Virus record (IMG/VR): IMGVR_UViG_2630968808_000007 | Span: 1 to 3,412 of that record | Direction: 5' to 3' (one strand) | Length of the DNA: 3,412 nt | DNA from: a virus | Lineage: Duplodnaviria; Heunggongvirae; Uroviricota; Caudoviricetes | Shown: positions 1 to 3,412 of the stretch, piece by piece | Layout of the letters: every line of letters starts with the position of its first letter | Numbering within the stretch: the stretch's first letter is position 1 | Made by a program: the position numbers and the translations under genes | Notes under the pieces: model-generated | What the model was told of the DNA's origin: nothing | The model's input: only the letters and a program-made list of their open reading frames with translations | Database searches by the model: none

Positions 1-450
1 TCTGCGTTGCCTGTTGGCGTACCAGTTCCTTGGCCTTCAGCTACGCCGCCGACAGGCTGGCTGAAATGCAACGGGGCTGCTTTTTCGGCTGAAGAATACC
101 CGGAACTGGCAAAGGCTTACCCGACAAATAAATTGCCTGATTTACGCGGTGAATTTATTCGTGGCTGGGATGACGGACGTGGTGTGGATGCCGGGCGACA
201 ATTATTATCTTCACAGGGGGATGCAATAAGAAATATTGAGGGATTCGCAGATGGCGGGATCGGCATGTCTTTTGATGCAATCAGAGGGGCTTTTTACGAT
301 GCAGGAACACGATCAGCGACAATGGCGAATAACACAACTGCTATAGGCAAAACCGATGACCTTGGATTCGACGCCTCTCGTGTCGTGCCAACAGCTAATG
401 AAAACCGTCCACGTAACATCGCCTTTAATTATATTGTGAGGGCTGCATAA
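1..450 (+). CDS. Phage tail fibre protein, C-terminal variable receptor-binding domain (5'-truncated by the window edge; Sv-like half of an invertible segment)
   Basis: The frame is open from position 1 to a TAA at 448-450; the ORF track's M at 7 is a TTG, not a real start. The translation carries tail-fibre C-terminal hallmarks (GWLKCNGAAFSAEEYPELAKAY, LPDLRGEFIRGWDDGRGVDAGR, NENRPRNIAFNYIVRA) as in Mu S / P1 S / P2 H distal domains. The stop overlaps the start of the downstream tfa gene (TAATG). Confidence 0.85.
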   Translation, partial: SALPVGVPVPWPSATPPTGWLKCNGAAFSAEEYPELAKAYPTNKLPDLRGEFIRGWDDGRGVDAGRQLLSSQGDAIRNIEGFADGGIGMSFDAIRGAFYDAGTRSATMANNTTAIGKTDDLGFDASRVVPTANENRPRNIAFNYIVRAA

Positions 451-1043
451 TGAAACCTGTTTTTGATGAAAATGGGCTGGCTACAGTACCGGGTAATATG
501 CGTTGTTTTTATTATGAGGCAGTTACGTATGAATATACTGGCTGGTCTGATGAATATATTAATACTGGCGTAAGTATGCCCGCCTGTTCCACTGGTATTG
601 ACCCGGGCGAATGCATTCCGGGGAAAGTGGCAGTATTTACGGGTAAGGGATGGAGCCATGAAGAAGACCACCGCAATGAGACTGTTTACTCAATCGAAAA
701 TGGCGCAGCTGTTACAGTGGATTATATCGGTGCCATCAAAGACGGTTATGTCACGCTTTCACCGTTAACGCCATACGATAAATGGGATGGTGAGAAATGG
801 GTGACGGATACTGAGGCACAGCATAGTGCCGCAGTAGACGCGGCAGAAGCACAGCGCCAGTCGCTGATTGATGCAGCAATGGCTTCCATTAGTCTGATTC
901 AGCTGAAATTACGGGCCGGACGGAAGTTGACGCAGGCAGAAACAACCAGACTTAACGCTGTGCTGGATTACATTGACGCGGTGACGGCAACAGATACCAG
1001 CACCGCGCCGGATGTCATCTGGCCTGAACTGCCGGAGGCGTAG
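450..1043 (+). CDS. Tail fibre assembly protein (Tfa / Mu U-like chaperone)
   Basis: 197-aa ORF with ATG at 450-452 overlapping the upstream stop by 1 nt and a GAGGG Shine-Dalgarno at 438-442. The C-terminus (LNAVLDYIDAVTATDTSTAPDVIWPELP) is the conserved Tfa C-terminal motif. The position immediately after the fibre variable domain is canonical. Confidence 0.85.
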   Translation: MKPVFDENGLATVPGNMRCFYYEAVTYEYTGWSDEYINTGVSMPACSTGIDPGECIPGKVAVFTGKGWSHEEDHRNETVYSIENGAAVTVDYIGAIKDGYVTLSPLTPYDKWDGEKWVTDTEAQHSAAVDAAEAQRQSLIDAAMASISLIQLKLRAGRKLTQAETTRLNAVLDYIDAVTATDTSTAPDVIWPELPEA

Positions 1044-1455
1044 GCCATTCAATATCTGGTGCACTGGAGGTATCAACCAGCTCCAGTGCATCCAGATAAT
1101 CCAGCCACAAATTATATTGCGCCAGTTCCTCACCTTTCAGGCGACCAATCGCCGCTTTACCAGGCCATTGCTTACTGTTTATGTATTCGTTGACCTGATT
1201 AATCAATTGCTGCTTTTTCAGTTCGGCTGCGGCAATTTGTTCCTCATGAGTTGGCGGTGGAATATCAATCCATGCAGGCATTCCGTCGATGACACCTCTG
1301 TATTTTCCTTCTGGTGCTTCCTTCATAAATTCGGCAGCAACAGTGTCGTCAATTTCGATTCCATCATCGGGCCATTCGCCGGATTCCTGATAAGCGATTT
1401 TAAGCTCCACAGGGAAAAACGCATTTTTATCGGCACTGAAAATATATTTCTGCAT
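1015..1455 (-). CDS. Tail fibre assembly protein, alternative copy (Tfa' / U'-like), convergent with the + strand tfa
   Basis: 146-aa ORF on the minus strand with ATG at 1455-1453. Its C-terminus (LWLDYLDALELVDTSSAPDIEWPTPP) is a paralogous Tfa C-terminal motif, while the N-terminal part diverges from the + strand Tfa. It overlaps that gene tail-to-tail over 1015-1043. Confidence 0.85.
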   Translation of the reverse strand: MQKYIFSADKNAFFPVELKIAYQESGEWPDDGIEIDDTVAAEFMKEAPEGKYRGVIDGMPAWIDIPPPTHEEQIAAAELKKQQLINQVNEYINSKQWPGKAAIGRLKGEELAQYNLWLDYLDALELVDTSSAPDIEWPTPPAVQAR

Positions 1456-1457
1456 TT

Positions 1458-1828
1458 CTACCGTCCTATCGAAATATAACTGAATCTGTATTGCTGTGAG
1501 ATATCACTGGTTGCCACACGCCACGCTGAATTACTGATATGTTCAAAATTTACAGACAAAACCTGCGGGGCAGGATTCGACGGGTCTGACTGAACGGCAT
1601 CAGACATAACACTGACTGAAACCATCGGCTGATTAGGGAATGGTATAGGGAAGTGTCCACTGATAAAGCGGGTTGTGTTTCCTGAAAAAGTGCCAAACTG
1701 AACAATATATCCACCTGGTAGCCTGAACCATCCCGAACCAGAAGCGAATGCTCCCATATCCGGTATCTGATTATCTCCTGTGCCCACATTCCGTTTTGCC
1801 GCTTCTCCCAAACCAATGTTTTTGAGAA
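1458..1828 (-). CDS. Alternative tail fibre C-terminal variable cassette (Sv'-like), promoterless and start-less in this orientation; expressed only after inversion fuses it to the constant fibre N-terminus
   Basis: Open frame on the minus strand ending at the stop at 1460-1458, 2 nt upstream of the tfa' start. It has a Gly/Ser-rich fibre-tip-like composition (GAFASGSGWFRLPGGYIVQFGTFSGNT). The frame runs through the crossover site at 1803-1828, which encodes ILKNIGLGE. The ORF-track extension to 1883 begins with TTG and is unlikely to be a real start. Confidence 0.7.
1803..1828. promoter_or_regulatory. Crossover site (gix/hix/cix/pix-type) for the DNA invertase; right boundary of the invertible segment
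   Basis: TTCTCCCAAACCAATGTTTTTGAGAA is a 12-2-12 imperfect palindrome. It matches the recalled hixL sequence TTCTTGAAAACCAAGGTTTTTGATAA at most positions, including the AAACC / GTTT cores and the central AA. It lies 55 bp upstream of the invertase start and inside the N-terminal end of the silent fibre cassette, as in Mu G and P1 C segments. Confidence 0.7.
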
Positions 1829-1882
1829 TGACCATTCTGCTCACTAGTGGCATGCTTTCTGCTTTTTGCAGGGGATAAAACA

Positions 1883-2443
1883 ATGCTTATTGGTTATGTG
1901 AGAGTGTCAACAAATGACCAGAACACCGCATTACAGAGAAATGCGCTCGATAGCGCAGGATGTGAACTGATTTTTGAAGATAAGATAAGCGGAAAGACCT
2001 CGGAGAGGCCGGGGCTCAAAAAGGTACTCCGTATCTTGTCGGAGGGAGACACGCTGGTGGTCTGGAAACTCGATCGGCTCGGTAGAAGCATGCGGCATCT
2101 TGTCGTTCTGGTGGAGGAGCTGCGAGAGCGGGGCATTAATTTTCGCAGCCTGACCGACAGCATAGACACGTCTACGCCGATGGGCCGATTCTTCTTTCAT
2201 GTTATGGGGGCTTTGGCAGAAATGGAAAGAGAGCTCATTGTTGAACGCACCCGGGCGGGTTTAGCAGCTGCGCGAGCAAAAGGGCGGATCGGCGGTCGCA
2301 GGCCCAAATTAACGGATGAGCAATGGGCGCAGGCAGGGAGATTGATCTCAGCAGGGGAATCTCGCCAGCGTGTGGCAATAATTTACGACGTAGGGGTTTC
2401 AACACTCTACCGAAAATTTCCGGTAGGTAGTGGTAAGACATAA
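1883..2443 (+). CDS. Site-specific DNA invertase, small serine recombinase of the Gin/Cin/Pin/Hin family
   Basis: ATG at 1883 preceded by GGGGA (1871-1875). The N-terminus MLIGYVRVSTNDQNT carries the catalytic Ser, and VVWKLDRLGRS, GINFRSLTDSIDTS, MGRFFFHVMGALAEMERELIVERT and the C-terminal HTH (VAIIYDVGVSTLYRKF) are nearly identical to recalled Gin/Pin sequences. The ORF-track start at 1847 is a GTG and is unlikely. Stop TAA at 2441-2443. The exact family member cannot be assigned from memory. Confidence 0.95.
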   Translation: MLIGYVRVSTNDQNTALQRNALDSAGCELIFEDKISGKTSERPGLKKVLRILSEGDTLVVWKLDRLGRSMRHLVVLVEELRERGINFRSLTDSIDTSTPMGRFFFHVMGALAEMERELIVERTRAGLAAARAKGRIGGRRPKLTDEQWAQAGRLISAGESRQRVAIIYDVGVSTLYRKFPVGSGKT

Positions 2444-2444
2444 T

Positions 2445-2479
2445 GCAGGCCGCCAGTGAATATTGAAGCTGGCAGCCTG
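2445..2479. terminator. Candidate bidirectional intrinsic terminator between convergent invertase and DinI-like genes
   Basis: GC-rich hairpin: arm 2446-2456 (CAGGCCGCCAG) pairs with 2469-2479 (CTGGCAGCCTG), 10 of 11 bp, with a 12-nt loop. It sits in the 43-bp gap between the two stop codons. There is a short T run after it on the + strand and a moderately U-rich stretch after it on the - strand. Confidence 0.4.
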
Positions 2480-2486
2480 AACCATT

Positions 2487-2753
2487 TTACAGCCCAGCTT
2501 GGCGAACCGTCGGGAATTCAGACACCAGCCACATATCGGCCTCTTCAAACATTTCCTCCAGCATTCGATTCAACTTTTCCCGATCGCTTTTGCTGGCATC
2601 ACTATTCAAGCCGTTCGCCTGCATCGGCTTTACCTTCACTTCGGCATCAGGAAAAATCTTGTGCACCCGCTTTGTTAGCTCAGCTAGGATGATCTCTCCG
2701 GCCCCCTGGAGCCCCTCAACATTTCGCTTGTCATAAACCAGTTCAACAAACAT
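2487..2753 (-). CDS. DinI-family protein (SOS-inducible RecA modulator homolog), 88 aa
   Basis: ATG at 2753-2751 with an AGAGGA Shine-Dalgarno 5-6 nt upstream. The translation MFVELVYDK...ELTKRVHKIFPD...MLEEMFEEADMWLVSE aligns with recalled E. coli DinI (MRIEVTIAK...ELSRRIQYAFPD...ILQETWESADDWFVSE). The ORF-track extension to 3104 would run through the promoter and LexA box and is rejected. A LexA box lies in the promoter. Confidence 0.85.
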   Translation of the reverse strand: MFVELVYDKRNVEGLQGAGEIILAELTKRVHKIFPDAEVKVKPMQANGLNSDASKSDREKLNRMLEEMFEEADMWLVSEFPTVRQAGL

Positions 2754-2776
2754 ACCGATCCTCTTAAAAGTGAAAA

Positions 2777-2804
2777 TTGCCTGTGCTTGATCTGTTTTTA
2801 TAAA
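2777..2804 (+). promoter_or_regulatory. Candidate sigma70 promoter for the rightward two-gene operon
   Basis: TTGCCT (2777-2782), a 16-nt spacer, and TATAAA (2799-2804). The LexA box begins 8 bp downstream, where it would block initiation. The assignment is weaker than for the leftward promoter and alternative -10 registers exist. Confidence 0.35.
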
Positions 2805-2831
2805 AATACAACTGTATATGTATACAGTCAA
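2803..2831 (-). promoter_or_regulatory. Candidate sigma70 promoter of the DinI-like gene, with the LexA box in its spacer
   Basis: On the minus strand: -35 TTGACT (plus 2831-2826), a 17-nt spacer, and -10 TATTTT (plus 2808-2803). The LexA box at 2812-2827 fills the spacer and overlaps the -35. Confidence 0.5.
2812..2827. promoter_or_regulatory. LexA operator (SOS box)
   Basis: CTGTATATGTATACAG is a perfect CTGT-N8-ACAG palindrome with an AT-rich centre, matching the consensus TACTGTATATATATACAGTA. It lies in the 99-bp divergent intergenic region between the DinI-like gene and the 2853 operon. Confidence 0.85.
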
Positions 2832-2852
2832 TGAGCGAGTGAGGGTGCGTTT

Positions 2853-3092
2853 ATGCCTCGTCAACCGGATATTCGTGCTGCTTTTATTGCGGCCATACAG
2901 CAAAACCCGAAGGGCTATCTCTGTCTGCATACAGACAAGTTCATCGCTGAACTGCAGGAGAGGCACTGGCATTTCAGCCAGGCGGATGCAAATACATGGA
3001 TCGAGCGATACCAGCCGGACTTCGCCGATAAGACGACAAACGGCAGCGAGAACCGGTACTGGATCCTGCGTAACATGGGGAGGGTTTTCTAA
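2853..3092 (+). CDS. Hypothetical 79-aa protein, first gene of a LexA-controlled operon; function unknown
   Basis: ATG at 2853 with a GAGGG Shine-Dalgarno at 2841-2845 (7-nt spacing). Its stop TAA (3090-3092) overlaps the next gene's ATG (TAATG), indicating translational coupling. I recognise no family; the protein is Trp/His-rich and non-hydrophobic. Confidence 0.6.
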   Translation: MPRQPDIRAAFIAAIQQNPKGYLCLHTDKFIAELQERHWHFSQADANTWIERYQPDFADKTTNGSENRYWILRNMGRVF

Positions 3093-3412
3093 TGGGATTT
3101 CCATCGCCAGCCATGGATTACCAGGAGCAGCGCATGACGATAGATGTTATCTGCGGTGTAGACAACAACTGCCGGGTTATTGAAACTTCATGCGGCTGGG
3201 CCGTTATTAACGTCAGTCTGAAGCCAGAAAGAGGGGATACGTTGCTGGTTAGCATGGATGGGAGAAACCAGTTTGTGAAGCTACTGGGTCAGGCACTGAT
3301 AACGGAAGAGGGTGAGGCGATCGAAGGAGAAGCCTTGAATGATGTTACGGTGCACGGCGTTCTTACACATACGCTTAACCAAGTTAAAGACGATAAATCG
3401 CCTGTAATGTAG
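3092..3412 (+). CDS. UmuD'-like protein (LexA/UmuD S24-peptidase C-domain homolog lacking the N-terminal arm; HumD-like), 106 aa
   Basis: ATG at 3092 with GGAGG at 3079-3083 (8-nt spacing). The N-terminus M-GFPSPAMDYQEQR matches UmuD residues directly after the Cys24-Gly25 cleavage site (GFPSPAADYVEQR, recalled). Further similarity: GDTLLV vs GDLLIV, DGRNQFVKLL vs DGEFTVKKLQ, VTVHGVLTHTL vs LDVFGVVIHVV. The stop TAG falls at 3410-3412, the window end. Confidence 0.75.
   Translation: MGFPSPAMDYQEQRMTIDVICGVDNNCRVIETSCGWAVINVSLKPERGDTLLVSMDGRNQFVKLLGQALITEEGEAIEGEALNDVTVHGVLTHTLNQVKDDKSPVM

What the first reader, a model, noticed from the sequence alone, without database searches (positions are those of the whole stretch)
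1..2443. Invertible tail-fibre host-range switch with only one crossover site inside the window
The gene order fibre variable domain - tfa - tfa' (reverse) - alternative variable domain (reverse) - crossover site - invertase is the classic Mu G / P1 C / e14 P architecture. In the present orientation the + strand cassette (1-450 plus tfa) is contiguous with whatever fibre constant region lies upstream and is presumably the expressed set. The minus-strand cassette (1458-1828 plus tfa') is silent. The left crossover site is not in the window, so it must lie upstream, within the fibre gene at its constant/variable junction. The two variable domains look unrelated to each other, implying two distinct receptor specificities.
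Basis: partly seen in the sequence, partly recalled or inferred. Interest (0 to 1): 0.5.

Follow-up and report, generated by a model that had tools for sequence, protein, structure and literature searches.

The report
Invertible prophage tail-fibre switch, e14 type
This is an ordinary, well-known kind of phage DNA switch, a segment that flips to swap the tip of the tail fibre, found here in an E. coli prophage; the second flip site falls just past the end of the sequenced contig.

Summary
Window 1-2443 contains a fibre C-terminal cassette (1-450, Collar domain), its assembly chaperone (450-1043), a convergent second chaperone (1015-1455, minus strand), a second fibre cassette (1458-1814, minus strand, Gp53-like_C), a 26-bp crossover site (1803-1828) and an intact Gin/Pin-type serine invertase (1883-2443). 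The invertase is 89% identical to e14 PinE.

The window is the end of draft E. coli contig JAQA01000123.1. That contig stops 2 nt before window position 1. In sibling prophages at the same ssrA locus (right flank 99.6-99.9% identical) the partner site ends 3 nt before window position 1, at the fibre constant/variable junction.

Relatives carry the same segment in both orientations. Outer half-sites stay with the flanks and inner half-sites stay with the segment, which is the signature of exchange at the central dinucleotide. A simulated inversion gives an in-frame 215-aa fibre that nearly matches a real fibre in another prophage.

The two variable domains are unrelated in sequence. Whether the source strain still has the left site, and still inverts, cannot be read from its contig. 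This is a homologue of the e14 P segment and the Mu G segment: already known, low interest.

The parts
1..450 (+). Variable C-terminal cassette A of the tail fibre. It is Collar-domain type and resembles e14 StfE. The frame is open to the left edge. In this orientation it would be joined to the fibre constant region.
   Evidence: Pfam Collar 1e-15. PHROG 523 at 1e-73. 60% identical to e14 stfE, with the first 60 residues identical. PDB short tail fibre 9cuy at 4e-32 and T4 gp37 2xgf at 2e-15. Full-length fused versions occur in L005 and L010 (251 aa; L005 translated).
450..1043 (+). Tail-fibre assembly chaperone A (TfaE-like), partner of cassette A.
   Evidence: Caudo_TAP 1.6e-27. PHROG 105 at 5e-83. 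The identical protein is on record in 714 blocks of the assembly collection, in both P2-like and Mu-like tail modules.
1015..1455 (-). Tail-fibre assembly chaperone B, partner of cassette B. It is convergent with chaperone A and overlaps it by 29 nt.
   Evidence: Caudo_TAP 3.4e-35. PHROG 188 at 1.5e-63. It shares only its C-terminal ~80 aa with chaperone A.
1458..1814 (-). Variable C-terminal cassette B of the tail fibre (Gp53-like_C). It is currently detached from the constant region. The ORF reads on through the crossover site to possible starts at 1853 (ATG) or 1883 (TTG).
   Evidence: Gp53-like_C 3.7e-9. A simulated inversion joins it in frame to the sibling constant region and gives a 215-aa fibre that differs at only a few residues from the real 215-aa fibre of L009; the underlying DNA is 98% identical.
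1803..1828 (.). Right (invertase-proximal) 26-bp crossover site. Inner half-site TTCTCCCAAACC, core AA (1815-1816), outer half-site TGTTTTTGAGAA. On the minus strand it encodes the junction peptide L-K-N-I-G-L-G-E.
   Evidence: Unique in the window, with 0 matches in 200 shuffles. One base different from the site in siblings L001 and L014-L018. Same inner half-site and core as the e14 sites; same core as the P7 cix sites. The e14 inverted repeats published as TTGGTTTGGGAGAAGG / CCTTCTCCCAAACCAA match it.
1883..2443 (+). DNA invertase, a small serine recombinase of the Gin/Hin/Cin/Pin group, transcribed away from the segment as in Mu and e14.
   Evidence: Resolvase plus HTH_7. Mu Gin structures at E 8e-89 over residues 1-181, Ser9 present. 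89% identical to e14 PinE, 85% to P7 Cin, 77% to Mu Gin.
1901..1968 (.). Putative recombinational enhancer (Fis-binding) inside the 5' end of the invertase gene. Inferred by position only.
   Evidence: It aligns without gaps to the stretch annotated as enhancer in P7 cin, nt 19-86. DNA identity to P7 is 79% here against 68% in the rest of the gene. Synonymous-site conservation is slightly raised, 0.56 against 0.47. The signal is weak.

Best explanation
The window holds the invertible tail-fibre segment and the invertase of an E. coli prophage with a Mu-like baseplate and fibre module, integrated next to ssrA. It is a homologue of the P segment of cryptic prophage e14 and of the G segment of phage Mu.

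**Parts.** The fibre gene has a constant 5' part of about 100 codons ending in ...ALENLGLGE. That part lies just outside the window. There are two alternative 3' cassettes, each followed by its own assembly chaperone, arranged head to head inside a segment of about 1.8 kb. Two 26-bp sites in inverted orientation bound the segment.

**Mechanism.** The invertase encoded next door binds both sites and cuts at the central dinucleotide (TT/AA). It rotates and rejoins the strands, so the segment flips. Because both sites encode the same junction peptide, each orientation gives an in-frame fibre:
- Orientation A, as in the window: constant part + Collar-type tip + chaperone A.
- Orientation B: constant part + Gp53-like tip + chaperone B.

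A lysogen population would therefore release particles with two different receptor-binding tips.

**Shown here:** the parts, the right-hand site, an intact invertase, in-frame compatibility, and both orientations among relatives with half-site behaviour that fits exchange at the core.

**Inferred:** that the left site and constant region exist in this strain, that the enhancer is functional, that inversion occurs now, and that the two tips bind different receptors.
For: **Parts and domains:**

**Source and locus.** The window is the end of contig JAQA01000123.1 of GCA_000809145.1. That contig continues to smpB, bamE and recN.

**Siblings at the same locus.** L001/L016, L015, L017 and L018 are 99.6-99.9% identical to window 1802-3412. 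All have the fibre constant region and the left site CTCTCGAAAACC TT GGTTTGGGAGAA, ending 3 nt before the equivalent of window position 1.

**Both orientations on one backbone.** L016 and L018 have the Collar cassette fused to the constant region. L017 carries the same cassettes flipped, and L015 has a different cassette fused with its Collar cassette next to the invertase. P2-like prophages show the same: L004 and L006 against L007 and L011. Phage SKA5 is 96.6% identical over window 1-1827, with the Collar cassette next to its invertase.

**Half-site behaviour.** In L004 against L007, the outer half-sites TTCTCGCATACC and CGTTTATGAAAA stay with their flanks, and the inner half-site GGTTTGGGAGAA stays with the segment.

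**Frame compatibility.** The simulated inversion gives an in-frame 215-aa fibre that nearly matches the real L009 fibre.

**Population counts.** Both junction types occur in complete E. coli genomes: 117 genomes with a Gp53-like end next to the invertase and 870 with a Collar end.

**Experimental precedent.** For e14, the 1797-bp P segment inverts in culture and is inverted by PinE and PinQ (PMC4272514; PMC12529663).
Against: - The left site and the fibre constant region are not in the window and not on the source contig, so the switch is only half seen in this strain.
- Frozen relatives exist. L014 has a right flank that differs at one base only, but it has a single site and no constant region. 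L008, L009 and L010 have truncated invertase genes.
- The window's site carries a private C-to-T change at 1817, next to the core. No sibling has it, and none of 5,426 complete E. coli genomes has it. Its effect is unknown.
- The enhancer is supported only weakly.
- No receptor is known for either tip. The Gp53-like tip and both chaperones have no sequence relative with a solved structure.
Confidence: 0.85

Rival explanations
1. Frozen remnant. The strain keeps the segment, one site and the invertase, but has lost the left site or the fibre constant region (or the 1817 change disables the site). Nothing flips and only one arrangement exists.
For: L014 has a right flank that differs from the window at one base only. 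It has a single site, and unrelated phage genes lie upstream of the segment. L008, L009 and L010 have truncated invertases and L019 has no invertase. The window's site has a private substitution beside the core. The source contig stops before the expected left site.
Against: The invertase is full length, with its catalytic serine, and its protein is identical to that of siblings that occur in both orientations. All four cassette ORFs are intact. The contig breaks 1 nt from where the left site would end. That is what an assembler does when the next sequence (site plus constant region) is repeated or polymorphic in the genome. This last point is inference.
Confidence: 0.12
2. Host-benefit switch. 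The main consequence of the flip is not phage host range. It is production of the short invertase-proximal ORF (leader plus Gp53-like domain, window 1458-1853/1883, minus strand), which would block adsorption of other phages, as reported for StfE2 of e14.
For: Kirigo et al. 2025 report that inversion of the e14 P segment creates StfE2 (invertase-side leader plus gp53-like domain) and that producing StfE2 blocks T2 adsorption. The window is in the equivalent 'inverted' arrangement. Its minus-strand ORF has the same build and has ATG and TTG starts beyond the site.
Against: The Gp53-like tip here has no detectable sequence similarity to the e14 StfP tip (E = 0.63). No promoter-like site was found upstream of this ORF. 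Siblings have a complete tail module upstream (tape measure, baseplate, YmfQ), which fits a working phage or tailocin fibre. The e14 result rests on plasmid expression and docking.
Confidence: 0.1
3. Chance arrangement. The genes merely sit next to a resolvase-type gene, and the 26-bp palindrome is fortuitous.
For: Only one site can be seen in the window.
Against: The site is unique against shuffles. It differs by one base from the sites of sibling prophages that have partners in inverted orientation, and it shares its inner half and core with the e14 sites. Both orientations are seen repeatedly.
Confidence: 0.01

Closest known systems
P segment of E. coli K-12 cryptic prophage e14 (ymfQ - stfP - tfaP - tfaE' - stfE' - pinE)
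   Same: Same gene order, and the invertase is transcribed away from the segment. The invertase is 89% identical to PinE. The inner half-site and TT/AA core are the same. The segment between sites is about 1.8 kb: 1797 nt in e14, 1803 nt in the relatives that carry this window's segment, and 1875-1958 nt in the ssrA siblings, which carry other segments. Siblings have the same ~100-aa constant region ending ENLGLGE. The Collar cassette is 60% identical to e14 stfE.
   Different: The prophage and locus differ: next to ssrA rather than in icd. DinI and a UmuD'-like gene follow the invertase instead of mcrA. The middle of the Collar tip differs, and the Gp53-like tip is unrelated in sequence to the StfP tip. 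K-12 is recorded in the opposite orientation.
G segment and Gin of phage Mu
   Same: A Mu-like baseplate module (gp45-48 homologues) lies upstream in siblings. The layout S(c)-S(v)-U / U'-S'(v)-gin is the same, with gin reading away from the segment. The invertase is 77% identical to Gin and aligns with Gin crystal structures.
   Different: The Mu segment is about 3 kb. The gix sites have a different core (TC/GA) and different half-sites. The constant part of Mu S is longer (509 nt). The tips are different.
C segment and Cin of phages P1 and P7
   Same: The invertase is 85% identical to P7 Cin. The cix core TT/AA is the same as here. An enhancer is annotated inside the 5' end of cin.
   Different: In P7, cin reads towards the segment and cixL overlaps its 3' end. 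The segment is about 4 kb, with large S/S' parts and split chaperone genes.
Invertible fibre segments of P2-like E. coli prophages
   Same: L007 and L011 carry a segment 98% identical to window 1-1833, and L004 one 91% identical, with identical Tfa proteins, seen in both orientations.
   Different: The fibre constant part is P2 gpH-like (Phage_tail_fib). The invertase is 85% identical, and the flanks are the P2 tail sheath and tube genes.

Membership tests
Enhancer-dependent DNA invertase switches (Gin/Hin/Cin/Pin) | Small serine recombinase: N-terminal catalytic domain with the active serine (Ser9/10) plus a C-terminal helix-turn-helix domain | tested here: met
   Resolvase 8e-51 plus HTH_7 1.9e-14. 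Aligns over residues 1-181 with Gin structures at E 8e-89, with the YVRVST serine present.
Enhancer-dependent DNA invertase switches (Gin/Hin/Cin/Pin) | 26-bp imperfectly palindromic crossover site with a 2-bp core | tested here: met
   Window 1803-1828, unique, with 0 matches in 200 shuffles. It aligns with the e14, P7 cix and Mu gix sites. The 26-bp hix definition is in PMC3798978.
Enhancer-dependent DNA invertase switches (Gin/Hin/Cin/Pin) | A second site in inverted orientation on the same molecule, with the same core dinucleotide | not testable with these tools
   Absent from the window. The source contig ends 1 nt from where the site would end. It is present, with a matching TT/AA core, in all full-length siblings.
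Enhancer-dependent DNA invertase switches (Gin/Hin/Cin/Pin) | Recombinational enhancer with two Fis sites, in cis, usually in the 5' end of the invertase gene | tested here: inconclusive
   Positional homology to the annotated P7 cin enhancer. Conservation over coding background is only slightly raised. Fis binding was not tested.
Enhancer-dependent DNA invertase switches (Gin/Hin/Cin/Pin) | Both orientations occur, with exchange at the core | tested here: met
   Met for relatives, not for the source strain. Opposite orientations on the same backbones: L016 and L018 against L015 and L017; L004 and L006 against L007 and L011. SKA5 and L003 are also flipped. Outer half-sites stay with the flanks.
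Phage tail-fibre host-range switch (Mu G / P1 C / e14 P type) | Fibre gene split into a constant 5' part outside the segment and two alternative 3' parts inside, each with its own chaperone, both fusions in frame | tested here: met
   Both cassettes and both chaperones are in the window. In-frame fusion was simulated with the sibling constant region and matched to real fibres of L009 and L005. The constant part itself is outside the window.
Phage tail-fibre host-range switch (Mu G / P1 C / e14 P type) | The two tips confer different receptor or host specificity | not testable with these tools
   The tips are unrelated in sequence and belong to different Pfam families, which makes different specificity likely. 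No receptor data exist.
Cryptic prophage e14 itself | Integrated in icd, with mcrA following pinE | tested here: not met
   The source contig runs from the invertase through dinI and two small ORFs to smpB, ratA, bamE and recN. e14 has pinE-mcrA-icdC. This is an e14-like switch in a different prophage.
Multi-site inversion systems (p15B Min, shufflons) | More than two crossover sites inside the variable region | tested here: not met
   There is no further full site or inner half-site in window 1-1802.

The most novel reading that the evidence does not exclude
The invertible segment may move as a unit between unrelated prophages by recombination at the crossover sites themselves, that is, invertase-mediated exchange between molecules rather than ordinary homologous recombination. 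Three observations fit this. Window 1-1827 is about 98% identical to segments in P2-like and other Mu-like-tail prophages. Window 1802-3412 is 99.9% identical to an ssrA prophage whose own segment is largely different. The switch-over falls inside the 26-bp site, and the only base that differs from the sibling flank in 1.6 kb lies next to the core.
Probability: 0.12. Interest if true: 0.4.

Novelty: already known. Interest (0 to 1): 0.12.

Why it matters
It matters little beyond annotation. The locus is a textbook invertible fibre switch, and near-identical copies are already present and annotated in many E. coli genomes and in phage SKA5.

Practical points:
- The 'gp53-like domain-containing protein' ORF next to the invertase is a detached fibre 3' cassette, not a free-standing gene.
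- Draft contigs tend to end at such sites.
- Sibling prophages on the same backbone carry different fibre-tip cassettes, which is relevant to predicting phage or tailocin host range.

Tried and rejected
**Finding the source by exact DNA patterns.** A 47-nt pattern from the window start found only a non-identical IMG/VR contig (L003) and nothing among the species-representative genomes. A 63-nt pattern across the site found nothing in the metagenome, genome or viral collections. The source was found instead by exact look-up of the junction-spanning ORF.

**Other searches without result.**
- The Rfam scan gave no match.
- The promoter and terminator scan was no richer than shuffles and gave no promoter for the detached cassette.
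- PDB sequence searches gave nothing for the Gp53-like tip or for either chaperone.

**Enhancer test.** Synonymous-site conservation gave only a weak signal.

**Readings considered and rejected.**
- A multi-site (Min or shufflon-like) system: only one site is present.
- e14 itself: different locus and neighbours.

**Not attempted.** I did not look for the sister contig carrying the fibre constant region in the same assembly. The look-up tools need an exact protein sequence, and a gene product cut off at a contig end cannot be guessed.
Full report
**What is in the window**

- An open frame enters from the left edge and stops at 450.
- A 197-aa ORF lies at 450-1043.
- A convergent 146-aa ORF lies at 1015-1455 on the minus strand.
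- A minus-strand ORF at 1458-1883 follows.
- A plus-strand ORF ends at 2443.

Pfam assigns these to Collar (1e-15), Caudo_TAP (1.6e-27), Caudo_TAP (3.4e-35), Gp53-like_C (3.7e-9) and Resolvase plus HTH_7 (8e-51 and 1.9e-14). PHROGs agrees: tail collar fibre, two tail-fibre assembly families, tail fibre or virion protein, and DNA invertase.

The invertase aligns over residues 1-181 with the crystal structures of Mu Gin (3uj3 and 4m6f, E about 1e-88). It keeps the catalytic serine in YVRVST. It is 89% identical to e14 PinE, 85% to P7 Cin and 77% to Mu Gin.

The sequence TTCTCCCAAACCAATGTTTTTGAGAA at 1803-1828 is the only match in the window to a degenerate invertase-site palindrome. None of 200 shuffles produced a match. 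There is no second copy of the site or of its inner half.

The two fibre tips are unrelated in sequence (E = 12). The two chaperones share only their C-terminal 80 residues.

**Where the window comes from**

No complete E. coli genome covers more than about 70% of the window in one place. Exact DNA patterns found no source. Exact look-up of the junction-spanning ORF found one contig: JAQA01000123.1 of assembly GCA_000809145.1, 30,129 bp.

Past the invertase, the contig runs through dinI, two small ORFs and a hypothetical gene to smpB, ratA, bamE and recN. This is the ssrA region of E. coli. The contig ends only 2 nt (GT) to the left of window position 1. The sequence upstream of the window therefore does not exist on this contig.

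**The missing left site**

Several prophages at the same ssrA locus are 99.6-99.9% identical to window 1802-3412: L001/L016, L015, L017 and L018. Each has a Mu-like baseplate module (DNA circularisation protein, gp44-48 homologues, YmfQ) followed by a short fibre gene.

In each of them a 26-bp site, CTCTCGAAAACC TT GGTTTGGGAGAA, lies in the fibre gene. It is inverted relative to the invertase-side site TTCTCCCAAACC AA CGTTTTTGAGAA, with 1.9-2.0 kb between the arms. In L001 this left site ends 3 nt before the base that aligns with window position 1.

The source contig breaks 1 nt from the site. That is what one expects if the next sequence (site plus constant region) is repeated elsewhere in the genome or is polymorphic in the culture. 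This point is inference and cannot be settled without the reads.

**Evidence that such segments really flip**

On the same ssrA backbone:
- L016 and L018 have the Collar cassette fused to the constant region.
- L017 has the same cassettes in the opposite orientation.
- L015 has a different cassette fused, with a Collar cassette next to the invertase.

The chaperone protein of window 450-1043 occurs with an identical sequence in P2-like prophages in both orientations (L004 and L006 against L007 and L011). It also occurs in Mu-like-tail prophages in both orientations (L005 and L010 against L009).

Phage SKA5 is 96.6% identical over window 1-1827, with the Collar cassette lying next to its invertase. 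IMG/VR contig L003 shows the same arrangement.

The half-sites behave as expected for cleavage at the central dinucleotide. In L004 against L007, the outer halves TTCTCGCATACC (fibre side) and CGTTTATGAAAA (invertase side) stay with their flanks. The inner half GGTTTGGGAGAA stays with the segment.

Two 448-nt junction queries were searched against complete E. coli genomes. The junction as in the window found 117 genomes with at least 80% coverage. The simulated flipped junction found 870.

**Frame compatibility**

The site encodes L-x-N-(L/I)-G-L-G-E when read from either cassette. I joined the sibling constant region at the core to the reverse complement of window 1458-1814. This gives an uninterrupted 215-aa fibre that differs at only a few residues from the real 215-aa fibre of L009. 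The underlying DNA is 98% identical. The Collar cassette fused form exists as the 251-aa fibre of L005.

**Mechanism**

The mechanism follows established knowledge of this invertase group. Two 26-bp sites, a serine recombinase and an enhancer bound by Fis form an invertasome. Subunit rotation then exchanges the strands (PMC3798978).

The stretch of the window's invertase gene that corresponds to the enhancer annotated in P7 cin (nt 19-86) is window 1901-1968. It is slightly better conserved than the rest of the gene:
- DNA identity to P7 is 79% against 68%.
- Synonymous-site identity is 0.56 against 0.47.

This is weak, so I score the enhancer as inconclusive.

**Comparison with known systems**

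The closest system is the e14 P segment. Gene order, invertase direction, inner half-site and core are the same. Segment length is similar: 1797 nt between arms in K-12, which equals the 1797 bp reported by Kirigo et al..

Inversion of e14 P has been detected in ordinary cultures by sequencing and PCR (PMC4272514). It has also been quantified by qPCR with PinE and PinQ (PMC12529663).

This locus is not e14. It sits next to ssrA rather than in icd, and it has different neighbours. Mu G and P1/P7 C are more distant relatives of the same kind. The window is in the arrangement that corresponds to the 'inverted' e14 state (StfP2/StfE2).

Kirigo et al. report that the invertase-proximal ORF with the gp53-like domain (StfE2) blocks T2 adsorption. 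I keep that as a rival function for the ORF at 1458-1853/1883. However, the tip here is not detectably similar to that of e14, and no promoter-like site was found upstream of this ORF.

**Caveats for this strain**

Frozen relatives exist.
- L014 has a right flank differing at one base only, but a single site and no fibre constant part.
- L008, L009 and L010 have truncated invertase genes.
- L019 has none.

The window's site has a private base. Position 1817 is T where all siblings have C. It is the only difference from L014 and L015 in 1,611 nt, and it lies next to the AA core. No complete E. coli genome has this allele. It may be a harmless change, a sequencing error, or a lesion of the site. 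I cannot tell which.

**Mosaic structure**

Window 1-1827 is 98% identical to segments in other prophages (L007, L009, L011). Window 1802-3412 is 99.9% identical to the ssrA prophage, whose own segments match the window only in patches. The two alignments overlap exactly on the 26-bp site. The segment therefore behaves as an exchangeable cassette between unrelated phages. To my knowledge, horizontal exchange of tail-fibre genes among unrelated phages has long been described for these fibres.

**Verdict**

This is a correct reading by the first stage of a well-known kind of element. Nothing in the anatomy departs from the e14 and Mu model. Interest is low.

Noticed in passing
window 2810-2829: AACTGTATATGTATACAGTC is a near-perfect LexA (SOS) box palindrome, CTGT-N8-ACAG. 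None of 200 shuffles matched. It lies in the divergent region between the dinI-like gene (2487-2753, minus strand) and the ORFs at 2853-3092 and 3092-3412. These prophage-end genes are therefore probably SOS-induced.
   Followed up: partly
window 3092-3412 (+): A 106-aa UmuD-like protein (PHROG 3469, 5e-47). It begins MGFPSPAMDYQEQR, at the position where UmuD is cleaved to UmuD' (aligns to UmuD residues 25-44), so it looks pre-processed. The region that should hold the SGDSM active-site serine is not recognisable, and Pfam gives no hit. It sits with a DinI homologue at 2487-2753 (Pfam DinI 3.4e-23).
   Followed up: partly
window 1817: The only base that differs from siblings L014 and L015 across 1,611 nt (1802-3412) is T instead of C, directly next to the AA core of the crossover site. 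The allele is absent from 5,426 complete E. coli genomes. It could be a mutation, a recombination scar or a sequencing error.
   Followed up: partly
window 1 (source contig JAQA01000123.1, position 1-3): The draft contig ends 2 nt upstream of the window, 1 nt from where the left crossover site would end. Assemblies seem to break at this switch, either because the constant region plus site is repeated in other prophages or because both orientations were present in the culture.
   Followed up: no
window 1-1827 versus 1802-3412: Mosaic structure. The segment is 98% identical to segments of P2-like (L007, L011) and other Mu-like-tail (L009) prophages. The right flank is 99.9% identical to an ssrA prophage that carries other segments. 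The switch-over lies within the 26-bp site.
   Followed up: partly
L014 5100-6800; L008, L009, L010 invertase regions; L019: Decayed versions of the switch. L014 has one site only. L008, L009 and L010 have invertase genes truncated after about 115-121 codons. L019 has a fixed fibre and no invertase.
   Followed up: no
window 966-983 and 1092-1109: A short inverted repeat arises because the two convergent chaperone genes encode the same C-terminal motif (LDYIDA / LDYLDA). It was seen as GCTGGATTACATTGACGC / GCATCCAGATAATCCAGC in relatives. It is a by-product of homology, not a site.
   Followed up: no
window 2853-3092 (+): A 79-aa ORF of unknown function that matches PHROG 3893 end to end (1.3e-41). 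It is conserved with the UmuD'-like gene downstream of the LexA box in all ssrA siblings.
   Followed up: no

What the first reader, a model, noticed from the sequence alone, without database searches (positions are those of the whole stretch)
1803..1828. Crossover site lies inside the silent cassette's reading frame and overlaps a possible invertase promoter
The 26-bp site TTCTCCCAAACCAATGTTTTTGAGAA encodes ILKNIGLGE of the minus-strand cassette, so recombination creates an in-frame fusion; that peptide should then also be encoded at the left site. The right half-site contains TTGAGA (1822-1827), which could serve as a -35 for the invertase with a weak -10 about 17 bp downstream (TAGTGG at 1845-1850). 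That would allow autoregulation by invertase binding, as described for gin. The promoter assignment is weak.
Basis: partly seen in the sequence, partly recalled or inferred. Interest (0 to 1): 0.45.

Follow-up and report, generated by a model that had tools for sequence, protein, structure and literature searches.

The report
Tail-fibre switch site beside invertase promoter

Summary
The 26-bp sequence at 1803-1828 is real. It is the invertase-proximal crossover site of an e14 Pin / Mu Gin-type invertible tail-fibre segment.

In-frame fusion is confirmed by natural variants. Phage SKA5 carries the window's minus-strand cassette fused in frame to the constant fibre gene. Six contigs with the identical invertase carry six different cassettes joined exactly at the site.

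The left site lies just outside the window. In close relatives it encodes ALENLGLGE, not ILKNIGLGE. Only the inner half-site (GLGE) belongs to the cassette; ILKNI stays beside the invertase.

Its -10 matches 2 of 6 bases and always ends in GG across relatives.

The conserved block is AATG-N17-TGGCATnnT-..GCTTTT (1827-1866), invariant in 15 diverged lineages including Mu gin and e14 pinE. It reads as a sigma-70 promoter with an extended -10, whose -35 slot (1828-1833) abuts the site. It also reads as a sigma-54 -24/-12 motif (1847-1863). The e14 copy is a published low-stringency sigma-54 ChIP-seq peak.

Autoregulation by invertase binding stays geometrically plausible but is untested. This is a known kind of system, of modest interest.

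The parts
1..450 (+). Currently expressed variable C-terminal part of the tail-fibre gene (tail-collar domain). Its constant 5' part and the left crossover site lie upstream of the window (predicted window positions -28 to -3).
   Evidence: Pfam Collar. Window base 1 corresponds to L001 4001, 3 nt after the left site at L001 3972-3997.
450..1043 (+). Tail-fibre assembly gene serving the expressed cassette
   Evidence: Pfam Caudo_TAP, 1.6e-27
1015..1455 (-). Tail-fibre assembly gene serving the alternative cassette
   Evidence: Pfam Caudo_TAP, 3.4e-35
1458..1814 (-). Alternative (currently unfused) variable cassette with a gp53-like C-terminal domain. It begins with GLGE, encoded by the inner half-site.
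   Evidence: Pfam Gp53-like_C. 97% identical to the C-terminal 122 aa of the fused fibre gene of phage SKA5.
1803..1828 (.). Invertase-proximal 26-bp crossover site: inner half-site 1803-1814, central AA 1815-1816 (exchange point), outer half-site 1817-1828
   Evidence: Sequence identity between contigs that carry different cassettes begins at the inner half-site. T1817 is unique to the window; it is C in 44 of 49 relatives.
1822..1850 (+).
1828..1856 (+). Better sigma-70-type candidate: -35-like ATGACC (1828-1833), 17-nt spacer, extended -10 TG (1848-1849) and hexamer CATGCT (1851-1856). Predicted start about 1862-1865.
   Evidence: Top PWM hit in the interval. T1829, G1830, TGGCAT and T1856 are invariant in 15 spacer families at fixed spacing. 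The block stays 33-37 nt from the start codon even where the nearest site is 40-73 nt from the block instead of 19, or absent.
1847..1863 (+). Sigma-54 -24/-12-type motif GTGGCATGCTTTCTGCT (GG 1849-1850, GC 1861-1862), overlapping the sigma-70 candidate. Predicted start about 1874.
   Evidence: Best sigma-54 PWM hit on either strand of the window: 13.4, against a training minimum of 9.4 and median of 14.1. The collinear e14 motif ATGGCATCATTCCTGCTT is a low-stringency sigma-54 ChIP-seq peak assigned to pinE.
1870..1874 (+). Shine-Dalgarno-like AGGGG, 8 nt before the invertase ATG
   Evidence: Read directly from the sequence. A purine-rich block is conserved at this position (alignment).
1883..2443 (+). 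Serine DNA invertase, 186 aa, with Ser9
   Evidence: Pfam Resolvase plus HTH_7. 88% identical to PinE, 83% to P7 Cin, 75% to Gin.
1901..1968 (.). Probable Fis-dependent recombinational enhancer inside the 5' end of the invertase gene
   Evidence: Collinear with the enhancer annotated at cin nt 19-86 in phage P7. The DNA is conserved across pin, gin and cin. Its centre lies about 96 bp from the site centre.
1458..1853 (-). ORF that starts outside the segment (the ATG is the complement of CAT in TGGCAT) and reads through the site into the cassette: MPLVSRMVILKNIGLGE..., 131 aa
   Evidence: It has the same architecture as e14 stfE/StfE2.

Best explanation
The 26-bp sequence is the right-hand (invertase-proximal) crossover site of an e14 P-segment / Mu G-segment-type invertible tail-fibre region.

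**How the switch works (shown and inferred)**
- A serine invertase encoded at 1883-2443 binds as a dimer to this site and to an inverted partner inside the constant part of the fibre gene, just left of the window.
- With the enhancer in its own 5' coding region, it cuts both sites at the central AA and exchanges the halves.
- The inner half-site (GGT TTG GGA GAA = GLGE) travels with each cassette, and the core sits in codon positions 2-3 at both sites. Either cassette is therefore joined in frame to the constant part.
- The outer half-site (ILKN-I on the minus strand) never enters the fibre protein.
- Shown here: the site, its partner in relatives, the codon phase, and both orientation states in nature.
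- Inferred from family membership: Fis dependence and the chemistry.

**Where the promoter is (inferred)**
- The invertase promoter is not TTGAGA/TAGTGG. It is the conserved block 1828-1866.
- That block has a -35-like ATGACC beginning at the last base of the site, a 17-nt spacer, and TG-n-CATGCT.
- The same bases form a sigma-54 -24/-12 motif.
- My best reading is a weak sigma-70 extended -10 promoter, which keeps the Shine-Dalgarno sequence in the transcript, overlapped by a sigma-54 binding site in this lineage and the e14 lineage.
- Because the -35 slot abuts the site, a bound invertase dimer would be expected to hinder RNA polymerase. This is inference only.
For: **Site and fusion**
- Sequence and frame are as stated.
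- The site is unique in the window, with 0 matches expected by chance.
- The partner site in E. coli 1500 ends 3 nt before the point matching window base 1. It reads GCT CTC GAA AAC CTT GGT TTG GGA GAA.
- Phage SKA5 has the same segment (96.6% over window 1-1827) in the flipped state, with the cassette fused in frame.
- Six contigs with the identical invertase protein and an identical right junction carry six different cassettes. One of them carries the window's plus-strand cassette next to the invertase.
- e14 inversion is experimentally documented (PMC4272514; PMC12529663).

**Invertase family**
- Q150, R153 and L154 correspond to Hin Q151, R154 and L155, the proposed Fis contacts.
- The enhancer region is collinear with the one annotated in P7.

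**Promoter**
- In site-anchored conservation across 15 spacer families, A1827-G1830, T1848-T1853, T1856 and T1865-66 are invariant. The 17 nt between them vary.
- The block keeps its distance to the start codon in loci where the site is 40-73 nt further away or absent.
- It is the top sigma-70 PWM hit in the interval.
- The sigma-54 PWM score is 13.4.
- The e14 motif is a sigma-54 ChIP-seq peak.
Against: - No transcription start is mapped for this locus. The K-12 start-site supplements I could search held nothing for pinE.
- The sigma-70 reading has C, not T, at -12, invariantly. It also leaves G1850, C1851, C1859 and GCTTTT unexplained.
- The sigma-54 reading has a non-T base at -14 in 13 of 15 families. 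It reaches the training range in only 16 of 56 regions.
- A sigma-54 transcript would start inside the Shine-Dalgarno sequence. No enhancer-binding activator is encoded in the window.
- The pinE peak is low stringency only. It is absent from the 135 high-stringency sites and from the two other RpoN data sets searched.
- The left site of this exact sequence was not seen; it lies outside the window.
- T1817 next to the core is unique to the window, and its effect on recombination is unknown.
- Autoregulation rests on geometry alone.
Confidence: 0.72

Rival explanations
1. TTGAGA (1822-1827), inside the outer half-site, is the -35 and TAGTGG (1845-1850) is the -10 of the invertase promoter, so invertase binding directly covers the -35.
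For: TTGAGA matches TTGACA at 4 of 6 bases and the spacing is 17. Mu gixR has TTGGAT in the same place.
Against: - TAGTGG matches at 2 of 6 bases and has no -7 T. The pair was not called by the scan, and its -10 score is -3.3.
- In relatives the slot always ends in TGG, which is part of the invariant TGGCAT.
- The -35 slot varies (TATGAA, TAAGAA, TACGAA and others).
- This slot loses to the +6 slot in 49 of 56 regions.
Confidence: 0.06
2. The invertase is transcribed only by sigma-54 RNA polymerase from TGGCAT-N5-CTGCT (1848-1863), activated by a host enhancer-binding protein. Switching frequency is then tied to a host stress or nutrient signal.
For: - The GG..GC geometry is exact.
- The PWM score of 13.4 is within the range of ChIP-verified sites and is the best hit on either strand.
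- There is an in-vivo sigma-54 ChIP-seq peak on the collinear e14 pinE motif, listed as an EcoCyc-predicted sigma-54 promoter.
- This reading explains the invariant G1850 and C1851 and the conserved G1861 and C1862.
Against: - -14 is T in only 2 of 15 families. Most lineages, Mu gin included at 8.8, score below the training minimum.
- The predicted start, about 1874, removes the conserved Shine-Dalgarno sequence.
- There is no activator gene or recognisable upstream activator site. The upstream DNA changes with each inversion.
- The invariant T1829/G1830 at 17-nt spacing and T1856 are unexplained.
- The ChIP peak is low stringency only.
- To my knowledge, G or P inversion has never been reported to need rpoN (my own knowledge, not checked here).
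Confidence: 0.15
3. The invariant TGGCAT is conserved as ATG-CCA, the start of a minus-strand gene. That gene reads through the site and expresses whichever cassette lies next to the invertase as a free C-terminal fragment, like e14 StfE/StfE2, which is reported to block phage T2 adsorption.
For: - The ORF is open and in frame in the window (131 aa), Mu, e14 and most relatives. Gene callers call it in every close contig.
- K-12 stfE is annotated from this ATG.
- A 2025 paper reports that plasmid-expressed StfE2 blocks T2 adsorption.
- A sigma-70-like TTGACA-16-AAGCAT on the minus strand (1912-1883) could drive it.
Against: - About 5 of 15 spacer families have in-frame stops between the ATG and the site. 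That is what chance predicts for about 8 free codons.
- Conservation falls on third-codon positions (G1830, T1848) while first and second positions vary.
- The block is kept in loci where the ORF runs only 2-27 codons and never reaches a cassette.
- There is no clear Shine-Dalgarno sequence before the ATG.
- The window's gp53-like domain is unrelated in sequence to that of StfE2.
Confidence: 0.1
4. The invertase has no dedicated promoter here and is made from read-through of upstream or late transcripts. The conserved block then binds some other factor.
For: All promoter candidates are weak, with no 9-of-12 consensus hit.
Against: - The conserved geometry fits promoter elements.
- The block travels with the invertase gene regardless of what lies upstream.
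- Upstream DNA is antisense cassette sequence that changes with inversion.
Confidence: 0.07

Closest known systems
E. coli K-12 e14 prophage P segment with PinE (stfP/tfaP/tfaE/stfE/pinE)
   Same: - The gene order is the same, and the closest relative has the same constant fibre part with left-site peptide ALENLGLGE.
- The inner half-site TTCTCCCAAACC and core AA are identical.
- The invertase is 88% identical.
- The site, 19-nt gap, TGGCATnnT, GCTTTT, Shine-Dalgarno and ATG are collinear.
- The same outside-start ORF crosses the site.
   Different: - The outer half-site differs (TGTTTTTGAGAA against CGTTTATGAAAA), as does the 17-nt spacer.
- The cassettes differ: the window's gp53-like domain has no significant similarity to the StfP C-terminus.
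- The downstream genes differ: dinI-like and HumD-like genes instead of mcrA.
- The close relatives sit next to ssrA/smpB rather than icd.
Phage Mu G segment with Gin (gixL/gixR, sis enhancer)
   Same: - The layout is the same: the site sits immediately upstream of the invertase, which is transcribed away from the segment.
- The crossover lies inside the S gene, with a shared ..N-L-G-L.. peptide.
- The invertase is 75% identical.
- TGGCATGAT sits exactly 19 nt after gixR.
   Different: - The core dinucleotide is GA in Mu and AA here.
- The site matches gixR at 18 of 26 bases.
- The Mu sigma-54 PWM score is only 8.8.
- The cassettes and the segment size differ.
Phage P1/P7 C segment with Cin
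   Same: The invertase is 83% identical. An enhancer is annotated in the 5' end of cin and is collinear with window 1901-1968.
   Different: cin lies on the other side and is transcribed toward the segment. cixL overlaps the 3' end of cin, so no promoter-site overlap is possible. There is no TGGCAT block upstream of cin.
Salmonella Hin/hix flagellar phase switch
   Same: It has 26-bp hix sites and a Fis enhancer about 100 bp from hixL inside the recombinase gene. The Fis-contact residues are conserved (PMC3798978).
   Different: Hin lies inside the invertible segment and flips a promoter rather than swapping coding ends.

Membership tests
Fis/enhancer-dependent DNA invertase systems (Hin/Gin/Cin/Pin) | Small serine recombinase with an N-terminal catalytic domain carrying the active-site Ser, plus a C-terminal HTH | tested here: met
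   PF00239 at 8e-51 and PF02796 at 1.9e-14. Ser9 lies in YVRVSTNDQ. Identity is 88% to PinE, 83% to Cin and 75% to Gin.
Fis/enhancer-dependent DNA invertase systems (Hin/Gin/Cin/Pin) | 26-bp imperfect-dyad crossover site with a 2-bp core | tested here: met
   1803-1828, with half-sites matching at 9 of 12 bases around AA. It is collinear with gixR and the e14 right site.
Fis/enhancer-dependent DNA invertase systems (Hin/Gin/Cin/Pin) | A second site in inverted orientation with the same core, flanking the segment | tested here: inconclusive
   There is no second site in the window; the window starts 3 nt after where it should end. It is present with a matching AA core in E. coli 1500 and in four contigs carrying the identical invertase.
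Fis/enhancer-dependent DNA invertase systems (Hin/Gin/Cin/Pin) | Recombinational enhancer with Fis sites near one site, inside the recombinase gene | tested here: inconclusive
   1901-1968 is collinear with, and highly similar to, the enhancer annotated in P7 cin. Fis binding cannot be tested here.
Fis/enhancer-dependent DNA invertase systems (Hin/Gin/Cin/Pin) | Invertase residues that contact Fis (Hin Q151, R154, L155) | tested here: met
   Q150, R153 and L154 are invariant in the alignment with PinE, Gin and Cin. Their role is described in PMC3798978.
Fis/enhancer-dependent DNA invertase systems (Hin/Gin/Cin/Pin) | The segment actually inverts | not testable with these tools
   The evidence is indirect. 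Both orientation states and cassette swaps at the site are seen among natural relatives, and e14 inversion has been measured experimentally.
Sigma-54 (-24/-12) promoter | GG and GC separated by 10 bp within TGGCAC-N5-TTGCW | tested here: met
   TGGCATGCTTTCTGCT at 1848-1863. PWM score 13.4, against a training range of 9.4-17.8.
Sigma-54 (-24/-12) promoter | Sigma-54 holoenzyme binds the site | not testable with these tools
   The only evidence is for the collinear e14 pinE motif: a low-stringency ChIP-seq peak that is not among the high-stringency sites.
Sigma-54 (-24/-12) promoter | A cognate enhancer-binding activator | tested here: not met
   None of the eight window ORFs has a sigma-54 activator domain. 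A host activator cannot be excluded.
Sigma-54 (-24/-12) promoter | The motif is conserved as such across related loci | tested here: not met
   -14 is T in only 2 of 15 families, and only 16 of 56 unique regions score at least 9.4.
Sigma-70 extended -10 promoter | TG at -15/-14, A at -11 and T at -7 | tested here: met
   TG 1848-1849, A1852 and T1856 are invariant in 15 of 15 families.
Sigma-70 extended -10 promoter | T at -12, and a -35 TTG 17 +/- 1 bp upstream | tested here: inconclusive
   -12 is an invariant C. The -35 slot reads aTG, with T1829 and G1830 invariant at exactly 17-nt spacing.
Sigma-70 extended -10 promoter | A transcript 5' end 6-8 nt after the -10 | not testable with these tools
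   No start-site data were found for pinE in the held supplements.

The most novel reading that the evidence does not exclude
Upstream of Pin/Gin-type invertase genes, a weak sigma-70 promoter and a sigma-54 binding site are built from the same invariant bases and begin at the very edge of the crossover site. Three proteins would then compete for about 60 bp: sigma-70 polymerase, sigma-54 polymerase in a closed complex, and the invertase itself. The rate of tail-fibre switching, or of anti-phage decoy switching, would be set by host sigma-54/activator status as well as by invertase autoregulation. The same bases also provide the ATG of an ORF that expresses the 'silent' cassette as a free receptor-binding fragment.
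Probability: 0.15. Interest if true: 0.6.

Novelty: already known. Interest (0 to 1): 0.3.

Why it matters
In-frame crossover sites inside phage tail-fibre genes are textbook biology (Mu G, P1 C, e14 P). The main result simply places this window in that class.

Two smaller points may be useful.
- Annotation pipelines routinely call the outside-start ORF that crosses the site as a 'gp53-like' or 'tail fiber' gene. That hides the fact that the locus is a two-state switch.
- An invariant AATG-N17-TGGCATnnT block sits at a fixed distance from the site in 15 diverged lineages, Mu gin included. The e14 copy is bound by sigma-54 in vivo. This gives a concrete and cheap way to test how invertase dosage, and so switching frequency, is set, and whether the invertase autoregulates. 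I found no answer to that question in the literature available here.

Tried and rejected
- **5'-UTR hairpin.** I looked for a hairpin sequestering the Shine-Dalgarno sequence (CTGC-TTTTT-GCAG, 1861-1873). RNAalifold on 40 unique leaders gave no consensus structure, energy 0.0. Rejected.
- **Published K-12 start-site maps for pinE.** The Cappable-seq and SMRT-Cappable-seq supplements had no entry, and no Rend-seq supplement was held. No information.
- **Literature on gin, pin or hin promoters and autoregulation.** The classic papers are not in the held library, and the searches were uninformative.
- **P1/P7 cin as a precedent.** Rejected because cixL is at the 3' end of cin.
- **Other RpoN data sets.** The gSELEX and ChIP-exo supplements have no pinE entry.
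- **Finding the exact source contig through the invertase protein.** Six contigs carry the identical protein, but none contains the window exactly.
- **Rfam.** No hits.
- **Other regulatory motifs.** By eye only, with no scan run, I saw no LexA, IHF, Fis or CRP motif in the TGGCAT block. The CTG-N7-CAG at 1860-1872 has the wrong spacing for a LexA box.
Full report
**1. The observation**

The window reads TTCTCCCAAACCAATGTTTTTGAGAA at 1803-1828. TTGAGA is at 1822-1827 and TAGTGG at 1845-1850, separated by 17 nt. The minus-strand ORF 1883-1458 translates ...VILKNIGLGEAAKRNVGTG..., so the site encodes ILKNIGLGE in that frame.

The site is an imperfect dyad: TTCTCCCAAACC, then AA, then a half whose reverse complement is TTCTCAAAAACA (9 of 12 bases). 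It occurs once in the window at up to 3 mismatches, against 0.00 expected. All sequence facts are therefore correct.

The hexamer pair, however, is not above chance. TAGTGG matches TATAAT at 2 of 6 bases and lacks the -7 T. The consensus scan did not list the pair.

**2. What the region is**

The ORFs give the classic layout:
- a tail-collar fibre C-terminus (1-450, +);
- a fibre assembly gene (450-1043, +);
- a second assembly gene (1015-1455, -);
- a gp53-like fibre C-terminus (1458-about 1814, -);
- the site;
- a 186-aa serine recombinase with Resolvase and HTH_7 domains (1883-2443, +).

The recombinase is 88% identical to e14 PinE, 83% to P7 Cin and 75% to Mu Gin. It has Ser9, and Q150/R153/L154 correspond to the Hin residues proposed to contact Fis. 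Its first 130 nt are highly conserved at the DNA level with pinE, gin and cin, across the stretch annotated as the enhancer in phage P7.

The site is collinear with Mu gixR (TTCCTGTAAACCGAGGTTTTGGATAA) and with the e14 right site (TTCTCCCAAACCAACGTTTATGAAAA).

**3. The left site and the in-frame fusion**

The window holds no partner site.

In the closest complete genome, E. coli strain 1500, window base 1 corresponds to locus position 4001. An inverted partner lies at 3972-3997, inside the constant part of the fibre gene. It reads GCT CTC GAA AAC CTT GGT TTG GGA GAA, which is A L E N L G L G E. The window therefore begins 3 nt after the left site.

The central dinucleotide is AA at the right site. 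At the left site it is TT on the plus strand, which is the same AA read on the minus strand. At both sites it occupies codon positions 2-3, so exchange preserves the frame.

Nature has already done the experiment.
- Phage SKA5 carries the same segment (96.6% over window 1-1827) in the opposite orientation. The window's minus-strand cassette is fused there as ...LENLGLGE|AAKRDVGTGDNQ..., 97% identical over 122 residues.
- Six contigs encode the identical invertase protein, and their sequence from the inner half-site rightwards is identical. To the left they carry six different cassettes, all continuing the frame after GLG(E/D). One of them has the window's plus-strand cassette (GSALPVGVPVPWPSATPPTGWLKCNGAAF...) next to the invertase.

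GLGE, the inner half-site, is shared by both sites. ILKN(I) is encoded by the outer half-site, which stays beside the invertase and never becomes part of the fibre. Its likeness to ALEN(L) simply reflects two half-sites bound by the same protein.

T1817, next to the core, is unique to the window. It is C in 44 of 49 relatives and G at left sites.

**4. The promoter**

I collected 80 viral-contig loci encoding invertases at least 85% identical to this one, and added Mu, e14, Yersinia phage YP3 and E. coli 1500.

I anchored the alignment on the crossover site only. I then reduced the set to 15 families whose 17-nt spacers are mutually no more than 11 of 17 identical. The conserved columns are:
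- A1827, A1828, T1829 and G1830: invariant;
- the next 17 columns: variable;
- T1848, G1849, G1850, C1851, A1852 and T1853: invariant;
- T1856: invariant;
- C1859: 13 of 15;
- G1861 and C1862: 12 of 15 each;
- T1863: 13 of 15, and T1864: 14 of 15;
- T1865 and T1866: invariant.

The TGGCATnnT block stays 33-37 nt from the start codon in loci where the nearest crossover site is 40 or 72-73 nt from the block rather than 19. Some of these are multi-site, shufflon-like loci such as L070. The block is also kept where no site is present. It therefore belongs to invertase expression, not to recombination.

*Sigma-70 reading.* The -35 slot is ATGACC (1828-1833), followed by a 17-nt spacer, TG (1848-1849) and the hexamer CATGCT (1851-1856). 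This is the top candidate in the 1790-1885 interval with a rough PWM: score 6.6, in the top 0.13% of all positions in the window. The slot wins in 49 of 56 unique regions. Its predicted start, about 1863, keeps the conserved Shine-Dalgarno sequence AGGGG (1870-1874) in the transcript.

*Sigma-54 reading.* The same bases form TGGCAT-N5-CTGCT with exact -24/-12 geometry. I built a PWM from 85 published ChIP-seq motifs. It scores 1847-1863 at 13.4, the best hit on either strand, against a training minimum of 9.4 and median of 14.1. A score that high appears somewhere in 5.5% of shuffled windows.

Decisively for relevance, the collinear e14 motif ATGGCATCATTCCTGCTT is listed in Bonocora et al. 2015, S2 Table. 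It is a low-stringency sigma-54 ChIP-seq peak assigned to pinE and flagged as an EcoCyc-predicted sigma-54 promoter. It is not among the 135 high-stringency sites.

*Against a purely sigma-54 promoter:*
- -14 is T in only 2 of 15 families.
- Only 16 of 56 regions reach the training range, and Mu gin scores 8.8.
- The predicted start, about 1874, would remove the Shine-Dalgarno sequence.
- No activator is encoded in the window.

*Against a purely sigma-70 promoter:* -12 is an invariant C, and G1850, C1851 and GCTTTT are left unexplained.

Neither model explains every invariant. Together they explain nearly all.

I commit to a weak sigma-70 extended -10 promoter as the productive one. In the window and e14 lineages it is overlapped by a sigma-54 binding site.

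**5. Autoregulation**

The -35 slot starts at the last base of the site. If the start is near 1863, the whole site occupies roughly -60 to -35. A bound invertase dimer should therefore clash with sigma region 4 and the alpha C-terminal domains.

This is geometry only. I could not find the gin precedent in the held literature. cin is arranged differently.

**6. The ORF that crosses the site**

The complement of CAT in TGGCAT is an ATG (1853-1851), in frame with the cassette. It gives MPLVSRMVILKNIGLGE... (131 aa).

K-12 stfE is annotated from the same ATG. Gene callers call this ORF in every close contig. A 2025 paper reports that the e14 version formed after inversion (StfE2) blocks phage T2 adsorption when expressed from a plasmid.

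As an explanation for the conservation, it fails:
- About 5 of 15 families have in-frame stops before the site, which is what chance predicts.
- The conserved bases include third-codon positions, while first and second positions vary.
- The block persists in loci where the ORF runs only 2-27 codons.

The ORF may still be expressed. A TTGACA-16-AAGCAT pair on the minus strand (1912-1883) is the best promoter-like hit nearby.

**7. Verdict**

This is a member of a long-known kind of system. He mis-assigned which half of the peptide belongs to the cassette, and he placed the promoter hexamers 6 nt too far left.

The modestly new element is the invariant promoter block at the edge of the site, with its dual sigma-70/sigma-54 reading.

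Noticed in passing
window 1847-1863 (+); L086 4150-4167 (e14 pinE upstream); L083 4057-4073 (Mu gin upstream): A sigma-54 -24/-12-type motif sits upstream of the invertase genes. The e14 copy is a published low-stringency sigma-54 ChIP-seq peak (Bonocora 2015, S2 Table). The TGGCAT part is invariant in 15 diverged lineages, but the -12 half is good in only a few.
   Followed up: yes
window 1853-1458 (-): An ORF starting outside the invertible segment reads through the crossover site into the unfused cassette (131 aa). It has the same architecture as e14 stfE/StfE2, which was recently reported to block T2 adsorption. Annotation pipelines call it a separate 'gp53-like' gene.
   Followed up: partly
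window 1912-1883 (-): On the minus strand, a perfect -35 TTGACA lies inside the conserved VST codons and putative Fis site. A 16-nt spacer follows, then AAGCAT, which is the complement of the invertase ATGCTT. This is the best sigma-70-like hit near the site (PWM 8.1, top 0.05%). It would transcribe toward the site and the cassette.
   Followed up: no
window 1817: The base next to the central AA is T only in this window. It is C in 44 of 49 related right sites and G at left sites. Even contigs with the identical invertase protein have C. The effect on recombination is unknown.
   Followed up: partly
window 2812-2827, between the dinI-like gene (2487-2753, -) and the ORFs at 2853-3092 and 3092-3412 (+): A perfect LexA-box core, CTGTATATGTATACAG, overlaps the strongest promoter-like site in the window (TTGACT-17-TATTTT on the minus strand, 2831-2803). 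It lies between a DinI-family gene and an operon ending in a HumD/UmuD-like ORF. This looks like an SOS-controlled divergent module.
   Followed up: partly
L070 1205-1234, 2485-2511 and 2860-2886; also L026, L028, L052, L057, L066, L074 and L081: Some related loci have three crossover sites (one left, two right), like a small multi-inversion shufflon. In these loci the nearest site is 72-73 nt from the TGGCAT block instead of 19.
   Followed up: partly
L001 7639-9683 and L087/L089-L092 about 5685-7729: In most close relatives, the prophage carrying this module sits next to ssrA (tmRNA) and smpB. This suggests integration at the tmRNA gene, unlike e14, which sits at icd.
   Followed up: no
window 1828 / L002 4828: Nucleotide identity with phage SKA5 stops at window 1827, the outer end of the site. 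SKA5 has a different invertase on the other side of the segment, with a poorly matching outer half-site (ATATTTGAAAGG). The crossover site thus also acts as a mosaic boundary between phage modules.
   Followed up: partly

What the first reader, a model, noticed from the sequence alone, without database searches (positions are those of the whole stretch)
2487..3412. DinI-like gene and UmuD' mimic operon sharing one LexA operator: a compact phage-borne SOS modulation cassette
Directly seen: a DinI-family gene (-) and a two-gene operon ending in a UmuD'-like gene (+) diverge from a 99-bp region holding a single perfect LexA box, which overlaps the inferred promoters in both directions. Established: DinI modulates RecA filaments and inhibits UmuD cleavage, and UmuD' is the activated Pol V subunit. 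Inference: on SOS induction the element would co-express a RecA co-protease modulator and a cleavage-independent UmuD' analogue, letting it tune host mutagenesis or RecA* activity, and perhaps its own induction, independently of host UmuD processing. The location next to a tail-fibre inversion switch suggests a phage or phage-plasmid accessory region. I am not aware of this exact pairing being characterised as a unit.
Basis: partly seen in the sequence, partly recalled or inferred. Interest (0 to 1): 0.7.

Follow-up and report, generated by a model that had tools for sequence, protein, structure and literature searches.

The report
SOS-controlled DinI and short HumD prophage cassette
This is an accessory cassette at the end of an E. 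coli prophage: one LexA (DNA-damage) operator sits between a DinI-type RecA modulator gene and a two-gene operon for a small winged-helix protein and a shortened, non-catalytic UmuD'/HumD-like protein. The layout is already annotated in other phages, but this short HumD type and its partner have never been studied.

Summary
dinI lies at 2487-2753 (-). The intergenic region is 99 bp and holds one LexA box (core 2812-2827; 17/20 to consensus; 0/200 shuffles match). A translationally coupled operon follows: ORF79 at 2853-3092 and ORF106 at 3092-3412.

- The DinI assignment is solid (Pfam 82 bits).
- It is nevertheless a distinct short subfamily. The Ser60 loop is deleted, the Lys97 position is not conserved, and it fails the Pfam S24 and NCBIfam HumD/UmuD cut-offs.

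Across 46 species-representative loci the conserved unit is LexA box + ORF79 + short HumD. The box is present in 39/46 loci, and dinI is an optional neighbour in 6/46.

The claim that the pairing is uncharacterised as a unit does not hold at annotation level:
- phiKO2 is annotated dinI <- lexA site -> umuD-like.
- HK140, mEp390 and Flotzy carry this cassette.
- P1 has lxr <- LexA -> humD.

The most likely function is an SOS-induced moron that modulates RecA* and supplies a cleavage-independent UmuD' surrogate. This is inferred, not shown. Overall it is an uncharacterised variant of a known kind, of moderate interest.

The parts
2445..2485 (.). G+C-rich hairpin between the convergent stop codons of the invertase gene (2443) and dinI (2487). 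It is a probable bidirectional terminator and lies just outside the mobile cassette.
   Evidence: The minus-strand RNA folds at -23.1 kcal/mol (z -4.1, 0/200 shuffles as good) and the plus strand at -19.5 (z -4.4). The consensus terminator scan found nothing because there is no clear U-tract. Homology to lambdoid-phage copies of the cassette starts at about 2482-2486.
2487..2753 (-). dinI-family gene, 88 aa. It is a predicted RecA-filament-binding modulator with an acidic C-terminal helix (…LEEMFEEAD…).
   Evidence: Pfam DinI PF06183 scores 3.4e-23, 82.2 bits against a cut-off of 24.2. PHROG 189 'RecA filament binding protein DinI' scores 7.6e-22. The NCBIfam chromosomal DinI equivalog gives only 42.9 bits against 111, so this is a phage paralogue. 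dN/dS is 0.05-0.08 against five relatives. It is annotated DinI in NZ_CP040269, Flotzy, mEp390 and HK140.
2803..2831 (-). Predicted dinI promoter: -35 TTGACT (2831-2826), 17-nt spacer, -10 TATTTT (2808-2803).
   Evidence: It is the only sigma-70-like site found by the scan in 2400-3412. Both hexamers are invariant in 10 dinI-containing loci. The TTGACT is absent from loci that lack dinI.
2787..2815 (+). Predicted promoter of the ORF79-ORF106 operon: -35 TTGATC (2787-2792), 17-nt spacer, -10 AACTGT (2810-2815; TACTGT in relatives).
   Evidence: CTTGATCT is invariant in 10 loci. It recurs 19-20 nt upstream of the LexA core in Erwinia, Pantoea, Cronobacter and Klebsiella phage loci. The assignment is inferred from conservation and geometry; the simple scan missed it because the -10 is weak.
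2810..2829 (.). LexA operator (SOS box) AACTGTATATGTATACAGTC, core 2812-2827, shared by both divergent promoters.
   Evidence: It matches the consensus at 17/20, with 0/200 shuffles matching. It is the only exact CTGT-N8-ACAG in the window. The box is conserved at 29-41 nt upstream of ORF79 homologues in 9/10 phage loci and at 31-41 nt in 39/46 genome loci. The equivalent sites are annotated as LexA binding sites in phiKO2 and P1.
2853..3092 (+). ORF79, a 79-aa stand-alone winged-helix protein of unknown function (PHROG 3893). It is the promoter-proximal gene of the operon; its RBS GAGGG lies at 2841-2845.
3092..3412 (+). ORF106, a 106-aa short HumD/UmuD'-like protein ('mini-HumD'). It has a non-catalytic S24-type beta fold, starts at the equivalent of UmuD Gly25, and is translationally coupled to ORF79 (TAATG at 3090-3094).

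Best explanation
The region is a LexA-controlled accessory ('moron') cassette at the right end of a lambdoid/Mu-tailed prophage integrated at ssrA.

In an undamaged lysogen, host LexA would bind the single operator at 2810-2829. That would shut both divergent promoters, because the box covers the -10/+1 of the ORF79 promoter and the -35/spacer of the dinI promoter.

After DNA damage, RecA*-driven LexA cleavage would de-repress both transcripts.
- The DinI-family protein would bind RecA filaments and damp or retune RecA* co-protease activity. For E. coli DinI this acts preferentially on UmuD cleavage.
- The coupled ORF79/ORF106 operon would deliver a small winged-helix protein and a dimeric, pre-'cleaved', non-catalytic UmuD'-like subunit.
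- That subunit can act without RecA-mediated processing and lacks UmuD's N-terminal 24 residues, which I recall from the literature carry the Lon/ClpXP degrons. It most probably works by engaging host UmuC and/or the RecA filament, as P1 HumD does.

The net effect would be phage-side tuning of SOS mutagenesis and RecA* activity while the prophage is being induced.

Shown here: the identity and fold of the proteins, the operator, the promoter geometry, conservation, purifying selection and modular mobility.

Inferred: LexA binding, RecA and UmuC interactions, the role of ORF79, and the physiological outcome.
For: Gene identities and folds:
- DinI: Pfam 82 bits.

Operator:
- 17/20 to consensus with 0/200 shuffles matching.
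- Position conserved in 39/46 genome loci and 9/10 phage loci.
- Both promoters conserved around it.

Known precedents with the same logic:
- phiKO2 dinI <- lexA -> umuD-like.
- HK140, with the same dinI and ORF79 but a full-length 129-aa HumD.

Evidence for function and mobility:
- All three genes are under strong purifying selection, dN/dS 0.03-0.21.
- The pair decays together in degraded prophages.
- The cassette sits in the classical moron position, between tail fibre and int/att or at the prophage end, in unrelated phage types.
- The prophage's own repressor is a CI type with an intact S24 domain, so the cassette is not needed as an induction trigger.
Against: No experiment on this subfamily exists in the literature I could search.

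- ORF106 lacks about 23 residues of UmuD'/HumD, including the whole Ser60 loop. It scores far below the HumD and UmuD family cut-offs, so it may have lost or changed UmuC binding.
- Its constant partner ORF79 is absent from the characterised P1, N15 and phiKO2 systems and remains unexplained.
- dinI is missing from 40 of 46 loci, so a necessary DinI/HumD functional partnership is not supported.
- In this lineage the plus-strand -10 is weakened (A instead of T at 2810).
- I could not check whether every host that carries the pair also has umuC.
Confidence: 0.55

Rival explanations
1. The short HumD is an inhibitor or decoy rather than an activator. It has lost the Ser60 loop but keeps the N-terminal arm and the dimer strand. 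It could therefore titrate UmuC, heterodimerise with UmuD/UmuD', or occupy the RecA* groove. Together with DinI it would then act as an anti-SOS, anti-mutagenic or anti-cleavage brake that, for example, delays CI cleavage and lysis.
For: - ORF106 keeps the fold and the invariant GFPSPAxDYxE arm but has deleted 11-12 residues at the active-site loop and about 5-6 more near the Lys97 strand.
- It scores far below the functional-family cut-offs.
- In this sublineage it is linked to DinI, an established RecA co-protease inhibitor. Prophage DinI-like genes are discussed as SOS-mitigating in PMC10575684.
Against: - The characterised relative, P1 HumD, is annotated as complementing UmuD'.
- HK140 carries a full-length HumD in the same slot behind the same ORF79, which suggests functional equivalence of the two types.
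- There is no direct evidence for inhibition.
Confidence: 0.2
2. ORF79 is a LexA-controlled antirepressor, like Gifsy GfoA/GftA, 186 Tum or N15 AntC. It would plug prophage induction into SOS, with the DinI and HumD-like genes as passengers, as in the Gifsy dinI-antirepressor-irsA operon.
For: ORF79 is a small protein that is promoter-proximal behind a LexA box and lies next to a dinI homologue. That association is documented for Gifsy prophages and for Tum, which is an antirepressor-DinI fusion, in Lemire et al. 2011 (PMC3121763).
Against: - tblastn of ORF79 against 50,697 phage records, with a limit of E 0.01, gave no hit in any organism named Salmonella and none in 186 or N15.
- The host prophage repressor is a CI type with an HTH and an intact Peptidase_S24 domain (GDSM…K), so it is RecA-cleavable. 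Flotzy has the same type.
- ORF79 is almost always translationally coupled to a HumD-type gene.
- ORF79 copies at 96-99% identity sit in phages of different architecture: HK97-like siphoviruses and this contractile-tailed prophage.
- Here dinI is divergent from ORF79, not co-transcribed with it.
Confidence: 0.08
3. ORF79 (winged helix) and ORF106 (S24-like dimerisation domain) together form a two-piece, non-cleavable LexA/UmuDAb-like DNA-binding regulator. It would be made only after SOS induction and would then re-repress SOS-box or phage promoters.
For: - The domain order mirrors LexA: a winged-helix DNA-binding domain followed by an S24 domain.
- ORF106 starts exactly at the residue that follows the UmuD cleavage site.
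- The stop and start codons overlap, which implies roughly equimolar synthesis.
- The C-terminal tail of ORF79 is conserved but modelled with low confidence, as expected of an interaction motif.
Against: - hhalign of the ORF79 family against the LexA DNA-binding domain encoded in the same prophage shows no similarity (probability 0.2). There is also no Pfam LexA_DNA_bind hit.
- An exhaustive HMMER search found no genuine ORF79-S24 fusion. The few long hits are frameshift read-throughs.
- By my count from the sequence, ORF79 is nearly neutral in charge, and its putative recognition helix is not basic.
- P1, N15 and phiKO2 HumD work without ORF79.
- Alleles of the two genes are shuffled by recombination: L019 has ORF79 at 92% identity but HumD at 54%, and L018 has a full-length HumD.
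Confidence: 0.07

Closest known systems
Klebsiella phage phiKO2 genes 22/23 (DinI homologue <- LexA site -> UmuD-like)
   Same: Divergent dinI and umuD'-type genes flank one annotated LexA binding site with overlapping -10 elements, located after the tail genes.
   Different: phiKO2 has a full-length 127-aa HumD directly behind the operator and no ORF79. It is a linear plasmid prophage. Its DinI is shorter (80 aa).
Coliphages HK140, mEp390, Flotzy and Eeyore (HK97-like/lambdoid) DinI / hypothetical / UmuD-like cassette
   Same: It is the same three-gene cassette. Nucleotide identity is 79-93%. Protein identity is 81-99% for ORF79 and 74-95% for ORF106 in mEp390, Flotzy and Eeyore. The LexA box lies at the same 41-nt distance. 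The genes are annotated DinI, hypothetical protein and UmuD-like protein.
   Different: In those phages the cassette lies between the tail fibre and attP/int of siphoviruses. Here it follows a tail-fibre invertase at the end of a contractile-tailed prophage at ssrA. HK140 has a full-length HumD instead of the short form. HK225 has lost the HumD gene.
Phage P1 lxr <- LexA -> humD, and N15 gp26
   Same: P1 HumD is a phage-borne UmuD'-sized protein that starts MGFPSPA, has no cognate umuC and lies behind a LexA box shared with a divergent gene. N15 gp26 also has a box 32 nt upstream. P1 HumD is reported to complement UmuD' (annotation; McLenigan et al. 1999, cited, not read).
   Different: HumD is 129 aa and retains the segment homologous to the Ser60 loop. 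ORF106 is 28% identical to it and 23 aa shorter. The divergent partner in P1 is Lxr (189 aa, no Pfam hit), not DinI. P1 has no ORF79.
Gifsy-1/2/3 dinI-antirepressor-irsA operon and 186 Tum
   Same: In both, a prophage dinI homologue and a small protein sit under one LexA box outside the immunity region (PMC3121763).
   Different: There the genes are co-directional and the small protein is a proven antirepressor of a non-cleavable repressor. Here the small protein is coupled to a HumD-like gene, the repressor is cleavable, and no sequence similarity was found.
Plasmid impCAB-type operons (DinI-like ImpC + UmuD-like ImpA + UmuC-like ImpB)
   Same: A mobile element pairs a DinI-family gene with a UmuD-family gene under SOS control. 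This rests on my own knowledge; Lodwick et al. 1990 is listed as ref 46.
   Different: The imp operon carries its own polymerase (ImpB) and a cleavable full-length UmuD homologue. The cassette here has neither.

Membership tests
DinI family (Pfam PF06183) | Match to the family profile above the curated threshold | tested here: met
   The score is 82.2 bits against a gathering score of 24.2, covering profile positions 2-63 of 63. PHROG 189 scores 7.6e-22.
DinI family (Pfam PF06183) | Orthology to chromosomal E. coli DinI (NCBIfam equivalog NF007893) | tested here: not met
   The score is 42.9 bits against a cut-off of 111. This is a phage paralogue of the MsgA-like type, as mEp390 and HK140 annotate it.
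DinI family (Pfam PF06183) | Binding to RecA filaments and inhibition of UmuD cleavage | not testable with these tools
   Only the acidic C-terminal helix motif (LEEMFEEAD) is visible in the sequence.
UmuD'/HumD mutagenesis proteins | LexA/UmuD-type (S24) beta fold | tested here: met
UmuD'/HumD mutagenesis proteins | Score above curated family thresholds (NCBIfam HumD NF051876, UmuD NF007621, Pfam Peptidase_S24) | tested here: not met
   HumD scores 33.3 bits against 120 and UmuD 22.7 against 110, and both match the N-terminal ~55 residues only. There is no Pfam S24 hit even at E 10. Family members carry no precomputed Pfam domain.
UmuD'/HumD mutagenesis proteins | N-terminus at the UmuD Cys24/Gly25 cleavage site with the GFPSPAxDYxE arm | tested here: met
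   The protein starts M-GFPSPAMDYQEQR. G2, F3, P4, S5, P6, A7, D9 and E12 are invariant across UmuD, HumD and the short family.
UmuD'/HumD mutagenesis proteins | Ser60/Lys97 catalytic dyad of S24 peptidases | tested here: not met
   The 11-12-residue loop carrying Ser60 is deleted in the whole subfamily. The Lys97-equivalent column varies (K/T/R/F). This feature is not required for a pre-cleaved UmuD' analogue.
UmuD'/HumD mutagenesis proteins | Dimerisation, binding to UmuC and RecA*, and complementation of umuD' | not testable with these tools
   This needs genetics or biochemistry.
LexA-regulated (SOS-box) promoters | CTGT-N8-ACAG palindrome close to consensus and overlapping the promoter | tested here: met
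   The box matches the consensus at 17/20, with 0/200 shuffles matching. It overlaps both predicted promoters. It is conserved in 39/46 genome loci and 9/10 phage loci.
LexA-regulated (SOS-box) promoters | LexA binding and damage-inducible transcription | not testable with these tools
   No expression or binding data for this cassette were found in the searched literature.
LexA-controlled prophage antirepressors (GfoA/GftA, Tum, AntC) | Cognate repressor is non-cleavable and there is sequence similarity to known antirepressors | tested here: not met
   The host prophage repressor has an HTH plus Peptidase_S24 (68 bits) with GDSM…K. ORF79 gave no tblastn hit in any organism named Salmonella, nor in 186 or N15. 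It falls in PHROG 3893, function unknown.
Winged-helix DNA-binding proteins (for ORF79) | H1-b1-H2-H3-b2-b3 topology | tested here: met
Winged-helix DNA-binding proteins (for ORF79) | Sequence-specific DNA binding | not testable with these tools
   There is no profile hit to any DNA-binding family and no similarity to the LexA DNA-binding domain.

The most novel reading that the evidence does not exclude
The obligate, translationally coupled pair ORF79 (winged helix) and short HumD (non-catalytic S24 domain that starts at the cleavage-site glycine) may not be a Pol V accessory at all. It could be a new SOS-induced two-protein device. One possibility is a non-cleavable, LexA-like split regulator. 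Another is a RecA*-filament- or CI/LexA-C-terminal-domain-binding module that feeds back on the SOS response or gates prophage induction in many Klebsiella, Enterobacter and E. coli prophages. It could work together with the LexA-DNA-binding-domain-only protein encoded in the same prophage.
Probability: 0.12. Interest if true: 0.7.

Novelty: new variant of a known kind. Interest (0 to 1): 0.35.

Why it matters
Phage- and plasmid-borne SOS modulators influence how fast bacteria mutate and when prophages fire under DNA-damaging antibiotics.

The short-HumD/ORF79 pair is widespread in prophages of clinically important Enterobacterales. It comprises 1575 and 974 protein clusters at 90% identity, many from Klebsiella pneumoniae and the Enterobacter cloacae complex. 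It is under strong purifying selection, and it has never been tested.

If it does supply a RecA-cleavage-independent UmuD' surrogate, or instead blocks Pol V, lysogeny would change stress-induced mutagenesis and possibly resistance evolution. Prophage DinI-like genes have already been statistically linked to later quinolone-resistance mutations (PMC10575684).

The cassette also offers a compact natural example of one LexA operator gating two divergent promoters.

As a discovery, however, the DinI/UmuD'-like/LexA-box layout itself is not new.

Tried and rejected
1. Antirepressor hypothesis for ORF79. It was prompted by the Gifsy and Tum precedents. I rejected it as the main explanation for four reasons. 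The prophage CI is cleavable. ORF79 has no similarity to known antirepressors. ORF79 is coupled to HumD. The Flotzy CI is of the same cleavable type; that comparison was not decisive for immunity.
2. 'Split LexA' idea. hhalign against a LexA DNA-binding domain was negative. The exhaustive HMMER search found no true fusion, and the long hits P0299, P0416, P0393 and P0363 are frameshift read-throughs.
3. Defence-system membership. PADLOC gave no meaningful hit.
4. Structured RNA in 2400-3412. Rfam gave only a sub-threshold chance hit, 18.7 bits against 60.
5. Structural relatives of ORF79. Among viral proteins only its own homologue, HK225 gp28, was found. The PDB profile search found nothing. 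The afdb50 library was not available.
6. Co-evolution of ORF79 and HumD. The identity correlation of r = 0.67 is what linkage alone would give, and there are clear recombinants, so the test was uninformative.
7. Literature. McLenigan 1999 (PMC94175) and Casjens 2004 (PMC355964) are not held. The Klebsiella LexA-site table did not list the cassette.
8. The first search for related loci attempt with the divergent alignment A2 failed for lack of a conserved stretch. The run with A4 worked.
Full report
**What is in the window.** The 3412-bp window reads as the right end of a prophage. In order it carries:
- a tail-fibre C-terminus with a collar domain (7-450, +);
- a tail-fibre assembly gene (450-1043, +);
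- the inverted alternative pair on the minus strand (1015-1455 and 1458-1883);
- a serine DNA invertase (1883-2443, +);
- the region of the finding.

The region 2440-3412 is 99.9% identical to E. coli strain 1500 (NZ_CP040269), differing at one base. There it lies at the end of a prophage with lambdoid early genes, an HK97-type head and a contractile Mu-like tail. One hypothetical gene separates it from ssrA. The invertible segment is bounded by 26-nt inverted repeats.

**Observation check.**
- dinI occupies 2487-2753 on the minus strand and encodes 88 aa. Pfam DinI scores 82.2 bits against 24.2. The longer 205-aa ORF in the mechanical list is an upstream extension of it.
- The intergenic region is 2754-2852, 99 bp.
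- It holds CTGTATATGTATACAG at 2812-2827. The 20-mer 2810-2829 matches the LexA consensus at 17/20, and none of 200 shuffles of the window produced such a match.
- ORF79 runs 2853-3092 and ORF106 runs 3092-3412. The ORF106 ATG overlaps the ORF79 TAA by one base (TAATG), the usual sign of translational coupling.

The minus-strand promoter is TTGACT (2831-2826), 17 nt, TATTTT (2808-2803). On the plus strand, the conserved TTGATC (2787-2792) is followed after 17 nt by AACTGT (2810-2815).

In an alignment of ten dinI-containing loci four blocks are invariant or nearly so: CTTGATCT, AAATAC, the box, and AGTCAAT. The TTGACT element is absent from loci that lack dinI.

**The proteins.**

*DinI.* It is a clear family member but not the chromosomal orthologue. 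The NCBIfam equivalog scores 42.9 bits against 111.

*ORF106.*
- It belongs to PHROG 3469, 'UmuD-like' (5e-47).
- It is 28% identical to P1 HumD over its full length (E 9e-11).
- A profile of the family hits UmuD (8gmt_B) at E 6e-7 across residues 25-138, with a 12-residue gap exactly at the Ser60 loop.
- In the multiple alignment the short family starts at the residue that follows UmuD's Cys24/Gly25 cleavage site (the cleavage site, Ser60 and Lys97 are established knowledge of UmuD). It keeps the GFPSPAxDYxE arm invariant, lacks the SGDSMIDGGIS segment and about five or six residues near the Lys97 strand, and does not conserve the Lys97 position.
- It fails the NCBIfam HumD threshold (33 against 120) and the UmuD threshold (23 against 110), and has no Pfam Peptidase_S24 hit.

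ORF106 is thus a UmuD'-like protein of a distinct, shortened and necessarily non-catalytic subfamily. I call it mini-HumD.

*ORF79.*
- It has no Pfam or NCBIfam match and falls in PHROG 3893, of unknown function.
- Its model (pLDDT 84.7) has the winged-helix topology H-b-H-H-b-b.

**Distribution and what is conserved.**
- The ORF79 family has 974 clusters at 90% identity, and the mini-HumD family has 1575. Named members are Enterobacterales: Enterobacter, Klebsiella, Escherichia, Leclercia, Cronobacter, Raoultella and others.
- An exhaustive HMMER scan of 1.84 billion representatives found only 171 ORF79 relatives. All are stand-alone proteins of about 79 aa, apart from a few frameshift read-throughs into the HumD frame.
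- In the phage collection, ORF79 occurs in 47 records and mini-HumD in 57. The pair typically lies between the tail-fibre genes and int/att.

Counts for the 46 species-representative genome loci:

| Feature | Loci (of 46) |
|---|---|
| LexA-type box 31-41 nt upstream of ORF79 | 39 |
| Intact mini-HumD (104-108 aa) directly after ORF79 | 32, plus 1 cut by a contig end |
| Full-length HumD (123-129 aa) in the same slot | 2 |
| Frameshifted or truncated HumD remnant | 4 |
| No HumD-like gene detected downstream | 7 |
| Divergent dinI neighbour | 6 |

The six dinI-containing loci form one Enterobacter/E. coli sublineage, always with the box 41 nt upstream. The conserved unit is therefore LexA box + ORF79 + mini-HumD, and dinI is an optional neighbour that shares the operator.

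All three genes are under strong purifying selection, with dN/dS 0.03-0.21.

In complete E. coli genomes the cassette is rare: 38 of 5426 genomes, always chromosomal.

**Comparison with what is known.** The layout is not new.
- phiKO2 is annotated with gene 22 (DinI homologue, minus strand), a 'lexA binding site' with overlapping -10 elements, and gene 23 (UmuD-like, plus strand).
- P1 is annotated with a 'LexA binding site in the regulatory region of lxr and humD', and HumD is noted as functionally complementing UmuD'. The primary paper, McLenigan et al. 1999, is cited but is not held.
- N15 gp26 has the same box 32 nt upstream.
- HK140, mEp390, Flotzy and Eeyore carry this very cassette and annotate it DinI / hypothetical / UmuD-like.
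- Linkage of prophage dinI homologues with small LexA-controlled genes is documented for the Gifsy prophages and 186 Tum (PMC3121763).

What is not characterised anywhere I could search is the mini-HumD subfamily and its constant winged-helix partner.

**Mechanism.** The best-supported reading is an SOS-gated moron.
- LexA would hold both promoters off in the lysogen, and DNA damage would release both.
- The DinI paralogue would bind RecA filaments and retune RecA* co-protease activity. This is inferred from the established role of E. coli DinI (cited).
- Mini-HumD would be made already 'processed'. It also lacks UmuD's N-terminal 24 residues, where, from my recollection of the literature, the Lon and ClpXP degradation signals sit. 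It would engage host UmuC and/or RecA* as HumD does.

The invariance of the N-terminal arm in proteins that never need cleavage argues that this arm contacts a conserved host partner. That is an inference.

The rivals are ranked as follows:
1. Mini-HumD is a decoy or inhibitor. This is plausible given its deletions and its resemblance to CI and LexA C-terminal domains.
2. ORF79 is an antirepressor. This is weakened by the cleavable CI of this prophage (HTH plus S24 with GDSM…K), the lack of similarity to known antirepressors, and the obligate coupling to HumD.
3. ORF79 and mini-HumD form a split LexA-like regulator. This has no sequence support, no genuine fusions, and recombinant allele combinations exist.

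None of these can be settled without experiments.

**Verdict.**
It over-assigns ORF106 to UmuD'/HumD proper, overlooks that dinI is optional, and misses that the architecture is already annotated in phiKO2, P1 and several lambdoid coliphages.
- It is a new, uncharacterised variant (short non-catalytic HumD plus winged-helix partner) of a known kind of phage SOS accessory module.
- Interest is moderate to low for the pairing itself. It is somewhat higher for the unexplained ORF79/mini-HumD pair, given its abundance in clinically relevant Enterobacterales.

Noticed in passing
L015 16059-16379 (same prophage, E. coli strain 1500; outside the window): The prophage's early-right operon, between a DNA adenine methyltransferase and RusA, encodes a 106-aa protein. 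It has a LexA DNA-binding domain (Pfam LexA_DNA_bind 2.8e-19, residues 1-65) followed by about 40 residues with no Pfam match, and no S24 cleavage domain. Such a non-cleavable LexA mimic could in principle occupy SOS boxes, including the cassette's operator, after host LexA is destroyed.
   Followed up: partly
window ~1802-1827; partner just upstream of window base 1 (L003 11973-11998 / 13874-13899): 26-nt imperfect inverted repeats (92% complementary) of the cix/gix type bound the 1.9-kb invertible tail-fibre segment. The left site lies just outside the window.
   Followed up: partly
window 2810: This lineage, together with strain 1500, has A where nine related dinI-containing loci have T. 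The position is the first base of the predicted -10 (TACTGT -> AACTGT) and the flank of the LexA box. The change may weaken the ORF79 promoter. A single -10 SNP in the Gifsy-1 PdinI-gfoA promoter is known to silence that prophage.
   Followed up: partly
window 2445-2485: A strong hairpin (-23 kcal/mol, z -4.1) lies between the convergent invertase and dinI stop codons. It has no clear U-tract.
   Followed up: partly
L063 451-1697 (phage HK225): HK225 has a degenerate copy of the cassette. dinI and the operator are present, ORF79 is extended to 99 aa, and the HumD gene is lost. A DNA invertase gene follows immediately, so this is a second, independent juxtaposition of the cassette with an invertase.
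   Followed up: no
L009 1-2057 (Klebsiella phage ST15-VIM1phi2.1): Here the ORF79/mini-HumD pair lies directly downstream of, and overlaps, a retron-type reverse transcriptase gene. There is no LexA box upstream.
   Followed up: no
L017, L046, L055 (genome contigs): Cassettes 51-97% identical at the ORF79 protein level sit on contigs of MAGs labelled Geobacteraceae, Bacillota and Candidatus Saccharibacteria. These are almost certainly mis-binned enterobacterial prophage contigs.
   Followed up: no
P0014, P0123, P0125, P0126; Erwinia phages L010 and L013: Several databases name ORF79 homologues 'DNA polymerase V'. The name appears to have been propagated from the neighbouring UmuD-like gene. 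ORF79 has no similarity to UmuC or UmuD.
   Followed up: partly
P0314 (967 aa), P0371 (1101 aa): Two very long database 'proteins' match a fragment of ORF79 eleven times in tandem. They look like assembly or translation artefacts of a repeated fragment.
   Followed up: no

What the first reader, a model, noticed from the sequence alone, without database searches (positions are those of the whole stretch)
2754..2852. Perfect SOS box centred in a divergent promoter region
CTGTATATGTATACAG (2812-2827) is a perfect 16-bp CTGT-N8-ACAG palindrome. It sits in the spacer of a strong leftward promoter (TTGACT-17-TATTTT) and just downstream of a candidate rightward promoter (TTGCCT-16-TATAAA). The two -10 elements overlap (2799-2804 and 2803-2808), so the promoters may compete for RNA polymerase as well as being co-repressed by one LexA dimer.
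Basis: seen in the sequence. Interest (0 to 1): 0.55.

Follow-up and report, generated by a model that had tools for sequence, protein, structure and literature searches.

The report
Shared LexA operator, prophage dinI/umuD' module
A genuine, strongly conserved LexA (SOS) operator lies between a prophage dinI-like gene and a divergent two-gene operon ending in a pre-cleaved UmuD'-like gene; this design is already annotated in phages P1 and phiKO2, so it is a solid but ordinary find.

Summary
The box CTGTATATGTATACAG is at 2812-2827 as reported. It matches CTGT-N8-ACAG exactly but is a 7+7 palindrome, because the central TG is not self-complementary. It lies in the 99-bp gap between a DinI-family gene (2753..2487, minus strand) and an operon of a 79-aa ORF plus a UmuD'-like gene (2853-3412).

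Among 107 distinct upstream regions of 79-aa homologues from six enterobacterial genera, 98 carry such a box 29-42 nt before the ATG. The arms are nearly invariant and there are 28 different cores.

The leftward promoter TTGACT-17-TATTTT is supported. Its -35 occurs in all 13 loci with a divergent dinI and in none of the 83 without.

The conserved rightward element is TTGATC(2787-2792)-17-AACTGT(2810-2815). This region is colinear with the E. coli umuDC upstream region.

One LexA dimer would therefore occlude both overlapping divergent promoters. This is inferred, not measured.

GenBank records of phiKO2 (DinI/UmuD-like genes) and P1 (lxr/humD) already annotate LexA sites in such divergent regions. 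Verdict: real, a new member of a known kind, low-to-moderate interest.

The parts
2812..2827 (.). LexA operator core CTGTATATGTATACAG (20-bp site 2810-2829, AACTGTATATGTATACAGTC)
   Evidence: unique match; 17/20 to consensus and a PWM score within the range of E. coli operators; conserved in 98/107 homologous upstream regions, with arms CTGT 95/96 and ACAG 94/96 and 28 different cores.
2826..2831 (-). -35 hexamer TTGACT of the leftward (dinI-like) promoter; overlaps the operator by 2 bp
   Evidence: scan hit. TTGACT in 13/13 loci with a divergent dinI and 0/83 without.
2803..2808 (-). -10 hexamer TATTTT of the leftward promoter (17-nt spacer; predicted start near 2796)
   Evidence: TATTTT in 12/13 dinI-containing loci (TATTTC in 1), with no conserved hexamer here in dinI-less loci. 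The start site is inferred.
2787..2792 (+). -35 hexamer TTGATC of the rightward (orf79-umuD'-like) promoter
   Evidence: invariant in the 13 dinI-containing loci, and a -35 match of at least 4/6 at 17-18 nt spacing in 78/83 others; colinear with TTGATC upstream of E. coli umuDC.
2810..2815 (+). -10 hexamer AACTGT of the rightward promoter (TACTGT in 87/96 relatives); overlaps the left arm of the operator; predicted start near 2822
   Evidence: The same TTGATC-17-TACTGT geometry is found upstream of E. coli umuDC and sulA. The window is the only sequence in the set with A at the first position. The start site is inferred.
2777..2804 (+).
   Evidence: TATAAA in 4/13 and TTGCCT in 7/13 related loci; not reported by the scan, because the -10 lacks the final T.
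2487..2753 (-). DinI-family gene (88 aa), Shine-Dalgarno AGAGGA upstream
   Evidence: Pfam PF06183, 82.2 bits, E 3.4e-23. (phrog_189). Annotated as 'DinI family protein' in the near-identical E. coli locus.
2853..3092 (+). orf79: 79-aa protein of unknown function with a predicted winged-helix fold; first gene of the rightward operon
3092..3412 (+). Short UmuD'-like gene (106 aa) starting at MGFPSPA; its start codon overlaps the orf79 stop (TAATG)
   Evidence: phrog_3469, full length, E 5e-47. (HumD and UmuD NCBIfam models match the N-terminal part only, below cut-off). (alignment with HumD-like proteins and E. coli UmuD). (junction TTTCTAATGGGA).
2446..2479 (.). GC-rich hairpin between the convergent invertase and dinI-like genes; candidate bidirectional terminator ending the dinI transcript
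   Evidence: -19.5 and -22.3 kcal/mol, z about -4.6 on both strands. The terminator scan did not call it because there is no T run. phiKO2 has an annotated 'putative bidirectional' terminator at the equivalent place.

Best explanation
The 16-mer is a functional operator for the host LexA repressor, placed inside two fully overlapping, divergent sigma-70 promoters of a mobile prophage SOS cassette.

Leftward, TTGACT(2831-2826)-17-TATTTT(2808-2803) drives a DinI-family gene. The operator fills the spacer and 2 bp of the -35, which is a recA-like geometry.

Rightward, TTGATC(2787-2792)-17-AACTGT(2810-2815) is a homologue of the umuDC promoter. It drives orf79 (a small winged-helix protein) and a translationally coupled, pre-truncated UmuD'-like gene. 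The operator covers the -10 and the predicted start.

In uninduced lysogens one LexA dimer would block RNA polymerase at both promoters. After DNA damage, RecA*-stimulated LexA self-cleavage would release both.

Shown here: the sequence elements, their conservation, and their co-occurrence with the genes. Inferred: LexA binding, the start sites (about 2796 leftward, about 2822 rightward), co-repression, and competition between the two promoters.
For: Site quality:
- Unique CTGT-N8-ACAG match in the window.
- 17/20 identity to the consensus; PWM 22.3-22.8 bits against 16-28 for E. coli operators and 8.4 for the next-best site in the window; heterology-index-like value 4.4-4.6.

Conservation:
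- 14 of 14 phage, prophage and phage-plasmid loci first examined carry the box upstream of the orf79 homologue.
- 98 of 107 distinct upstream regions carry it 29-42 nt before the ATG.
- Arms are nearly invariant, there are 28 different N8 cores, and the flanks have low information content.
- Five of the nine exceptions are secondary insertions or a contig end. A group II intron abuts an intact box in two loci. An IS-like element splits the box in two loci. One contig ends inside the box.

Leftward promoter:
- Found by the scan.
- TTGACT in 13/13 loci with a divergent dinI and 0/83 without; TATTTT in 12/13.
- dinI homologues in other contexts also carry LexA boxes.

Rightward promoter:
- TTGATC-17/18-TACTGT is kept across the family and persists where dinI is absent, for example phage LAU1.
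- The region is colinear with the E. coli K-12 umuDC upstream region, whose box TACTGTATATAAAAACAGTA is identical to the commonest phage box.
- sulA has the same hexamer geometry. recA has the box-in-spacer geometry.

Precedent:
- GenBank annotation of phiKO2 (lexA binding site with divergent promoters for gene 22 DinI and gene 23 UmuD-like).
- GenBank annotation of P1 ('LexA binding site in the regulatory region of lxr and humD').
- Gifsy prophage dinI homologues are experimentally LexA-controlled and induced by DNA damage (PMC3121763; PMC8072944).
- ssb and uvrA are cited as sharing one SOS box.
Against: - There are no binding or transcript data for this locus; the start sites are predictions.
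- The rightward -10 is weak by consensus (AACTGT, 2/6). The scan tool does not call it here and by its rules would not call the umuDC or sulA versions either. I could not verify the published umuDC or sulA start sites in the held literature.
- The window alone has A instead of T at 2810, which may weaken this promoter.
- The 13 dinI-containing loci are probably one clade, so the perfect association of TTGACT/TATTTT with dinI may reflect a single ancestral event rather than 13 independent tests.
- The homologous loci are not phylogenetically independent.
Confidence: 0.8

Rival explanations
1. One reading: the rightward transcript starts from TTGCCT(2777-2782)-16-TATAAA(2799-2804). Its -10 overlaps the leftward -10, and the operator lies just downstream at about +1 to +16.
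For: Both hexamers are present with a 16-nt spacing. The pair is also present in the closest relatives L015, L016 and L005. The window has a weakened AACTGT in the alternative -10, so a lineage-specific second promoter cannot be excluded. LexA would still block this promoter.
Against: TATAAA is in only 4/13 and TTGCCT in 7/13 related loci, and neither element is found in the wider family. TATAAA lacks the final T that the scan requires. TTGATC-17-TACTGT is the element under conservation and is homologous to the umuDC region.
Confidence: 0.12
2. The operator controls only the rightward orf79-umuD'-like operon, as the ancestral umuDC-type operator. The dinI-like gene is expressed from another, LexA-independent promoter.
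For: The box is ancestral to the orf79 operon and is present in 83 loci with no dinI. The association between dinI and TTGACT may be a single clade effect.
Against: No other promoter-like site is found in the 99-bp gap. TTGACT and TATTTT are kept within the dinI clade while the neighbouring intergenic positions vary. Every other dinI homologue inspected has its own LexA box. Gifsy dinI genes are LexA-regulated.
Confidence: 0.06
3. The palindrome is a chance match, an RNA hairpin or terminator, or the operator of some other (phage-encoded) repressor rather than LexA.
For: CTGT-N8-ACAG occurs by chance about once per 65 kb (my arithmetic), and 8 of 200 shuffles of the window had a match. As RNA the site can form a 7-8 bp hairpin.
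Against: The hairpin is weak (-5.9 and -7.3 kcal/mol, z -1.4 and -1.7) and has no T run. The motif is conserved across lambdoid, Mu-like-tailed and linear-plasmid prophages with different immunity systems. Its commonest form is identical to the host umuDC operator. The only Rfam match is far below threshold (18.7 bits against a gathering score of 60).
Confidence: 0.02

Closest known systems
Klebsiella phage phiKO2 genes 22 (DinI) and 23 (UmuD-like), with the annotated lexA binding site (NC_005857, 25981-26001)
   Same: A DinI-family gene, next to the tail genes and oriented opposite to them, faces a UmuD'-type gene that starts at GFPSPA. A LexA site and overlapping divergent -10/-35 signals are annotated in the gap, and there is a bidirectional terminator behind dinI. 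PMC7556043 cites the original phiKO2 paper for LexA regulation of the din-like gene.
   Different: phiKO2 has no orf79. It carries a full box (TACTGTATGCATATACAGTA) close to dinI plus a second, degenerate box, whereas the window has a single shared box. Its UmuD-like protein is the long (127-aa) HumD type, not the short 106-aa type.
Phage P1 lxr-humD divergent region (NC_005856, LexA site 87545-87564)
   Same: One annotated LexA site lies 'in the regulatory region of lxr and humD', that is, between divergent genes one of which encodes a pre-truncated UmuD' homologue.
   Different: The partner gene is lxr, not dinI. Lxr is not homologous to orf79 (E 0.13). In P1 humD directly follows the box (20 nt), with no intervening small gene.
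E. coli K-12 umuDC promoter-operator
   Same: Colinear upstream sequence: TTGATC, a 17-nt spacer, TACTGT overlapping the box, then a similar region before the ATG. In the dinI-less relatives an ATTGATAG motif further upstream is also shared. The box TACTGTATATAAAAACAGTA is the commonest one in the phage family.
   Different: In the window the core is ATATGTAT and the first -10 base is A. The 3' flank has been changed to AGTCAA, which creates the leftward -35. The first gene is orf79 rather than full-length umuD, and there is no umuC.
E. coli recA and sulA promoter-operators
   Same: recA: TTGATA-[CTGTATGAGCATACAG]-TATAAT, with the box as the spacer, like the window's leftward promoter. sulA: TTGATC-17-TACTGT, with the box over the -10, like the rightward promoter.
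   Different: Those are unidirectional promoters with one geometry each. Here both geometries use the same 16 bp on opposite strands.
Gifsy-1/2/3 LexA-controlled dinI operons (Salmonella), and the uvrA-ssb shared SOS box
   Same: Prophage dinI homologues lie behind a LexA box and are induced by DNA damage (PMC3121763; PMC8072944). uvrA and ssb are cited as divergent genes sharing one box.
   Different: In Gifsy phages dinI is followed in the same operon by an antirepressor that triggers induction. Here the dinI transcript appears monocistronic and the companion genes are divergent. No antirepressor homology was found for orf79.

Membership tests
Enterobacterial LexA operator (SOS box) | CTGT-N8-ACAG arms with an AT-rich core close to TACTGTATATATATACAGTA | tested here: met
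   exact arms, 17/20 identity to the 20-mer consensus, and a PWM score (22.3-22.8 bits) within the range of E. coli operators.
Enterobacterial LexA operator (SOS box) | Overlaps the core promoter elements or start site of the regulated gene | tested here: met
   (leftward -35 and spacer). (rightward -10). The promoter elements are inferred from consensus and conservation, not from mapped 5' ends.
Enterobacterial LexA operator (SOS box) | Conserved at the same position in orthologous regulatory regions while the flanks drift | tested here: met
   98/107 regions; arms 94-95 of 96; 28 different cores.
Enterobacterial LexA operator (SOS box) | Bound by LexA; the gene is derepressed by DNA damage in a recA/lexA-dependent way | not testable with these tools
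   Needs EMSA or footprinting and expression assays. Only indirect precedent is available.
DinI family | Pfam PF06183 above its gathering score | tested here: met
   82.2 bits against a cut-off of 24.2.
DinI family | Equivalog of chromosomal E. coli DinI (NCBIfam NF007893 cut-off) | tested here: not met
   42.9 bits against a cut-off of 111. It is a DinI-family paralogue of the prophage type, not the chromosomal orthologue.
UmuD'/HumD (pre-cleaved Pol V accessory subunit) | Protein begins at the GFPSPA motif, which corresponds to the UmuD' N-terminus | tested here: met
   MGFPSPA aligns with residues 25 onward of E. coli UmuD and with the N-termini of the HK140 and phiKO2 HumD-like proteins.
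UmuD'/HumD (pre-cleaved Pol V accessory subunit) | Full-length match to the HumD or UmuD NCBIfam model, or to a Pfam family such as Peptidase_S24 | tested here: not met
   HumD model 33.3 bits against a cut-off of 120, residues 1-57 only; UmuD-subfamily model 22.7 bits against 110; no Pfam family at E<=0.01; an 11-residue gap at the loop that carries Ser60 in UmuD. The full-length match is to phrog_3469 'UmuD-like'. It is therefore a divergent short subclass, not a confirmed HumD.
UmuD'/HumD (pre-cleaved Pol V accessory subunit) | Complements umuD for SOS mutagenesis together with UmuC | not testable with these tools
   Genetic assay needed. The P1 record notes this function for HumD.
Divergent SOS gene pairs sharing a LexA-controlled regulatory region (P1 lxr-humD, phiKO2 22-23, uvrA-ssb) | Two divergently transcribed genes with LexA operator(s) between them that overlap both promoters | tested here: met
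   a 99-bp gap, one box, and promoter elements for both strands overlapping it. Functional co-repression was not tested.
umuDC-type promoter-operator | TTGATC, a 17-nt spacer, TACTGT, with the LexA box starting at the third base of the -10 | tested here: met
   (colinear alignment with E. coli umuDC). The window deviates by one base (AACTGT).

The most novel reading that the evidence does not exclude
The SOS box itself is conventional. What it controls may not be. orf79 is a roughly 79-aa stand-alone protein with a predicted winged-helix fold and no known function. It nearly always sits directly behind a umuDC-type LexA operator and is tightly, often overlappingly, coupled to a UmuD'-like gene. 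It could be a new SOS-regulated partner or regulator of phage UmuD'/Pol V, or a LexA-controlled antirepressor-like factor linking DNA damage to prophage behaviour. The single-box dinI/orf79 arrangement would then be a compact bidirectional SOS switch in which the two promoters compete.
Probability: 0.15. Interest if true: 0.5.

Novelty: new member of a known kind. Interest (0 to 1): 0.27.

Why it matters
It adds a well-supported LexA-regulated prophage cassette to the accessory SOS regulon of Enterobacteriaceae: a DinI-family gene, a small winged-helix protein and a UmuD'-like gene. The cassette moves between lambdoid, Mu-like-tailed and plasmid prophages.

Such cassettes may alter SOS dynamics and damage-induced mutagenesis in lysogens. 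By analogy with E. coli DinI and P1 HumD, DinI would modulate RecA filaments and a pre-cleaved UmuD' would bypass RecA-mediated activation. This could bear on the evolution of antibiotic resistance.

The practical gains are a corrected promoter model with testable start sites, and a clear target (orf79) for functional work. Conceptually the regulation is textbook.

Tried and rejected
- The search for related loci with the 12-sequence alignment A1 failed because it had no conserved stretch. I split the alignment into A2 and A3 instead.
- The P1 HumD paper and the phiKO2 genome paper are not held. I used the GenBank annotations instead.
- A literature search for the mapped umuDC start site found only Acinetobacter papers, so the -10 assignment for umuDC and sulA rests on sequence geometry and my recollection.
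- The afdb50 fold library was unavailable.
- The Rfam match psRNA6 over 2791-2826 (18.7 bits against a gathering score of 60, E 0.024) was rejected as noise.
- The hairpin or terminator reading of the box was rejected.
- Homology between P1 Lxr and orf79 was rejected.
- Pfam and NCBIfam gave nothing useful for orf79.
- The retron annotation next to an orf79 copy in phage vB_EcoS-733R5 was checked. The element is a group II intron.

Full report
OBSERVATION

The sequence CTGTATATGTATACAG is at 2812-2827 and is the only CTGT-N8-ACAG match in the window. Shuffles give 0.04 matches per window, and 8 of 200 shuffles had at least one.

It is not a perfect palindrome. Its reverse complement is CTGTATACATATACAG, so the arms are 7+7 around a non-symmetric TG.

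The extended 20-mer AACTGTATATGTATACAGTC matches the classical consensus TACTGTATATATATACAGTA at 17 of 20 positions.
- The site scores 22.3-22.8 bits.
- The training sites themselves score 16-28 bits.
- The next-best site in the window scores 8.4 bits.
- A heterology-index-style value is 4.4-4.6.

The motif alone would occur by chance about once per 65 kb (my arithmetic). The case therefore rests on site quality, position and conservation.

SURROUNDINGS

The window holds, in order:
- the end of an invertible tail-fibre segment: tail-fibre C-terminus 7-450, two opposed tail-fibre assembly genes, and a gp53-like fibre tip on the minus strand;
- a Pin/Hin-type invertase, 1883-2443;
- a DinI-family gene on the minus strand, 2753..2487 (Pfam PF06183, 82 bits);
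- a 99-bp gap;
- a 79-aa ORF, 2853-3092, with no Pfam or NCBIfam family but matching phrog_3893 of unknown function;
- a 106-aa UmuD'-like ORF, 3092-3412 (phrog_3469). Its ATG overlaps the preceding stop (TAATG).

From 1754 onward the window is 99.6% identical to a prophage of E. coli strain 1500. That prophage has a contractile, Mu/SfV-like tail module and sits next to ssrA.

The same dinI / orf79 / umuD'-like cassette occurs in several other settings:
- between the tail-fibre genes and the attachment site of lambdoid phages HK140 and mEp390 (also in Flotzy and Eeyore; their gene context was not inspected);
- in HK225, without the umuD'-like gene;
- in Enterobacter phage-plasmids.

It is therefore a mobile 'moron'-type module.

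IS THE BOX CONSERVED?

I collected homologues of orf79 from annotated phages, from GTDB species genomes (16 loci) and from IMG/VR (80 loci). Named hosts include Escherichia, Enterobacter, Klebsiella, Erwinia, Cronobacter and Pantoea, plus Citrobacter, Leclercia, Lelliottia, Kosakonia and others.

Of 107 distinct 120-nt upstream regions, 98 carry a CTG-N10-CAG box 29-42 nt before the ATG. In the 96 regions long enough to anchor on the box:
- the arms are CTGT in 95 and ACAG in 94;
- there are 28 different N8 cores;
- the flanking positions have low information content.

Most of the nine exceptions are explained.
- In L013 and L090 a group II intron (Rfam RF02005, about 185 bits) is inserted immediately after an intact box, at ...AAAAACAGT|GTGCGCC.
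- L073 has the same intron-like sequence before its ATG, but no box was found in the upstream sequence held.
- In L063 and L079 a roughly 1.3-kb IS-like element with an 8-bp duplication (ATATAAAA) splits the box.
- L018 ends inside the box.
- The remaining three look like partial or spurious protein hits.

This is the pattern expected of a site under purifying selection, not of a chance palindrome. The caveat is that the loci are related, so these are not 98 independent observations.

THE TWO PROMOTERS

Leftward promoter. TTGACT(2831-2826)-17-TATTTT(2808-2803) is the only sigma-70-like site the scan finds in 2400-3412.
- All 13 distinct loci with a divergent dinI have TTGACT, and 12 have TATTTT.
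- None of the 83 dinI-less loci has TTGACT, and no hexamer is conserved at the -10 position there.
- The dinI-containing loci are probably one clade. Even so, within that clade these hexamers are invariant while the neighbouring intergenic bases vary.
- The operator fills the spacer and the last two bases of the -35. recA has the same logic: TTGATA-[CTGTATGAGCATACAG]-TATAAT.
- dinI homologues in unrelated contexts also carry LexA boxes.

Rightward promoter.
- TATAAA occurs in 4 of 13 and TTGCCT in 7 of 13 close relatives. Neither is a feature of the wider family.
- TATAAA lacks the terminal T the scan requires.

What is conserved is TTGATC (2787-2792), a 17-nt spacer, and (T/A)ACTGT (2810-2815).
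- The -35 matches at 4/6 or better, at 17-18 nt spacing, in 13/13 dinI-containing loci and 78/83 others.
- The -10 position reads TACTGT in 87 of 96. The window is the only sequence with AACTGT.
- The arrangement persists in phages that lack dinI and the leftward elements, for example LAU1.
- The block is colinear with the upstream region of E. coli K-12 umuDC: ATTGATAG...TATTGATCTG-17-TACTGTATATAAAAACAGTA...GCAGATTATTATG. The dinI-containing loci, including the window, lack the upstream ATTGATAG part. The umuDC box is identical to the commonest phage box (38 of 96).
- sulA shows the same TTGATC-17-TACTGT geometry.

I therefore read the rightward promoter as a umuDC-type promoter whose -10 overlaps the left arm of the operator. 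I could not check the published umuDC or sulA start sites in the held literature. That step is inference.

MECHANISM

Predicted starts are about 2796 (leftward, 43-nt leader) and about 2822 (rightward, 31-nt leader). Each -35 lies downstream of the other promoter's start. The two -10 hexamers are 1 bp apart on opposite strands.

A LexA dimer on 2810-2829 would cover the leftward -35 and spacer, and the rightward -10 and start. One dimer should therefore shut both promoters. RNA polymerase could occupy only one promoter at a time once LexA is gone.

None of this has been measured for this locus.

The cargo is coherent with SOS control. From established knowledge rather than tests here, DinI modulates RecA filaments and UmuD processing.

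The 106-aa protein starts exactly at the GFPSPA that begins UmuD' after RecA-mediated cleavage. It belongs to a short subclass.
- It lacks an 11-residue loop that contains Ser60 in UmuD.
- It fails the HumD and UmuD NCBIfam cut-offs.
- It has no Pfam family match, so no Peptidase_S24 assignment.

I do not call it a confirmed HumD.

COMPARISON WITH WHAT IS KNOWN

The design is already annotated elsewhere.
- The phiKO2 record marks a lexA binding site and overlapping divergent -10/-35 signals between gene 22 (DinI) and gene 23 (UmuD-like). PMC7556043 cites the phiKO2 paper for LexA regulation of that din-like gene.
- The P1 record marks a 'LexA binding site in the regulatory region of lxr and humD'.
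- Gifsy prophage dinI homologues are experimentally LexA-dependent (PMC3121763) and induced by DNA damage (PMC8072944). The latter paper also cites ssb/uvrA as sharing a box.

The differences here are:
- a single shared box, where phiKO2 and loci L094, L095 and L098 have two;
- the extra gene orf79;
- the short UmuD'-like subclass.

The annotated regions of HK140, mEp390 and HK225 that I retrieved mark no LexA site for this cassette. The instance is thus unannotated, but the kind is known.

orf79

The family is small: 169 representatives at 50% identity and 1040 clusters at 90% identity. The best-scoring members listed carry no informative name. P1 Lxr is unrelated. The function of orf79 remains open, and this is the only part of the locus with real novelty potential.

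VERDICT

The LexA-operator interpretation is strongly supported by comparative evidence. The leftward promoter is supported. The rightward promoter should be reassigned.

The feature is a new member of a known kind, of low-to-moderate interest. Decisive tests are LexA footprinting, 5'-end mapping with and without SOS induction, and hexamer and operator mutagenesis in a bidirectional reporter.

Noticed in passing
[not shown]
   Followed up: partly
window 3092-3412: The UmuD'-like protein belongs to a short (105-108 aa) subclass. It starts at GFPSPA but lacks an 11-residue loop that holds Ser60 in E. coli UmuD. It misses the HumD NCBIfam cut-off and has no Pfam family match. orf79 pairs with both this short class and the long 129-aa HumD class (HK140, L004).
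   Followed up: partly
L115 176-270 (E. coli K-12 umuDC upstream) versus window 2761-2855 and phage loci (alignment A6): The regulatory region upstream of orf79 is colinear with that of chromosomal umuDC. In the dinI-less phage loci the shared blocks include an ATTGATAG motif further upstream and the bases just before the ATG (GCAGAT(T/C)ATG). This suggests the cassette derives from a umuDC-type operon in which orf79 took the place of the umuD 5' end.
   Followed up: partly
L013 545-822 and L090 57-335: A group II intron (Rfam RF02005, about 185 bits; its reverse transcriptase is annotated as 'retron-type') is inserted in the sense orientation directly after the LexA box (...AAAAACAGT|GTGCGCC) and before the orf79 ribosome-binding site. 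The intron therefore sits in the LexA-controlled 5' leader.
   Followed up: partly
L063 and L079, about 640-1970: A roughly 1.3-kb IS-like element with terminal inverted repeats GGGTCTTCCC/GGGAAGACCC and an 8-bp target duplication ATATAAAA is inserted in the AT-rich core of the LexA box. It separates the promoter from orf79.
   Followed up: no
window 1802-1827 (partner at L001 9462-9487, just upstream of the window start): A 26-bp inverted repeat (CTTCTCCCAAACCAATGTTTTTGAGA) resembles hix/pix/gix crossover sites. The two copies bracket the tail-fibre tip and assembly genes next to the invertase, so the window begins essentially at the left edge of an invertible host-range segment.
   Followed up: partly
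window 2446-2479: A strong GC-rich hairpin lies between the convergent invertase and dinI-like genes (-19.5 and -22.3 kcal/mol, z about -4.6 on both strands). It lacks a T run. It is a candidate bidirectional terminator, as annotated at the equivalent place in phiKO2.
   Followed up: partly
L094, L095, L098 (upstream of orf79) and L112 564-609 (phiKO2): Variant cassettes carry two tandem LexA-like boxes between dinI and the rightward gene, for example TACTGGATGGATATACAGTA followed by TACTGTGTTTTTATCCGGTA. The second box is degenerate. The window's single shared box looks like a compacted version.
   Followed up: no
whole window; L001: The window is mosaic. Positions 1754-3412 are 99.6% identical to an E. 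coli strain 1500 prophage at ssrA. Positions 1-1827 are 96.6% identical to phage SKA5. No complete E. coli genome in the collection holds 80% or more of the window in one place.
   Followed up: partly

What the first reader, a model, noticed from the sequence alone, without database searches (positions are those of the whole stretch)
3092..3412. Genetically pre-truncated UmuD'-like protein that appears to have lost the catalytic Ser motif
The ORF starts exactly at the position equivalent to the residue after the RecA-stimulated autocleavage site of UmuD (M-GFPSPAMDYQEQR vs UmuD ...LVQC|GFPSPAADYVEQR). It would therefore be made directly in the activated UmuD' form, with no need for RecA*-mediated processing. 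Phage P1 HumD is the precedent for such a protein. In my by-eye alignment the region corresponding to the UmuD S-G-D-S-M catalytic serine reads ETSCGWAV, and about 14 residues between the GD(L/T)L(I/L)V and DG..(F/T)VK.L blocks seem to be missing. The Lys in the FVKLL block is retained. Lacking the Ser would be tolerable for a protein that never needs to self-cleave, but the internal deletion makes it unclear whether it still forms a UmuD'2-like dimer able to work with UmuC. It could instead act as a dominant-negative or RecA*-binding decoy. No umuC-like gene is visible in the window.
Basis: partly seen in the sequence, partly recalled or inferred. Interest (0 to 1): 0.75.

Follow-up and report, generated by a model that had tools for sequence, protein, structure and literature searches.

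The report
Minimised phage UmuD'-like (HumD-type) SOS protein
This prophage gene makes a stripped-down relative of the bacterial mutagenesis factor UmuD' that is born already "activated", has lost its whole self-cleavage site, is switched on by DNA damage, and belongs to a widespread but unstudied phage family whose effect on the host's error-prone polymerase is unknown.

Summary
The ORF at 3092-3412 is real. It encodes a 106-aa member of a conserved phage/prophage family (PHROG 3469) found across Enterobacterales.

Homology and fold:
- A profile-profile comparison links all 106 residues to the P1 HumD / UmuD' family (99.1%, E 7e-19).

What the protein keeps and lacks:
- It starts at the Gly that follows the UmuD cleavage site.
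- It keeps the near-invariant N-terminal arm GFPSPAxDYxExR.
- It lacks the 12-residue loop that carries Ser60.
- It has Ala/Val where the catalytic Lys97 aligns. The retained K63 corresponds to K98.
- It has changed the residues UmuD uses to bind the RecA filament and, in a published model, the UmuC C-terminus.

Evidence that it is a working gene:
- dN/dS is 0.085 against close relatives.
- It forms an operon with a winged-helix 79-aa gene.
- The operon sits behind a perfect LexA box (68 of 80 related loci) and, in this window, diverges from a DinI homologue.
- No umuC lies nearby (0 of 80 loci).
- In other phages the same slot holds a full-length 129-aa HumD.

This is a new variant of a known kind. 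It is probably a non-catalytic, SOS-induced modulator of host pol V. Whether it activates or blocks pol V is unresolved.

The parts
3092..3412 (+). 106-aa short HumD/UmuD'-like protein (stop codon included); member of PHROG 3469
3095..3133 (+). N-terminal arm G2-R14 (GFPSPAMDYQEQR), equivalent to UmuD G25-R37
   Evidence: G, F, S, P, A and D are invariant in the 32 short-family sequences and conserved in 36 HumD/UmuD sequences; the first Pro is 30 of 32 in the short family. Low pLDDT (53-66) fits a flexible arm.
3188..3193 (+). Junction S33/C34 where the 12-residue Ser60 loop of UmuD (S57-D68) is missing; in the model strand 27-31 joins strand 35-40 by a 3-residue turn
   Evidence: Alignments. 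DSSP of the model.
3275..3280 (+). V62-K63: V62 aligns with catalytic Lys97 of UmuD, K63 with Lys98
   Evidence: Column counts A22/V8 and K26/R4/I2.
3296..3337 (+). Family-specific acidic motif L69-L82 (LITEEGEAIEGEAL), the best conserved part after the arm
   Evidence: Column identities 0.69-1.00, with T71 and G74 invariant. It is absent from HumD and UmuD.
3077..3084 (+). Shine-Dalgarno-like GGGGAGGG, 7 nt before the ATG
   Evidence: Read from the sequence.
2853..3092 (+). 79-aa upstream partner gene (PHROG 3893, unknown function, winged-helix fold); its stop overlaps the start of the 106-aa ORF (TAATG)
2812..2827 (.). LexA (SOS) box CTGTATATGTATACAG in the divergent intergenic region, 26 nt before the 79-aa ORF
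   Evidence: The only match in the window; 0.04 expected by chance. A perfect CTGT-N8-ACAG lies within 300 nt upstream of the first gene of the operon in 68 of 80 loci, starting 33-42 nt before its ATG in nearly all of them.
2803..2831 (-). Sigma-70-like promoter (TTGACT-17-TATTTT) for the DinI-like gene, overlapping the LexA box
   Evidence: This is a consensus match only; the count is no higher than in shuffled sequence.
2487..2753 (-). DinI-family protein (88 aa), divergently transcribed
   Evidence: Pfam DinI E 3e-23. Annotated 'DinI family protein' in the 99.9% identical E. coli locus. Linked in only 15 of 80 loci.

Best explanation
Shown:
- The ORF is a functional, LexA-controlled prophage gene for a minimised, non-catalytic derivative of the HumD branch of the UmuD' family.
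- It has an S24/LexA-type beta-barrel and is made directly in the 'post-cleavage' form.
- The whole Ser60 active-site loop has been excised and the catalytic Lys replaced by Ala/Val.

Inferred:
- The one feature it shares invariantly with UmuD' and HumD is the N-terminal arm. That arm is required for UmuD'-dependent mutagenesis. In the published AlphaFold model of pol V it threads into UmuC next to the active site.
- The protein is therefore most likely still aimed at the host's UmuC/pol V machinery during the SOS response.
- It has replaced the surfaces that HumD proteins conserve for the RecA-filament groove (Y52, V54, F94, E93) and for docking the UmuC C-terminus (S60, T95, K97, E93).
- It has gained its own invariant acidic motif (LITEDGEAIEGEAL).

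My call:
- I consider it a neofunctionalised modulator of pol V rather than a plain UmuD' stand-in.
- It could be an arm-bearing competitor or an altered subunit that engages UmuC, or heterodimerises with UmuD/UmuD', without RecA*-dependent processing. It possibly works together with the co-translated winged-helix 79-aa protein.
- The direction of the effect (block or activation) is not resolved.
For: Homology and fold.

Loss of the dyad:
- The Ser loop is deleted and K97 aligns with V62 in three alignments.
- None of 32 family members reaches Pfam Peptidase_S24 even at E 0.01. HumD proteins score 29-36 bits and UmuD 105 bits.

Real gene under selection:
- 227 clusters at 90% identity and 346 representative hits.
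- 170 confirmed stretches in species-representative genomes, mostly of 104-110 aa.
- dN/dS 0.085 for close pairs, median 0.33.

SOS control:
- LexA box at 2812-2827.
- 68 of 80 loci have a perfect box within 300 nt upstream of the first gene of the operon, nearly all of them 33-42 nt before its ATG, whether that gene is the 79-aa gene or the short gene itself.
- P1 humD has the same divergent LexA-box layout.

Arm conservation against changed RecA/UmuC-tail positions: column table, read against PMC9926225 and PMC11791011. The latter also cites evidence that armless UmuD' dimerises but is dead for mutagenesis.

Same slot as a full-length HumD in HK140 and E. coli ABWA45.
Against: - No experiment exists for any member, and no paper on this family was found in the searchable library.
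- The UmuC contacts come from a computational model, not a solved structure.
- Interchangeability with full-length HumD in the same cassette argues for the same job rather than a new one.
- From memory (Nohmi et al. 1988): Ser60 is dispensable for UmuD' function once cleavage is bypassed. Loss of the dyad alone therefore does not imply loss of pol V activation.
- The arm also touches RecA in the UmuD-RecA* structure (F26, P29), so UmuC is not its only candidate target.
Confidence: 0.4

Rival explanations
1. Plain minimal UmuD'/HumD equivalent. It dimerises, binds host UmuC and activates pol V for translesion synthesis exactly as P1 HumD does. The deleted loop and changed residues would be dispensable once self-cleavage is not needed.
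For: - It occupies the same position, after the same 79-aa gene and LexA box, as a 129-aa HumD in HK140 and E. coli ABWA45.
- The arm is invariant.
- The fold's best match is UmuD'.
- It shares the C-terminal DDxxPVM tail with HumD.
- The HumD family itself mostly has Thr, not Ser, at position 60.
Against: - HumD proteins keep K97 (36 of 36), Y52 (36 of 36), E93 (34 E, 2 D) and F94 (32 of 36) although they never self-cleave. These positions therefore matter for HumD function.
- The short family has replaced all of them with other conserved residues (A/V, V/I, R/K, N/T/S) and evolved a new invariant acidic motif.
- NCBIfam HumD scores 33 bits against a cut-off of 120.
Confidence: 0.3
2. LexA-controlled antirepressor or other phage-specific switch. 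The 79-aa winged-helix protein and/or the S24-fold protein binds a prophage repressor, for example by mimicking a CI-type C-terminal domain, to couple induction to SOS. Precedents are Gifsy GfoA/GftA, 186 Tum and N15 AntC.
For: - LexA-regulated small genes next to a dinI homologue are the known layout of the Gifsy and 186/PSP3 antirepressor loci (PMC3121763).
Against: - The invariant arm is shared with chromosomal UmuD. This points to a conserved host target, not to the diverse repressors of the many unrelated phage types that carry the gene.
- DinI is linked in only 15 of 80 loci.
- Similarity to known antirepressors could not be tested because their sequences were not at hand.
Confidence: 0.12
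3. RecA*-binding decoy. The protein sits in the RecA filament groove like UmuD or LexA and damps LexA, UmuD or CI cleavage.
For: - UmuD arm residues F26 and P29 contact RecA in the cryo-EM structure, and both are invariant here.
- The gene is co-located with a DinI homologue, which is a RecA-filament binder.
- The protein is acidic (pI 4.5; 6 acidic and no basic residues in 67-86).
Against: - The globular-domain contacts are changed: Y52 to V, V54 to E, F94 to N, and E93 to R/K, which is a charge reversal.
- In UmuD, alanine substitution of the Y52/V54/F94 pocket residues and charge reversal at D91/E93 strongly reduce RecA-mediated cleavage.
- F18, the fourth pocket residue, is absent from any pre-truncated form.
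Confidence: 0.08
4. Decaying remnant of a humD gene with no function.
For: It is shorter than HumD by 23 residues, lacks the active site, is not recognised by Pfam, and is mostly annotated 'hypothetical protein'.
Against: - Length is constant at 104-110 aa in 73 of 80 loci from more than 20 genera.
- The start codon and LexA box are intact.
- dN/dS is 0.085.
- The model is confident and compact.
- Family-specific motifs are invariant.
Confidence: 0.03

Closest known systems
Bacteriophage P1 HumD and its family (NCBIfam NF051876; N15 gp26, phiKO2 gp23, HK140 gp28)
   Same: - Phage-borne.
- Starts at the Gly after the UmuD cleavage site.
- Invariant GFPSPAxDYxExR arm.
- S24 beta-barrel.
- Acidic C-terminal tail ending in PVM/PVI.
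- LexA box upstream, in a divergent intergenic region in both P1 and this window.
- No linked umuC.
- Can sit in the very same cassette slot.
   Different: - 106 aa against 129 aa.
- The 11-12-residue loop that carries Ser/Thr60 is deleted.
- Lys97, invariant in HumD, is Ala/Val here.
- Y52, V54, F94 and E93 equivalents are replaced.
- A new invariant LITEDGEAIEGEAL motif is present.
- It fails the NCBIfam HumD cut-off (33 bits against 120) and Pfam S24.
- HumD's complementation of UmuD' is published (McLenigan et al. 1999, cited). Nothing is known for the short form.
E. coli UmuD' (processed UmuD, subunit of DNA polymerase V)
   Same: - Identical arm sequence.
- Same strand order in the model.
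- SOS-regulated.
   Different: - Not made by RecA*-stimulated cleavage.
- No Ser60/Lys97.
- RecA-groove residues and the modelled UmuC C-tail docking residues are changed.
- Not in an operon with umuC.
LexA-controlled phage SOS modules containing a DinI homologue (Gifsy dinI-antirepressor-irsA; 186 Tum / PSP3)
   Same: A small prophage operon outside the immunity region, directly repressed by LexA and associated with a DinI homologue.
   Different: - Here DinI is divergent, not co-transcribed, and is only loosely linked (15 of 80 loci).
- The products are an S24-fold UmuD' relative and a winged-helix protein.
- No antirepressor activity is shown or implied by sequence.

Membership tests
Peptidase S24 (LexA/UmuD/CI self-cleaving family, Pfam PF00717) | Sequence match to the family model above the curated threshold | tested here: not met
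   No PF00717 hit for the window protein at E <= 1. None of 32 family members hits at E <= 0.01. Controls: UmuD 104.7 bits, P1 HumD 36.1, ABWA45 HumD 28.9, cut-off 23.3.
Peptidase S24 (LexA/UmuD/CI self-cleaving family, Pfam PF00717) | LexA/signal-peptidase-like beta-barrel fold | tested here: met
   [not shown]
Peptidase S24 (LexA/UmuD/CI self-cleaving family, Pfam PF00717) | Ser nucleophile (UmuD S60) | tested here: not met
   A 12-residue gap covers UmuD S57-D68 in MAFFT, hhalign and HMMER alignments. The flanking positions S33 and C34 are variable in the family.
Peptidase S24 (LexA/UmuD/CI self-cleaving family, Pfam PF00717) | Lys general base (UmuD K97) | tested here: not met
   The aligned residue is V62; the family column is A22 V8 L1 G1. 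K63 aligns with K98.
Peptidase S24 (LexA/UmuD/CI self-cleaving family, Pfam PF00717) | Ala/Cys-Gly cleavage site preceded by an N-terminal segment | tested here: not met
   The protein begins M-G. 71 of 80 loci have ATG at this position.
HumD family (NCBIfam NF051876, equivalog) | Score above the curated cut-off over the full length | tested here: not met
   33.3 bits against a cut-off of 120; only residues 1-57 match.
HumD family (NCBIfam NF051876, equivalog) | Pre-truncated start at the UmuD G25 equivalent, with a conserved arm | tested here: met
HumD family (NCBIfam NF051876, equivalog) | Common ancestry over the whole length | tested here: met
   hhalign 99.1%, E 7e-19, 106 of 106 columns aligned to HumD 1-129. 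tblastn of a HumD against Klebsiella-phage short forms covers 1-120 at E 7e-8.
HumD family (NCBIfam NF051876, equivalog) | Family-invariant residues Y52, E93, F94, K97 (UmuD numbering) | tested here: not met
   V29, R58, N59 and V62 in the window. The family columns differ consistently.
HumD family (NCBIfam NF051876, equivalog) | Functional replacement of UmuD' in SOS mutagenesis | not testable with these tools
   Needs genetic complementation.
UmuD' as subunit of pol V (UmuD'2C-RecA-ATP) | N-terminal arm required for mutagenesis | tested here: met
   G, F, S, P, A and D are invariant, the first Pro is 30 of 32, and Y, E and R are largely conserved. The role of the arm is taken from PMC11791011.
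UmuD' as subunit of pol V (UmuD'2C-RecA-ATP) | Docking site for the UmuC C-terminus (S60, T95, K97, E93 in a published AlphaFold model) | tested here: not met
   Deleted, Q60, V62 and R58 respectively. The site itself is a model, not an experimental structure.
UmuD' as subunit of pol V (UmuD'2C-RecA-ATP) | Homodimer formation and heterodimer formation with UmuD | not tested
The C-terminal strand and first helix are retained in the model.
UmuD' as subunit of pol V (UmuD'2C-RecA-ATP) | Genetic linkage to umuC | tested here: not met
   No tblastn hit to E. coli UmuC within 6 kb on either side in any of 80 loci. None lies between the gene and ssrA in the E. coli locus. HumD also lacks such linkage.
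LexA (SOS) regulon member | LexA box CTGT-N8-ACAG at the promoter | tested here: met
   Window 2812-2827; 17 of 20 matches to TACTGTATATATATACAGTA. 68 of 80 loci carry a perfect box. LexA binding itself was not tested.
LexA-controlled phage antirepressors (Tum, GfoA/GftA, AntC) | Binds and inactivates a prophage repressor | not testable with these tools
   Only the layout resembles this family.

The most novel reading that the evidence does not exclude
A widespread family of temperate-phage proteins has reduced UmuD' to its UmuC-inserting arm plus a trimmed barrel. It has discarded the protease site, the RecA-groove contacts and the UmuC-tail dock, and gained a new acidic surface. Together with a winged-helix partner it lets the prophage take over or shut off the host's mutagenic polymerase V during the SOS response, independently of RecA*-gated UmuD processing. 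It would be a natural separation-of-function allele of UmuD' and a phage-encoded regulator of host mutagenesis.
Probability: 0.3. Interest if true: 0.7.

Novelty: new variant of a known kind. Interest (0 to 1): 0.5.

Why it matters
UmuD' is the switch that turns UmuC into the main SOS mutator, and how it contacts UmuC and RecA is still known only from models.

A naturally minimised, strongly conserved UmuD' relative that keeps only the arm and the barrel core is a ready-made separation-of-function variant. Testing it would show which UmuD' surfaces are needed to activate or to block pol V.

It would also show whether prophages of clinically important Enterobacterales (E. coli, Klebsiella, Enterobacter) raise or lower their hosts' damage-induced mutation rate. 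That bears on the evolution of antibiotic resistance under SOS-inducing drugs.

If it turns out to be a plain HumD equivalent, the finding is only a small annotation gain: 'hypothetical protein' would become 'short HumD-type UmuD' homologue, non-peptidase'.

Tried and rejected
- Pfam on the protein and on all 32 aligned family members gave no S24 hit. Membership therefore rests on profile-profile and fold evidence.
- PADLOC gave no defence-system match for the short protein, the 79-aa protein or DinI.
- A single-sequence search of the PDB found only the arm (E 0.06). The family profile was needed.
- Longer proteins in the representative search were checked as possible intermediates or fusions. 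P0280 (187 aa) is a frameshifted read-through of the 79-aa gene into the short gene, so it is not evidence of a fusion. P0250 (UmuD-like pro-arm plus short core) is a single unverified cluster.
- Literature searches for HumD, UmuD-like, DinI and mEp390 found no study of the short family. The McLenigan 1999 HumD paper is not held.
- The simple promoter scan found no canonical sigma-70 match on the + strand upstream of the 79-aa gene. The operon promoter is inferred only from the fixed position of the LexA box.
VINVSLKPERGDTLLV matches HumD VVDASLSPCDGSLLV column for column.
- The pseudogene reading was rejected on conservation and dN/dS.
Full report
**Setting.** The window is the right end of a prophage.
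- A 99.9% identical copy lies in E. coli strain 1500, next to ssrA. After the ORF in question come one 272-aa hypothetical gene on the other strand and then the tmRNA gene.
- Window 1-2443 holds an invertible tail-fibre cassette: tail-fibre end, two opposed tail-fibre assembly genes, an alternative fibre tip, and a Cin/Pin-type invertase.
- From 2487 onward the layout is: a DinI-family gene on the minus strand (2487-2753; Pfam DinI E 3e-23), a 99-nt intergenic region, a 79-aa ORF (2853-3092), and the 106-aa ORF (3092-3412). The 106-aa ORF's ATG overlaps the upstream stop codon (TAATG) and is preceded by GGGGAGGG.

- The protein begins M-GFPSPAMDYQEQR. This aligns without gaps to UmuD G25-R37, immediately after the C24|G25 cleavage bond. 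My UmuD sequence was checked against MG1655.
- Single-sequence methods see only the arm: BLASTP against a 129-aa HumD-type protein gives E 3e-8 over 18 residues. NCBIfam HumD gives 33 bits against a cut-off of 120, covering residues 1-57. Pfam Peptidase_S24 gives no hit.
- Profile methods see the whole protein. An alignment of 32 diverse family members (A1) matches a HumD/UmuD alignment (A2) with 99.1% probability and E 7e-19 over all 106 columns. It also finds PDB UmuD at E 4.9e-7 over residues 2-97.
- The protein is therefore a true S24-fold relative of UmuD', closest to the phage HumD branch.

**Catalytic residues and the deletion.** Three independent alignments agree (MAFFT, hhalign, HMMER).
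- CRVIETS pairs with UmuD TYFVKAS up to A56. A 12-residue gap then removes S57-D68, which includes the nucleophile Ser60. CGWAVINVSLKPERGDTLLV then pairs with G69-A88.
- In the model, strand 27-31 joins strand 35-40 through a three-residue turn.
Smaller gaps follow the Lys strand.
- In the same alignments V62 sits at the Lys97 position and K63 at Lys98. Across the family, position 62 is Ala or Val in 30 of 32 sequences, and position 63 is K 26, R 4, I 2. No Ser/Lys dyad remains.
- None of the 32 members reaches Pfam S24 even at E 0.01. Controls: UmuD 105 bits and HumD proteins 29-36 bits, against a cut-off of 23.3.

**What ordinary HumD proteins look like.**
- The same cassette slot in E. coli ABWA45 and phage HK140 holds a 129-aa protein that is 67% identical to P1 HumD.
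- In 35 such proteins the Ser60 position is Thr in 28, Ser in 5 (P1 HumD included), Ala in 1 and Ile in 1.
- Lys97 is invariant in all 36 sequences (35 HumD-type plus UmuD). Y52 is also 36 of 36, E93 is 34 E plus 2 D, and F94 is 32 of 36.
- These are the residues that bind the RecA L2 loop and the basic patch in the UmuD-RecA* cryo-EM structure (PMC9926225).
- Together with S60 and T95, they also hold the UmuC C-terminal carboxylate in a published AlphaFold model of pol V (PMC11791011; UmuD' numbering plus 24).
- HumD proteins keep them although they never self-cleave. In the short family they are V/I/L, R/K (a charge reversal), N/T/S and A/V. V54 becomes an almost invariant Glu.
- By contrast the arm is invariant or nearly so in all three groups (G, F, P, S, P, A, D, Y, E, R).
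- The short family also has its own motif, LIT(E/D)(D/E)GEAIEGEAL at residues 69-82. This is its best conserved stretch after the arm and is absent from HumD and UmuD.
- The protein is acidic, with pI 4.5.

**A family, not a remnant.**
- Numbers and spread: 227 clusters at 90% identity, 346 hits among 50%-identity representatives, 57 phage genomes, and 170 confirmed stretches in species-representative genomes. Most come from Enterobacterales, in more than 20 genera.
- Length is 104-110 aa in 73 of the 80 loci examined, and 71 start with ATG at the same position.
- Nei-Gojobori dN/dS is 0.085 against the two closest loci. The median is 0.33 over 191 pairs with unsaturated dS.

**Regulation and neighbours.**
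- The only CTGT-N8-ACAG in the window is CTGTATATGTATACAG at 2812-2827. Chance expectation is 0.04. It lies 26 nt before the 79-aa ORF and overlaps a promoter-like site for the DinI gene.
- In 68 of 80 loci a perfect box lies within 300 nt upstream of the first gene of the operon. In nearly all of them it starts 33-42 nt before that gene's ATG. That gene is either the 79-aa gene or, where it is absent, the short gene itself. P1 humD has the same divergent LexA-box arrangement.
- A homologue of the 79-aa gene sits immediately upstream in 54 of 80 loci. DinI is within 6 kb in 15 of 80. UmuC is within 6 kb in none.
- The 79-aa gene also precedes full-length HumD in HK140. In HK225 it stands without either form.

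**How it most likely works.**

*Shown:*
- The gene is SOS-box-linked and under purifying selection.
- Its product is a pre-truncated S24-fold protein without a protease site and with an invariant UmuD'-type arm.

*From the literature:*
- Armless UmuD' dimerises but cannot support mutagenesis.
- In the pol V model the arm of one UmuD' inserts beside the UmuC active site.
- Arm residues F26 and P29 also touch RecA in the UmuD-RecA* complex.

*Inferred:*
- The arm's conservation in a protein that is never cleaved implies a conserved host partner, most plausibly UmuC.
- The coordinated replacement of every HumD-conserved RecA or UmuC-tail residue, plus a new invariant acidic surface, suggests a changed mode of action rather than simple equivalence.
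- I therefore favour a non-catalytic modulator of pol V: a competitor or altered subunit that may work with the winged-helix partner.

*Probabilities:*
- Non-catalytic modulator of pol V: about 0.4.
- Plain minimal HumD equivalent: about 0.3. This is supported mainly by the allelic exchange with full-length HumD in the same slot.
- LexA-controlled antirepressor-type function: about 0.12. Layout precedent comes from Gifsy and 186, but the host-type arm argues against a phage-specific target.
- RecA* decoy: about 0.08, disfavoured by the changed groove contacts.
- Dead remnant: about 0.03, refuted by conservation.

**Comparison and novelty.**
- The family is already catalogued as 'UmuD-like protein' (PHROG 3469). 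mEp390 gp26 was noted as similar to HumD by its annotators. PGAP calls it 'hypothetical protein'.
- I found no study of it in the searchable literature.
- It fails the tested membership criteria of Peptidase S24 (model score, Ser, Lys, cleavage site). It also fails the HumD equivalog on score and on the invariant residues. It does share their fold, ancestry, arm and regulation.
- I class it as a new variant of a known kind, of moderate interest. It would matter as a natural separation-of-function form of UmuD' and as a possible phage handle on host mutagenesis. It would be ordinary if it simply complements umuD'.

**Limits.**
- There was no multimer modelling and no access to model coordinates, so the three-dimensional position of K63 and T32 could not be checked.
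- The UmuC contact map is itself a prediction.
- The claim that Ser60 is dispensable in UmuD' rests on my memory of Nohmi et al. 1988, not on a text I could read here.

Noticed in passing
window 1-2443 (right inverted repeat at 1802-1827; left repeat about 75-100 nt upstream of the window, L001 6502-6527): Invertible tail-fibre host-range cassette. It contains a tail-fibre C-end, two opposed tail-fibre assembly genes that overlap at 1015-1043, an alternative fibre tip on the minus strand, and a Cin/Pin/Gin-type serine invertase (1883-2443). It is bounded by 26-nt hix/gix-like inverted repeats that are 92% complementary.
   Followed up: partly
window 2853-3092: 79-aa gene of unknown family (PHROG 3893) with a confident winged-helix model. 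It is translationally coupled to the UmuD'-like gene and found upstream of it in 54 of 80 loci. It also sits upstream of full-length HumD in HK140, and stands alone in HK225. Its function is unknown, and it may be the real partner or regulator in this module.
   Followed up: partly
L002 (phage mEp390) 5355-5591; record positions 20749-20985: The RefSeq annotation of mEp390 lacks the 79-aa gene, although tblastn finds it at 86% identity. It lists a 129-nt ORF on the opposite strand instead. This is probably a mis-annotation.
   Followed up: no
L003 (E. coli ABWA45) 5455-5694: Here the 79-aa gene carries an internal stop (annotated as a pseudogene) while the downstream full-length HumD gene is intact. 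HumD therefore does not strictly need it.
   Followed up: no
proteins P0083 and P0088: Mosaic alleles. The N-terminal 65 or so residues are strongly diverged from the window protein, but the last 40 or so residues are identical to it. This suggests recombination inside the gene at the conserved LITEDGEAIEGEAL coding stretch.
   Followed up: no
protein P0250: A 141-aa protein with a UmuD-like cleavable pro-arm (..LFSDSMQC|GFTSPA..) joined to a short-type core that lacks the Ser loop. If real, it could only be processed in trans. It is a single cluster and could be a recombinant or an assembly artefact.
   Followed up: no
window 3395-3409 (residues 102-106) and the C-termini of HumD-family proteins (A2): A C-terminal tail ...DDxxPV(M/I) is shared by the HumD family (GEFDDCPVM, nearly invariant) and many short forms. 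It is absent from UmuD and disordered in the model. It may be a short linear motif, such as a protease or partner recognition signal.
   Followed up: no
loci L006, L069, L075: Hits labelled Geobacteraceae MAG, Chryseobacterium and Bacillota MAG carry near-identical enterobacterial cassettes. This probably reflects contamination or mis-binning rather than a true host range.
   Followed up: no
L001 10168-10986 (downstream of the window, minus strand): A 272-aa hypothetical protein with several hydrophobic segments lies between the UmuD'-like gene and ssrA. It is probably prophage cargo at the attachment-site end.
   Followed up: no

What the first reader, a model, noticed from the sequence alone, without database searches (positions are those of the whole stretch)
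2853..3092. Unrecognised 79-aa protein translationally coupled to the UmuD'-like gene
The ORF has a good Shine-Dalgarno and its stop overlaps the downstream ATG (TAATG), so the two products are probably made in fixed ratio. I cannot place the sequence MPRQPDIRAAFIAAIQQNPKGYLCLHTDKFIAELQERHWHFSQADANTWIERYQPDFADKTTNGSENRYWILRNMGRVF in any family I know. Candidate roles, all speculative: a partner or chaperone of the UmuD'-like protein, or a small LexA-controlled antirepressor of the kind known from 186 (Tum) and Gifsy-type prophages.
Basis: inference. Interest (0 to 1): 0.55.

Follow-up and report, generated by a model that had tools for sequence, protein, structure and literature searches.

The report
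SOS-controlled winged-helix partner of UmuD'
The 79-residue ORF is a real, DNA-damage-inducible small winged-helix protein of unknown function, found on phages, more than a thousand plasmids and some chromosomes, almost always as the first gene in front of a pre-processed UmuD'-like or UmuC (error-prone polymerase V) gene; it is therefore most likely an undescribed accessory factor of that repair module, not a prophage antirepressor.

Summary
ORF 2853-3092 encodes the stated 79 aa. It has a GAGGG Shine-Dalgarno, and its TAA overlaps the ATG of the next gene (TAATG). A near-perfect LexA box (2812-2827) lies 26-41 nt upstream of the ATG.

The gene is real: dN/dS is 0.04-0.13, and AF2 gives pLDDT 91.

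It has no Pfam or NCBIfam family. It is PHROG 3893 ("unknown"); NCBI often names members "DNA polymerase V", apparently by association. The fold is a winged helix.

The downstream protein is a true UmuD' relative that has lost the Ser/Lys dyad.

In a one-genome-per-species survey of 57 intact homologues:
- 52 have a LexA box.
- 41 are followed within -14..+4 nt by a UmuD'-type gene, 1 by umuC, and 1 by full-length umuDC.

The family also sits on about 1,030-1,100 plasmids, including the IncX3 blaNDM-5 backbone.

I found no similarity to Tum, a Gifsy antirepressor or LexA. Carrier phages with 86-96% identical copies have self-cleaving, heteroimmune CI repressors, which argues against an antirepressor.

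Best reading (about 0.45): an accessory or regulatory partner of mobile UmuD'/Pol V modules. The biochemical function is untested.

The parts
2487..2753 (-). DinI-like gene (88 aa), transcribed divergently from the same LexA-controlled intergenic region
   Evidence: Pfam PF06183 DinI, E 3.4e-23. PHROG 189. Annotated 'DinI family protein' in the 99.9% identical E. coli record. A minus-strand promoter-like site, TTGACT-17-TATTTT (2831-2803), straddles the LexA box.
2787..2792 (+). Conserved TTGATC, inferred -35 element of the ORF79 operon promoter. The inferred -10 (A/T)ACTGT follows 17 nt later at 2810-2815 and overlaps the LexA box.
   Evidence: TTGATC lies at a fixed distance of about 19-20 nt from the LexA box in nearly all of about 70 aligned upstream regions. 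Its promoter function is inferred, not shown.
2812..2827 (.). LexA (SOS) box CTGTATATGTATACAG
   Evidence: It is the only zero-mismatch CTGT-N8-ACAG in the window. A box at 30-42 nt from the start codon is present in 52 of 57 intact homologues, often identical to the E. coli umuDC box CTGTATATAAAAACAG as I recall it.
2841..2847 (+). Shine-Dalgarno of ORF79 (GAGGGTG)
   Evidence: Read from the sequence. SD-like purine runs sit at the same place in homologues.
2853..3092 (+). ORF79: a 79-aa winged-helix protein, first gene of the SOS operon
3079..3083 (+). GGAGG Shine-Dalgarno of the downstream gene, embedded in ORF79 codons 76-77
   Evidence: An SD-like motif sits 4-16 nt before the partner's start in 39 of 43 coupled pairs. 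This explains part of the conservation of the disordered C-terminal tail (NMGRV / NPNGG).
3092..3412 (+). Mini-UmuD' (106 aa): a pre-processed, catalytically dead S24-fold protein. After Met removal it would begin GFPSPA, like cleaved UmuD'.
   Evidence: PHROG 3469 'UmuD-like', E 5e-47. NCBIfam HumD, partial. Profile vs PDB UmuD/UmuD', E 2.5e-6, with the Ser60 loop deleted and Lys97 replaced by V/A. AF2 pLDDT 77. Foldseek best hits are LexA CTD and UmuD'. pI about 4.3-4.5.

Best explanation
ORF79 is the promoter-proximal gene of a LexA-repressed two-gene operon carried as a cassette by temperate phages, conjugative plasmids and some enterobacterial chromosomes.

Shown:
- It is a genuine protein under purifying selection.
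- It folds as a compact winged-helix domain, roughly neutral in charge, with an acidic wing tip.
- It is controlled by a umuDC-type promoter and SOS box.
- It is translationally coupled to whatever follows. That is nearly always a UmuD'-type protein lacking the N-terminal 24 residues (a 106-aa 'mini' form or a 125-130-aa HumD-like form, both without the Ser/Lys dyad), and occasionally UmuC itself or full-length umuDC.

Inferred:
- After DNA damage LexA is cleaved, and the two proteins are made together in roughly fixed proportion.
- ORF79 then acts by protein-protein contact as an accessory or regulatory partner of the UmuD'/polymerase V translesion-synthesis module.
- The same ORF79 subfamily pairs with different UmuD' bodies, while the GFPSPAxDY arm is the most conserved part of every partner. 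The most likely contact is therefore that arm, or UmuC/RecA*, rather than the S24 body.
- It would modulate assembly, stability or activation of a Pol V-like complex built from the element's ready-made UmuD' and host UmuC.
- This would help damaged phage or plasmid DNA to be replicated after SOS induction.

Functional precedents are ImpC (a DinI homologue, first gene of impCAB) and Acinetobacter DdrR (78-81 aa, binds UmuDAb).
For: - Anatomy.
- Real gene.
- Winged-helix fold.
- The partner is a dead UmuD'.
- Synteny in a one-genome-per-species scan: of 57 intact homologues, 52 have a LexA box; 29 are followed by mini-UmuD', 12 by HumD-like, 1 by UmuC and 1 by full UmuD-UmuC; gaps run from -14 to +4 nt.
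- ORF79-umuC coupling in L041, and ORF79-umuC-miniUmuD' in L013.
- ORF79 sits just upstream of chromosomal umuDC, with a near-duplicate promoter, in Pantoea.
- Phages of six genera share the pair.
- About 1,030-1,100 plasmids carry it, including the IncX3 backbone, again with an S24 gene directly downstream.
- The same ORF79 subfamily pairs with different UmuD' types, and recombination joints fall at the gene boundary.
- Conserved basic surface residues on ORF79 face a very acidic partner.
- Precedent for a small protein that binds a UmuD homologue: DdrR (PMC7273328, PMC11332147).
Against: - No physical-interaction evidence.
- The association is not obligate in either direction. 14 of 57 homologues have no UmuD'/UmuC gene within about 150 nt, and HK225 keeps ORF79 alone. 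30 of 80 viral contigs with a mini-UmuD' lack ORF79.
- Linkage could partly reflect shared descent of a promoter-plus-gene cassette rather than a joint function.
- Winged helices are most often DNA-binding. K/R44, N47, R58 and R68 are conserved on the face that usually binds DNA.
Confidence: 0.45

Rival explanations
1. ORF79 is a sequence-specific DNA-binding regulator. This SOS-induced winged-helix transcription factor would feed back on the operon or other SOS/element promoters, possibly binding DNA together with the S24-fold partner as a two-chain LexA-like or UmuDAb-like repressor.
For: - The winged-helix fold's nearest structural neighbours are nucleic-acid binders: PefI, Sso10a, PadR, ArsR, Fur.
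- Conserved T27, K/R44, N47, R58 and R68 lie on the canonical DNA-binding face.
- The architecture, wH followed by an S24 domain starting exactly at the post-cleavage Gly, mirrors LexA/UmuDAb.
- DdrR acts as a co-repressor with UmuDAb (PMC7273328).
Against: - Net charge is about 0 and the wing tip is acidic, with E64 and E66 conserved.
- No conserved operator other than the LexA box and promoter in about 70 aligned upstream regions.
- At 79 aa it has no evident dimerisation element.
- An exhaustive profile search found no fused wH-S24 homologue.
Confidence: 0.2
2. ORF79 has an element-specific SOS-induced function unrelated to UmuD' (for example anti-defence, host takeover or division control). 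It merely shares a LexA-controlled promoter with the UmuD' gene because both need SOS timing.
For: - The cassette sits in classic moron or accessory positions: between tail fibre and integrase/att, and in plasmid accessory regions.
- Each gene can occur without the other.
- umu-like genes flank plasmid anti-defence islands, and their role there is called unclear (PMC11541004).
Against: - The partner set is narrow: UmuD' mini, HumD-like, UmuD, UmuC. It persists down to about 30% identity across phages, plasmids and chromosomes.
- Tight translational coupling with an embedded SD is conserved.
- No PADLOC hit.
Confidence: 0.2
3. ORF79 is a LexA-controlled antirepressor of the Tum / GfoA-GftA type. 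It would bind the prophage repressor and trigger induction.
For: - It is small, LexA-repressed and next to a DinI homologue near the prophage end, as in 186 tum and the Gifsy dinI-antirepressor operons (PMC3121763).
- phiES15, a UV-induced carrier, has a short 134-aa repressor without an S24 domain.
Against: - No sequence or profile similarity to Tum or the Gifsy-1 antirepressor.
- The window's prophage, mEp390, HK225 and Flotzy have self-cleaving HTH+S24 CI repressors.
- Those CIs are about 21% identical, while ORF79 is 86-96% identical between the same phages.
- The family is abundant on conjugative plasmids and beside chromosomal umuDC.
Confidence: 0.07

Closest known systems
DdrR of Acinetobacter (78-81 aa co-repressor that binds the UmuD homologue UmuDAb)
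   Same: Both are small (78-81 aa against 79-80 aa) and DNA-damage-inducible. Both are always encoded next to a UmuD-family S24 protein, have no Pfam family and are genus- or order-restricted. DdrR is reported to bind UmuDAb directly (PMC7273328, PMC11332147).
   Different: ddrR is transcribed divergently from umuDAb, whereas ORF79 is co-directional and translationally coupled. UmuDAb is a cleavable repressor with its own DNA-binding N-terminal domain; the partner here is a dead, N-terminally truncated UmuD'. Homology could not be tested because no DdrR sequence was available to the tools.
ImpC of the impCAB operon (DinI family) and DinI
   Same: ImpC is a small LexA-regulated first gene in front of a mobile UmuD/UmuC-type operon, and DinI proteins modulate RecA*/UmuD processing (my own knowledge, and PMC3121763 for DinI/Tum). 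A DinI homologue is part of this locus, divergent, at 2487-2753.
   Different: ORF79 has no DinI Pfam hit and has a winged-helix fold, not the DinI fold.
P1 HumD / N15 gp26 (stand-alone pre-processed UmuD' homologues of phages)
   Same: The downstream gene belongs to the same idea: a phage-borne, LexA-controlled UmuD' that lacks the N-terminal arm. N15 gp26 sits at the same position, after the tail-fibre gene. HumD is reported to complement UmuD' (McLenigan 1999, as cited in PMC11541004).
   Different: N15 gp26 has no ORF79-like gene in front of it, and tblastn of ORF79 against the phage collection listed no P1 record among its 47 hits. The mini form here is about 20 residues shorter and lacks the Ser/Lys dyad.
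Tum (phage 186) and GfoA/GftA (Gifsy) LexA-controlled antirepressors
   Same: They are small, LexA-repressed, associated with a DinI homologue and located outside the immunity region (PMC3121763).
   Different: No detectable homology. Carrier phages mostly have self-cleaving CI. The family is widespread outside prophages.
LexA N-terminal winged-helix domain / GIL01 gp7-LexA
   Same: A winged helix placed directly N-terminal, here in trans, to an S24 domain that begins at the cleavage-site Gly. gp7 is a precedent for a small phage protein binding an S24-family protein (cited in PMC11332147).
   Different: No PF01726 hit and hhalign probability of 0.1% vs LexA. No fused relatives were found.

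Membership tests
PHROG 3893 (phage protein family, function unknown) | Full-length HMM match | tested here: met
   E 1.3e-41, residues 1-78 of 79.
Winged-helix fold | H1-b1-H2-H3-b2-wing-b3 topology and structural similarity to solved winged-helix domains | tested here: met
LexA DNA-binding domain (PF01726) | Sequence or profile similarity to the LexA N-terminal domain | tested here: not met
Tum (186) antirepressor | Homology to the Tum N-terminal half | tested here: not met
   hhalign probability 0.08%.
Gifsy GfoA/GftA antirepressors | Homology to the 73-aa antirepressor encoded after dinI in Gifsy-1 | tested here: not met
   hhalign probability 0.3%.
LexA-controlled antirepressor (functional class) | LexA box in the promoter | tested here: met
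   Perfect box at 2812-2827, conserved in 52 of 57 homologues.
LexA-controlled antirepressor (functional class) | The carrier prophage relies on a non-cleavable repressor and the antirepressor tracks immunity type | tested here: not met
   The window's prophage and mEp390 CIs have HTH plus Peptidase_S24. HK225 and Flotzy CIs carry GDSM. The CIs are about 21% identical while ORF79 is 86-96% identical. phiES15 is an exception, with a 134-aa repressor.
LexA-controlled antirepressor (functional class) | Binds the repressor and induces the prophage | not testable with these tools
   Needs an expression and induction assay.
DinI / ImpC family | PF06183 match | tested here: not met
   No hit for ORF79. 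The neighbouring minus-strand gene is the DinI homologue.
DdrR (Acinetobacter) | Sequence homology to DdrR and binding to a UmuD-family protein | not tested
Only the analogy is documented (PMC7273328).
UmuD'/Peptidase S24 (downstream gene) | Homology and fold of the S24 C-terminal domain | tested here: met
   Profile vs UmuD/UmuD', E 2.5e-6 over the full length. Foldseek best hits are LexA CTD and UmuD' with TM 0.5-0.63. There is no Pfam PF00717 hit for the single sequence.
UmuD'/Peptidase S24 (downstream gene) | Ser-Lys catalytic dyad | tested here: not met
   The Ser60 loop is deleted and the Lys97 position is V/A in the alignment to 8gmt/1umu. The dyad is not needed by a protein that is already 'cleaved'.
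Polymerase V accessory factor (functional class proposed here) | Conserved operonic linkage with umuD'/umuC under LexA control | tested here: met
Polymerase V accessory factor (functional class proposed here) | Physical or functional interaction with UmuD', UmuC or RecA* | not testable with these tools

The most novel reading that the evidence does not exclude
ORF79 and the dead UmuD'-like protein assemble non-covalently into a 'genetically pre-cleaved' LexA/UmuDAb-like particle, with the winged helix in trans to an S24 dimerisation domain that starts at the cleavage-site Gly. Mobile elements would deploy it after LexA destruction for one of two purposes. Either it acts as an uncleavable regulator that re-occupies SOS-type operators, or it acts as a third subunit that changes how host UmuC is activated, for example by bypassing the slow RecA*-dependent UmuD processing and checkpoint. 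If so, it would be a previously unrecognised component of SOS mutagenesis, carried by IncX3 carbapenemase plasmids and many prophages.
Probability: 0.12. Interest if true: 0.8.

Novelty: new variant of a known kind. Interest (0 to 1): 0.6.

Why it matters
Mobile UmuD'/UmuC genes are common on plasmids and phages, and their role there is still described as unclear (PMC11541004). This work shows that a very widespread cassette is a two-gene unit, not a lone 'umuD'. It is present in temperate phages of at least six enterobacterial genera, in about 1,000 plasmids including the IncX3 blaNDM-5 backbone, and in chromosomes. Its first product is an uncharacterised SOS-regulated winged-helix protein.

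If that protein modulates polymerase V assembly or activity, it bears on stress-induced mutagenesis, on survival of induced prophages, and on how resistance plasmids behave under DNA-damaging antibiotics.

There is also a practical annotation point. The family is either left unannotated (mEp390), called hypothetical, or misnamed 'DNA polymerase V'.

Tried and rejected
- Curated family assignment: Pfam, NCBIfam and PADLOC gave nothing above noise. Scanning all 143 members against Pfam gave only sub-threshold WVELL/DUF7669 hits.
- PDB sequence search with the family profile: nothing.
- BFVD fold search: only the HK225 orthologue. The AFDB50 library was unavailable.
- Homology to LexA, Tum and the Gifsy antirepressor: rejected.
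- Rosetta-stone fusions: the longer ORFs from the exhaustive search (P0278, P0300, P0359, P0374) are frameshift or deletion products. P0331 is a read-through into umuC on an error-prone long-read contig. It was useful for synteny but is not a true fusion.
- A second operator for ORF79 in upstream regions: none beyond the promoter and LexA box.
- Rfam: only a chance sub-threshold match.
- Beta-clamp-binding motif in the C-terminal 'FQLF': rejected by inspection, because it lies in strand b3 and is absent from the window's subfamily.
- Crossover sites of the invertible tail-fibre segment: not located.
- Literature searches for any functional study of this gene in phages or IncX3 plasmids: none found.

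Full report
**Context.** The window is the right end of a temperate prophage with a Mu/SfV-type contractile tail. Bases 2400-3412 are 99.9% identical to E. coli strain 1500, where the prophage lies next to ssrA. From left to right it holds:
- a tail-fibre tip and its chaperone (7-1043, +);
- an alternative chaperone and tip on the other strand (1015-1883, -);
- a Pin/Cin-type serine invertase (1883-2443, +);
- a DinI homologue (2487-2753, -);
- a short intergenic region;
- the ORF in question (2853-3092, +);
- a 106-aa ORF (3092-3412, +) that ends the window.

**The observation.** The ORF encodes the quoted 79 residues. A GAGGG Shine-Dalgarno core sits 7 nt before the ATG. The TAA stop shares its last A with the ATG of the next gene. 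Two features were not listed. A perfect CTGT-N8-ACAG LexA box lies at 2812-2827, so it starts 41 nt and ends 26 nt upstream of the ATG. The Shine-Dalgarno of the downstream gene (GGAGG, 3079-3083) is embedded in the last codons of ORF79.

**The ORF is a real gene.**
- dN/dS is 0.04 against mEp390 and 0.08-0.13 in other unsaturated pairs.
- Homologues keep a length of 79-80 aa down to about 30% identity.
- 743 clusters at 90% identity match the family profile.
- The exact protein is recorded on 320 contigs.
- AlphaFold2 with a 143-sequence alignment gives pLDDT 91 and pTM 0.81.

**What the protein is.** It has no Pfam, NCBIfam or PADLOC family. It belongs to PHROG 3893, 'unknown function'. NCBI and UniRef call many members 'DNA polymerase V'. 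That name cannot be literal for a 79-residue protein and most likely comes from its neighbours. An exhaustive profile search of 1.84 billion representative proteins found only 208 matches, so the family is narrow; all homologues that carry an organism name are Enterobacterales.

**What the neighbour is.** The 106-aa product is a genuine UmuD' relative. A profile of 104 homologues aligns over the full length to UmuD/UmuD' (8gmt, 1umu) at E 2.5e-6. Its model (pLDDT 77) best matches LexA C-terminal domains and UmuD'. It starts MGFPSPAxDY, so after Met removal it would begin at the Gly that becomes the N-terminus of UmuD' after RecA*-stimulated cleavage. The loop carrying Ser60 is deleted and Lys97 is replaced by V/A. 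It is therefore a ready-made, non-catalytic UmuD'. It is very acidic, with pI about 4.3-4.5.

**Conserved neighbourhood in phages.** tblastn found the family in 47 phage records of Escherichia, Klebsiella, Enterobacter, Erwinia, Cronobacter and Pantoea. In every one inspected, ORF79 is preceded by a LexA box 30-42 nt from its start. It is followed within a few bases by an MGFPSPA... gene, typically between the tail-fibre genes and integrase/att.

**Conserved neighbourhood in genomes.** A one-genome-per-species scan returned 66 loci, of which 57 homologues are intact:
- 52 have a CTGT-N8-ACAG box within 70 nt.
- 29 are followed by a mini-UmuD' and 12 by a 115-135-aa HumD-like UmuD'.
- 1 is followed directly by umuC, and 1 by full-length umuD-umuC after 65 nt.
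- 14 have nothing recognisable within 150 nt.
- Gaps between the coupled genes run from -14 to +4 nt, and 39 of 43 have an SD inside the ORF79 3' end.

**Variants of the arrangement.** In a Pantoea allii prophage the arrangement is LexA box-ORF79-umuC with a 1-nt overlap. In a metagenomic contig it is ORF79-umuC-mini-UmuD'. In several Pantoea/Erwinia genome contigs ORF79 lies 65 nt to 3 kb upstream of umuDC. In L045 it stands alone, with its own box and terminator, just upstream of umuDC, whose promoter is a near-duplicate of its own.

**Promoter.** The promoter architecture TTGATC-17 nt-(T/A)ACTGT, with the box over the -10, is conserved. Many boxes are identical to what I recall as the E. 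coli umuDC box.

**Plasmids.** The family is on about 1,030-1,100 PLSDB plasmids, 947-956 of them conjugative. These include the 46,161-bp IncX3 blaNDM-5 backbone, where an S24 gene again follows at +2 nt.

**The linkage is strong but not obligate.** HK225 keeps DinI, the LexA box and ORF79 (96% identical), but an invertase follows instead of UmuD'. A separate phage group carries a mini-UmuD' alone, behind its own LexA box, next to the terminase genes; this accounts for 30 of 80 viral contigs. N15 gp26, a HumD-type protein, also stands alone. Within the window's own ORF79 subfamily (81-97% identical), the partner is a mini-UmuD' in the window, mEp390 and Flotzy, a 129-aa HumD-like protein in HK140 and ABWA45, or none in HK225. 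Similarity between relatives breaks at the gene boundary. If ORF79 touches its partner, the conserved N-terminal arm is a better candidate than the variable S24 body.

**Testing the antirepressor idea.** The setting does recall 186 Tum and the Gifsy dinI-antirepressor operons (PMC3121763). However:
- ORF79 shows no profile similarity to Tum or to the Gifsy-1 antirepressor.
- The window's prophage and mEp390 have CI repressors with HTH plus Peptidase_S24 domains. HK225 and Flotzy CIs also carry the GDSM motif. These phages can therefore sense RecA* by themselves.
- Their CIs are about 21% identical, while their ORF79 copies are 86-96% identical.
- The family thrives on plasmids and beside chromosomal umuDC.

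One carrier, phiES15, does have a short 134-aa repressor. The idea is therefore disfavoured, not excluded.

**Most likely mechanism.** Shown: a LexA-repressed, translationally coupled pair made of a winged-helix protein and a dead, pre-processed UmuD'. Inferred: after LexA cleavage both are made together, and ORF79 works by protein-protein contact as an accessory or regulator of the UmuD'/Pol V module that the element builds with host UmuC. The divergent DinI homologue plausibly tunes RecA* in parallel. The closest functional precedents are Acinetobacter DdrR (78-81 aa, always beside umuDAb, binds it; PMC7273328, PMC11332147) and ImpC, the DinI-like first gene of impCAB (my own knowledge). I put this at about 0.45. 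The rivals are a DNA-binding regulator (0.2), an unrelated SOS-timed element function (0.2), an antirepressor (0.07), and not translated or no function (about 0.02). No paper in the searchable library addresses this gene.

**Verdict.** The family is known only as sequence and is frequently mis-annotated or un-annotated. Its fold, its SOS control and its near-constant coupling to UmuD'/UmuC on phages, plasmids and chromosomes do not appear to have been described. I rate it a new variant of a known kind, namely the small accessory proteins of UmuD-family modules, with interest 0.6.

Noticed in passing
window 2487-2827: A DinI-family gene (88 aa, minus strand) is transcribed divergently from the ORF79 operon. 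A single near-perfect LexA box (2812-2827) lies between the -35 and -10 of the predicted dinI promoter (TTGACT-17-TATTTT) and over the inferred -10 of the plus-strand promoter. One LexA dimer probably controls both.
   Followed up: partly
window 1-2443: Host-range switching cassette. Two tail-fibre tip and assembly-chaperone sets sit in opposite orientation (7-1043 + and 1015-1883 -), next to a Pin/Cin/Gin-type serine invertase (1883-2443). The crossover sites were not found within the window.
   Followed up: partly
L169 (IncX3 blaNDM-5 plasmid NZ_CP032889.1) 3400-4840: In the common 46,161-bp IncX3 NDM-5 backbone, ISKox3 has replaced the left half of the LexA box in front of the ORF79 homologue. 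IS26 truncates the downstream UmuD'-like gene to 118 aa. SOS control of the cassette is therefore probably lost in these clinically important plasmids.
   Followed up: partly
L041 4001-5502 (Pantoea allii prophage); L013 3894-5647: The ORF79 homologue is translationally coupled directly to a full-length umuC (420 aa, 1-nt overlap), with no UmuD' in between. In L013 the order is ORF79-umuC-mini-UmuD'.
   Followed up: partly
L045 690-1480 (also L033, L049, L051, L052): In several Pantoea/Erwinia genome contigs an ORF79 homologue with its own LexA box lies upstream of umuDC. In L045 it also has its own terminator, and the ORF79 and umuD promoter regions are near-duplicates. In L051 only 65 nt and no second box separate ORF79 from full-length umuD.
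   Followed up: partly
L111-L164 (30 viral contigs), around position 2460-2830 of each: A different phage group carries a 109-aa mini-UmuD' without ORF79, behind its own LexA box (CTGTTTAAAT[A/G]TACAG) and immediately upstream of a terminase small-subunit-like gene.
   Followed up: partly
L084 18059-18376 (same prophage as the window, E. coli strain 1500): A 106-aa protein consists only of a LexA DNA-binding domain (PF01726, E 2.8e-19) and is encoded in the nin-like region. It is a LexA N-terminal-domain mimic with no cleavage domain. mEp390 gp43 is a likely counterpart, judged from its position and from both records' similarity to SfV genes.
   Followed up: no
L002 5355-5594 (phage mEp390, NC_019721): The RefSeq record does not annotate the ORF79 homologue (86% identical). 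Instead it calls a 42-aa ORF on the opposite strand. In other records the family is named 'DNA polymerase V'. Both need correction.
   Followed up: yes
L001 10168-10986 (just beyond the window's right end): A 272-aa hypothetical protein (minus strand) with no Pfam domain lies between the UmuD'-like gene and ssrA, at the prophage/att boundary.
   Followed up: no
window 2487-3104 (-): The mechanical ORF list shows a 205-aa minus-strand ORF that extends the DinI gene upstream across the intergenic region and antisense to ORF79. The extension has no support: PGAP and the Pfam match both start DinI at 2753.
   Followed up: yes
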